A stretch of DNA of 64,000 nt from Leptogorgia sarmentosa (Eukaryota): NCBI GenBank assembly GCA_964658305.1, contig OZ210884.1, forward strand, positions 8,246,001 to 8,310,000, read 5' to 3'. Below, piece by piece: positions 1 through 64,000 of this stretch. How positions within the stretch are numbered: position 1 is the stretch's first letter; every line of letters begins with the position of its first letter. Under the pieces are notes generated by a model that saw nothing but the letters and a program-made list of their open reading frames with translations, had not been told where the DNA came from and did not search any database. The position numbers were made by a program, and so were the translations under genes.

Positions 1-1150
1 AATCCTGTAAACATTGTCACTTCTCCAATCTTTCTTTGGAGCAATATATCGGATGGAAGAGACATCGAAGGTGATAAGAAATCAACATAAGGAGTAGATA
101 CCTCAGGAAGAGTTGGCATGATAACAAATAACTCTATCTTGCTATAGTTACCGAGTTTCTAACGAAGTAAGTAGTAATCCTGTAAACATTGTCACTTGTC
201 CAATCTTTCTTTGGAGCAAGATATCGGATGGAAAAGAGACATCGAAGATGATAAGAAATCAACATAAGGAGTAGATACCTCAGGAAGAGATGGCATGATA
301 ACAAATAACCCAATCTTGCTATAGTTACCGAGTTTTCTAGCGAAGTAGAAAGTAATCCTGTAAACATTGTCACTTGTCCAATCTTTCTTTGGAGGAATAT
401 ATCGGATGGAAAAGAGTCATCGAAGGTGATATAAAAAATCAACATAAGGAGTAGATACCTCAGGAAGAGATGGCATGATAACAAATAACCCAATCTTGCT
501 ATAGTTACCGAGTTTTCTAGCGAAGTAGAAAGTAATCCTGTAAACAGTGTCACTTGTCCAATCTTTCTTTGGAGGAATATATCGGATGGAAAAGAGACAT
601 CGAAGGTGATATAAAAAATCAACATAAGGAGTAGATACCTCAGGAAGAGATAGCATGATAATAAATAACCCAATCTTGCTATAGTTACCGAGTTTTCTAG
701 CGAAGTAAGTAGTAATCCTGTAAACATTGTCACTTGTCCAATCTTTCTTTGGAGCAATATATCGGATGGAAAAGAGACATCGAAGGTGATAAAAAATCAA
801 TATAAGAAGTAGATACCTCAGGAAGAGTTGGCATGATAACAAATAACTCTGTCTTGCTATAGTTACCGAGTTTTCTAACGAAGTAAGTAGTAATCCTGTA
901 AACATTTTCACTTGTTCAATCTTTCTTTGGGGCAATATATCGGATGGAAAAGAGACATCGAAGGTGGAAAAAAATCAACATAAGGAGTAGATACCTCTGT
1001 AAGAGATGGCATGATAACAAATAACCCTATCTTGCTATAGTTACCGAGTTTTCTAACGAAGTAAGTAGTAATCCTGTAAACATTTTCACTTGTTCAATCT
1101 TTCTTTGGAGTAAACAATTGCATGGAAGAGAGATCGAAGGTGATAAAAAA
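1..1150. repeat. Tandem satellite, 175-180 bp unit, ~6.4 copies (runs off the window start)
   Basis: The anchor AATCCTGTAAACA recurs at 1, 176, 354, 534, 714, 892 and 1070, and the units are near-identical. Confidence 0.95.
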
Positions 1151-1794
1151 ATTCACTTATCGTTGTTCAACTTAAAGAATAGATATATAAGGAAGAGAAG
1201 GGATGATTACAAATGGCTTTATCTGGCTATAGTTGCTAGGATTTCTTAGGAAGGGGTATGTTAATACTATTATTAGCTCACTTTCCCTACTGGCAACTGG
1301 AACTCGAAATATCGTATCAATTGCGAAGATCTTCAATTGATCCTGGTACCACAGCAACATGATTGGATAGTAATCTGTTATCATATGAGATGGTGATTTC
1401 TAATTCTAGTAGTGCACGGAACTATTTGCTCCCATTAACCATAAATTATGTAACTTTACAATAAGTCATTTCCTCAATATTCACATCTCTCCAATGTTTT
1501 TCGACTGCATTTCCTTGTCTGACATGTGTTTTATGTCCTCCAATTTTTGGAAGCAAAAGGAACGAATATGACGATTTTTTATCTTTTCAAAACTCATTAA
1601 CGAATCAGAATCGTTGAATTATAGTCAGGAATTGATAACAATGAAATTTGATTCCTACCATCATAAATAATTTCAGATTAGGATACATAATCAATGCCAT
1701 CATATTACTGCTTCAAAGCCACTTTCATTCAGAATATTAATAGAGACTTGGCTGATCCAATTATAGCCAGAATGACTAATACCAAAGTTGATTG

Positions 1795-2320
1795 AATCCT
1801 ATAAACACTGTCACTTGTCAAATCTTTCTTTGGAGCAATATATCGGATGGAAAAGAGACATCGAAGGTGATAAAAAAATCAACATAAGGAGTAGATACCT
1901 TGGGAAGAGATGGCATGATAACAAATAACCCTATCTTGCTATAGTTACCGAGTTTTCTAACGAAGTAAGTAGTGATCCTGTAAACATTGTCACTTGTACA
2001 ATCTTTCTTTGAAGCAATATATCGGATGGAAAAGAGAAATCGAAGGTGATAAAAAAATCAACATAAGGAGTAGATACCTCAGGAAGAGATGGCATGATAA
2101 CAAATAACCCTATCTTGCTATAGTTACCGAGTTTTCTAACGAAGTAAGTAGTGATCCTGTAAACATTGTCACTTATCCAATCTTTCTTTGGAGCAATATA
2201 TCGGATGGAAAAGAGATATCGAAGGTGATAAGAAAATCAACATAAGTAGTTGATACCTCAGGAAGAGATGGGATGATAACAAATAACCCCATCTTGCTAT
2301 AGTTACCGAGTTTTCTAAGG
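1795..2320. repeat. Second array (~3 copies) of the same ~179-bp satellite
   Basis: Same unit (…cacttgtccaatctttctttggagcaatatatcggatggaaaagagacatcgaaggtgat…). It ends in the same flank as the first array (aggaaggggta.gttaata…actggaact.gaa.tatcgtatca at ~1248-1320 and ~2318-2390). Confidence 0.93.
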
Positions 2321-4674
2321 AAGGGGTAAGTTAATATCACTACTAGTTAAACTTTCACTTCTGCGAACTGGAACTTGAATTATCGTATCAGAACGGTATT
2401 TGTTCTTTGATGGTAATTGGCATTGAATAGAGTGGTAATTAGCGTGGTAAAAAGATACAACGGCACACTGTCTACAAATCACATGAGCCGGCAAAAGACT
2501 GGGACAAAGTGATGGCAGAGGGTAAATCCGTTACTAGCGAATTTTTCAAATAAGTTGTAGCATGTCACAAAATAGCCGCGTTTTACACAATCACACTGTA
2601 TTTCCACGAAATGGTGGATGCAAAGTAATACTGTTTCTGGGTAACGTGTTGGACAAGTGGAGGGTATGAATTTGGACGTTTTCTAATGCTTCATATTAAG
2701 GAACTAATACTGAAACAAGTGATCATGAACACTGAAAAAAAGCCTTAACCAAGCAATACTTATAAAAATTATAAAAATTATTTGAATGTGTACAAAGTAG
2801 AAAATTATCTCCTGGTCGCAGGTCAAGGAAGACCTATAAAACATTAATGAATCTTTCATAAGGGAAAAATTATGCGAAGCGAAAATAACAAAGAATTATT
2901 TGTTTGAGATTTTCCGACCTAAGTATGTATGTATCTATCTGGCTAAATATAATATAAAATATATTTTTATTGGATTCATTATAATTATATAAGCAATTAA
3001 TACTTCTAATTGGATGTGAAATGAAAAGAAAAGATGCGGTTCCCAAGTCACGTGCTTCCTCCTGGTCTGGATTGCCGCCATATTTAGCCGCCATTTTCAT
3101 TTACATATATAATATACAGTAACCCATTGGAATTGGAAGAAGTTCGAGAATGCATCATTCTCGAATTGACAAAATTCTAATGAAGAAATTTCGTAACTTT
3201 ACTAAGAAATTTCTTTCAATTATCACATCTGGAATGACAGCAAAATCAATTTGTCATGCATGCTAATTGTCTTCATGCATTTTAGCTTTCATCTGGTTGT
3301 GAAACCTATCTTCTGGTTGATAAGACATTGATAATGAGAATGCAGGCAAAATCATAAAATGTGGAGGTACAGTTATGTGAAGTTTGCACATTTTCTACAA
3401 CTTTTGTATTACGCGCGAAAAAAAGCGTCACCACCGATTTTGAAAAGCTTCAAAGAATCCATTCACGAGACATTAGCATTCATGAGATATTGATTTTGCT
3501 ACTTAATAGAGCGGCCAAGCCAAACTGCATGTCACCGGACGACATGAAAAAATTTTCAAAACATTTTCAGTCTTTTTAGTGATTGTAAGATGGCGTAGTC
3601 AAATCAAAATACCTCGTATAGGATGGGGCCATAATCATACAAAACGCAGGTATATGTGACTTTTCTTTGATGAAAACAAGTTGTGCAGCATATAATTATT
3701 GTGCACCAAACAATGGTTTATTGTCTTCAAAAAAATCTTCAAATAATGTATCGTATGTTTTTATAATAGAGCTTTTTACCACTGATAAAAATGGGTACGC
3801 AAAGCGACGTGTTCCTGAACCAACAAAATTTTCAACAGAACTTTTATTAAATTTGATTCTTTCATGGCGAAATATTCGGGAATTATATCATTTTAACTTG
3901 AGTAAAATTCTCAGAACGATGCGAAAAAACCGTACAAATATTACGTAATAGAACCACAATATTATGAGATAAATTTAATTACAAAATGTAGACACGATGT
4001 CACAACTTTTGTTGATAACGTAATTTCTTTAAAGAAGATAACGATGGTTTCTCCTAATGGTCCCTGGTTGCGTTCATTAAAGAAAAGTCCAAATAGCCGC
4101 ATGTTCTATGATTACCCGTCCCAGTCCTTTTTTAAGTCCCCGCAATTCGCCTTCGAACTTTTGAATTACACTAAATTTGTAATATTTGTTGCAGGAACAA
4201 GTTTCAGTAAAACCTTTTGATCACAATATATTTCTTTAGCATGTTTCTAAAAGCTTCGGAAGTATAGGCCAGTATACTTTTAAACGAGGATAAAGATGGC
4301 AGAAATGAACTTGCAAAAGCAAACCAATTAATTGAAAGGAAAAATATATCTGGTGGTTTATCCTTCAACTTGTTCTTGCAACACTGGACGGCTTTTGACA
4401 TTTTTTGTTTGAAAAAATTTTTCCGTTTACTACGATCAAATCTCACGGCTGTTGTTCATATCCCACATGCATGGATGGGGCGTTGAAATCCCTCAAGTGC
4501 GTCATAGTTCATAAACTCATTAAAAATGCCGTCAATCAAGTTTTCTCAATCCAAATTCAAGGAAAATCGCTCAAAACCTTTTGTTTCGACTTCAAACTTC
4601 ATGACAGCAAAGTAAAATCAATAAAACTGCCCACCTGCTCCCAAACTTTAGACTTCTATGCTTGCATGAAGTTA

Positions 4675-5288
4675 TGTATCAGTCAAATCCAAGCGTGCCC
4701 ATCCCCCCCCCCCCCCGGGCTACTGCGGGGCATTTTCCTGTCAAGCACGTCCCCGGGGTTGGGCATTTGAGCACAAACATTTGCCCGGGGGTGGGGCATT
4801 TGAAACTAAGGATTGAAGGTTTTACAACCATTGAGGCTGGATAACTTTCTTTGTAGAGCGATCTAGAGCCATAAACCGGGAAAACTAGCTTGTATAAAAC
4901 AAGTAGTTTTACATTGCCAGTGTTTATCATAGTTCTTGGAATTGAGTTTCAATTTAATGATACGACGTGGCTGTTCGTCCGGCAATTTTATCCCAAATTA
5001 CCCCAAATTATCCCTACAAATCTCTAGCGAAATATCCCTAGACTTTCTCTAAAATTGTATTATTGTCTTATCATTTTAAATATACCACTTTCTTTTCCGT
5101 TCATACATCAAATACAGTTCAACTGTCCCCGGGGTGGGGGATTTGCTACATATTTCTTGCCCCACAGCCGGGTTTTTTCATGTGTTTTTATCCCCACCCC
5201 CGGGAATTTGCCGAATATTTTGAAAAATTGTCAAAAGCCCGGGGGTTTGCCCGGGGGGGGATGGGCACGCTTGGATTTGACTGATACA
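4675..5288. mobile_element. Non-autonomous DNA transposon (MITE), PIF/Harbinger-like, 614 bp
   Basis: Perfect >30-bp TIRs: TGTATCAGTCAAATCCAAGCGTGCCCATCCCCCC … GGGGGGATGGGCACGCTTGGATTTGACTGATACA. A TTA target-site duplication lies at 4672-4674 and 5289-5291. Confidence 0.9.
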
Positions 5289-5763
5289 TTACGAAGTCAA
5301 AACAAGACCGACATGCGCACAACATGCAATAAACACACACAGAAATATTTTATCCCAACCTTTTTGTAGAGTAGGCGATGACAAAACCAACTGCTTCAGA
5401 ACGGCTAATTTACTTTCCCCCTGTTAAATATAGAAGACAAAATTAGATCGCAAATTCTGTGGCTTCAAAATCCCTGAAGTGCGTCACTCATAGTTCATAA
5501 ACTGATAAACAAGTGACGTCACGCATGCTTTTCTCACTCGAAACGCACGAAAAATCGCTCAAATTCCTTTTACTTTAACCTTAAACTTCATAATAGCGAC
5601 TTAAATTGATGAATACTCGCACATTAGTTGAAATAAATACCACAAGCGCTTTCACAAACTCTAGACTTTAACGGTCGCATGCATGACGTTTCGTCAAATC
5701 AAAACCAACAAAATGCAATAAAAATACTATTGAATCCTACCTTTTCGTGGACAAAGGCTAGAC

Positions 5764-6965
5764 CGGCTTGCAACTGCTTGGACGGCGATGGCAGGTTTCT
5801 TTCTTGTCCTATAAAATATAGAAGACAAAATTAGTTGACAAAATTGTAATTCTAAGTGTCAATATCTTACTAAAATGGTCGAAATATTTCAATCGGAATT
5901 GCTTCTAAACTCATTTTTAAATACTTATCGTTTGTACGAAAGAATGATTCATATCAAGCTCGCAAAAGCAACAGAAAAACCATTTCGGCGCCTTTGCAAG
6001 CTAGAGCCCTTAATTCGTGTCTTCGCACGGCAATTTCGAACGGCAAAACTGCCTGAAAATGCTGTAAAAATATCTGAATTTTACCTTATTTGAGATTGAG
6101 ACCATGTCATCTGTCATTCTTATCGAAAGAAAGAAAAGAAAAAACATTTTAACAAACAATAAATCAAGAAACGTAGTACGAAGTAGGTTGGGAATTAGCG
6201 CAGAGCGACAAACAACAAAAATATACAAACAACTAAACGCAGAATGTGAATTTCTACCTTTTTCAGGAACGCAGCTATGCTTTGCAACCAAATTCTTGAC
6301 ATCATGTGCTATTTCTCATCAGTTTTGGTCGGCGTTTTCCACGGCTTGCAACTGCTTGGACGGCGATGGCTGGTTTCTTTCTTGTCCTATAAAATATAGA
6401 AGACAAAATTAGTTGACAAAATCGTAATTCTAGTTGTTAATATCTTGCTAAAATGGTCGAAATATTTCAATCGGAATTGCTTCTAAACTCATTTTTAAAT
6501 CCTTATCGTTTGTACGAAAGAAAACCAAAAGGTTCGACAACATAAAACACGATTAAAACATTCAAGAATGATTCATATCAAGCTCGCAAAAGCAACAGAA
6601 AAGCCATTTCGGCGCCTTTGCAAGCTAGAGCCCTTAATTCGTGTCTTCGCACGGCAATTTCGAACGGCAAAACTGCCTGAAAATGCTGTAAAAATATCTG
6701 AATTTTACCTTATTTGAGATTGAGGCCATGTCATCTGTCATTCTTATCGAAAGAAAGAAAAGAAAACACATTTTAACAAACAATAAATCAAGAAACGTAG
6801 TACGAAGTCGGTTGGGAATTCGCGCAGAGCGACAAACAACAAAAATATACAAACAACTAAACGCAGAATGTGAATTTCTACCTTTTTCAGGAACGCAGCT
6901 ATGCTTTGCAACCAAATTCTTGACATCATGTGCTATTTCTCATCAGTTTTGGTCGGCGTTTTCCA
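5764..6965. repeat. Recent direct tandem duplication (5764-6341 and 6342-6965)
   Basis: Two near-identical copies start CGGCTTGCAACTGCTTGGACGGCGATGGC. Copy 2 has ~46 extra bp near 6522-6567. The duplicated ORFs in the track (6010/6634, 6104/6728) reflect this. Confidence 0.95.
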
Positions 6966-7469
6966 CGGTGAAGACTCAACGAACGCCCTCTTTGAACGAA
7001 GTTTGAAAAATTCTGACTTCGAAGACCCCCAGCAGCATGACGTCACACCATTTTGCGCGGAAAAAAGTTAGAACAATTTCATCGGTTTCTGATTGGTTCT
7101 GATGGATAATTTCGTTGATTTAATGAAAGCCGATAAAATTACGAACCATTCTGTTTCCCAACCCCACATCCAATGCCATTATCACAGATTTTGCTTCGCA
7201 AAACCGTCTGTCATAAGGGATAGTAATCATGTTCTGAGACATGAAGTATTATAACTTACATGAAGTATTTCAAGGATGTAAATATTAAGGTGGTTATGGG
7301 CTGATTTTGGAATGTTTCAATTTTCACAATTAATTAATATTCAATTTTTGAAACATTATTCAAGGTATTAATTCATTTGAATTGACTAATTGTTCATTAT
7401 TAAATTAAGACTTTGAATAAATTATTAATAGATCGACGTTTAGTAGTGATGAGATAAAAGTCAAATGCA

Positions 7470-10015
7470 ATGGAAGGTAAATTGAGGAAGAGATCAAAGA
7501 AAAGAAGAACTCGCAGGAAAGCCACCAACAAGAAAGATACCAGTGTAAAAAGGGACGACCAATTTTCTCTTCATGGTCAGTAAAAACTTCCACCTAAGTC
7601 TTAAACAGTGGTGTAACACAACCTCTAGTGACCCCAATGAATCGCCAGGTCCTGCACAGAGACAGAATCCAGAATCCAAGATTGGGGGAATCTGGAATCC
7701 AACATTTTTTGCTTTGGAATCCGGAATCCGAGAATCTCAGGGTTCCAGAATCCAGACTCATGGTTATAATAGAGGGAATCCAGAATCTGCTACAAGTCTG
7801 GAATCTGGAATCCACAGAGAGGAATCCAAAATCCAAGTTTGGGAATCGGACATCCAAGGTGGTGGGATCCAGATTCCAATCACAGGGATCTGGAATGCAA
7901 ATCCAAATACCTTCCAAATGATCTCACATGCAGCTAACTGTAGGCTTAACTTAATCATCTCATGAATAATCTGATCTGTTACCCTTTACTGGGCCATAAA
8001 GAATAGGCTGTATTTCTCTCAACAGTTGCAAAGCACACAATTGTAAAGTTAGCATTTATTGGAATACAATACCTGTTCTACATAACAGTTGCCTAAAGTA
8101 CATGTGTACAACTGTTTGCTTTATGTTAATACAATCAGTACATGAGATCCATTTTTCCCCTGGACCCTCTTGAATCACTGGAACTAGATCCACTTTATTG
8201 TCAATGTCCTGGGGGCTGTGAGGCTTGATCAGCCATAACTCCCACTTGAAATATATTGTTTGCAGTTGCGTCCAGTTTTTGAAAATTATGAACCCCCTGG
8301 TCTGTTAATTTCAATGTTTTAAAGTACTTTCTGGAATTTTTTCTTCAGAGGTTTCCCTTGATGATTTTGCAAATGCTCCATCGAAAGATGATGTTTTCAA
8401 AAAAGTATCTAAGAAAATGGTATCATCAACAGGTAATATCTGGAGCAAATTTATATCAAAGTACATCAGGATAAGATACCAAATAATTGTGGGCCTTGTG
8501 GCCATGTTTCAATTGACTAAACTAAACACCAAAAATCATGCAAGGTCTTGCCATGATCCCATCACCAGATCTTACCAAAAATCCAACAAGATCAAATTAT
8601 ACCTTCATGAAGATCTTGTCATGATTCCATAAAGCTTTGCATGCAGAAATCCTGCAAGATCTTACCCAAAATCCTCCAAGATCTCGTCATGATTCCACAA
8701 GATCTTTCCAAAAATCTTGCAAAGAAAAATCTTGCACGATTTTACCAAAAAATACCTTCAGGAAGATCTTGTCATGATTCCATAAAGCTTTGCATGCAGA
8801 AATCCTGCTTGATTTTACCCAAACCCTCCAAGATCTTGTCATGATTCCCCCAAAAATTAAGCATTTTTGGTGAAATCTTGCTGATTTCACTTACCAGATC
8901 TAATACCATGATTCCACATAAGCTTGCCAAAAATCCTGCAAAATCTTACCAAAATCATGGAATTCGCGTTAATGTTAGCCTGCATAAAATTTTTATATGT
9001 TCTTAGGAAATGTCAAAATGATATTTTTTCTCAATTTTTAGGCTCTTTTGCTTTACTTCGTCAGCCGGAAAAACTTGAAAATGTGAAGGAATTAGCCGAC
9101 GTTGTTAAGGCGTCAGACGACGAATCCCCTTGGTATGATCGGTTGGACATCGGGGAATCCGAAGACGAAAGCAGGGAGAGTGAAGAAGTTGACGAGGATT
9201 CAGAGTCGCTGAAAACAGACCCTGCTCTGAGTGATACTGGAAATGATGAACATACCAACATCATATGTGAGGCGTCAGTTCATCATGAGAATTGTTACCC
9301 GTTAGATTTATGGTGTATTCTGGCGAACTATATCAAACCAGAACAAATACAAACTTTTGCTAGCATTTGTCGAGGTTCGTATCAGGCTGTCAGCACAATC
9401 AGTTTCTGGTGTCGTCTATATGAACGCTTCACCCCAAATAACGCGAACTTACCTGCACGACTGAAATCAGACTGGATTGAAAGTAGAGATGGCTACAAAT
9501 GCCGTGTTGTCCGGGCCTTGTTTATAGCCTACCAGAGTCTTCATTACCAGTTGGAGCAGCTAACCTTGCAGGCGACGCGAGATACGAATGTGACTTCAAA
9601 AATTGTCGGCTTGCGTTGCTCTCGTGCCTGGTATGGAAGAAACTCAAATTCTCCGAAGACTTTTGTTTTTTATTTTAAATTTAAACTTAATGAACACTCC
9701 GCAAAGATATCTTTATGTGAATGGGATGAAAGATTTGAGTATCTAAATGCAAATAGTGAACGAGATTTTATAGTATTTAGAATAATTGTATCGAATTTTA
9801 TTCGTATACCATCTGTTTCTGGAGAGAGTCTGACCGACATTTCGGTTAACTTAAGTCGAAATCTGAGGTTTCATTGTATAAAAATGACATTTCACACTTT
9901 CCGACATGACGGAAGATATAGAAAAGGTGATGGAAAAGTGATTGTTCTTGATCCTGTTTCTGAATTTCGTTTGTTACGTTGGTGGTATCCATTGTATCCT
10001 CATTGTGGTGAATGA
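7470..10015 (+). CDS. TMEM183: TMEM183-family protein, 3 exons (7470-7575, 8349-8432, 9042-10015), ~387 aa
   Basis: Exon 3 has YPLDLWCILANYIKPEQIQTFASICR…FWCRLY…LPARL…RVVRALF and C-terminal LDPVSEFRLLRWWYPLYP, which match TMEM183A. Exon 2 has VSLDDFAN (cf. VTVADYAN) and exon 1 is a basic N-terminus. All junctions are GT-AG and phase 1/1 consistent. Confidence 0.88.
7660..7905. repeat. Degenerate (GGAATCC/AGAATCC)n repeat element in TMEM183 intron 1
   Basis: Many GGAATCC/GAATCC heptamers. The ORFs at 7573, 7594 and 7628 are artefacts of this repeat. Confidence 0.8.
8535..8960. repeat. Degenerate CAAGATCTTG/CATGATTCC minisatellite in TMEM183 intron 2
   Basis: Recurrent aagatcttgtcatgattcc and ataaagctttgcatgcagaaatcctgc (8631, 8782). 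Confidence 0.8.
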
Positions 10016-10239
10016 ATAAACGGAATATTTAAAATATATTGGTAGTTGAACTTCATGATAAAACTTCATCGTTATGCGAAGATCGACATAATTTATTTGG
10101 ATGCAAAGTGCCACAAGTCGGTAAACGACTGCTATAGCAATACAATAAATAGTTTATTCGCCTAACTTGTTCGGTCTCCACAGTGAATTACTTGACTTCA
10201 ATTAATGTGCATGTGTGCATGGCCAGTATATATAAGGAG

Positions 10240-10350
10240 CGGATAACAACCTAACATGCAATACAATAAGATTCGACCTTTCGAGCAAAGGCCTTTCGTC
10301 GGGATTTAGGGCCTTTGTTCGAAAGGTCAAATCTTATAGTATCGTTAGGT
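10240..10350. mobile_element. Inverted remnant of a short dispersed repeat resembling Penelope-like element ends
   Basis: Hairpin taagattcgacctttcgagcaaaggcc…ggcctttgttcgaaaggtcaaatctta. Related copies lie at ~19770-19835, ~20340-20410, ~31305-31350 and ~49050-49085 (cgaaacgtcga.tctta.tgtatcgtttaggt). The family assignment is inference. Confidence 0.5.
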
Positions 10351-11732
10351 AGTAGTAGTCAGATTTAATATTCAAGTTGAACTTTTTTTTATCTATTATC
10401 AGGCCCACATATCATGGTATATCATCATCAGATATTATACTGAACAAGTTAAATAATAATACAAGGTTTGGTGATAGGGTACGTGAAATCACAATACTAT
10501 TTTAAGGTCTTCATACTCATGCGTTAATTCAAGTTACAGTCATTGATCATCAAATGTATGTTGATCAATCATAAACAAAATGTATGGTTACAGTATATAT
10601 AAAATTTATTGCAATGCAGCTAATGTTTCGTTGCTACATCGCAGCATTTTTTCCATGGATGTCAGATGACTGAAATCATTGTACACACTGACACTGTCGA
10701 AAGCTAGATTCATTATTCACCTACCACACTCCCAAAGCTTATCCCAAAGCTTTTACATGGAGTAATCTGACTCAAAAGGTTTACATTATATTTATAAGAA
10801 ACCAACTACGGTAAACGAAATTTCTATCAGGAGAGAGCCTGGAACGAGGTTGAATTTCACAGGCTCGACGTATGGTTTATATTGGCGTGTCAGGTTACAC
10901 ATTGAATCATTGGTAATCGCCCACGACTATACTGCCGCATTGTTAGATTGTGAGATTATGAAACATGTCAATATTTCTCTTCTCTGTGGTTTTTATTGCT
11001 TTTACTTAACTGGATTTTGAAAAGGTAAGCAGATTTAATACATACGTAATGAAATTGACGATCAAATCGACGTTAAAATCCTTTTTATCGCGAAGTTTTT
11101 TGTTCAAGCACTTCCGTGCGCGGATCCGTTAAGTATAATTTCTAAAGAATATTGTGAACATGCATCACATTACAACTAGAGTACAACTGCAAGATGCACG
11201 CTGTTTTGATGTGGATATCTTCAAAGTCTTGGTGTACTGATAACGATATTTCACAAATGAATTATCATTCCACTGAAGTTACTAGCTCTTCAGTAAGCAA
11301 GTTCCAGCTGTCATGGACATGCGTATAAAACAGGATAAAATGCTCCACTAAAATATCTCAGATCGAATGACCTCCGGAAAAAGAAATATAGCTGTCGGTG
11401 TTTTATATATAAATTAGATTTACTGCACCGCATTTCTGTGTGTTTATTAGATTTATTCAATTTGATTTTGAAATATTTATAGCGTATATCGAGCAAAATT
11501 GGTGTAGGTATATCTGTAATTTGAGCCTAAATCCGGTAGTGCATTATTTGGGTAAATCGAATTTCACAATTTCCCCTACCCCCCGATGTGTGCAAGTGGA
11601 ATCGTGGCACTGTGTAATTAAACATTTTCATGATTTGGTAACCATAGAAAATAATCAAAACGGTCGATGCCTTCCCTGCTCGCTTTTTGCCTAGTTTATG
11701 ACAAATTTAAAAATTTAAACTACGCTTAATCC

Positions 11733-11782
11733 AAACCCTAAAATCCTAACCCTAAAATCCTAATCCTAAAATCCTAACCCTA
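11733..11782. repeat. Degenerate (CCCTAA)-like microsatellite
   Basis: aaaccctaaaatcctaaccctaaaatcctaatcctaaaatcctaaccctag. A similar tract occurs at ~55125-55230. Confidence 0.65.
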
Positions 11783-12729
11783 GCCATAAAAGTCGGAAAA
11801 ATTAATATTGAGAATAAAAGGGTTTGACTTGAAATTACTAACGCCAAAAAAGTGTCGAACCGGGGCTTGAACTATGAAACTGCGACACACGCACCGTGTG
11901 CTGAACCGTCTGAACTAATTTATATTTTGCGCTGCCTGAGAATCTTTGAAAACAAAAAATATTTATACCGGAAATGCAATATGTAACATTTAAAATGCGA
12001 GCAGGGAAGACATCGACCGTTTGGGAAGGCAACGACCGTTTACGAAAGGGAAATATGCGGTGGCGCCTGTGATTCCGCCTTTTTATCATTTAAAGTTGTC
12101 GCATGTTATCAGACCAAACAGTCAAGGGTATTTTATTGAATTTACTTCACATGCAAGTTCGCCAGTTTACATGGTATAACCCGAAGATCAACCGAGCCAG
12201 CAAAAGTTCTTACTTATTTAAAGTACTGATTCATCATGAACATTCTCAGTCGACGAACTAATACCTTTAAAAATGTTGTATAGCTATACATTTTTAAGTG
12301 TCAATTTGGCGCCATGAGGTGAGATCAGAAGAAGAATCTAAAACGGTAAAACCGTGCTATAGTTTATCGCCTAAACGATATACAAAGTTAACAGTTTCGA
12401 GCAAAGGCAAAGTATATCACATAAAGCACACACAGAAGATAAAATCAATCATAATTATAGTTTTTTACAAAAACGGAAAGTAGAAAAGTAAAGAAAAATT
12501 GTGGGCAAAAAACCCCACAATAAACACTGACATAATACCAAGTGGTGTGCTCGGTACCAAGTTTGGGAATTCTGTATTTCATATCCCAGTTATTTCATTA
12601 GCATCATTGCATTTTTAATTAGTATTTCAACTTTATTAGGCAAATTCCGCAAATATAAATGTCTTCCAATGTGTTGAAAAGCCCACTTCCATTTTTCATA
12701 TTAATTCACTTTAATTTATAGATTGAGTG

Positions 12730-15700
12730 ATGGCAATTGCCTTAAGTACCACTTCTGGTATATCAATTGAAGAAAGGAGATGGGCTGTGGTTGGTGTTTG
12801 TCTTAACAAAGTCCTAACACCACCTTTACGAAATGTCCTGGAATCGGAATTGCAGAAATGGTATCATGTGTTGTGTCAACCACCTGATGACATTGACAAG
12901 CAAGTTTTTCCGAAGCATAAAAAAGCACTCCCGCCTTCAAAACTTCAACTAAAATATGAAAACATCAACAACAACAAAATACACAAGTCATCTCGTGCCT
13001 ATGATTATACAGTTAAGGACCATTTGTCTTTGGCAAAGTTATTCGTCCAGCCCTTCATGGCGATGTTTACGGGTTTCGACCAAACCATGGATATGTCTGC
13101 AGTCCTGACAGTTATGTGTGAAGCAGACCCTTTTATATCATCTGGTGCTGCAGTCGACGCAAAAACGATAAGATCAGACGTCAGAAACAAGTGGGCACAT
13201 TGTAACTTTTCTGAGTGGACGCAACCGGAATTTAACGACGCGTTTCAAAAAATGGAATTCTTGGTGAAGAAAATGAAGTTATCAGCAGCAGATGAAAAGA
13301 CGCTTTGTGATGATCTGGATAGCTGGAAGAACAAAGGTGCATACAATGTAGTTTTGTCTTTTTATTCATATTGGTAAATAATTCCATTGAGTGGAGTGCA
13401 ATTTGGTTTGGAGAAAATGAACTTTGTGAAACTACAATCAATAAATTTCAATAAAATTAAATCATGCATGAAGATTAAAGGACAATACAGGTAAATTTGA
13501 ATGTATTTATAAGGCCCCCATTACACTATACCGGATTGCATCGGAGCGGAACGATTTTTATACCGGATTGGGCTGTTGATTACACTACGCCACTGTAATC
13601 CGGTACGTTCCGGTGCATCTTTTTGCCGCGAAGGTTTTGAATTCATTACAATTTATCAATTTCACTTCCAAAATGGTTGCCTTATACAAAATATTTTTAT
13701 GTTTGTATTGACTGCTGCAAGCGTGCTGCAAATAATGTCGTGTTTGTATCCCTAAATATCCAACATTATACGATATGAAGACGTCTTCGACAGCCGAGCG
13801 GCGTAGTGTAATCGCTGCCATTTCTTTCATCCGTGTCAAAATTGATCCGGAACGAAAAGTAATCCGGTATAGTGTAATAGGGGCCTTAGGTTTTACGATG
13901 TGTGTTGAAATTCAGACTTCGTTAATGCTTTTCTTTTCTCGGTTGAACTGAATTTCCTTCCGAAATTAATACCTTACGCTCCATTCTGTCGGCTAGGGGG
14001 GGTGCAATATATACTTTGCCATTGCTAACGTACAATTTTGAAATCAATTTCAGGTTTGCAGTTGTGTTTCGGTCAGGCTGTTGATCCTGAACTCCTTAAA
14101 CTGATTACAAAAGAGGTAGCAGAACTTCGTACAGACGTTGCAAAATGGAAATTTGAAAATAACACAGAGGTTTGAGCCTTGAGGTTTATTTCATATCATA
14201 TTTACTGGAGGATATAATAATGAGACGGTTTATGCAGCAATTGCATGTCCGTGGTTTTATATCTGATAAACATCATGATAATTTTCATAGACTTTCTTAG
14301 CTGTGATCTATTCAAAACCCTCCCAGTCCATATTTATCAAATTCTCCTAAGTCCAATCTTTTGGGATTGGAAACCAATCCCAGGCGCGATTAAAAAATCA
14401 ATCCAAATGGGTTAACTTTTCAATCAAATTTCAATCATTTACAGGTTCAAAAAAGCTTCTTGTTGACCTGTTATTGCCACGCACCGAAGTTTGAGCAATA
14501 TGATTGACTTATGAATATAAATCTTTACAAGGAATCTTTGAAATGGTTTTCAGTTGTCTTAATCGACTGACAAATTTTAATTGAATAACACACTGAAGGA
14601 GTATCTCTTAATCTAAATCCAATCTATTAGACCCGCTTATTTTTGAAACTGTTGAAAGATTGAATTTTGTATGAATTGTTGCACCACTTCTATTTTTGCA
14701 GATTGAGTCATTGCAGAAAAATTTAAGTGACGTTGAATCAAATTTAAAAAAAGAATTACGTAAGCTGACGCAGCGAGTTGAAAAATGTGAAGAGCGTGGC
14801 GATGAAAACTCGAAGGAAATAAAACTTCTCGACAAAAGATTCAGCACGGAGCTCTCAAAAATTCATAGTAAGCCAGAAGAAAAGATTCCTTATGTTTTTG
14901 ATGCTCCGGCCAGAAACCAGTATTTCTCTGGAAGAACTCGGGAACTTCAAGATCTTCAGCGTAACCTGCAACCTGACGATACTGCGCTGGGAGAAAAGGT
15001 GCAAATAGCAGCAGTCTGCGGTTTAGGAGGCGTTGGCAAGACAAGTCTTGTTACTGAGTATGTTCACAGAACGAAGAATCATTACGGAGGAGGTGTTTAC
15101 TGGTTTTCGGCAGAGAATGATATGTTTTTTGAGCGGTCCGTCAACGACACTGCTTTGAAACTTGGTGCCTTACTTGGGACGTTCGACTTGACTTTGACAA
15201 ATACCCTCCTGAAAATTGGGCAGACAAGAAAACCGTGTTTGCTTGTCTTAGATTGCTTAGATCAATTAAATCTGTCTCCAAATGTGTTAAAGTTTCTACA
15301 GGCCGTCGTTTCAAAACAAGATCTCTCTGCATCACTTCTTGTGATGACGAGAAGGAATGCAAGTAAACTCGTTGAGGATATTTCGGGTCTTCATGAAGAT
15401 CATTGCCTTACTCTAAAATGCCTCGAAGTGGAAGAAGCCAAGCAGTTTCTGTTTTGTAGAACCGGATTACCTCGTGATGAAGGCACGGACAGTGATTGTG
15501 AAAGTCTAGCAAATGAATTAGGAGGATTGCCACTCGCTCTAGAGCAAGCAGGAGCATATATTAAAGCACTCGGTTGCAGTTTATCTGAGTACCTCAAGCA
15601 ATTTCAAATTGAACGCTTGGAGCTGCTGAAAGATCAAGAAGCAAAACCAGCACACCTTAATGAATCACCTGAACGCCTGGCCGTTCATACGACATGGTCC

Positions 15701-18508
15701 TTAAATATCAAACACATCAAAGAGAGCCGACACGGTATGTCCGCCATCCGACTTATGAACGCCTTTGCATTCCTGAATCCGACCGAGATCGAAGAAGAAT
15801 TAGTCAATGTTGGTGAACGCCCAATTGAAGACAAAACATTTCGTGATTGCGTGAGTTCGCCTCTCGGTACTCGTCAAGTTGTTAAACTGTTGACTGATTT
15901 CTCACTCTTTACTTATGTCCTTGCGCACTCTGTCAGTACTCATCGCTTGGTACAGGAACTAGTCAGGGAAAATCTTGAACCTGAGGAGAAAGCTAAGAGT
16001 TTTGTTGATGCTGTACGTTTGCTTTCTTTTGCATTTTCTAAATCCATATCTCCTAAACCTCTTCTGGGTAATGTGGGTATTGAAGAACGCTTGAGAGCTT
16101 ATGATATACCTAAAAACCATTCTCAATATTATTTGTGGTCCAAGCTTTGCTTCCACGGCTTTTGTCTACAACAAAACATGGAGAAATTACTAGTAAATTC
16201 CAATCCAAAATGTTTAGATTCTCTTTTCGTTTCGGAGACAGCCAAAGTTCTTTATGAATGTGTTCTTTACTTAAGTGCCAACCAAAAACAACATGAGGCT
16301 AAACGCACATTAAATTTCGCTTACCGAATACTAGATTGGATTTCTGAAGAAGAGTACGAAACATTGCAAAAAAGTCTCTCCAATAACTCTTTGTTTCCTT
16401 CGCATGTTATTCCCTTACGAAAGTGGCTTCAGATTGTTTTAGGGAAATGTTGTATGCCTTCTATGCGTTCTCTTGAACCTCTTGATGACAAGAAAAGGGT
16501 TAAGTCCGGGGGTTCTGTGTTGCATGATGATGACGTAGAGCAGAACATTGAAAAGCTTAAGGTGGTAGGGAATACGAAATTCAAGGATGGTCTGTATAAG
16601 GAAGCAGTAGATGCATATTCTGCTGCCATTGATATGAGTAGAGGTACAAATGCCTTCAACGCTTTATTGCTGACTAACCGTGCCTCAGCGTATATTAAGC
16701 TAAAGCAGTTTGATGACGCTTTGAAAGATGCAAATGAGTATATATCGCGATTCCCGGATTGTTGGAAGGGCTATGCTAGAAAGGCTTTGGCACTCGATGA
16801 GAAAGTCAGTTCTGAAATAGCGGCAGCATTAGCTTGTTATTACTTCAGCCGAAAAGATGGTAGATGTATTTTTTCAGAATATAAGCCATTCGAAGGAGCC
16901 TTTCCAGGCTTGAAGGAGCGTGTTTTCTTGTGTCATACTGTAGAACAGTTGATGTCGGCATTGGCCTCATTCAACACAGACGATTGTCTCCGGGTTATAG
17001 TTCTTGGATCTCAAGAGTATGTTGTAAATGTCCCGTTCTTCCCCTTGATGTCTGTGAAGAACTGTATCATGGTTGGCACAAAACAGGATGCATCTGTTAC
17101 TGTAAAACTCGAAGGTAACACAACTATGTTGTTGTCAAAAAAATGCATGTTCGCAAATCTTTCTTTTGCTATTATTAATCAAGGTCAAATCAATGCTCTT
17201 GATGGTTCTTGGGTTAAGGTCCTTAATTGTAATTTTACTTCCAACCATAACAAGTCAGCAGCTGTGGCATCTACCGGCGTGCTCAACGCAGAACGATGTA
17301 ACTTCACTAAATGCAAAGCCGGTGGACTGCTGTGTGTTGGACCTGGCAATATGGCTGTTGATAACTGCACATTTTCAGGGAATGTCAAATCTGGCCTTGA
17401 GGTGCGTGAAAATGGAATACTGACAGTGCGAAACAGTCGCATGTACAACAACTACAGGGATGGTTTGTTAATAGGCCCTAGGGCAGCAAAATGTGACGCA
17501 TACGATTGTGAAATTTATCACAATGCTCGTGAAGGAATTACAGTCGTAGATGGCTCAAAACGCGTCACTCTCATGCGCAATGATGTTTACGGAAATGACT
17601 CGAGTGGTATATTTGTGAGAAATTCGGACGTCGATATGAGAGAGAACAAATTCTTTGACAATGAAGCATGGGGTATTTGGTCTCAGAGCAACTCTTTGTG
17701 TAAAGTGTCAATGAATGAAGTTTTCCGTAACAAACGTGGAGGAATTCGTGTTGGAAAACGGCTGAACTTGCCTCGCTCTGTTGTTGAACTCAATACAGTA
17801 CACGATAATATTGGCCCTGGAATAGTTGATACAATTAACAACTTCGAAGAAGTCAATCCTTCCCCTTTTTTCGGGAGCGGTAAAAAAGTGGTGAAAGCGG
17901 GTGGTGATTACAAATCGGCGAAATGCGAGAGTAATGTTGAGTACAATAACGAAGAAAAAAATGTCGCCAACCAATCGAAAATTTCTTTACCTTGGTGTTC
18001 TGGGTGCTACGGAAAGTGTGACGACCTTAAATTATGTGGGAAGTGTTTCACGTCCGGCTACTGCAGCAAAGAATGTCAAATTCAACACTGGTCAACCAAA
18101 CACAAGAAATTGTGTAAAGTTTTACGCGAGAAATCCAGCTTTTTGATCACCTCTATGAAAAGGTACCTTTCCGATGGCCACGTGAATGTTCACGCAAAGG
18201 GACTTGATGAAGTCGGTCCGAAGTACAGCCCCCCACCACCACGAAATGGTACAAGATTCACTGTTAAGATCCAGTCTGATTTTGAAAATCATATTGTCGG
18301 CAAGTATCACTTGCTTGTGATTTATGACCGTAGTCTTGATGTTTATGAAAGCTTTGAAGATGAATTCATTGACCGCCTTGTGAAAGAGTTTGGTGTCCTC
18401 TGTGAAAGAAAATATCAGGAGAAAAAGCTATTCTTTCACTGCGTGTTTGAAGACAAACGAAAGCTGCGATTGTTCGTCAATGATTTCCCTAATTTCCAAA
18501 AATGGTGA
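12730..18508 (+). CDS. NLR-like STAND protein: HEPN domain + coiled coil + NB-ARC NTPase + TPR + right-handed beta-helix + MYND zinc finger; exons 12730-13336, 14054-14169, 14702-18508; ~1509 aa
   Basis: The splices are phase-consistent (AAAG|gtgcat…tttcag|GTTTG and GAG|gtttga…ttgcag|ATT). Motifs: HEPN RNKWAH (13183-13200), FSGRTREL, Walker A GLGGVGKT (15020-15043), Walker B LLVLD, GGLPLALEQAGAYI and MHD-like THRLVQE. These are followed by TPRs (KVVGNTKFKDGLYKEAVDAYSAAI…LTNRASAYIKL…KGYARKA), PbH1-type repeats (IYHNAREGI, VYGNDSSGI, FFDNEAWGI) and a MYND finger (CSGC…CGKC…YCSKECQIQHW…HKKLC). Confidence 0.9.
13513..13885. mobile_element. MITE in intron 1 of the NLR-like gene
   Basis: TIRs GGCCCCCATTACACTATACCGGATT … AATCCGGTATAGTGTAATAGGGGCC, flanked by TAA/TTA (TA- or TWA-type target). 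Confidence 0.85.
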
Positions 18509-21500
18509 ACTTGGATTTTATGCATGTGCATAATGCAAATACTCGTGAACGAACAAATACATTATTTACAGTACAAATAGTATTCAATATTAATATACAA
18601 TATAATCAGTATAATAATAATATGTATGCATGTTATAAAACAATACTTACAATATTCAATGCTTCATGATCATGGCTATCCATGTCGCACAAATTAGTCC
18701 ATTATATACTATAGTAACATTTGAGTTGCATGTTCATTTTACGCTTCCATGGCGATGAAACAATAATTGTAAACGGTTGTGTATTCACAACTAAAACAAT
18801 TTACGGTATTACGTTTGATAAAAAAATGTTAATCCTTGTTCCAGTTGTAAAAACAAAAACAAATTGACTTCAGATCAATTACATATATATTTTAATTCTG
18901 AGTAAAATTGTATTAATCCATTATTTTTCCGATCAGCACGGTGGAAAAGACGAAATGCGGTCGGAGCGGGCCATAAAGACTAAAGTGGTAGCTAAACACG
19001 AAGTTTGTCTATATGATCAAGTGTTTGCCTAGCCGATTCTTAAATGGAATATAAGAATACTCTATATATTTTGAAAATCCCCATCCTGTGGATAACCTTA
19101 TCCGACTTTCGAATAACCAGTCCCAGCATCTCGTCAGTAAATTAAAGTGGCCAATGTCTGAGATCAGGTACTGCATGTATTTTATTATCTTGAGTGCAGG
19201 TGGCAATCCTGCTTCAATAATCTGATTTCATACAACGTTAAATTTCGTATATAGATAATCTTGTAAATATTGGGATTATATTGACTTGTTGCTATTATGT
19301 GAATATGTCTTGGTTATCGTATAGGTAATCCACTGCTCTGGTATGTATAACTACATTTTATACTACTACATATATAAACGAGTTGAAAATGAATGACACA
19401 TGCATGGGTCTGCATGGTGATGAAATTACAATATACAACTCATCATTCATGTTATATTAATGTCCAAGGGACGGTTGTTCGTAGCTCATTTAGCCTAAAT
19501 AATGATGAAATGATTCCACCGTTAAAGCTAAACGGGCTACAACTTTGCAATTTTACTAAATTTAGGATGCTCTTTCAAGCCGTGATAATAGAATTTCATA
19601 TTGTTTTAAAATTTGGTCTATAAGGTTAAAGGTCCATTCTACTCGGTTTGATATGTAAAGAACATAAAGAACATTAGCAAACTCTAACGAAAACGCCTTT
19701 TTTGCAGAAAGTTGCAAGAAATATTGCATCATGGGAAACATGATGGCAAAGTTCTACTCACTATTTAAACAGATTCGACGAATTGAAGGACCTTTTCTCG
19801 AAACGTCGACTCTATTTGTATCGTTTAGGTGCAGTGTGTATAGCTAGAATCTTTGCTGCGTGTTGATGTTAGTTTATACATTTTCATTAAGGAGGAAGTC
19901 ACTGGACAAATTCTTCGTTATGCGTATATGGTGTCTTTCAACAATAGTTAATTATATCCTTGGTAGAATGTTCCGGTTGAATTCCCCGCCATCTCACGCT
20001 AATATATGTTTGTATAAATATCAGCACACAAAAGCTGACACGGCGTTCGTAGTTGTTGAATTGTTTTCAGTTCCATTTCAGACAGTTCTTGGGATCAGTC
20101 GACTATACTCCAAGACCATTTTCAGCTGCATCTGAGGATTATACCTGGTAAGGCCTGGTAAGTTCGTGGCTTCGTGCGAGATTTTGCGTTTTGTTAACCT
20201 GCTGGGTCAAATGAGGACGAGAGTGCATGAAAGTTGGTAGTCACACGACCTTTGGCCGTTCTTAATGCTTTCTTAGCACTGTCATAGTTCAAACACTGGT
20301 CAAATGTTGATTGTAAATCCGGAGTCGGATTCGCCAATGTCGACGTTTCCAGAAGATCCGACTAAGGGCCTCGGAAATGTCGAATCTTATTTTATCGTTT
20401 AGGTATAGTGAACAGAACATTTTCTGCTTGTTGATGTTGTTAATTATATATTCACCAGCTGCACAATGGCCATGTATTGAACATTGTTATCATGCTGTGT
20501 AAACATTTATCTTGAATTCATCACGTTAAGAGATTCAATAAAGTTTGAACCTCTATAGATTTCCGACATTGCCGACTTCGTCAATGATCCGTTTTTGCAC
20601 CCATCAATGTGCTAGCTCTCCTGTGATTTGAAAAAAAACTGATTGTAAAAATTTGATCGAATTCCGAAGTGCGATCCTAATTGTAGGGTAGCGTCTTATG
20701 AAACAAATTAAATTTTCGACTGAATAAATGAATAAATTTGTCATGGATTCTGTGGTTTTTATGTTTGTGTAATCCATGGTCATGACCATGGTCTGTAAAT
20801 ATGATTATAAAAAAATTCCTCAGAAGTAAAAGCGACGTATGGGAAAGTCCTGTTGTCTGAAAGTCGTTATAGAATTCCCATTTTGGCGCCAGACACCGTG
20901 GAACGTTCCAATATAGCATAAAATACGTCAGGCATAAAATGATAAAATAAACGGTACTCAGTGCTTTTACTTCCATTTACTAGAAGGAGGCACAATTACC
21001 ATGCACACAAGTCAAACGGCTATAATAAAATTGGTGTCATGAAGTGCTCGAAATAAATTCAATGTACACTTTCTTCTAGCTATTGGCATATACATACATA
21101 AATTTCGTTTGAAGCTTTTTTAAATGTACATATTAAATGTATATCACATCAATTACTCACGAACGGATGCTATATATATATATATATATATTAGACTAAG
21201 TACATTACACTCAATTTCTCCGCTAATTTTACATTTTCCCAACACATTGGGAATGTTTGTGTTGCGGGTTCTTCGTGTAAACCAGTGAACTGTGCATTTT
21301 AAATTGTATAATTTATGTTAAAAAGTTGTATATCTGGAAACTTCCGATGAAATAGATTCTGTGAATATTTCCCCCCAAAGTTTTCAACTTTCATACAATT
21401 GGATGTTGTAGAGCATTGACAGCACACTCTTACAAAGTCATTTATGTACTTCCATGCACCACCTTTCACCAGTGTAAAATGGCATTAAAATTTTGCCGAC

Positions 21501-21781
21501 ATCTCTTGATGTTTGCCTTCCCTTCTCAATATGCCGATCAATTGATACAACGGAAAGGAAACAGGACTAATATTGTTGGAGAAGCTGTTCAAAGCATCTT
21601 ACACTTTCGGAAATATTTGATCAAGTATACCCCCAAAAAATGAACAATTGAACGGGGGAATGGACAATTGAACTATCGCCTTGAATTTAATAATATAAGT
21701 TATGTGAATGACGCCCTTTTTGGGGGGGAGGACACCCTATATGACGTTTTTGACATGTGACGTAAATTGCTTTCCGTACAG

Positions 21782-22627
21782 ATGAATATCAAGGAGCTGA
21801 ACTGCATTTGCAGTGAAAAGTGTCTGGTCAGTTTGAAAAGATTGAACGAAAAACCAAATACGACAAAGAAAGATCTTTTAATCAACAAAAAAACCGATTA
21901 TACGAAAGAAGATGGCGTATATTATCCGTTGGATATATGGTTTATACTGGCAAACTACATTAAACCAGAGCAAATTCAGACATTCTCGTGTTTATGTCGT
22001 GGATCATACCTTGCTGTAACGTCGGCGAAATTTTGGACACAACTTTATAAGCGTTTCATCATGGACACAGAAAACCTACCAATATGTTTGACGCCAAACT
22101 TTATAGCAAACAAGCCCGGAGTTAAAACTCGTATAGTTCGTGCTCTGTTTTTGGCTCACCCAAATCTTAATAAGCGTTTGGGGGCCGAAGAATCGTTAGA
22201 AATGGCGGACAAAGTGCTGCAACAATTAATTGGGCTACGTTGTCGAAATACGTGGTACAAAATAGAAAGTACATCAAACAGCTCCCACACTTATTTGTTT
22301 CGATTTCAGCTTGGTGGAGCCAGGAATGACGAAATTATTTCTAAATCTGACGACACATCGAGAACGCAGGACTTTTTGAGGCATAATCATGAAGAGAATT
22401 ATCTGGTCTTACAAGTGAAAGTCCGAGGTTTCACACGTGTGCACTTCACGGAACATGCTGTTCTGCTTGATTTCTCAATGGACGCAAACTTGACATCTCT
22501 AACGATGGTGTTTGGTTGTTCAAAGCAGGAAACGAGACACAGTAAAGAAGAGAGTATAGTGATTAAGTCAGTGAGTGCAATAAAGCTGTTACGTTGGTGG
22601 CACCCGTCATATCCTCATCGTGATTGA
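21782..22627 (+). CDS. TMEM183: Second, diverged TMEM183-family paralog (single large exon; any 5' exons unresolved)
   Basis: YYPLDIWFILANYIKPEQIQTFSCLCRGSYLAVTSAKFWTQLYKRF…RIVRALF…GLRCR…LLRWWHPSYPH aligns with the 9042-10015 exon. The ATG at 21782 directly follows a tttccgtacag acceptor. Confidence 0.82.
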   Translation: MNIKELNCICSEKCLVSLKRLNEKPNTTKKDLLINKKTDYTKEDGVYYPLDIWFILANYIKPEQIQTFSCLCRGSYLAVTSAKFWTQLYKRFIMDTENLPICLTPNFIANKPGVKTRIVRALFLAHPNLNKRLGAEESLEMADKVLQQLIGLRCRNTWYKIESTSNSSHTYLFRFQLGGARNDEIISKSDDTSRTQDFLRHNHEENYLVLQVKVRGFTRVHFTEHAVLLDFSMDANLTSLTMVFGCSKQETRHSKEESIVIKSVSAIKLLRWWHPSYPHRD

Positions 22628-22761
22628 AATGGAACTGATCCTATATTACAATACTGAACTGCTGGCTTAACAACTGTTAAACTTAACATGATCAATGGAC
22701 TATTCTCATTATAGACAAACTTTTGATCGAAACAATTAAAATGAGATTTCTGGAATGAACC

Positions 22762-22989
22762 TTAAAGCCGGTTTACATGCACTGTACAACTTTTGCTTAC
22801 ACCTGTCGCTTACGATTGTCGAAAGCTTTTAAAGCATGCTTAACTTTCAAAAGGCTACAACTTTTTTCATGTTGTATCGAACAGTCGTAGCGAGTTGTAG
22901 GGTTCATTTAGATTGTAAAATTCGAGTTGTAAGCACATTGCATGCGACGGTTGTTGAAGCAAAAGTTGTACAGTGTAAAACGACCTTAA
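22762..22989. mobile_element. Short MITE downstream of the TMEM183 paralog
   Basis: Inverted termini ttaaagccggtttaca…ctgtacaacttttgctt and aagcaaaagttgtacagtgtaaaacgaccttaa. Confidence 0.7.
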
Positions 22990-23045
22990 TAAAAGTAGTA
23001 AAATTCTAAAATTTCTTTAAAAAGTGTTGTAATATAGAATAATAT

Positions 23046-24184
23046 ATGATAGAGTAAACTGATCGTGGTACTTTCACTCTCACCAAGGAGATCTACCCGT
23101 TGAGATGACTTGAAATAGCAAAAGCTGACTAGCATTTTTTCCATATGCACGCGTGGTTATTAGAAATTCTACGTGAACTCCAGTTTCTAGAATGGAATAC
23201 CCTCCGGACTCCCACAGTCCGACCCTAACCCATACAGATCTGTGGCGACTATTTTAACGTACTTTGTATGAAAAAACAAAATATAATTAATGGGACCAAC
23301 TCTGTGGACAATTCATTAGGGTTCGCAAATGTATACTACATGAAATGCTGCAATGGGATTTCTGAGAAAGGCTCGTCAATCATTCACAAAAGTACCTTAT
23401 AATTATTTATGTAAACTGAATTCAATTCATTGCAGTCCTCGTCTTCTAGCTAGCATATATGCTTCGTGATTTGATGTAGAAAATTGATCATTGTTCATCA
23501 TCCTGTCATGCATGCATTATTACTATGCCGGGTTATGAAGTCAAATTTACATGAGCATATTATATATAATCATCATCACTAAAAACAAAACCGTGCATGT
23601 TATTCGTCACGTGACCCAGTATATCCGTTTTGTGGAAATCCGCTTGTAGTTCATCCAGATTTTTTTCACTACAGTCGCTCGACATAGAATAATCTAACCA
23701 TCTTTTTTGCCTCACGCCATATCCGTTGGGTTCGTCAAAACCATTTTCTGTCAATTCACTATTGTCGGCCACTCGTTCTCGATTGCTTTCCGTGCTCTTC
23801 CGGCGGTCAGCCTCGGCGCTACGTCGGCTACGATAGCAACTCTTTCGTTCACTGCAGTCGGATGTTATTACGCTGAAGGTGCACTCAGTTGAATCCCCGA
23901 GTGGTGACGTTGTAAAAGTAGCTACCAGTGGTCATCACTTCGTGATCGTATCCTTTCGTTCCGTAGGGTATGGACAGAAACTGATAAACGCCTTTATGTC
24001 CTTTCACCTGGGAAAATAAAATGAAAAGATGTGAAATAAGATTACCATTACCCAGGGGCCAGATGTTCAAAGTTAGGTTTAGCGCTAACCCTGGGGCCTG
24101 GGTTTAAATTTCATCCAGTGTTTGTGTATTTCTTCACGCCTATTTAGTTCGAAACTCTTTATCAGTCACTATGTCAAAATTCAT
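23046..24184. repeat. Copy 1 of a ~1.1-kb segmental duplication (partner 25800-26885)
   Basis: Near-identical from atgataga.taaa.ctgatcgtgg to tatgtcaaaattcat, with small indels. Confidence 0.95.
23560..24007 (-). pseudogene. Duplicated last exon of the ETS gene with a 4-nt insertion (pseudo-exon or alternative terminal exon; coding part 23885-24007)
   Basis: It is 448 nt versus 444 nt for 26271-26714 (aaaagtAGCTaccag vs aaaagtaccag). The acceptor tttcccag|GTGAAAGGA is retained. Confidence 0.75.
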
Positions 24185-24717
24185 GAACAAATTGTTGTAA
24201 TGTGTAATGTGCTGTAATAAATAAATAAATAAATACTGTAATGCGTGGAAGATATAGCCTTACAAAGTTTGCTAATTTTCTCATTATTCTGTTACAAAAT
24301 TCCACATTGTGGCAGGAATTTCCGCATGTAACAATATCGTCAGCCTCTTGAAATCGATTTTTGCAAATACCGCACAGAATGCTGGGCGCTTGCTACGTAT
24401 GACGTGCACATGCAAGAATTGAAGTAAATTGAGGAGCTGAAGGAAGTTGAACTCATATTGCACTTCAACTTCCAGAGGTAAGTTTCGTTTAGGTTCTTAA
24501 AACACTTTTTTATTTCGGAGCTCTGTTGGTTATAATTATATAGTCTTTTGTCATGCAATAATAATTGTCATTTATATATTCTCGGAACTGCAGTGCCTTG
24601 ACCAGCAGCAAAATATGAAAGGATATAGCAAATATAACATACTTCCGTACTGTTTTATTCCAAATATGTATTTATGTGTCTATATTTCTTATTTGTTTCG
24701 AAGGTGTGACGTTGAAG

Positions 24718-25543
24718 ATGGCGACGTACTTGCAACTGTGATCGGTCTTGCTTGTCCTCAGCATTTTTAGTGATTTACTTCACATAAAAGACGTGTGGTC
24801 TGATGATGGTGGGGAAAATAGGAACTCCCTCGGGAAACTCAAGTACTCGTTGCTACTTCCAGGAGCAGAATCGCATGCTGTCTTGGTCAAAAGTGCTATC
24901 AAAGCTGCCAAGAAACTGGCAAAGGCACTCGCCAAAAAGAAAGGAAAGGCACGCAATAAACAAAAGCAGAAAGGTCTGTTTATCGTTTAAAATTGACATT
25001 AGATTTCAGTTGTTAGTATTCCGCTTTACAAAATCTTCATCAATGCGAAAAGATGCGATATTATTGCAATTTTTGCTGCAAGAATGTTTCAGAATTATAT
25101 CCCACCGAGAACCAAAGAGGGCTATAATCCCTTTCTCTGAAACTCACATGATTTCGTGAATATGATATCGGCTTCACATGATCATCGCATGATGTTGCTT
25201 TAATTAAAACCTTTGGCTTAACAATACATACCCCAGCATCCTACCGCTCGATTCGGCTTTAAAAAAGGAATAGATAAAGAATATTGATAAGCGCTACTAA
25301 GTCTCTCGTCGAATGAACGCCCGTGTTTTTAAATGGCTATTTTATAAATGTATATCCGGTATAGTAACATCAACGAGCAGACCAAAGGCCAATGTTGATG
25401 TTGTTTTCCGCTACCTAACCTTGTCATTCCTGTTTTATGTTAAAGGTCACACCAAAAACAAGCGTCCAAGTACAAAGAACAAACACCAAAAAGCAGATGC
25501 AAGACGAAACAAGGAGCAAAACAGGAAAAACAAAAATGGATAA
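24718..25543 (+). CDS. Putative secreted cationic peptide precursor, exons 24718-24973 and 25446-25543 (117 codons), interrupted by in-frame TGA at 24739-24741
   Basis: It reads MATYLQL*SVLLVLSIFSDLLHIKDVWS (signal-like), then DDGGENRNSLGKLKYSLLLPGAES, then HAVLVKSAIKAAKKLAKALAKKKGKARNKQKQKG|HTKNKRPSTKNKHQKADARRNKEQNRKNKNG*. There is a phase-1 GT-AG intron, a 5'UTR intron (donor gag|gtaagt 24478, acceptor 24703) and AATAAA at 25665. Confidence 0.6.
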
Positions 25544-25799
25544 ACATACATTCATCGATTTATACCATTTACTTATATCATTAGAGCTGGATTATCTGGA
25601 CTAGCTATATTTTAGAACTATTGATTGACACGTAGTTCCTATACTAGTATATGATTATGATCTTAATAAAGGCACGTTAATTTAGCTATTGCTAAGTATA
25701 ATTCTGATTATTCTTCATACAATATATATTATTCATTGATTTTCAATGTATTTTGTGCACTTTTTTAGTCTTCAAAAAATGTGTGAGAAATACTGCACC

Positions 25800-26885
25800 A
25801 TGATAGAATAAATCTGATCGTGGAACTTTCACTCTCACCGAGGAGATCTACCCGTTGCGATGACTTGAAATAACAAAAGCTGACTTGCATTTTTTCCATA
25901 TGCACGTGTGGTTATTAGAAATTCTACGTGAACTCCAGATTCTCGACCATACAGATCTGTGGCGACTATTTTAACGTACTTTGTAAAAAAACATAATTAA
26001 TGGGACCAACCCTATAGACAATTCATTGGGGTTTCGCAAATGTATACTACATGAAATGCTGCAATGGGATTTCTGAGAAAGGCTCGTCAATCATTCACAA
26101 AAGTACCTTATAATTATTTATGTAAACTGAATTCAATTCATTGCAGTCCTCGTCTTCTAGCTAGCATATATGCTTCGTGATTTGATGTAGAAAATTGATC
26201 ATTGTTCATCATCCTGTCATGCATGCATTATTACTATGCCGGGTTATGAAGTCAAATTTACATGAGCATATTATATATAATCATCATCACTAAAAACAAA
26301 ACCGTGCATGTTATTCGTCACGTGACCCAGTATATCCGTTTTGTGAAAATCCGCTTGTAGTTCATCCAGATTTTTTTCACTACAGTCGCTCGACATAGAA
26401 TAATCTAACCATCTTTTTTGCCTCACGCCATATCCGTTGGCTTCGTCAAAACCATTTTCTGTCAATTCACTATTGTCGGCCACTCGTTCTCGATTGCTTT
26501 CCGTGCTCTTCCGGCGGTCAGCCTCGGCGCTACGTCGGCTACGATAGCAAGTCTTTCGTTCACTGCAGTCGGATGTTATTACGCTGAAGGTGCACTCAGT
26601 TGAATCCCCGAGTGGTGACGTTGTAAAAGTACCAGTGGTCATCACTTCGTGATCGTATCCTTTCGTTCCGTAGGGTATGGACAGAAACTGATAAACGCCT
26701 TTATGTCCTTTCACCTGGGAAAATAAAATGAAAAGATGTGAAATAAGATTACCATTACCCAGGGGCCAGATGTTCAAAGTTAGGTTTAGCGCTAACCCTG
26801 GGTTTAAATTTCACCAAATATATGTTTGTGTATTTCTTCACGCCTATTTAGTTCGAACCTCTTTATTCTCTATGTCAAAATTCAT
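25800..26885. repeat. Copy 2 of the ~1.1-kb duplication (carries the intact ETS last exon and 3'UTR)
   Basis: Near-identical to 23046-24184. Confidence 0.95.
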
Positions 26886-29800
26886 TGTTGGAAAAATTTG
26901 CTTTGAATTTTAAAGTTAAACATTAGGCTAAACTATAACCAGCTTTTGAACATCACTGAACAAAATAAGTTAAAAATGTGAGTCCTAGGATATTTCCTCA
27001 AAAGAATTCCCCTAGTCAGGAAAATGCTTCTTTGCTATCTCTATCTCGCCTGCTATCTGGAGTGTCTGCGCCAAAGAATGGCTTGGAAAACGTCACCGAT
27101 TAAAACCAAAATAACTACACATATCAAAAACACCAGGAAACAAGAATTAAGCCCAAATATAGTCTACATACACTAGTTATCATGATCAATCTCCATGCAT
27201 GAATTCTGATTATGGATACTACACTATATAGCAGTTACAGTATTGGCAATATTATAATTATACTAGTGTCATTCTACTGAAAAATAGAAATCGGCTATGA
27301 ACAATCTTTAAAAGTTACACACTTTTACCTTTTTTAACATCCCTCTCTCGTAATACGTCCTGATCGCCCTAATCAGTTTGCTTTTGTCCATTCTTGGTCT
27401 GTTTTTGACGGTACCCCATAGCTTTGCCAGTTCTTCTGTGTTTTTCAATTCAAATATTCCTTCACGTTTGTCTGTCCAAGTTATAACTGACGTACATTCC
27501 TCGTCCTCCAGCAGACCGAAAAGAAATTCCCAGAGATAAAGTGACTTTCTTGTGCTCGATCGCGAGTTGCTTCTTTTCCTGGAAGCTGAAGAATGGAATT
27601 AATGTAATGTGTAAATAATTTGATATGAGTGTATATAGGTATATTTGCAATGGGTGTAAATAATTTGGTATGAGTGAAAGTAATTTTAGAAACTCCGGCC
27701 GAAACATCGTTACAACTTAACAAAATTTGTTACTTGAAAATAGCCTTCACGTCTTTATTAATATTATTATTAATATTATTATTAGTTTACTTCCAATATA
27801 TATATATATTGTATGTATGTTATGTTAAAAAGGTCCTGTTGGAATCCTGACAATCGTCACTATATCAAACGTTTTTTGAGACACCTGTACTGTCAGTTTA
27901 TGCAAGAATTTGGTCCTATACAGGGTGAGTAAAAAATGTTAAATCAATATGATTTTTTGGCACTTCATTTTTTGTGGGATTTTTTCTGAAGTGCTTACAG
28001 TCAATCTTACAGAAGCGGATACCTTGGGGGACCATCCTTTAGTGTCCGCAATAGTGAGAGTTCGCAGTAGCGATGTGGGAATAAAAATCCAAATTTGAAG
28101 GGTGTAGAATGTCAGTACCATGCAAATACCAATGCGTTTGTCTTTAAATGTCAGGTTTATTCTAGCAAATGTTCAAAAGTCAAAAGTAGTGTAAATTAAG
28201 GCTGCGGAGAGGATTAAAATATTCTGAAGCATCATTTCTTGTTTGTCAGTTAATGGTTACACACTGTATGTTAAAACTGCTGTATATGATATAGTAATTA
28301 TAGAACAATTAATTCAAATTGTCCGTTGTAACAAGAGTAGAAATCGAAGTTTCCTTGGGTGATACTTCGGTAAAACGTCAATATATATCTATATATATAG
28401 GGACTGATTAATCAAAGCTATCAGGGTTCCATGCAAGTTTCTACAGATTTATTAATTCTCACATTTATATTCGACTGCGTTTTCATTCCCATACAAAAAT
28501 TATTTCGCGGTTTAAATCCGCTGTTTGCTGAATTTTCATGAAGTCATTTCGTGAAGTTCCAAATTGGCGAGAAAGGAAACAATGGTATGAGTATCTTACT
28601 AATAGAAAAATTCGAAAACACAGTACTTGACTTCTCCGCCCAGTTTTGATATATTTTTGTTGAAATAGAATTTTTTCGCACTCAAATTGCTTTTTAAAAA
28701 AACGTGTTCCAAATTTTTTCTTTATTTTGCCGTTCCTCCGATATAGCGATTTTTTTATTACCACAACATATTTATGATTCTTTAAGAAAACTTTTAAATA
28801 TTCTTTTAAGTTGCTTCGTAAATCACGAAATATCCAGAACAAGGACAAAGCCAAACAAGTTTTAAAAAGTTCCTGTGAAAATTTCTGAAAAATTCGTTGA
28901 AACTGGCAGGAGAAGAACTCTTTAATTTTTAAAAATAAGTCCAATTAGGCTGAAAAAGTTCATAAAAAAACCGACAATATTTTTCCCACCGTTATTACAT
29001 TTCTTGTCATATTGTAATTGTTGTGACGCCAAAAATTAGCAGATGAAAGTTCCAAGATTTAATGGATAGTTTCAGAGATAAGTTTTCCATTTTTACAAAT
29101 GTTCGAGCGAAAAAGGTGTCCTTGTAACCTTAACAATAAATAACGAGTAGTAGGTAAGTAAGGCCAAGTAAGGCCTAACTTAAAGTCCCCTACACCGATG
29201 AGACGTGATTTGGTAACGCAACGCGATTTTTCAGTTTTTGAAAGTACATATAACTGTGACAAAAGTTGAATTTTGGAAGGCATGTAGACCTGATGAGTAA
29301 AGGGTTGCCGCTGTAAAATTTTGGGAAATATTCCATGCATCCGGAGCAATTATATATTCGCTTCTGAAAACTGAAAAACATGTCTCGTTACCTTCGTTAC
29401 TAATTGACTAATCTATACTCTATCAAAAGGAGAACTGGCAGGGCCTTTATTGGATAAATCGCAAATTGATAGAAATTTGTTCGACTGAAGAAGCAGCAAA
29501 GACACAAAACGCATGCATACATCAGACAACGTCGTCGCAGAAAACCGAGCCTTAGACGTCAATTGCTGGCGAAGTTTGTTGGAAGGTTACGTCTCAATTG
29601 TGAAATTTGCTATGAATAAAAACACAAGAATGTGCAAGAACCAATATAGCATTGCATTTTGCATGAACCCGAAGAACCCTTTGAAGTTTGAAGTCATTTA
29701 ATATATATTTATTTAATTCCGGGCGGAAAGAAAGTAACTTCCAATTGATTCAAGAACCCGCATTATCGTTTCTCTTTTCTCTTAAACTATGCTTTTCTGT

Positions 29801-32800
29801 TTACTTTATGATGGAATTTCAAACCTCTACTCATTGCAGGATGCATCTAGCATATATAGAAAAGGAAAAAGAACCCTTTAAATATACGTCGTCATAACTA
29901 CATATAGTTTTTAATTAAGGCTTAGATTCCATGTCGAACTTTTCATACGTCGGACCTAATTTGAATGATCTAAGTTCTTTGTTTGAGCTCAATATCTGCA
30001 TTAAGCTCGGCACATGGAAAGTTCGACGCAGTCCGAGGCCCAACAGAGCTCATATAATTATATATTTTAGTATAATTAAAATCAAAATAGAACCGAGCAA
30101 TTAAACTATATTAACTTGACTTGCTAGATACCTATAGCTACTAGGCAATACTCGGAAAAGTGACGTCACACGCGTTAGATTTCTTAATTTAGCTTTGGAT
30201 ATAGCTACAAGATGTGCCGGATAAAGGGCTAGATGTTGGAGATAAGCGCGAGTGCCGCATGTTCGAATTAATCCAACTCTCAATTCGAGTGAAAAAATAT
30301 GTAAAACGCGAAAGCAGTGTTTTGGTAATGCCCGTTTACTCTTGGGATTTCTGCTGCGATTTCCAGTAGGATTTTCTCTCTTTGATGGATGTGAACGAGC
30401 GGTTAATAACGATCGTCCTGAATGCACGTTTCCTTACCTGAACATTTGTGGTTGAATCACTCATTTGCATCCATCAAAAGGAGGAAATCACACTATAAAT
30501 CACAGCAAAAATCGCAAGTGTAAACGGGCCTTAATGCTTTAAAAAATACTCATCAATCAAATAGTTCGAGAAATTGCATGGTCAGGAACTCTCAAATGTT
30601 GATCGTATTCCATGCAGCAGAAAACGCCTTGCGTTTTATACACGAGCATCTAGCAAGCTAACTCTGGCGCCTTTGACCGACCAGGGGTAAAGGACATTCT
30701 CTGAAACACGCTTTATAATAATAATAATAAATATAATGACTTACTAAACATGTCTTTGTGATTCAACGCAAATCATGAACAAGTGTTTTCACCGGTGAAG
30801 CTTAATTCTTCCGCGACAAACAATTAAAAAATTGATAAAAATTACACTGCATCTACCCGCTTGGTGGCCGGTGAAAAAAGTAAGAATGCCTCTGCAGTTA
30901 ATTATTTTGTTACTTATAAGTTCTTGGACAGACATACTTTACCTTTTTTCTCTTAGAAATGAACTTCACTTTTTAAGAGTTCTCTTTGAGTTACGTGTCC
31001 GACCATATTTTATATAATTATCGTTACCATGTTATCAAGTACTTTGTGTTTGGTATTTCAATGCATGGTAGGGTTTTCTAGGATAGACTGGGTGGCAAGC
31101 TGTAGGCGAGAATGAAATATCATATCGACGACAGTCTTAACGTGAAAAATTCGATATTGACACTTACGATGGGGGGTATAGAAAAATGCAGTCTCACGCC
31201 AGTGTATATGAATTTATAAACAAGGATAAATATGGTGAAGTGCTGGTAAATTGTTTCAATATCAAAAAGGAGCGATGGTTGAACATGGTTCTACTGCCCA
31301 GGACGATACAATGAGATTCGACGTTTCGAGAAAAAGCCCTTTGCTGGAAATTAATATCGTTTATGAATGAGAACAGCTTTTATACTGTAAGTTGTTACCC
31401 TCTACCTACACTGGCCACATATTGCAGTTGTCACAACACTAGTACTTAATTCAATGCATAATGGACGATTTAATCTATGAAAAGAAAAGCGAAATGTACC
31501 ACCAAAGTGTTGTAAAATGTAGCTAGAAAACCCTCACCCAATCAGTAAAATTTGCAAAATGCGAAACGGTTATGAAATGCAGAGCTAATATATAGCTATA
31601 TATACTTTAGCCATGCAACAGGGCAAATGTTGTATAATTAGGATGTTTGACGTTTCTCTCCTGTAAATGCTGTACACTTTCGTCCAAATCTCGCACCAAT
31701 TGGGCTGAAAATTAAGTTGTGCAAATTCGGCCTACGTAGCTATAGGCTAATATACAGAAACATGCAATACATATAGCGGGAAAATTTGCAAATTTTGCAG
31801 AGCTATATCTTTCCCAGATTTTGCAACATTTCGCGACTAAACTATTCTAATTTTAAGTTGCTCTTCATAGAAAGAGCGTAGTGATGGATGAATTTTGTCT
31901 TTCTGGCCTGGAACAAAATTTTAAACGAAAGCTAGGGTGCCTTTTCAATTGCTTGAGAAGTGCTTAACATTTTTGTAAGTGAATGTCAAGATTGCAGGCA
32001 AATAAAGAATGAAGATTGAAAATCTTCAATAGCAATTCGATCCTTCAGATATTTGTGAAAAAAATGCAAAAAAATATGTTGATGAGATATGGCTGATCAA
32101 ACTGAAAATATATTAATTCCCTCTCGGTTCAGTTTCAGCGCCGATTTAGGCGTAGAGCTGTAGTAATCCCGAACGTCACCCAATACTTTTGCTATTTGGC
32201 TAAATTAGCTAATTGCTTTATTCAATTTTGGTTAAAATAACTACTATCAAAATAACTTATTTGCATATAATGGCACGCATGCACTTGAAAAAAAGCACGC
32301 ACATTCCCTGAGAGTCTTTGTTATAGACTGATTAAGGTGTGTATTTCTTATATATATTATGCTCTTAAATATCCCCCAAACCTCATTGATAAAAGCACTG
32401 TTGTCGTTGATATTGAATATTCCCCCAAACCTCATTGATTACAACACCGTTAATATTGAATATTGTGCAAACGAACTCTTAGTTTGCAAAGTGTTCTTAT
32501 GCAAAACGTTATTTTGGGTAAGGTAAAAACGTTCTTTAATCAATAATCATTTGCACCCTGGTATTTAGCGTCGGTGGCTCCCTCGCGTTACCATAGGATT
32601 CGCCTTTTACATTTCGTGGTTGGTAAATAGGTATATATTCATAGTGAGATACAGAAGATGGTGGATGTTCATTTTCGTAGAGTGTATGGCAATAGGAAAT
32701 CGCTAAGGACAGCGAATTGATTTTTTCTAGAAAGGCAGGAACAAGACATGCACGAAATTAATTTATTCGTTGTGGTCATAATATTTCTGATCATAACGTG

Positions 32801-33655
32801 ATTTGGCAGCTATCATGTATATTATTCACACATTACCTATATCCTTGCAATGCATTATGGTAAAATGTCCACCCCATATTTTCTATACTCGATCGATTCA
32901 TCAGACTGAAATATTTCAGTTGAAAATGTCTTATCTATAATTTTCCATTTAAGTAACGTCATTTGTTCATACGCCAGAATACGTTTACGATAATCGTATC
33001 GTGTAGATGCATCATTACCTGCAATTTGCGCACTGGTGTCGAAGATCCCGGAGACAGCTGAGATTGAAAATTCAAGGATAGTCGTGCTATTCAGCACACA
33101 TTCGAGCCAATATCGAATTTTCTTATATATTGATAACTGCAATGACAAACACCTCTTTGGAAGGTAGTATATCCGTATATGGTGACATGAATAAGCATTA
33201 CGTAATGATTTTTTGTTCTAATGAGCCACCGAAAGTGGACTTCAATATAAATTGTGTTTAATTAGGAAGTGCGTTTCCTGGTCTTAAATTAACTTAATAA
33301 TTTTGGATGCATGATCAAAGTGATTTTACACCGAGAAGGAATCGAAGTCCGAATCAACTGAACTGTCGTCATCTCATAGAAATCCACAGCAAGTAATAAT
33401 CCATGTTTGTGAAAAAATGCGCCATGAAAATGATTCTTTATCGTTATCTATCGAGAAATATATATAGCCAGTTGAGTAGCCAATGAAACTACCGCATTTT
33501 TAGATATACGGAAGTACGTATGTGATTCATCCTAAATTCTATGGTGAGCGCGACTCGTGGAAAATGGCGCGACTCGTTAAAAAATAGGTACACAAGTTAC
33601 CTGTATCTGCGCCTATGTACCGTAGCTTGGTTACCAGCGATGATCTTATTTGCAT
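26271..33655 (-). CDS. ETS-domain transcription factor (ELF/E74-like, divergent). Confident exons: 27329-27585 and 26271-26714. Tentative 5' exons: 33601-33655 and 33019-33057.
   Basis: The spliced translation LYLWEFLFGLLEDEECTSVITWTDKREGIFELKNTEELAKLWGTVKNRPRMDKSKLIRAIRTYYERGMLKK|VKGHKGVYQF is a full ETS domain, which the ORF track misses. The tentative 5' exons (MQIRSSLVTKLRYIGADT|AVSGIFDTSAQIA|ASRKRSN) have GT-AG junctions and matching phase 1. Confidence 0.85.
29919..30039. mobile_element. Small degenerate MITE
   Basis: Imperfect inverted ends ggcttagattccatgtcgaacttttcatacgtcggacctaat and attaagctcggcacatggaaagttcgacgcagtccgaggcc. Confidence 0.5.
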
Positions 33656-34214
33656 GTTTTCAGCTTTTCGATACACGCATCTTACCTGTCCCTAATTCGC
33701 GATCTTGCATGCATGTATAAAACGGTTTACTGCGTGAGGTTGTGCGTGGTTAAATGTGAGACGTATTCAATACTTGATATAAGCTTTCATGACTATCTCG
33801 CATTATCAATGGAATTTCTGCATTTTCGACGTTTATGCATGCGCACGTCAACCCTGGGAACGAGGTTTGCGCATGTAAAGGACATGTCATGTCATGAATA
33901 CTAGAAATGACACGTGTTTGATTTATTCTTTAAAATACTCCCTTTAACAGTGTAATCAGTTAATACACCCTTTTGAAAATTATGTTATTCTGTCATGCCT
34001 TGGTTTGATCAATAATTAGTCAAAGATTCTGCACCATTTACTTATGAAAGCATGCAAGACTCCAAGGCCATAAAAGTACTCGTAACATAATCATCAAAAT
34101 GGTGTATTATGATTTTCATAGCAAATTATTTTCTTAATTGTGATTACATGTACCGTAATTTCAGTTCTGGAAAGAATTCAAAAGTTGTCCTCAACTATCA
34201 GGCTATGATTTGCA

Positions 34215-35552
34215 CTAAAATGAGCATGCATACACTATGGCAGAGGCTTCACTTCGAGCTTTGTACATTGTTGGAAGTTCCTCCCACACTTGGCAATCAA
34301 GGTCGAAACATTCCACAGAATTGAGATACTTCTTTTCGCACCAATCATAACCCCCCATTACAACCACTTTATTCCCAGCAATTGTAGCAGCACATGATGA
34401 CCTTGGATACTTCATGGAGGGCAGCATTTTCAATGTGTTCTCTTTGATGTTGTACAGGATAATCGTATTTAACGACATGCTGTTATGAGCAGTCCCTCCA
34501 ATTATGATGACATTGTTTTTCCATCGTACAGTAGCCACATCACAAACAGCAAATGGCAAAGACTTCAAAGTAGTAACTTCGTTATTTACTATGTTATATG
34601 ACAACACAGTATCAACAGCTTTCTCTAACGTTCCAGATGGAGAACCACCAAATATATACAAGGAATCTCCAATCGCTTCCAACCCATGAAAACAGACGGC
34701 TTGCTGCATTTCGTGTTTCAATTCTACGGTATACGGGGGATGCAGTAGGATGCTGTAAATGGTTTTAAAAGGCATCTTTCCAGCATGGCCACCAACCAAA
34801 TAAAGACAGTTCTTGATAACACTACCCTTGTGTCCACAACACTTTAGAGGCAATTTCACAGGAAAGGGAACCCATGTTAAAGGCTTGTTGACCAATGACA
34901 ACATTGCCATGGTTTCGCTTACACATGCATTTGATCGTCCCCCTGTAACAATGACATCATTTCCATACAATATCGACATTGCAGAACCACGGGACTCTTT
35001 CATGGGTTTCAATACTGTCCACACGTTAGAGCCAGGGTACAGAGCCTCAACCGAGCTCAGGTTACCCTCGTTGTTCCTTCCACCAATGACCACAACATGA
35101 GCATTAACATTGGGCAAGGGTGTCTGTGTCGATTGAGAAATATTTCGTTTAGGATCTGGTATACTGTCTTTGGCATCAGTCAAGGTTTCTACTGATTTGC
35201 ATAAATGGCTTTGAAGTTGACATATCTCATATTGGAAATTACACATTTTCGTCAATGCAATCTTCACTTCTGACCATTGCAGGCTCATTTCGCTCAGATC
35301 TTCGTCGAGTACACATGCATGTTTGCCAAATTTCTTAAAAATCATGTCATCCTCACAATCAGGACAATGTACCAGCCTGTACTCACATTCATTATTCACG
35401 TGATCAGCCAGATCAGCCTGGTTGAAAGTTTCTCCACACTTCTCGTTTGTGCAAACAGCAGGACGATATCCGCACCCGCGAACATGTTCTTTTAGCTGTG
35501 AAACTGGAACGACCTCAGTACAGCCTCTTTCCGAGTGATCGCAGCTACTCAT
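34215..35552 (-). CDS. Intronless TRAF-type zinc finger + coiled coil + Kelch-repeat protein (no N-terminal RING)
   Basis: TRAF/SIAH-type fingers CDHSERGC…HVRGCGYRPAVCTNEKC…HVNNECEYRLVHCPDC. About six Kelch repeats with GG motifs (VVVIGGR, IVTGGR, YLVGGH, YIFGGS, IIIGGT, VVMGGYD…SVECFD…WEELPTM). The first ATG is at 35552. Confidence 0.85.
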   Translation of the reverse strand: MSSCDHSERGCTEVVPVSQLKEHVRGCGYRPAVCTNEKCGETFNQADLADHVNNECEYRLVHCPDCEDDMIFKKFGKHACVLDEDLSEMSLQWSEVKIALTKMCNFQYEICQLQSHLCKSVETLTDAKDSIPDPKRNISQSTQTPLPNVNAHVVVIGGRNNEGNLSSVEALYPGSNVWTVLKPMKESRGSAMSILYGNDVIVTGGRSNACVSETMAMLSLVNKPLTWVPFPVKLPLKCCGHKGSVIKNCLYLVGGHAGKMPFKTIYSILLHPPYTVELKHEMQQAVCFHGLEAIGDSLYIFGGSPSGTLEKAVDTVLSYNIVNNEVTTLKSLPFAVCDVATVRWKNNVIIIGGTAHNSMSLNTIILYNIKENTLKMLPSMKYPRSSCAATIAGNKVVVMGGYDWCEKKYLNSVECFDLDCQVWEELPTMYKARSEASAIVYACSF

Positions 35553-36186
35553 AAGACCATTCAAACGATCTGTGTGATTCGTGAAGGGATCGGATCATAC
35601 ACATATAAAAGACATGATTTTTTAAATCCTTCCAAGGTGCCTTTTAATGGAAATTTTACAGAAATGTTGAAAAACTAGGCCTTTAAAAACGGTCTTCCCC
35701 TTTCGCCACTCCTCATCATGACGCCATTTTCTATTTCAAATTGAATGTGAAACCTAAATGAAAGCATCTGATTGGATAAAAATGAACACGTGATTTGACA
35801 TAAAATTCGAAAATAAATTCGGGGTTCTGATTTTTACGAAATTTCCTTAAATTGAAGAAATTTTGACACTTTGGGGAGAATTTTAGGGAAATGTAATTGT
35901 TAAGGATCAAACCGAGCCTTGGACGATTTTTCATCGATATTTTGAAAATTTTAGTCGTTTTTGATCACTTTTGTTGACTACTGATTTTAAATATTCACTA
36001 TTCAGACTAGGGAATTCTTTGTTTATCTAAGGAAGTTTTACCGGTAAGTCTAAGGAAATTTAAAAATAATTTGCAACACGGAAAAAGAAAGAAGGGAATA
36101 AAAGGATTACCATTTCTCAAACAGGAACTTCAAATTTTTAAACTTTAAGCTTAAATCAAAAAAATTAAACGGCTACAAAGAGAAGT

Positions 36187-39100
36187 ATGGTGTTGTATCA
36201 TGACACTGAGAAGGATGTAGTATTCCTGATCGAAGGAACGTCAAATCTTGGCTTACACTATGCGAAATTCAAACCATATCTTGAGAAATTTATTGAGTAA
36301 GTATCCATTTTTATGCTTGAGGAAATAGATGTGGGATCGAAATGAATATCTGTGCTTCACCTCATCGATCTGCCTTAATCGAATGCTTTAAATTTGTAGC
36401 AGTCTTTTATACTCAAGCATAAATCTGTAACAATCTATACATTGTGAAACATGAGACATCCAGAGTACTGTACTATTAATTCGTTTTATCGATAATCGAT
36501 GAAAAAACATCATTCCACACCAATTAAATGAATGATTTCTTTCATCAACGATCAGTTGGTGTCGATTCGACCTCTAATCCATTTTAGTCTGACATACTAG
36601 TATACTATTGCTGATGCTGTAATTTGATTGGCTACATGCTCTACTCACTTACTATCTATTCCTTGATTCTGGCTCGTTATATTTCATGTTCGATGTCTGA
36701 GTCTACTAAAACAATCAGACTACTTGCTCTCAATCTCAGGCTTTGCCTCATCAATCAACAACATTGAAATCTCCATCTTGTAATCAATGTAACCGTTAAG
36801 TCTGTAATTAATTGAAAGACAAGACACAACTTTTTTTTAAACAAATGTGAAAGGCTAAAGGCACTATTTAATTATATGTTTGGAATCTAATTTAAAGCCT
36901 TGAGTATTGCTTAATGAAGACATGATACTTACTGTGTGTGAAAAGTCATGGTCTTCCTTGAGTACTCCAATTTCTTCCCATAGGGATTATTGAGAAAATG
37001 GTTTGGGGTAAGTCCCTAATTGGGATTAGTCCTGAGACTAATAATTTTGTCTTTAATTTTGTGGCACTGTTCACTTGAAACTGCGAAATCAATGTGATTT
37101 GAAGTCGAATGCCTCAGTGGCGAATAAAAACTAAATAAATGCAATGTCAGAGTAATTGTAACGTGAAATAATTGAAAACCCTCATGAAGCATCACTCCTC
37201 CAGCAGGAATTTGAATGCACTAGGATTGATTGACGAATTTGCTTTATGCTTCAATGCAGATATTTTAACGAAGGACCTGTTCCAGCTCAAGAATATGCTG
37301 CCCGTGTAAGTATCTGTACATCTCTACATTCAATTGAGTACAAAATGACCTTTCAAAAATGCATCATTGCAGAAAAATCCATACCCCCCCCCCAATAGAG
37401 GAAATTGAAAAAAACCCTGCTCCCCCTCTCCAAACATCCCACAGGGACCTTTCTCCTCCGTGGACATTGAGAATCTTACATAACCCCATCTCTTGGAAAG
37501 TTTAACAGGCCTTTGGACAATGTTATATCAACATGTCTGGACCCTTTGGATAATGTAAAAGGGCACCCTGTAGAAATTCTTTCTGTATATGTGGGTTGGA
37601 AGGGGTGCACTGGTATGATCCTCTTCTGGAACCACCAGTAATGTAAATTTTCCATCTTCCAACATTGCTGGTATACCTAGATCATCTTTTTCAGTATGGG
37701 AATACAAACTATTACTTGGTAACATATGGTACGACAGATGCCTATCCTGGTCCAGCTGTTAATATACTCTGTCGAACTAACAACAGTCGTAAGTTTTTGG
37801 ACCAAATCACAAACTTCAGATGTCAGGGTGGTGGAGGGGAATACCATGCTTTGCTGTCGGATGGCATGAGTGTTGCACTGGACATATTTGATCCTTTACA
37901 CGAGGGTGGGGTGAGAGAGTGCAATGTACAGAGATATTGTATTATTGTGGCTATGTCACCACCCTATCCTAATGCAACAAGTTGGGAAGGAAATCAATTT
38001 CGTGATTTGACTGTTGATCAACTAGCGGATAAAATGGGACAGGTATGTTGTTGATGTTAATTAAGGTTGGATCAAACGAGGAAGAAGCGAGGGTTTGCAC
38101 GTCAGAGTTCTGTCTGTTTTCTCATGCGCCAGTCAAACGAGGATGAGAGTTGAGAAGCGAGGGTTTGCACGTCAGAGTTCTGTCTGTTTTCTCATGCGCC
38201 AGTCAAACGAGGATGAGAGTTGAGAAGCGAGGGTTTGCACGTCAAAGTTCTGTCAACTCTCATGCGCCAGTCAAACGAGGATGAGAGTTGAGAAGCGAGA
38301 GTTTGCACGAGAGTTCTTTCAACTCTCATGCGCCGGTCAGTGAGGATGACAGTTGGTCAGAGTTGATCAGTCATTGATGTTTAAACGGTGTAAGAGAAGA
38401 CTAACTTTTTTCAACTTTTGTTTTTAGCATGGTGTTAATCTTTCCGTGATTGCACCACATAAAACAGCAACATTTCAAAATATATTTGACCAGGTAGGCC
38501 CATGTTAGAAAGATCTTATAAGTTCTTAACGTTGCTATAAAGTAGATAGTGGCCTAATACTGACTTTCAGGCACTAGCTGTATATTTCGCGTGAAGTAAT
38601 TTTTTTTATTGTTAGGCAAATCCGGATAACAAAAAATCATTGATTCCAAAAGATTTTATCAAGGAGAAAAATCACCTGGTGTGTCTTAAAGGAATTGATT
38701 TCCACGGTAAGTATATTTGATGCATGATCTTTCATCTTTGGGCTTGTTTGATTTTAAAAAAAATTATGCTACTCTGCATATTGCAAGAAAACTGCTATAA
38801 GTTTATTGTCTGCTCCCAATAGAAACGCTGAACTGGCTGTATTAGCTATGATCACACGCAACTTCACTTTAATCACACTTAAATTGAGTTATAAGTAGCA
38901 TTAGTAGAATCATACTCGTATACTATTGCAAATGCTGCAATTTGATTGGCTACTCTACTCGCTATCTATTCCTCGATAGATAGCGAGTAGCAAAATATGT
39001 GAATTTTCGTTAAAGAAAATGTCTTCTGAGACGCGGTTTTAAATTATTTTTTGCAATATTTTCATGTTTGATCTCTGATTCTACTAAAACAATTAGATTA

Positions 39101-42100
39101 CTCGCTCTCGATTTCTACGAGATGATAGTTGATTCGGGCTTCGCCCTCATCAACTATCACCTCATAGAAATCTCGAGCTCGTAATCTAATTGTTAATTAT
39201 TATACGACAATGACGTCATTTTACCATATAAGGCAAAACAGAGTGCAGATACCCGCCGTATTGCAGACCATGTGATTGTGAATATTCACTGCGAACATTC
39301 GAACTCCGGTTCGGCCGGTAAATTAACCCGGGGAATAATGAATGAGACTTCATGTTTTTGTAACAAGTTTATTAATCGTGAAAATATTGTTCATGTACTT
39401 TTACAAGCCATTTATAGAGAATTTTAGTTTCCATGCTACGAAGAAACCTAATATTTAATGGTCTTCATCATCGCTGTCCTCTGTAAAGGGGTAACCTTTT
39501 AAGAGTTTTTTGATCAGAAATTTTCTCTTATCAACAGCTGCTTGAATATCTTCTTCGGGATCAAAATTATCATCGTTCACAAAGGCATCTTTTGTTTGCA
39601 TTATTTTCTTTTGCACTGGATCATTCTTTAGTTGTTTCATCCACGAAAGACGATCTATATAGATACTTTCCAGCTCATTTTGGAGCATGGGCAGGATTTC
39701 CGAGTAAGCTTTTTGTCCAGCGGATTGCTCATCCAAACCAGTATGCATCAAATTCGTCTTCATTTCCTCAAAAGCCGTTTTATACTTTTGCATTGCTTCT
39801 TCTACCATTGGCAGCCAAGGATCATTTTCTTCCTCCTCAGTTTCGTCGTCAACTGTCACACATTTTTTACAATTCGGATACGTATCCGGATACGTATCTG
39901 GACAAGTATTCGGATATGTATCTGCACATGTGTTTGGATACGTATCTTGACACGTTCCCCATGCATTCTAATTACTTCCGGCGCCGGCTTCCAAAGCGTG
40001 GCTATAGCGTACGTCACACGGCTGTTTAACCAATCAGAGCGCGGCTATAGCGTACGTCACGCTTTTCAACCAATCAGAGCGCGGCTATAGCGTAACGTCA
40101 CGCTGTGTTCGTCACGCTGTTCAACCAATCAGAACACGATATTCTAATGAGTTGACAGCCTTTATAATACTGCTGTTATCATAGAATGACTGTATCATGA
40201 AATTCACTGTACTTAGTATTTCATAAAGCTACAGAATCTATATAGTAAAGAACATGTCTTTAATATTTATTTTCTCCAAACCTGAATGTATTTTCTTGTC
40301 ATTTCCTACAGTTGTATCTGCAGAGGATCTTGTCGTTCATGGTCCGTCCGTCCAGTCACCTGTTCAACCTCCTGTGGTTGTTCCAAAAGTTGAGTTACCA
40401 AGCAATAATCCAGAAACTGTTGAAGGTAATCACTCCTCTATATAGACGTAATATTGCGAATCATGCAAGGGTTGTGATATCAGATGAAAACCCCAATTTA
40501 AGTTTAGTATAATTGCGAACTGCCATCTTTACCTATACCGTTTGTGCCAAGGCTACGTTTTGAAGTCAAGCGCTAGTGCTGCATGTTTGAATTTGGATAG
40601 TTCAACTCCCAACTGAGCCCAGGATTGCGTAAAACGTTATCTATAGTAGATATAATCTGTATAAATTTGCTCATTATGTAACGGTTCTAAATATAGTTCC
40701 AGATCCAGTTCAAATAAAAACAGATGGCGGAAATAATCCAGGTAAGGTTTCGTCTTTGTTTATGACTATACCTTTATAAATTCGACCAGGTCTTGGAGAG
40801 AATTTGAGATTTGAGAAGTGCTTCTGAATTTCAGATTGTGTACTTGCTCATGAACGATTCTTCATGCACATTTAACCTTTATGTCTGTTAAGCCGATTCA
40901 AAGAACATCATCCAACATAGTGTTCAAATGAGGCCAACATGTTGTATCCAACAATGTTAGATGATGTGGGACCAACATGGTGGCTTCGTTTGAACAGACT
41001 TCCAGTGTGCACAACTGACTGGACAAACCGTGACCGTTATTGATTGAATTTTTTTCTCAAGGAAATGCACCTGCTGCTACGTCCCAAATGTTAGCTTGGA
41101 CTGGTTGTTTGAAATGGCAAGAAACGGTAATTCATTCTTTATTTTTTTTTGGATTTTGATTTCCATGGGGTCATGACGTCCTACGCGACATAGTTTTTCA
41201 AATTTTTCCAGCCTCTAAAATTGAGACCGCGCCGTCAAAGTCTAAAATCATAATCTCCCCTTTTATATACCAAATCTAGATCCGTTCAGAAACCGGTCAA
41301 AGTACAAAAGTTACGCGAATTTTATCTTGCCACGTATCTACACCTCCTGCTGATAATTTGTAAGTATAGATGAACACTTTGTATGGGACTATCCAGAAAC
41401 ACTTGAGGTCTCACGTAGCGAAAAATGTCTGTGTGGTTGTTACGATACAATATTGTGCTATTTATTGCGGATCTAAAATTTGCATTTTTTTGCCATGAAA
41501 TGTGCTCTGTGCAATCTGAAACTTGCCCTTGATTTCCGTCTTATTTTTCCGTTCAGGCAAACTGACAAATGGCCCAAGGAGCTGATGATGCAACTCATAC
41601 CTCAAACATTATTGGTAAGTACTTGTATTTGCTAATGTTATAACATTTGTCGATTGAGAGCATGTTCATTTAGGTCGTATAATATTAGGCTACTTGCGCG
41701 TGACGTCACACATGACGCGCTTCGTAATTTTGCCGCCTTTTTAATTTGGGGGGAAAAACAAAGCCAACATACAATATGAAAATGTGTCTGTTTTCAAAGC
41801 CAGTAGGCGTGATTTTTTATTGAAATATGGTATTTTTTTTAAATATAAGAAATTCATTTTTTAAATATAAAATATAGCTATATAGATTTTGCATTATTGT
41901 TATTTTTAGACAAGCTTGGGTGGATTGCTTCACAATTCCAGGACAGTCAGTTTTCATTTTGCTGCTAACGATCCAGAATCACTGAGAGCGTTGTACCGTG
42001 TGATGGCAACCACTCGCGTGCGATTTGTAAGTTTGCCATCTTAATAAAACCTGATGTGCATGTCTTGTACTCAAGTGGAGATTCATCTTGTCCCGGCGAG

Positions 42101-43600
42101 ATCCCACCATTATCTTCGAGAAACTCGCTAAGGCAAATGGTCCTTTCCCCTTTTAGACAAACATTCATCGTCACAGTTGTAAAAAGCATCATTAATTTGT
42201 TAAATTAAGTTATAAATATTATATTTGTAAAAAAGCATCATTAAGTTGTAAAATAAGTTTGGTCGCAGAATACGTAAAATGTGGAAAAATACTTTTGTAT
42301 TAGGTAAGGCGAAGTTTACGATGATGCTCTTTCTAACTGTGTTGATGAAATTTCTAAAGAAAATGGTCCATTGAGTAACAACATACCTTTTGTTTCAGGC
42401 TGGATGTGTTCATTTTTTGAACCCAGAAAACCAATGTAATGTGAAGATATTGTTGCTGATATTCAGTCCCCGGAAAAGAGCTTTTGTTGGACTCATACCA
42501 ATTGATCAGGTAGATCATTTACAGTTTGAATCCCCAAACCAGTAATTGTAAAAATATTTTATTGAATGCGTTAGGGAAAGCGGAAAGCTAAGTGTAGTTT
42601 AGTTTTGGCTCCCATTTACACTTTCCAATCTGTTTTTGCTATTATAACTTATTTGCTATTTTTATTTAATTTTGCTATGTCCTAATTTACAATATTAGGT
42701 GCTACCAAAACATAGGGACTGTATGTAAAAATAGCAGCATTTATAGATACTGTAGATATAGCTACACTAACATGCAGCGACTTACAATTTACAAAAATTA
42801 CAATTCTTCCTTTTTGTTGCAGGATAAGTTTCTGACTGCAATGAAAGTAAGTTGAAATATGAAATATCCGTCAGAATTCTGCTTCTGCGGATGTCTGTGT
42901 AATCAGGTCTCAAATCCGCCAAAATGATTGAATTAGGTGAATTTTTTTTTGTTTTATATTAATAAATATTTGAACCAAATTTATCTTATTTCATTAAATC
43001 AATGACTGTCGCTAAAAATGTGTGAAAGCACGCAATAAAAATATATATTTACATGCGGAAAATTCAATTTATTCCAAATTTTCAACAACCATAAAAGAAC
43101 CAAAAAATGGTGGATTTTAAGGCCTGCTCGCATAACAGAGAAAGGCTAATTATCATGAGCGAAAATTTTTGTAAAAAATGTTTATTTTATTGTTTTAGAA
43201 ATTGATTCAAAACCACAAGGAACAACAAGTGGTAAGTTGTCATAAAGTACAAATCTTTTTATTTATTTGTCTTATTTGTTCCGTACATTTATGCGTACAC
43301 TAAAGATTAATGTGACCGTCCATCAAAATGTTGTTACTAGAGCTCTTTCGTCCCGGAGGAGGAGATAGATAGATTAATTAAATAACATTGCAGCTCATTG
43401 AAGCTGAATTGCGTAAACTATGGAACGGTGACTAAATATTTCGGGAGATTGGTCGAAAATTTTGGAAAGTTCATAATTTTTGGCGGTGTGATGTAGTACA
43501 TCGTTTTGTATACCTGTAGGTTTTGAACATTTCTCTGTTTTAACAGCTACAAGCAATGAAAATACGTCAACAGAAGATTCAACAATTACAACTTCAACAA

Positions 43601-43641
<41 letters not shown>

Positions 43642-45464
43642 GCAGCAACAACAACAAAAGCAGCAACAAGTACAACAACAGTTGCAACAACAGCGTGCAC
43701 AGCAGTTGCAACAACAGCAACAACAACAACAACAACAACAAAGACTGCTAGGAATTGCTGCTAACCAATCTCCACAAAAACCACTGGATATGCCTTCACC
43801 ACTACAGGTAAACAGTAATGTATCATGCATACTCATATATAGGATATTTAACGGTGGCGCTAAAAAATGGGTGGTGAAAACAATATGTTCTTTATATTAT
43901 ATCGAGATGAAATTTGAAGCAATGCTACAAATGATTCGAGACGTACCGAGCGGCAACAATGTTATGGAGTCAAATCCCCTGAAAAATAATGGACCATTTC
44001 CCTACTACGCGAACTTTTGGATTAGGAAAATTAACGATCAATCCGGCGAACGGCCATTTTGAAAAATGTCCCAGAGACTCCAGATTTTTCGACTAAGCAG
44101 ATTGCTGCAACCGTTGTAGTCGCTTCAACGTCTATACTAATTTTTGATAAATATACATTCTCCTTTCAGATTCCTAATGTAGGAGGGAATATATCTGCGC
44201 AACAGTTACAGAAAACCCTTAATCTTAGTAACCCTATTCTTCCACAACCAAATGCGAATAAACCGCAACAACCCATGTTACAAAATTCTGAGCTGATGCA
44301 AATTATACAACAGGTACAGTGAATGATTTATTTACTGATAATCATTTATTCATAATCACTAGGATTAGTTTTAAGAGGACAAGGTTTAAGAAACATTTTA
44401 CCAAGCAGAGATTTTTTGAATTTCTTTAGCATCAGAAGATGCGACAGACGCAAGGAGGAGCTGGTGGGAATAATTCTTCTACTCAACATCAGAAAAAGCT
44501 TTTGCTTGCTTTTCAACAAATGCAGAAAAACAAACAACAACCATTACAACAAGCACAGCTACAACAACTACAATCTCACCTGCAACAATTGCAACAGCAA
44601 CAGCTACAACAGCAACAAAAGGTTTCCCAACCCCAGTTACAACAACAATTGCAACAACAACCTTTAACTCAACAGCAACAGCAACTGCAACAACAACTAC
44701 AACAGCAAAAGCTGCAACAACAAAAACAACAAATACAACAGCATCTACAACAGAAACAGCAACAACAACAAAAACAACAGCTGTTGCAACATAATCAACA
44801 ACTACCATTTCAACAACAAAAATTACAGACCCCTCAACAAAAACAGTTGTTTCAACAGCAACAACAACAACAGTTAAAGCAACTTTTGCATCAGCAACAT
44901 CTTAACAGCCAACAACAGCAACTGATGCAACAAAACCAACCTCAACAACAGACGCAACAGCAGTTGCAGACACTCCAGCAACAACCACAGCATCAACAAC
45001 TGCAACAGTTACAATCATCACAACCTATGCAACAAGATATACAGGAGCAACATTCCTTGCAGCAACAACAACAAAAAGAAGACACAGACCAACAACGCAG
45101 CTCACAACTGCAACAGCAAGATACCAGTAAGCAACAAATGCAACAAAAACAGCAAATGCAGTTGCAACAGTCACAACAATTGCAGAGCCAGCAGACACAA
45201 CAGCAACAACATCAAGCGCCATCACAACAACAGCAGCAGCAGAAACAGTCGCTTGGGAAGCAAGCGTTGTCATCACATAATATTTTTGCTCAGCTTGCCC
45301 AGCGAACTCAAAGCCAAGGACAATTAAATACACAACCGCTGTCAACTGTACCGCGGCCTCAGCAGTTACCTCAAGGTACACTGCCGCAAGAGACGATGAT
45401 TCAGAGCAAAGTTACTTCGGGGTTGTCGTCAGACGACAGTAGTCTATTTGAGCTATTGAAGTAA
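36187..45464 (+). CDS. MED25: Mediator subunit 25 (VWA + ACID/PTOV domain + long polyQ tail), 17 coding exons
   Basis: Exons: 36187-36296, 37260-37305, 37695-38042, 38428-38493, 38616-38706, 40312-40425, 40697-40741, 41062-41126, 41280-41359, 41557-41614, 41910-42026, 42399-42509, 42823-42846, 43199-43231, 43547-43807, 44170-44313, 44430-45464. Motifs DVVFLIEGTSNLG, FRCQGGGGE, LAWTGCLKWQE, WPKELMMQLIPQTLL and AGCVHF…FVGLIPIDQ match MED25. Confidence 0.93.
38074..38345. repeat. ~70-bp tandem repeat (~4 copies) in a MED25 intron
   Basis: gaagcgag.gtttgcacg recurs at 38084, 38154, 38224 and 38292. Confidence 0.9.
38920..39198. mobile_element. Dispersed repeat ending in a 107-bp imperfect palindrome (39088-39194); a degenerate second copy lies at ~36600-36810
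   Basis: Both copies share atactattgc..atgctg.aatttgattggctac…ctatctattcct and ctactaaaacaat.aga.tac…gcct.atcaa. Confidence 0.75.
39455..39859 (-). mobile_element. Intronic antisense ORF fragment, possibly from a Polinton/Maverick-like or endogenous viral element
   Basis: A 134-aa helical, acidic, protein-like ORF (NDPW…QLKNDPVQKKIMQTKDAFVNDDNFDPEEDIQAAVDKRKFLIKKLL). The frame stays open to ~39967 through DTYPNTC repeats and has no ATG. The family link is from recollection only. Confidence 0.4.
39998..40135. repeat. ~42-bp tandem repeat (3 copies) with CCAAT and CRE-like cores
   Basis: ggctatagcgtacgtcac…aaccaatcagagcgc is repeated. Confidence 0.85.
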
Positions 45465-46839
45465 TAATTCCCTCACGGACATTCTAATTTATTTATAGTG
45501 CGAGTACTAGCTGATCTGACTGTGGGAAAAAGGTCTGGTGCTAGCTACCAAATACAAATCCATTTTGCTGTTTTAATCACTTATCGCTTTTATTTACCTT
45601 ATTGAAACTTGTTCAAACTTAGTAATGATGTTTTGTATCTATCAGAAATACGGTAAATTATATTCCGTGAGAAATTTAGTAGTTTGGTTCGAAAAAAGGA
45701 TTTGTATTCGGAAACTAGCTAGTGCCAGTTTTTCCCATGTTTTCAGACAACTGGTTATTAAATTAATTAATAATTATCTATCAATATAATCATCTTAGAA
45801 TTCAATATGTGATATAATGACGAATTTACCAATTGCAATAAAACAAAATGTTTTTTAGTTGTTGTGCAAAAATCATTGACGGCGGCAATTTTGCTGTAAG
45901 GTGGTATAGGGAAATGTTACGGCCCGTTCGGGCCATAAGTAAGCCTTCGTAAGAATTATAAAATTCCTTAATTTTTCCCAAAGTAGGTGAAATTTGACAA
46001 TAGTTTTTATATTGGCAAGAACCGAAATGATGCAGAATTCCTGTTTTTAAGGATTGTTATAGAATAAATGGCAAGTCTTCGTGTGTTCTCGCCACTGAAC
46101 TCCAAGTAATCTGGAATGATACCGTCATACAAACATGCTTATACTTGCCTGAAGCCAATATGGCGCCTCAAAACTCCAAAGATTTGGCTGTATATACACA
46201 CTTAATTCCTATTTTTTACCTTTAGGAAGCGCTGACACTTTTTCTTTTTAAAGGATAGTAGAATAGTCTCGAACTCTTTCTAGAAAGCCCAAAACCTCGC
46301 TCCTGAATTTACCTGCGAACTACGCAATCTAGCTGAAAAGGATGTATATAGCTAGCTTTCAACCAGGAGACAAAAGTATCAAAATTATTGTATTTTATTT
46401 TAAATAAACATGAAACAGAAAAGGACGTTGGAGAAAAATATTTCAGAGTGAAAATGCAACATACACACCAGAAAACACTAAAACTTAATCAAGAAAAGTA
46501 TTTAACGTTATATTATTGGCACCATAACGTATTGACATCGCACGCATATGCAGATTCAGGTTTAGCATTTTCGGCTTTTTGCTCCTCTCATTTCGATTTG
46601 CTAAGCCCTACCAGATTTGAATCCTGGATCTGCCATTGGATAAAGTCTTATTTTAAAAACGATATTGTCATGGTGGCAGCCCCCATTAATTGCTAGCAAG
46701 ATTAAACTGTCTGAACGCGAAAACTGTCGATATAAACTATCCACAACACGAACTTATTCTATAAAAACTTCTGCTGCCTTAAAAATATACAAATAGTTCA
46801 TTTAATAGTTCCCTTCACTGACTATTATTCTTGGTTGTA

Positions 46840-49800
46840 TTAGTATTCTTCCACCAGATGGATAAGCAAAGCTGTTACGATCAGACCAATCAGCTATGAA
46901 AGAAAAGAAATGCTTAGCTTTCAACACACTAAATCCTTTTTCCACAAGGCAAAACTTTTCGCGCGAACAGAGAAAAGAAGCACTCCGATTGGCTGGCGAC
47001 AAACACTGATGGCATCACCAGCCAATCGCATTCTTGTTCCCGCGAAAATAAATCGCCAAGTGGCCTAAAAAACTACAGTTTCAAATGTGGGTAAAACTTA
47101 CTTGCAATATTGAAACTCCAAGCCCAACCGAACCCAAAATAAGCAAATTAGCTTCAATGTAATCCGATAACTTCTGAATACAGCCCTGTTGCAAAAATAA
47201 ACATTGATTGAAGAAGAGAAATTATTTATAGGAAAGAAAGTAGGATAGTACCTTATAGTTTATATTGGAAGGATGAGTCACTTCGCCACAGCCTTTTTTA
47301 ATTGGTGGTTTACAACAACTATCCGGTACTCTTAATTTATCTGTTGTAGTAGCATTTCCTTTATCACCACCAGTAAACCATACAGTCTCGTTCCATTGAT
47401 AATGATATTTTGCGCCACAACACCAGTACTGGAATAAAAAATATAACTGGCTTTCTTTGGAGAGAAATATCATGTTAGGATTTAGGAGCTGGTAAACTTC
47501 TGGTACTATACACTGTATCTTAGATTACACCACCAATATTTTATTGAGTGTCAAAGGGAAAAAATGAGAACAGTGAGATGGGCCATGTAGCTACAAAACA
47601 TACCTTTTCTTGTACGCTATCAATTGCCTTTGTCTCCTTATCGTGGAACTTATATTTATTCATTGCATTCACGAAACTATCTTCTAATTCACTTTCAAGC
47701 TACAAGAAATAAATTTTTTATTAAAACGAAGATTTTCTGTATGTCACGTATCTCGCGCTCAAAACTCAAGTTCAAAATTTTGGAGAGTACGCCAAAGAGA
47801 AATTTACGTTTGAGATCTTGCTTTTATTGCTGAAACGCTGGTTATATACGAACATAAAAGCTCCTATAATTTTTATATTTCTTTTACTTTCTAAAAACTC
47901 AAACACAGTTTTAAAGATTGCAAACACATTTTTGTCGAGGCAGTAATCATAGAAAAATTTGATTTTGAGAGGAACGCCAAAAGGATTTCAGGTTTCGAAC
48001 ACATTTTGTCCAAAATACGCGAAATGTATGGAAAAAATTATCCTCAGTTATTAAGACATATTACAGTACAGTACATAATTTGTCATTTTTCCAATGTGGC
48101 AACGTGAACATTTTTATTTTGTGTTTAACAGCAAGTATTACAAAAAGTGCCCCTTTCAAATATGTAATTGAAAATACAACAAACCTGGTTTCGATAAACG
48201 AAGGCAACAATACCAGCTGATAATTCCACCAAGAAGACACAAACAACCATTACAAAGAACTAGAAAATATAATTAAACCTTAAATCAACTGAGAGAATAT
48301 AAAAGTACTTGTATAATACAAAATTAAAGACATTCAAAATGTAAGTGTGCATAATTTCAACTTTGCAGTCTATGAACACAGAAATACATATTTGCGCGGC
48401 ATGACGGAGTTGCCTTTGCACTGCAAAAGGGTGTTAACTCCAGTTACATTTTGGCTAAATTTCCCACTTTCATCACACCGAATGTATTCAGACTTAATAC
48501 TTACAGCAATAAGCATGAACCTGTTATCCTTGATGCTACCACAACATCCGAGGAAGCCAACAATAATGACAACAATACCAGCTACTATCATCAATGACAC
48601 AACAATGATGTAATTATCACTTCCTAGAAGACTGCTATATTCAAATCTCTCAACCACTGTCCATATGGCAGCACCAACTAAGGCTATTCCAGCACACTAA
48701 AAAAATCAAATTCACACTATTGATACAGTGCATATTAAACTGGCTGTATTGAAATTTATTGTAAGTGGGGGTGGGTAAGTGGAATGTGCAAATCATCATT
48801 ACTTCAACGATGCAGTTCAACATACAGTATGATGTAAGGCAGGGGTGTTGAAACTAGGAGGGGTTGAGTGATTCATTTATTCCTCCCCACTCCTCAATTT
48901 TTTTTATTTCTAGGGTCGCTTTTAGCATTTTTAAGCATGTTTATTGATATATAAAAGCCACATGCATATCAGAGATTTGTTCCAACAACCAAAATCACTA
49001 CCTAAATGATACAATGAGACTTGATATTTCTAAGCACTCGTGCTTGAATGGTAGAATCTTATTGTATTGTTTAGGTGCTGTAGTGAGTGAAACTCTTATG
49101 CTTTTTGGATTCTCCTGGTATGTATTATATAGAGCAACACTCATTAATGATTATTATAGAAAATATGTATACAAAACAATAGTCTAACAACCATGAATCC
49201 TCAATTAAAGGCGCAGATTGGAACTTCTGGCATATAAACATTACGAATTCCACGTGATTCAAAATGTTACAAATTATAGAACAATTAGAACAATCAACAC
49301 ATTCTAACTGGCTACTACGCTAGAAAAATAAACACGGACAGTCGATGACAAATCGTGCTTTATACAATTCATAAAATTACAACAATGCTGTCGATCAGTT
49401 TGCAACACAAAATTTTCTTAATATTCAACCACCATATGTTATAAATGGGCCGCATCGAGTTTGGAGCATGCTGGATAATAAATGTGTCTGGTATCAGCGA
49501 CATATTTGTGTAGCATTATTTACAAATAAACTCGAAGACGCTCTGTCAAACTGGACAATATTGGACCATTCACTACAAGCTAGCTATCTGAAACCAAATA
49601 TAGAATTCACAGATTTGATTCACATAATTTCGATCTTAGCAACATGTACACACGAAATGTAATCGAACGAGAGCCATAAAATAATCATCTTTAAATGGTG
49701 TGCCTTATTTACCGTAAATAAACCGTCTTTACTTACCCAAAAGAGTAACACAAGAACATAAAGAATCGTCTTTAAACATTTTACATTAAAGCAAGCGTTT

Positions 49801-52079
49801 TCTTTCATCGTGAAGTGGTGATATTTATTCACAGTAAATAACAGAAACGTTAGTGCCGAATAATCCAAACACCACCCAAGCTCAAGAACGTTCTTGTCAT
49901 TCCGCTCGCAGGCAAAGGGAATAATTAATTGCAAGTGAACAATTCATTAATAACCCGCATGCCTGAAAGGGTTTTCCCCGGAGGAAGTTCAGGTCATTCA
50001 GCAGTCTGCTGTGGAGTTCAAACTTCAGTAGCTGTTATGTGTGTGCACAGCAGGGTCCCAAAGGTGGCTTTCTATTCCAATTTACCAGCCCTAATTCTAA
50101 CTAAATCCCAGTGTCTAAGGAGACAAATCTCATCGTCTCAGAGGCTGTCCAAATTTTAATCCCATTCCCATTCTCTGTTGTCTATTTGCTGACAAGTCAA
50201 ATCCCAGTCCCAATGCATGAAATCCCATTTCCCTGGCCAAAAATAAGCCCCGCTCCCATTTTACCCCTTCAGGACCCTCTGTGTAGGTAGTGGCACGGTA
50301 GTTCGTGCAGACAGCTTACTAAACGTTTTTGCTTGAGATTTTTGCGTAACGCAAAATACAGATGCATTTTTATCGAAACTGCTAAATATCTCATCACTCA
50401 TGAAATATGATTTACTAGCAGCAAAAGTTCTACTCACTATCTAAACGATACATACAAATCATTTATGTGCATAACAAGTAGTATGTGTTCCCCCTCTTTG
50501 TTTTCATAAACAGCAGTGATCAGTAATTTCATCAATCAGGTCACAGCAGTAGCTGTATGACCAGCTGTTGGCAGTGGGTGTATAGTGACGCAGTTTTACA
50601 AATTTTGTTCATTATTTTGACATGCTGAAAAAGCGATTTGTAAACGTCGCACACTACTTTATCCATCGAAAGCGAGGTAAAAGCGAGGCATATGGCGTTC
50701 GTGGGTGCGATGTCGTGATCAGATCACCGATAGAAATGACGAGGAGCCATTAGCGCTACTTTGCCTTCAATTTCGTCGCAATTACATTTACTTTGAAAAT
50801 GACTTAGCATTTAATATCTAATACGAAATTTCGAGGAATTTATTAGTTGTGGCATGAAAAAGGTTTTCATTGAACAAAGACAAAAATTGGTTCGCCGCGA
50901 CAAACGTCGCCATTTTGAAAACAAATTTATTGGCGGGAAATGATCACGTGATCTATATTTTGTATACCGAAATCATCACACACTCTCCCAAGTATACTAT
51001 ATATTCTGAATATAAACCAATAATAAACTTACAAACTAAAATAATAAATCCTCCCAAAATCTCACAATGTTGTTGTTCTTCTGTCTGTCACAATGAGCCC
51101 TCCCCTATTACTTATTTCTATATTTAGACTTGCCCCCCCCCCCCCCCCCCCTGTTGTTTATATCTTAAAGTTCCCGTATACTTGTACTAGTGAGGATATG
51201 GAAAATATCTCACATTCTCACTGTGTATTTTTCGCTATCTCACTGTCTGCTATATCATATGTTTCCGTGTTTCACAACATTTCGCTACCTAATTTTGCAA
51301 TTTTACCAATCTTGAGATGCTCCTGGTTTTAGCTGTAGTGATGGATTTTATTTTTCTGGCCTAGAAAAAAATCTAGCCGAAAGGTGCAATTGTCTATTAT
51401 GACTATTGTCTATATTCGTGTGCGAGTTTGAGTGTACTCAAATCTGTGACATTTATATACTTTAAAATATCGCTATCGAAGCGCCACTCTGAGTACTGAC
51501 TCGCGCGATGTACTAAATTAATTTAGCACAATATTATAAATCTCGAGGTAACAAATAGATCTGATAAGAAAAGGAAATTGTCAAAAACGTCTGTGGAGAT
51601 TTTTAATTTCGCAGATAAAAACGCATTGAAAATATTAAAGTATTGATTATGTGTGGTTAGGGTATTCATAAAAGGCAAACAATATGCAGCTGAAACCGGA
51701 ACTAGTGACAAGCTGCGGACATGTGTGTTTACGAGCTGTCGTTTCTCATTCAACAAAGTATTTGCAGAGAAAACAGTACTAGTTTACTTTTAATTTACAA
51801 GCCCTCGCTTGGAATGCCAAAATAACACGTTAGATAATATACATCGAGAAATAATATCTAATCTTTTAGGCTTTTGATATCCAAAACGTTCTCATAGACT
51901 TGATTTCCTGGTATGTCAAATGCTTTGGCCATCTTTTTCGCCAAACCCGGTTTTGAAATATACATGATTCTGATATTCTAAACTAACATTCTAGATCTAG
52001 TTTGTATACTCACCCAAAACAAAATAAGAAAGACATAGAAGACAGTCTTTAATATCCTTAAGCACTTTAAGTTGCACAT
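46840..52079 (-). CDS. Tetraspanin, CD151/TSPAN11-like, 7 coding exons, ~247 aa
   Basis: Exons 52014-52079, 48505-48696, 48185-48259, 47604-47699, 47252-47428, 47102-47185 and 46840-46893, all phase 0 and GT-AG. Four TM segments, GFLGCCG, large-loop CCG, VPDSCCK and HPSNINYK|GC. Confidence 0.92.
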
Positions 52080-53204
52080 ATCCCTTGTGGCTGATATAAA
52101 ACAATAAAAATAATTCACCAATATATTGAATCTGATTTTCTATTGTACAAAACAACCTACTCCATTCATTTTCGTTTTACAACTTGAGATTATTTTGATG
52201 ACTTTGTGTCAGCGGTACGTGGGCCATTAAAATTTTATGAAATTTTAGTATCGTCACTTAATATTTATTGAAAAACGCGTGTTGCCTATAATTGGAATAT
52301 TAACTCCTACTACAAGGATCTCAATGTGTTTATTTTGAAAATCGGGCGTTTTGTAGTATTGGTTTGTTGACTGGTGTTCGGTGCATGTGTTTTGAAATGG
52401 CGTAACTGAGCCAGTCTAATAGAAGTCTGGAGTGATCGGTCGTTCAAAACTTGTTTTTGGTTGTTTGTGGTCGAGGCGCGACTGGACACACCCTTTCTGA
52501 AAGCAAAAGAAAGCGAAAGCAATTCAGCCTCGATTTCAAGTTTACTGACTTGAAAGTGCTCTCCGAAAGATGCATTGGCGCGACTATATAAACAGCCCGA
52601 AATTTACTGGCAGCTGTCAAAATTCTATACTTGAGTATTATCATACGAATAACATGTTCTGACTGAGCTTGGTGGCTTGTATTCACGCACACTGCACTTT
52701 ATAGTGTTTTAAAGTGCCCGCTAACAAGTAAATACCACTCCTCTTTACTCCAACAGGTTGTTAACAAACTCTATTAAATTGATCCGTTAGAGCTTCAACT
52801 GTATTTCCGGGTTTAAAATTTTGTCATAGTAATTATCTTTTGTAAAATTTCCTTAATTTTATTATTTACCAGACTGGATTGATGTATTGCTGTATAAACA
52901 CAAAATCTGTCGTGATCGTTAACAATATCGCAAAATATTTGCGGTTAAATTACCTGAGGATTTCTCTTGAAAATCCAAAATAATGAAGCACAACAAATTT
53001 GGTGAGAAATATTTGCACAAGATCCCAAAATTAGTTTCAAGAAAAGCTCGCTTTGGCGTCAAAGAGGCGTCACAGCGTAAACAAATGCATTTTGTTTGAA
53101 ATAATTAATAACTAATTTGTATATAGATCAGTTGGCCATGCGCGAATCTGGTGGTTAAGCGGGGATATAAATGTTACTCAATGGATACATAGGTACATAA
53201 TGAG

Positions 53205-53216
53205 TTTCCCGCCAAA
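53205..53216 (+). promoter_or_regulatory. Consensus E2F site upstream of the HORMAD gene
   Basis: TTTCCCGCCAAA, with a CHR-like TTTGAAA at ~53095 and a candidate 5'UTR donor (gc|gtaagt) at 53396. Confidence 0.45.
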
Positions 53217-54047
53217 ACAGTGATTATTTCAAAAACAAAACATTTCCCCACTCTTCTGTCGGTATTTTTCGAGCCATATTAAATACTGGACGGTTTTTAC
53301 AGATATTGAAGAAGAAAGTTTGTTTTCCCTATCAATTCGTATTGGTTTTAGCCGACAAAACCGCCACACAGACGTAAAAGGAAGAGAAATAAAGCGTAAG
53401 TCGGTATATAGTTGCCGTAAATAGTTCAGTGGATATTGCAAACTTTAGATTATATTTTGTACTTTTTATGGCTCAAAGCCAACAGGAATATTTATATTTT
53501 TGTAAACAAATAGCTTTAATTATGCAGAGGAGGTTGGACAGGATTATGCAAGCGATGAAAAGCGGTGTGTTTTTGAAGTTTCAAAAGCCTCGCTGGAAGC
53601 ATACAAATTCAACAAGAAAATATATCAATACGCATAGTTGTTTTCGTCTGCTAAAAATGCTCGTAATGTTTTAGATTTTTATGACTAAGATTTTTTGTGC
53701 ATAATGGCCAGGTGTGTTTGAATTTATACGAGTTTTACTGTAAATTAATGACCCTTCAACGCCATAAAGTCATTTGAACCGGATAACTATATCAAAAGGC
53801 CGCAAAATTTCTCGGGAAGGAAGGGCCTTTGGTCGGAAGTAACTACACTTTTGTTGCATTTTAAAAATTTTAATTTTTCCGTTCAAACTACAGTTTTCTA
53901 CTATGTTGTGTCGCTAAACATGTAAAGTTATTAGTGCTAATTTCTATCAAATCCATTTTCTTTCAACCCAGAAAAGCAGTTGCACTTTCGCTGTTTAATA
54001 TGGCACTCTCTGATACATGTAGTTTCCTTAAAAATACCGACATGCCG

Positions 54048-57000
54048 ATGGCTACTTCGCAGATGAAAAAACCTGAGACTAAAACTGGGACAGTGAGTAC
54101 ACTCATTTTATGAGTTCTGTCGAGTGATAGCTCATATCAATGTGTCATTTTTATACACAAATATGTGGAGGTGGGTGGGTCTCCAATTCTCGAATGCAGC
54201 TATATGGCTTCATCCACACACGGCGGCGAGCATACTACTCAATATATTCTCCAGGGCATTGGGGTCGGGATCCGGCCCCGTCCCGCCCCATCCCACCCCA
54301 TCTCACCCCTCCCAACTCCCGGGAAGGTACGATCCGAATCTTCTCTTTTCATTCTGAAATTAGTTATGCAAACATACTCATTTTCTGTTTTAATATGTAG
54401 TGGTCAAGTATTTTCCACTCTACAGAGCAACTTAATGGTGGGTTTTCTTGTACTACTTTGTCTTGAAAAGATTTCTTGTTTGATAAAACTGTCACAACTT
54501 TACCAGCACTATATGATAACTTATTCCCAGTAATCTCCAAGTTCAGTGTCTTTTCTTGACAGAGCAACAGTCAGCTTTATTTTCGAAAAAGCTGCTTGCA
54601 GTCGCTGTAAGTATATCAATACCACGTTACTACAATCAAAAACAATGCATGTACATTTTCAAATATCTAAAGACAAAAGTCCAGTTATATATATATCACT
54701 CACTGACAGGGAATTACGATGGCAGGGAGGGTATAAATCGCCTACCTTTAAAGCAGAGAGAGAACAAATATATAAAAAAACTTTAGCATTTGCTAAGAAA
54801 GTAGTCCCTCCCTGTTTAATCCCAAGCGACATGCAGCGTTTTCTCGATAGCAAATTCTTGGTTTTCGTAATTCGTTCCTTGTTCCAAGATTCATACAAGT
54901 CAATGTCACAAGCTTATTTCATTATACACTTTTTGTGCGGTGGTCTGAAGTATGGAAAATATAAAATAAAATACGGAAAAGGATTCCTGGGTTCAATAAC
55001 ACTACCAACTAATTCTATCGTTTTATTACAGATTTCAAGTGTAACATATCTACGGTAGGATTCTTGGTTGGAAACTCCACTTGCCGTATATAGCTTATAA
55101 TAAATGAAAAATATAACCAAAACCTTGCCCTAATCCCGATGCTGACTCCAAACCCTAATTTCAACCATAAATCTAATCCTAATCTAATCAAAATCTAATC
55201 CTCACCGCGTAATGCTAACCCTAATCCTATTTTAAGTATTGGTAATCTAGAAATATTAACAGCTCCTAAATCGTGACTCAAATGATGAAAAACAGTCTAA
55301 CAGCATCTTGTCTCAAATTCCAGGGCTGTTTTTCCGGAAAGGTGTTTTGGTGATCGATGTTTGGAGGGTATAATAATTATACATAATTCACTGTAACATT
55401 GGCTTAATACGAAATTACTATTCTCTTTGTTGATTATTACGTGCTTTCCCCCTGGTTACAACATGTGATATAACAATTCAACAGATTTAAACTTGAAAAT
55501 TTTACGGGATGAAGACGCGTATCCTGGGTCGAGTCAAGTTATCCAGTGGTAAGGGAACATGAGTTGGAATTTAAGACACTGCATGTATTTTTTTGGGGGG
55601 TGGGGGGGGGGGGGGTGTTGTTGGGGGCGTGGCTGGGTGGGTGTCGGGAGTGGTTGAAAGAAACATTTTGTGAAAAGTCTATAGCCTTGATTATGATTCT
55701 CAGGCCATGTGATATGTAAACTGTTGCAGGTAGAGAGTTCATCATACAATGTATGTGCTTACATTCGATTTTCTCCTTTGACACCAAATATTAATGTTTG
55801 CTCTTGACAGGGTTAGAGGATGTTTCGATGCGATTGATCGAAAATACGTAAGTTTCTCAGCACGTGTAAACATATGATGAATAAAAAAATACTCCACCGT
55901 TTCCACCTTTTATATAGCTAATATTTTTCAGGTGAGATTTCAACAATACAATAACATACTATAAGAATCAGATATCATGCCAAACGATTCAATACATATC
56001 AAATCATATCATACCTAGCTACCAGTCACTATGTGTATCATATATACCAATCATACTTGATGCGATGCAGTCTATATAAATCTACATTATTTTTTAAAAA
56101 ACTTCTTTCCTTTCATAAACATATAGTTAAGGAAGATTATTTTGGGGGTAAGTGAAGAAGGCTTCATATTTTTTCAACCGTGAAATTTAATTTGACATAA
56201 ATTATGAAGTTGATCGAGAGGATTGTCATTCGCGCATGTTTCTTTTCAAATTATGTTATTTTTTCTAATAACATAAACATTTTTTTTCTTTTCAAATTAT
56301 ATTATTAGTTTTACCTCAATGCAAGTGATCCAGATGTGAGTAAAATTTCAGTGGCATAGCCCTATAAAATGTAATCGAAATGAAAAATTTAGATTGCGTG
56401 GTATTTTCAATCCAATGTTTGGTTGTTTTTGTTGTTTCATGTTGGACTGAAAAAGTATTCATATATTCATTTAGACGGTGATTGAAACATATACATTCAA
56501 GGCACGTATTAGGACTAAATTTATCGGTCAAATCAACCATCATTTTCAAGTCATTATCTTTCAAGTCATTTTTAAATTATCTTTTAATTGCAGTTTGATT
56601 ACTATTCTGACGGAATTAACATTTATCGGTAATCCATAATTCTTCATCACAATCTCGTTTCTATTCACCCCTCCATTTAAAAGGTGCATAATAGCATTAA
56701 CATAATGTTGGCCAAAAGTCAGTGAAACATTGTTTAATTAACCTGTGAGGCTCGGAGTTCTTGCTATGTAAAGCCTTTTCATTTAACTTTTAGAAATGAG
56801 CAACAAATTGCATCAGAAAAAACTACCGACGATACAAAGCGGGCGACGATAAGACTTTTAAGGTGGATGTAGTTTTCTGCATGCGCTTGTCACTGATAAT
56901 AACATTAAATGTGAACAGGACCTTATCCTAGGACAAGTTAGAATGCAATTACTTTTAGTATCAAGGTTAACTAACAAGAAAATTCCTTACCCTTCTAAAA

Positions 57001-60000
57001 ATTATTTATCCAGAACTCTTGTTCTTTTGACTCAAACTCTGAAGTCACTACCAGGTCAGTTTTTACTCTTTTGGTCAATTCTAACAACATATAGGAAAGG
57101 TTTATCAAAATATGTATGTATGTACATAACTTTAATGAAACTATTTCGGTATCCCCCCTTTTTTAGATGACGTAATGATGACAATGAAAATCCTTTACTA
57201 TGATGACGGTATAGTTATATCAATAATCTTCTTCACTTGTTTTTTGAGGGTTTGGAAGTTAAACATCACAATTATAGAAAATACACAATACTATAGACTT
57301 GTAGCTACATACCTCGCGCATTAGCCAATCAAATTGTCCGCTGTATCTCACTTACACTATTACGTTAACTATATTCTCTAATGTCCAACTGCAATTCCTT
57401 TTTGTATTCTAAAGTTACACCTCCTGACTATCAGCCACCAGGATTTGAGGTAGTAAGATAATCTGACATAACAACATTGCTCGTATTTATACATGATCTT
57501 GAAATGGGCAGAAATTGGTGTTCCAAATCATAGCTGTTTTATCTTTAGGAAATTGAATACTTGGGACAAAACTTTGGAGAAGGTGTTTACCGAATTCATG
57601 TGGGCGATATAACCACGGTAAAGAGCCCCACTGTACTCATAGTATGCTTTAAAAATTGAAGAAAAAATAATGTGGAATAAGCAATTTAAGGCGGAGGCTA
57701 TTACCATGCAATCAAATTTCAAATTATAAGGAAGATTTATAATATTTATACTCCTTTCTCTTTATATACAATTATGATGGATGCAGCCGTTTCACATGTA
57801 AGTAATTTTATGAATGTATATGGTAAAACCGGTTAATTAAACCTTGGGTCTACTTCAGAGCGTTCTTCGGACTGGTGGGGGATCACCACCTCGTTATGTG
57901 TGTAAAATATACAGATTGATATAAAAGAATAAAAAATATATGGAATATTCAGAAAATTGAAATCGCGGTACCTTTGTGAAAATATTCTTATAACACACCA
58001 CTATGTTTTGATGAACCGGAATTTTTTATTCCATAAAAAATATTAAATAAAAGCAAATCGTAAATTATCTTTTAATCCGAAATTCAGGGTTGGACTACGC
58101 GTGCAGTCTAAGCTTCAGTCAAAATATCAATGTTCTGATGGAACTCAGCGCAATACGGAAGATCATGTCGACCGCAAAGATATCGACAGAGATGAGTCTT
58201 ATTTGGACGATGAAGATAAGCACAATGAGAAGGAGGTTAGGTGTCGCTAGTAAACCATGACCATTACTATGTCTCCAGGAGGGAAACTAGAGCTTTAGTT
58301 GGGGCAGGGAGTATAAAATGTATTCCAGTTCTGTCCGACAGATTTCTTTTGAAATGAACTAGATTTCAGAAGAAATTGGTCGAGAAATACACGAATGGTG
58401 AACATGTACTACCCCCTCCACCCACTTAACGCTCTAGTTTTGCCCAGGACTTTTCAACTACTGGGAGTAAAATGCTTTCCTCTGAAAGCTGAAATAAGCG
58501 GAAGATATAAACACATTTTGAAAAAATATGTAGATGAAGTTCACATGTTAACTTAATAACAGTAATTTCTAATTGATGTGAGTGTTCTTAAAAACATTTC
58601 TCAGAGGATTAGGCGTTTATAGTCGTTGCTTTGTTGACACATAAATTTTATAGGACATCAAGGAATCTTCAGGTGACAGTGAGAATCCGTATGTAATCCC
58701 AGAACCAGAGAATTCTGATGTATCCACTTTGCCTGATTTACGTTCACGAAACAGGGGCACCGGAAATGCAAAGGAAACAGCTAAAGGTATAGGAACAACT
58801 CACTAAGAAATCATTTATACAATATGATCAACTTCTCCGTATTTATTTAAAATAATTTATAGTGTTTTAGTCAATTCAGTCGAAATGCCAATGCTCGGTG
58901 TTTCTTCGATCATTTGATCGCCACTTTAAAAGTGCACCTTTTTTGCACCTTTGACTAACCATAATGGACAATTCCCATCATAGACAAACTTTTGATCTAT
59001 AAGAATATTTCAAAAAGTAGTGGAATGTGCGAAATATGCAATCCACATTTTGGTAGGATCTACCACACATTACAACATTTTTAAACAAATTTTGGAATTT
59101 TTACATTTTTCAAAGATTTTTTCGGGAACTTCGTTTTTTCGTCTGGATTTGTCTAGATTAAAATTCAGTCGATAATGAGAATTGTTCGTTTCACCAATAT
59201 CTTTCACAGAAAAAGTAGTACCAATGGAATGCTCTACTGTACCTGCACGAAGTCCTGATATTCCAGGTAGTTTCATTAATTTGATATCAAAACTTCAGTT
59301 TTTGCTTTTTCAATTCACGTCCAACCTGTGGAGGCCCACATGCATGCCATTCATTAGACTGATTTAGAAATAAATTTAGGCTTCCGGAGAAATAGAACTA
59401 AAATTCGCACATTTTCATTTTTACTCTGACGACGTTCTGCGTTCAGTACAATGAAAATTTTAGTATAAAAGTGCATCGTTACCCCGCTATGACTTACAAC
59501 GGTGGGAACTAGTGCAATACCTTTTTCCTACCACAGTGTTGAAAGTGTAGTACTATGCAGAGGCCCTTTTCCATTTCTAAAATTATACTTATGGTTCTGC
59601 GGTAGCAGCTAGTACCTGCTTAATTATGTTTAGGACCTAAGGATGCTGCAAACAGTGCAAATACACGACTATCAACACCACCGACTCCTGCTGACGAGCA
59701 AATGGTACCGAATTCTGATGACGCCAATGTAGAATGCTCATGTGGTTTCAATGGGGTTTGTAAGCTTTTCGATTGATTACATTCAAGACTCATAAAAGTT
59801 CTTATGTTTTTATTCATTTTACTTGATCGATGTACGGAACGAAAATTGCTTCATCAATCTGAAAAAATATTTCGCCCACTCAAACTCCACCCGTATTCAA
59901 ACTGAAATGTATCCAAATACACAATAACTTTGAAAAAAATTTTGCTCTAAAATAAAATGTTTAAGGACGATGGTATGATGATTCTATGTGACGCTTGTAA

Positions 60001-62344
60001 AAATTGGCAACACGCTTCGTGCTACCGTTTCTTCACTGAAGAAGACTGTCCAGCTTTACATGTTTGCATTTCGTGTGCAAAGGTACGTTTCTTTATTTAA
60101 TAATCGTAATGTTGCTTGGAGAATATGACATGGAGAAAAATTGGTTAGATTCCCTTCATGCATGAAAGGAATCTGAAAATTAATGTTTCCTGGTGCATTG
60201 CAATGAAAATTTATTGAAAAACACATAATAAACCCTGTTTTGATTTGATGGTTAACTACAACATTTTGCTTTTTATTCAGAAGGAGAATAAGAAGTGCAC
60301 AGATAGCACATTGGTTGAACTGAATCCTATATCATTACAGGTTTGCATAGGCTATATGATATAGAAAACATGAAAACATTCCGTAATATTACTTACCATT
60401 GTGACGTTGATTTATTTTCGAGATATTCTTTCTTTATATTTAGACCACATGCCTGTGGCGGCGTGCTCTAGTTGCTTGTCGTAAAACAGCAAGACTGACA
60501 GCTCCAAAATTTGCTGAGAGACTTGGTATACAATTCCGCTTTCAAATTATATAGTATTTGCAACACAAAACGACCGTTTTGTACTTGCAACTGGGATATG
60601 TGTGTGATTTTCCCCTTTTTATGGATGTAAAAGAGTAAACCAGGATTATATGCAGGATTATATGCCCCCCCCCCCTCCTACATTTGATGTATGCCTTTCA
60701 GTTGTATGAGAAAACGAAGCAAATTTGTTTGTCCAACATCAACCAGCATTGTTGGCCTCGTTTGAGAACTATGTTCGACAGTTCGAGGATGTTGGCTTGA
60801 GTTTATTCAAAATTGAGTTTAATTGTTGCATGATTTTGGCTTCGTCTCGAGCAGGCCTCAAGAAGAAGGAGTCTTTGATGTCTCTATCTGCGTCACCTTG
60901 ATCGTGACAACGCATTTTTTTTTCAGGAGTAGAACTAACTGTTGCACAAGGCCTTATGAAAAGGATGCAAAACGAGGGGTTTTTACGACAAGCAGCAAAA
61001 GGAAAGCGGTACGCTGCTCATATTCCCAAAATACAAAATTTAACAAAAGTCGTGTAAAAGCTTTACAAATTTCCTTTAAATAAGACTGCACAAAATGCTG
61101 AAATATGAATTCGGACCGTATAAAAAATTCAACAAATACGTTTAGCTTCGTCATGTAAAGAGGCTTGCAAGCAGATGACACTTAAGGATTATTTTCGCAG
61201 TATTGAACAGAATTTAAAGGGACATGTTCATAAGAAAAGAGACAATTTAAAATTTTTATCGTTGTACAAATAATTCCTTTATATCAAAATGAATTTTCAA
61301 AACTTAAAACAAGGTTTCCGTCCAAATATATAATATACATTGGAGTATAATTTAAACTTCTAGTCTTGGAAAGATAGTTGCAAAGGAAAAGCTCACTATT
61401 GATGCACTCAAGAAGTATTTCCACCTTGCTGACGGTGGAACAAGTTCTGCAGGAGAACCAAACGACTGCAAGAAATCCGAGAATAACAACAAACAACCCT
61501 TCAGCGAAAAGGTAAATGTTACGTTGTATTTTTCCGAAGAAAAAATTTCGCTCAGCTCATAATGTCCAATGCAAGATTAGCAAAAAGGGAAATTTGTATT
61601 AATGATTATAGGAGTTGCAAAAAATGGTGAGCAAAGCAGCAGAAATCGATATTTCTGGCAAGTATCGTGAGAGTCCAAAGATAGACAAGGTGACGCTGAG
61701 ATTGTGGTATTTACTTTCTCTAATATGAACAAGTTTTGTGGTTGGCTTTCTCAGACAAATGGGATCAGTTTCTATGGTCATTCTCATTAAAACTTATTTC
61801 ATTGTCTTCTATTGTTATAATCGAACAATCACAAAATTTGACCATATAAGTGGACGACAGTAAATATCTGTTAAATGATGAGCATATTTTTTAGACTGAA
61901 GATGTTTTCGACCAAAGAAGCAAACTGCGAAGCCGAAAAAGAGTGATATTTGCGGTCGATAATGTATGTATTTGTTTCAAGGAGGGTGAGATGGGAGGGG
62001 ACTGGGGAGGAGGGAGTGCTGAAGATTGTAAGACAGTTTTTTATATCAGAACTCCACAGGATATTTCAAATCGTTCACAATTTAAATAACTAGCGTTCCT
62101 CACGCTATGTCACTGGGCTTAGAAATACGTCAAATATTCAACACTTTTTCTACTTTTTTAAAAATATTTTCGTCACAAAAGAGAGCTACATAGTTGAACA
62201 CATTTTTTTATCAGTTGGAGTTATTTCTTTTTAAAGGACCTTGAGTTTTCAGTGTCTGACAGTCAAGATCCATTGGATCATTACGACAAAAATCCAGCGA
62301 AGAAGAAGAAAGCCAGTGCAGCTGCACAAGCAATTGTAATATAA
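54048..62344 (+). CDS. HORMAD: Meiotic HORMA-domain protein (HORMAD1/2, Hop1-like) with PHD finger and winged-helix region; roughly 30 small exons
   Basis: Spliced N-terminus: MATSQMKK…|WSSIFHSTEQLN|EQQSALFSKKLLAVA|ISSVTYLR|AVFPERCFGDRCLE|DLNLKILRDEDAYPGSSQVIQW|VRGCFDAIDRKY|LRKIILG|FYLNASDPD|TVIETYTFK|FDYY…DTKRATIRLLR|TLVLLTQTLKSLP|DDVMMTMKILYYDD|VTPPDYQPPGFE. PHD: CSCG…MILCDACKNWQHASCY…HVCISC. The last exon ends SQDPL…KKKKASAAAQAIVI*. Some middle exons are not resolved. Confidence 0.92.
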
Positions 62345-64000
62345 ATGTTAACGATACAAGTACATAACATTATTTTGCGTGTTATCCATTAAAACATTGA
62401 ATTTTTGTTAAAAGAAATAGTTGGATTAATTTAAATTGACTTGTTAATTGTTGTATAAAGGAAAGACTCCATTGAGTAATTAAAAATAAATTAAATACAG
62501 TAAATACAATTCATATACCTTATGTTAATTATTTCAATGTACAGTGTAAAAATATTACTATAATAATTATATTGTTGTACAGTTTATAAATAAAAGTTTT
62601 ATGAAATGTTTAAGATTGGTCAGTACGATCGTCGCAATTTTACTCACTATATATATCCACAGATATGGCGTTTTAAGCCAAGACAAGATAACTGGGGAAT
62701 TCCCTATGATGGAGCTGCACAACACATAGGATTCAGAAATATATTGAAACAGGAAAATTCATCCTCTGGGATTTCATATTTTGTGTACAGTATAAGTAAA
62801 AGCAAAACAGGATAAAAGCACTGTGATACAACAAAACGATTCTGTTTTTAAAGAAACATAATTATTCATGCGCGCAGGTTCTGTTCTTTTTGGGACACCC
62901 TGTACATGCATCTTGACAATAAACACGCATTACCCCAAGAAAGGCCGTCCTTGGTAAACACTATAAACCCTAAAACGTTAAGATCCAAAGTTCAATGAGA
63001 CCAAGGTTCAAACGCTAGAATTGTTTGGAATAAATTATTCCTGTAGCCCACCTCCTCCACAGGCGTTTTTGTGGCTAGCCCGCTTGCAGGCACGCCACTT
63101 TACATTACTCTGACAAACGCGATGATGAGGGTGAGCGGCGTTGTCGGCATTCTTCGTGATATATCGTAAATGCGAAATTGAACCGACAGTTTAGCGATTT
63201 TCTGTTTCGTCTTTTCTGAACATTTACGTATATCACAAAGCCAATGAAATCTCGCAGTCGTCATTCAAAAAAAATACCAGTATCAGGCAACTTGCATCCC
63301 GCAAAGTCAGCGAAAACTCGACAAAATTGATAAAAAACTGTGCTTGTTTTTCGTTATTTTCGATGTTGTTTTCCAAAAAAAATTGATGACTGAGCTTACT
63401 TTTTGTTGTTTAGTAAACAACATAAACAATAAAATATGATTCAATGTTGTACAGGTTTATACATATGGACTTTGGGGACATTATCTATAGTTAAAACACA
63501 TTGTACACGTACCGCTATATCTAGACCAATACCAGGCGTTGAGATAATCTTGGGTCTATTTCCGGAACCGGTTGACTGATTTTTTCCTTTTTCACCGAAT
63601 ACCCATGCATGCCCGTCGCGCAGCTGTGAAAGCAAATACGACGACAAAACAGCAGTGTTCTTTATGCAAAAATAAAAAAATCTCGCTATTGAATCGCGGT
63701 GTTGAACTTAAAATGGATGGGAAATGAAACTTGTTTAATTGATTCTAGGGACAGAATTATTGATTGTTATTAGAACGATCTAGATATATTCTATGAAACG
63801 AAGTCCTGAAAGATTTCATTGCCGACTCTCAATTGGCTTCCCTTATGCGCCACGCTAGACAATAAACGGATATAATCAGCATAAAATGTCATTGTCATTT
63901 CGCGCATTGAAACACTCCTGCATGTATTACTTCAGCAGGACTCATACGGTTGTCTACAGGCGTCTTTGAGCTAGTATACTTATTTTCGCGTCGTGTGAAG

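What the first reader, a model, noticed from the sequence alone, without database searches (positions are those of the whole stretch)
12730..18508. Animal NLR-like receptor with an N-terminal HEPN (putative RNase) effector and a TPR/beta-helix/MYND sensor end
Seen: two ORFs listed separately in the track (12727, 14696) plus an unlisted 116-nt exon (14054-14169) splice in phase into one ~1509-aa protein. Exon 1 encodes a ~200-aa helical domain with DMSAVL…VRNKWAH, an intact R-x4-H motif. It is followed by a coiled coil, an NB-ARC NTPase with intact Walker A/B, GLPLAL and HRLV, then TPRs, a parallel beta-helix and a MYND finger. Known: R-x4-H is the catalytic signature of HEPN RNases (Cas13, Csm6, RNase L/Ire1 KEN), which act as dimers. 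STAND NTPases oligomerise on ligand sensing to activate N-terminal effectors, as in prokaryotic Avs antiviral STANDs and fungal NLRs. Inference: this is a one-protein sense-and-cleave-RNA immune or cell-death device in an animal, with no death-fold or LRR. A beta-helix plus MYND sensor is not a textbook NLR architecture.
Basis: partly seen in the sequence, partly recalled or inferred. Interest (0 to 1): 0.9.

Follow-up and report, generated by a model that had tools for sequence, protein, structure and literature searches.

The report
Coral immune switch with RNase head
This intact, spliced animal gene joins a likely RNA-cutting domain to an immune-receptor-type switch ATPase and a predicted heat-shock-protein clamp; the layout recurs in corals, bivalves and amphioxus and is a variant of a design already catalogued, with no activity tested here.

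Summary
Three exons join in frame to 1509 aa, and both joints appear in spliced contigs of 2 of 4 runs laid. The N-terminal domain is very probably a HEPN of the CXorf38/DUF4559-Swt1 branch, not the DZIP3 type. R-x4-H is intact in 117 of 120 close and 119 of 129 motif-covering distant rows. The query's own Pfam and fold matches stay below threshold. The HEPN, NB-ARC, TPR, beta-helix, MYND layout recurs in octocorals, Nematostella, Montipora and bivalves, and without the TPR in amphioxus. The concept is not new: HEPN-NTPase fusions are described, and a coral supplement lists 'NB-ARC, TPR, beta-helix, Zinc finger' genes. Two additions: the TPR is one Hop-type unit with a full carboxylate clamp (109 of 120), so it likely binds Hsp70/90 rather than a pathogen. 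Walker B has Cys in place of the second acid. Best reading: a switch-gated defensive RNase (0.6). RNase activity, oligomerisation and ligand are untested.

The parts
11000..11024 (+). 3' end of an upstream, probably non-coding exon; its 5' end is not determined
   Evidence: joint 11022>12720 (GT..AG, cut +2) in one X5 contig, 23 letters on the short side; an in-frame TGA at 12724-12726 precedes the ATG
12730..13336 (+). coding exon 1: HEPN-like domain of the CXorf38/DUF4559-Swt1 branch, aa 1-202; ends in a phase-1 intron
13183..13200 (+). RNKWAH, the R-x4-H motif (aa 152-157)
13090..13107 (+). DMSAVL; D121 is a candidate accessory acidic residue
   Evidence: D in 86 of 93 rows of A1, E in 3; role inferred
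14054..14169 (+). coding exon 2 (116 nt), linker
14702..18508 (+). coding exon 3, aa 242-1509 and stop
14993..15622 (+). NB-ARC STAND NTPase (Walker A 15020-15043, Walker B LLVLDCLD 15239-15262, GLPLAL 15524-15541)
   Evidence: PF00931 31.8 bits, cut-off 23.5; NF040586 FxSxx_TPR E 5e-48, below its cut-off
15740..15988 (+). DUF7779 region with HRLV (15941-15952); probably the winged helix (recalled)
   Evidence: PF25000 31.9 bits, cut-off 27
16541..16798 (+). three-motif TPR unit with carboxylate-clamp residues K861, N865, N900, K930, R934
17189..17830 (+). right-handed parallel beta-helix
   Evidence: PF13229 E 7.5e-30, PF05048
17996..18115 (+). MYND zinc finger, all eight ligands
   Evidence: PF01753; 8 of 8 ligands in 115 of 120 relatives
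18116..18505 (+). unnamed conserved C-terminal region after the MYND finger
   Evidence: 30-38% identity in bivalve, anemone and amphioxus relatives; MYND plus tail resembles small MYND proteins in the ESM Atlas

Best explanation
This spliced gene encodes an NB-ARC switch ATPase with a likely HEPN ribonuclease head, which would cut RNA when the switch oligomerises and pairs two R-x4-H motifs, probably as an antiviral or cell-death response. Shown: gene model, domain order, motif conservation, purifying selection, multi-copy family. Inferred step 1: at rest the C-terminal part folds back on the NB-ARC and keeps the protein monomeric, with Hsp70/Hsp90 held by the clamp TPR as a built-in co-chaperone. 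Inferred step 2: an unknown ligand, most plausibly bound by the beta-helix/MYND end, triggers nucleotide exchange and oligomerisation; the Asp-Cys Walker B may slow hydrolysis. Inferred step 3: paired HEPN heads form a composite site from R152, N153, H157 and perhaps D121, and cleave host or viral RNA.
For: Joints seen in 2 of 4 runs; relatives L002-L004 carry all domains in one ORF. R 117/120, N 120/120, H 120/120 in close relatives. R..H intact in 119 of 129 distant rows, with R and H at 95% against a median column of 42%. Matches to HEPN-type Pfam families in alignment A1 at E<=0.1: HEPN_Swt1 57 of 94, DUF4559 32 of 94. P0293, 35% identical to the query over 203 aa, passes the DUF4559 cut-off. 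Atlas hits at 0.97 carry HEPN_DZIP3 or DUF4559 in 11% of members. The model (pLDDT 95.5) ranks the Swt1 C-terminal domain first (Z 7.1, rmsd 3.5, 119 aligned). Lowest pooled dN/dS of nine regions is the head, 0.20. The same head sits on NACHT-LRR, nSTAND3-ankyrin, Roc-COR, kinase-KEN and RRM proteins, as a mobile effector would. HEPN catalysis needs a dimer (10.64898/2026.05.28.728550).
Against: The query passes no HEPN Pfam cut-off (15.2 bits against 27.5). Foldseek gave no match at E<=0.001 in 'pdb' or 'viral'. The Swt1 hit ties with an unrelated chain (Z 7.0) and lies in the range the tool calls common for helical bundles. Atlas recognition score 2075 is under its 2300 mark. Many non-motif residues are as conserved as R and H (L104, N80, N82, L126, W163), so conservation alone does not prove catalysis. 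No conserved Glu for an ExxxR motif. Beta-helix and MYND show no diversifying selection at domain level. PMC3710099 lists the Swt1 HEPN itself as inactive.
Confidence: 0.6

Rival explanations
1. Chaperone guard: the clamp TPR is the sensor. Free Hsp70/Hsp90 tails keep the switch off, and heat stress, unfolded-protein load or viral capture of chaperones releases it and fires the RNase, a cytosolic parallel to IRE1.
For: K5-N9/N6/K2-R6 clamp as defined in PMC2939883 is complete in the query and 109 of 120 relatives, and in Nematostella and Montipora relatives. The 47 solved-structure hits are led by RPAP3, Hop, SPAG1 and SGT2 TPRs. TPR dN/dS 0.21.
Against: The four bivalve proteins and a fifth bivalve-clade protein lack the last Arg (W or S), P0395 has lost most of the clamp, and no TPR was detected in amphioxus P0254. 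Other polar TPR positions are equally conserved. Chaperone binding could be plain maintenance. Many paralogues fit pathogen pressure better than one stress signal.
Confidence: 0.15
2. The head has a HEPN fold but binds RNA or oligomerises without destructive cutting, and the protein is a signalling or RNA-handling scaffold that works through MYND and TPR partners.
For: Uniform purifying selection; altered Walker B in the octocoral clade; the nearest solved fold is a HEPN reported as inactive; human CXorf38 is modelled as occluded.
Against: The full R-N-x3-H is kept across cnidarians, bivalves and amphioxus, whereas inactive HEPNs lose it. Shuffling onto many STAND and kinase proteins is typical of effectors.
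Confidence: 0.17
3. The head is an unrelated helical bundle whose conserved RNxWAH mimics the HEPN motif.
For: Sub-threshold Pfam score for the query; no significant Foldseek hit; no relevant hit among PDB sequences.
Against: HEPN-type Pfam families top the list over 94 members and the matches cover the motif; a full-length homologue passes DUF4559; the fold search ranks a Swt1 domain first.
Confidence: 0.07

Closest known systems
CXorf38/DUF4559 (PF15112) HEPN family fused to NACHT and DEATH in cnidarians and cephalochordates (PMC3710099; passages and section 6 read)
   Same: Homologous head (via P0293), R-N-x3-H, N-terminal to a STAND NTPase, same proposed role in defence or apoptosis
   Different: Here NB-ARC, not NACHT; no death fold; clamp TPR, beta-helix and MYND tail; the query scores below the DUF4559 cut-off; the zinc-ribbon insert described for CXorf38 was not tested
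Coral orthogroup OG0000334 in PMC10236652, Additional file 16 (rows seen through searches of the supplement)
   Same: [quoted passage not shown]
   Different: None of the 27 DUF4559 rows shows the whole layout; no N-terminal HEPN is named in the 13 of about 48 beta-helix rows I saw; membership was matched by layout, not by sequence
DZIP3/hRUL138-like HEPN (PF18738)-NACHT and -NB-ARC-TPR NLRs of cnidarians and bivalves (PMC8260672, PMC9646362, PMC10236652; passages)
   Same: HEPN head with Rx4-6H on a STAND NTPase, lineage expansions (17-83 per anthozoan genome), proposed RNase effector
   Different: Different HEPN branch: 3 of 94 members hit PF18738 at E<=0.1, the strong one in a separate second domain
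Bacterial NB-ARC-TPR STANDs of the FxSxx_TPR type (NF040586) and bacterial HEPN-STAND-TPR fusions (PMC3710099)
   Same: NTPase-winged-helix module matches at E 5e-48; effector-STAND-repeat logic
   Different: 164 bits against a cut-off of 300; no long TPR array; no PADLOC match
Carboxylate-clamp TPR co-chaperones (Hop/STI1, SGTA, RPAP3, PP5; PMC2939883, passages)
   Same: Three-motif TPR with K5 N9 / N6 / K2 R6
   Different: Embedded in a STAND protein; EEVD binding untested
RNase L / IRE1 KEN nucleases (role recalled; KEN as HEPN in PMC3710099)
   Same: One polypeptide couples a sensor to a dimer-activated HEPN-class RNase
   Different: Kinase-based switch; no homology shown outside the HEPN superfamily

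Membership tests
HEPN RNase superfamily | R-x4-6-H with N, D or H after R | tested here: met
   RNKWAH; RN..H in 114 of 129 distant rows
HEPN RNase superfamily | all-helical HEPN core with the motif at a helix end | tested here: inconclusive
   confident helical model, helix 140-156 ends at the motif; best hit Swt1 C-terminal domain Z 7.1, tied with unrelated chains; HEPN-titled or AbiF entries at ranks 22, 42, 45; Foldseek blank
HEPN RNase superfamily | upstream acidic ExxxK/R motif (present in many families) | tested here: not met
   no Glu at >=80% in A1; D117 and D121 are conserved instead; CXorf38 is also modelled with an Asp
HEPN RNase superfamily | dimer with a composite active site | not tested
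   complex predictor unavailable
HEPN RNase superfamily | RNase activity | not testable with these tools
   needs an assay
CXorf38/DUF4559 (PF15112) | score above the Pfam cut-off | tested here: not met
   query has no DUF4559 hit at E<=1; 32 of 94 homologues hit at E<=0.1 and P0293 passes, so a relative of the family
DZIP3-like HEPN (PF18738) | score above the Pfam cut-off | tested here: not met
   no hit for the query; 3 of 94 members, two weak and one in another domain
NB-ARC STAND NTPase | PF00931 above cut-off; Walker A GxGGxGKT; GxP; sensor-1 Arg | tested here: met
NB-ARC STAND NTPase | Walker B hhhhD followed by D/N/E | tested here: inconclusive
   D-C-L-D in the query and 109 of 120 close relatives; DD or DN in distant ones; the effect on hydrolysis is unknown
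NB-ARC STAND NTPase | ligand-induced oligomerisation | not testable with these tools
   needs biochemistry or cryo-EM
Canonical animal NLR (NACHT + LRR) | NACHT domain and C-terminal LRRs | tested here: not met
   no NACHT or LRR among 23 Pfam hits; NLR-like only in the broad sense
Carboxylate-clamp TPR | K5 N9 / N6 / K2 R6 in three motifs | tested here: met
   K861 N865 N900 K930 R934 align to the Hop TPR1 positions; 109 of 120
Carboxylate-clamp TPR | binds the Hsp70/90 EEVD tail | not testable with these tools
   needs a binding assay
MYND finger | C4-C2HC ligands | tested here: met

The most novel reading that the evidence does not exclude
An old animal family of STAND proteins guards the cytosolic chaperone system: an integrated Hsp70/90 clamp holds a CXorf38-like RNase in check until heat, proteotoxic stress or viral capture of chaperones releases it. 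That would be a cytosolic counterpart of IRE1 and a direct route from heat stress to RNA decay and cell death in corals.
Probability: 0.12. Interest if true: 0.85.

Novelty: new variant of a known kind. Interest (0 to 1): 0.45.

Why it matters
HEPN heads are the commonest named partner of NACHT domains in several cnidarians, yet the papers I read only propose their RNase activity. This family gives a compact, motif-intact head on its own exon, which makes the question testable. The head falls under Pfam cut-offs, so HEPN-STAND counts in corals, bivalves and amphioxus are probably too low. It is also a relative of uncharacterised human CXorf38. A chaperone clamp inside the receptor would link innate immunity to heat-stress biology.

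Tried and rejected
Single-sequence fold of exon 1: pLDDT 44, discarded. Foldseek against PDB and viral structures: nothing at E<=0.001; the second look ranked bromodomains first, Csm6 at Z 4.7. Profile search of PDB sequences: 3 hits at E 0.11-1.9, none relevant. PADLOC: no family for either part. HEPN homodimer prediction: not available, so motif juxtaposition is open. No whole genome is held, so copy number in this organism is unknown; no second copy lies in the window. No RNA holder was listed; the spliced contigs came from runs of unrecorded kind. A second read-laying over 7000-15200 gave no result, so the 5' end of the transcript is open. Exon-2 skipping rejected: stop at codon 204. DZIP3 membership rejected. 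A fast-evolving beta-helix sensor was not supported at domain level (four sequences, no site model). Earlier findings by sequence, by place and by the first word set: none. Paper searches listed no study describing this whole layout as a HEPN receptor or testing an animal HEPN-STAND RNase; the library lacks most subscription papers. Supplement files 13-17 of PMC10236652 and the bioRxiv supplements were not searched and may bear on novelty.
Full report
Gene model. Four of six listed runs were laid on 11000-20000. In X4 and X5 single contigs join 13334>14052 and 14167>14700 exactly as predicted, while X1 and X2 cover the introns. X4 and X5 are two samples of one study, and no run is on record as RNA. 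Independent support comes from relatives: of 15 loci fetched, L002, L003, L004 and L008 hold head and tail in one ORF of 1499-1697 aa, and 6 of the 120 best exon-3 relatives carry the head; most of the others are about as long as exon 3 alone, consistent with single-exon gene calls. One X5 contig shows a further upstream intron, 11025-12721.

Organism and spread. No genome is held. The named best hits are octocorals (Paramuricea, Dendronephthya), so the window is probably octocoral (inference). Exon 3 found 676 proteins at E<=0.001 among 7987 candidates. Several hits share a contig length, which suggests tandem clusters, and six Dendronephthya loci appear. Head, NB-ARC, TPR, beta-helix and MYND occur together in Nematostella P0403, Montipora P0399, Mytilus P0396 and Mya P0404; amphioxus P0254 has them without a detected TPR. 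The family therefore probably predates the cnidarian-bilaterian split (inference; no rooted test).

The head. In 120 listed close relatives (of 245 found) R152 is kept in 117, N153 and H157 in 120, but 64 of 202 columns are at least 95% conserved, so this is weak on its own. The 150 listed representatives (of 413) gave 158 aligned rows, 129 covering the motif. R..H is intact in 119; R and H stand at 95% against a median column of 42%, with several other residues as high. The query scores 15.2 bits against HEPN_Swt1 (cut-off 27.5) over the motif. In the 94-row alignment A1, 57 members hit HEPN_Swt1, 32 DUF4559 and 3 HEPN_DZIP3 at E<=0.1. P0293 passes the DUF4559 cut-off over residues 14-203 and is 35% identical to the query end to end. 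The Atlas's top clusters (0.97) carry HEPN_DZIP3 or DUF4559 in 11% of members or no family; its recognition score is under the tool's mark. The model from A1 is confident (pLDDT 95.5). Its best match among 48,161 chains is the yeast Swt1 C-terminal domain (Z 7.1, rmsd 3.5, 119 aligned), tied with an unrelated chain at Z 7.0 over 74 residues; that this chain is the Swt1 HEPN is my inference from PMC3710099. Foldseek found nothing significant. Together I put HEPN homology at about 0.9 and catalytic activity at about 0.7.

A mobile exon. Among 30 longer relatives scanned, the head is fused to nSTAND3-ankyrin, NACHT-LRR, NB-ARC with or without TPR, Roc-COR, an RRM protein and a kinase-KEN protein, and to NB-ARC-WD40 in P0394. 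In the four genomic loci examined the exon ends at the same phase-1 position as here. A 40-row tree of heads groups them largely by animal lineage, with different layouts as well-supported sisters, for example amphioxus NACHT-LRR with the beta-helix type (100/99). This fits repeated shuffling; direction was not tested.

The switch. NB-ARC passes Pfam's cut-off and the module is closest to bacterial FxSxx_TPR STANDs (E 5e-48, below cut-off). Walker A, the Arg pair after Walker B, GxPLAL and HRL are conserved. Walker B reads D-C-L-D in 109 of 120 close relatives, and D-D or D-N in distant ones. That the second acid serves hydrolysis is recalled, so slower turnover is a guess.

The tail. The TPR is a single unit whose best solved relatives are RPAP3, Hop, SPAG1 and SGT2. 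K861, N865, N900, K930 and R934 match the clamp consensus K5 N9 / N6 / K2 R6 of PMC2939883 (passages). The set is complete, allowing K/R exchange, in 109 of 120 relatives. Of 19 more distant proteins searched, 14 gave a TPR row: 5 complete, 5 lacking the last Arg, 2 with other changes and 2 partial. Other polar positions are as conserved, so this predicts rather than shows EEVD binding. The beta-helix and the MYND finger are intact. Pairwise dN/dS over four full coding sequences is 0.20 for the head, 0.21 for TPR, beta-helix and MYND, 0.32 for NB-ARC and 0.57 for the linker aa 976-1050 (six dependent pairs, orthology unknown). The gene is under purifying selection and no domain looks like a fast-changing sensor at this resolution.

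Mechanism. Best reading (0.6): a STAND-gated defensive RNase in which oligomerisation pairs the heads; the TPR recruits Hsp70/90 and the ligand is unknown. Rivals: a non-cutting scaffold (0.17), a chaperone guard (0.15), a non-HEPN head (0.07). Everything beyond the gene model, domain content and conservation is inferred. The dimer could not be modelled.

What is known. PMC3710099 (passages and section 6) defines the CXorf38 HEPN family, notes NACHT and DEATH fusions in cnidarians and cephalochordates, and proposes defensive RNA degradation. PMC8260672 (passages) counts 17-83 DZIP3-HEPN-NACHT proteins per anthozoan. PMC9646362 (passages) reports them in pearl oyster. PMC10236652 (passages, and searches of supplements) lists DZIP3-HEPN,NB-ARC,TPR genes, about 48 beta-helix rows including NB-ARC,TPR,beta-helix,Zinc_finger, and one DUF4559,NB-ARC gene in the same orthogroup. 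PMC8195603 (passages) describes other invertebrate HEPN fusions. The TAMALE preprint (passages) models CXorf38 with RNEIMH and an Asp. The DARNA preprint (abstract and passages) is a bacterial example of an oligomer-gated N-terminal HEPN, without a STAND domain. My searches listed no paper naming this whole layout as a HEPN receptor, noting the clamp, or testing activity.

Verdict. A real, intact gene; a new variant of a known kind. The motif-intact CXorf38-like head and the chaperone clamp make it a good test case. Interest 0.45.

Noticed in passing
window 8912-10015 (+) and 21761-22627 (+): Two paralogous ORFs (38% identical over 239 aa) flank the gene. No Pfam or NCBIfam hit. They resemble TMEM183 from recall only.
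   Followed up: partly
window 34215-35594 (-): ORF with a TRAF-type zinc finger and Kelch repeats.
   Followed up: no
window 37647-38054 (+): Exon matching the Med25 VWA domain.
   Followed up: no
window about 11600-12200, 13400-14000 and 19430-20000: High-copy repeats: depth in X1 and X2 is tens to hundreds of times the background; contigs folding back at 13870>13685 suggest an inverted-repeat element in the intron after coding exon 1.
   Followed up: no
window 11725-11782: Short degenerate run of CCTAA-type units upstream of the gene.
   Followed up: no
P0335 (Xenia, XP_046854686.1): The same HEPN-like head in a kinase plus Ribonuc_2-5A (KEN) protein: possibly two HEPN-class domains in one RNase L/IRE1-like chain.
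   Followed up: partly
P0274 (Actinia) and P0304: The head sits C-terminal to Roc-COR GTPase modules.
   Followed up: partly
P0244 (Dendronephthya) and P0248 (Mytilus): P0244 has this head followed by a DZIP3-type HEPN; P0248 has two matching stretches. Tandem HEPNs could form an intramolecular site.
   Followed up: no
window 17984-18505: MYND plus tail resembles 150-175-aa stand-alone MYND proteins; one Atlas cluster is 64% viral, commonest Nucleocytoviricota, others fungal (scores 0.92-0.93). A lead only.
   Followed up: partly
PMC10236652 Additional file 16, row 536: A Porites gene has Glycosyl_transferase in front of NB-ARC, TPR, beta-helix: an effector swap on the same tail.
   Followed up: no
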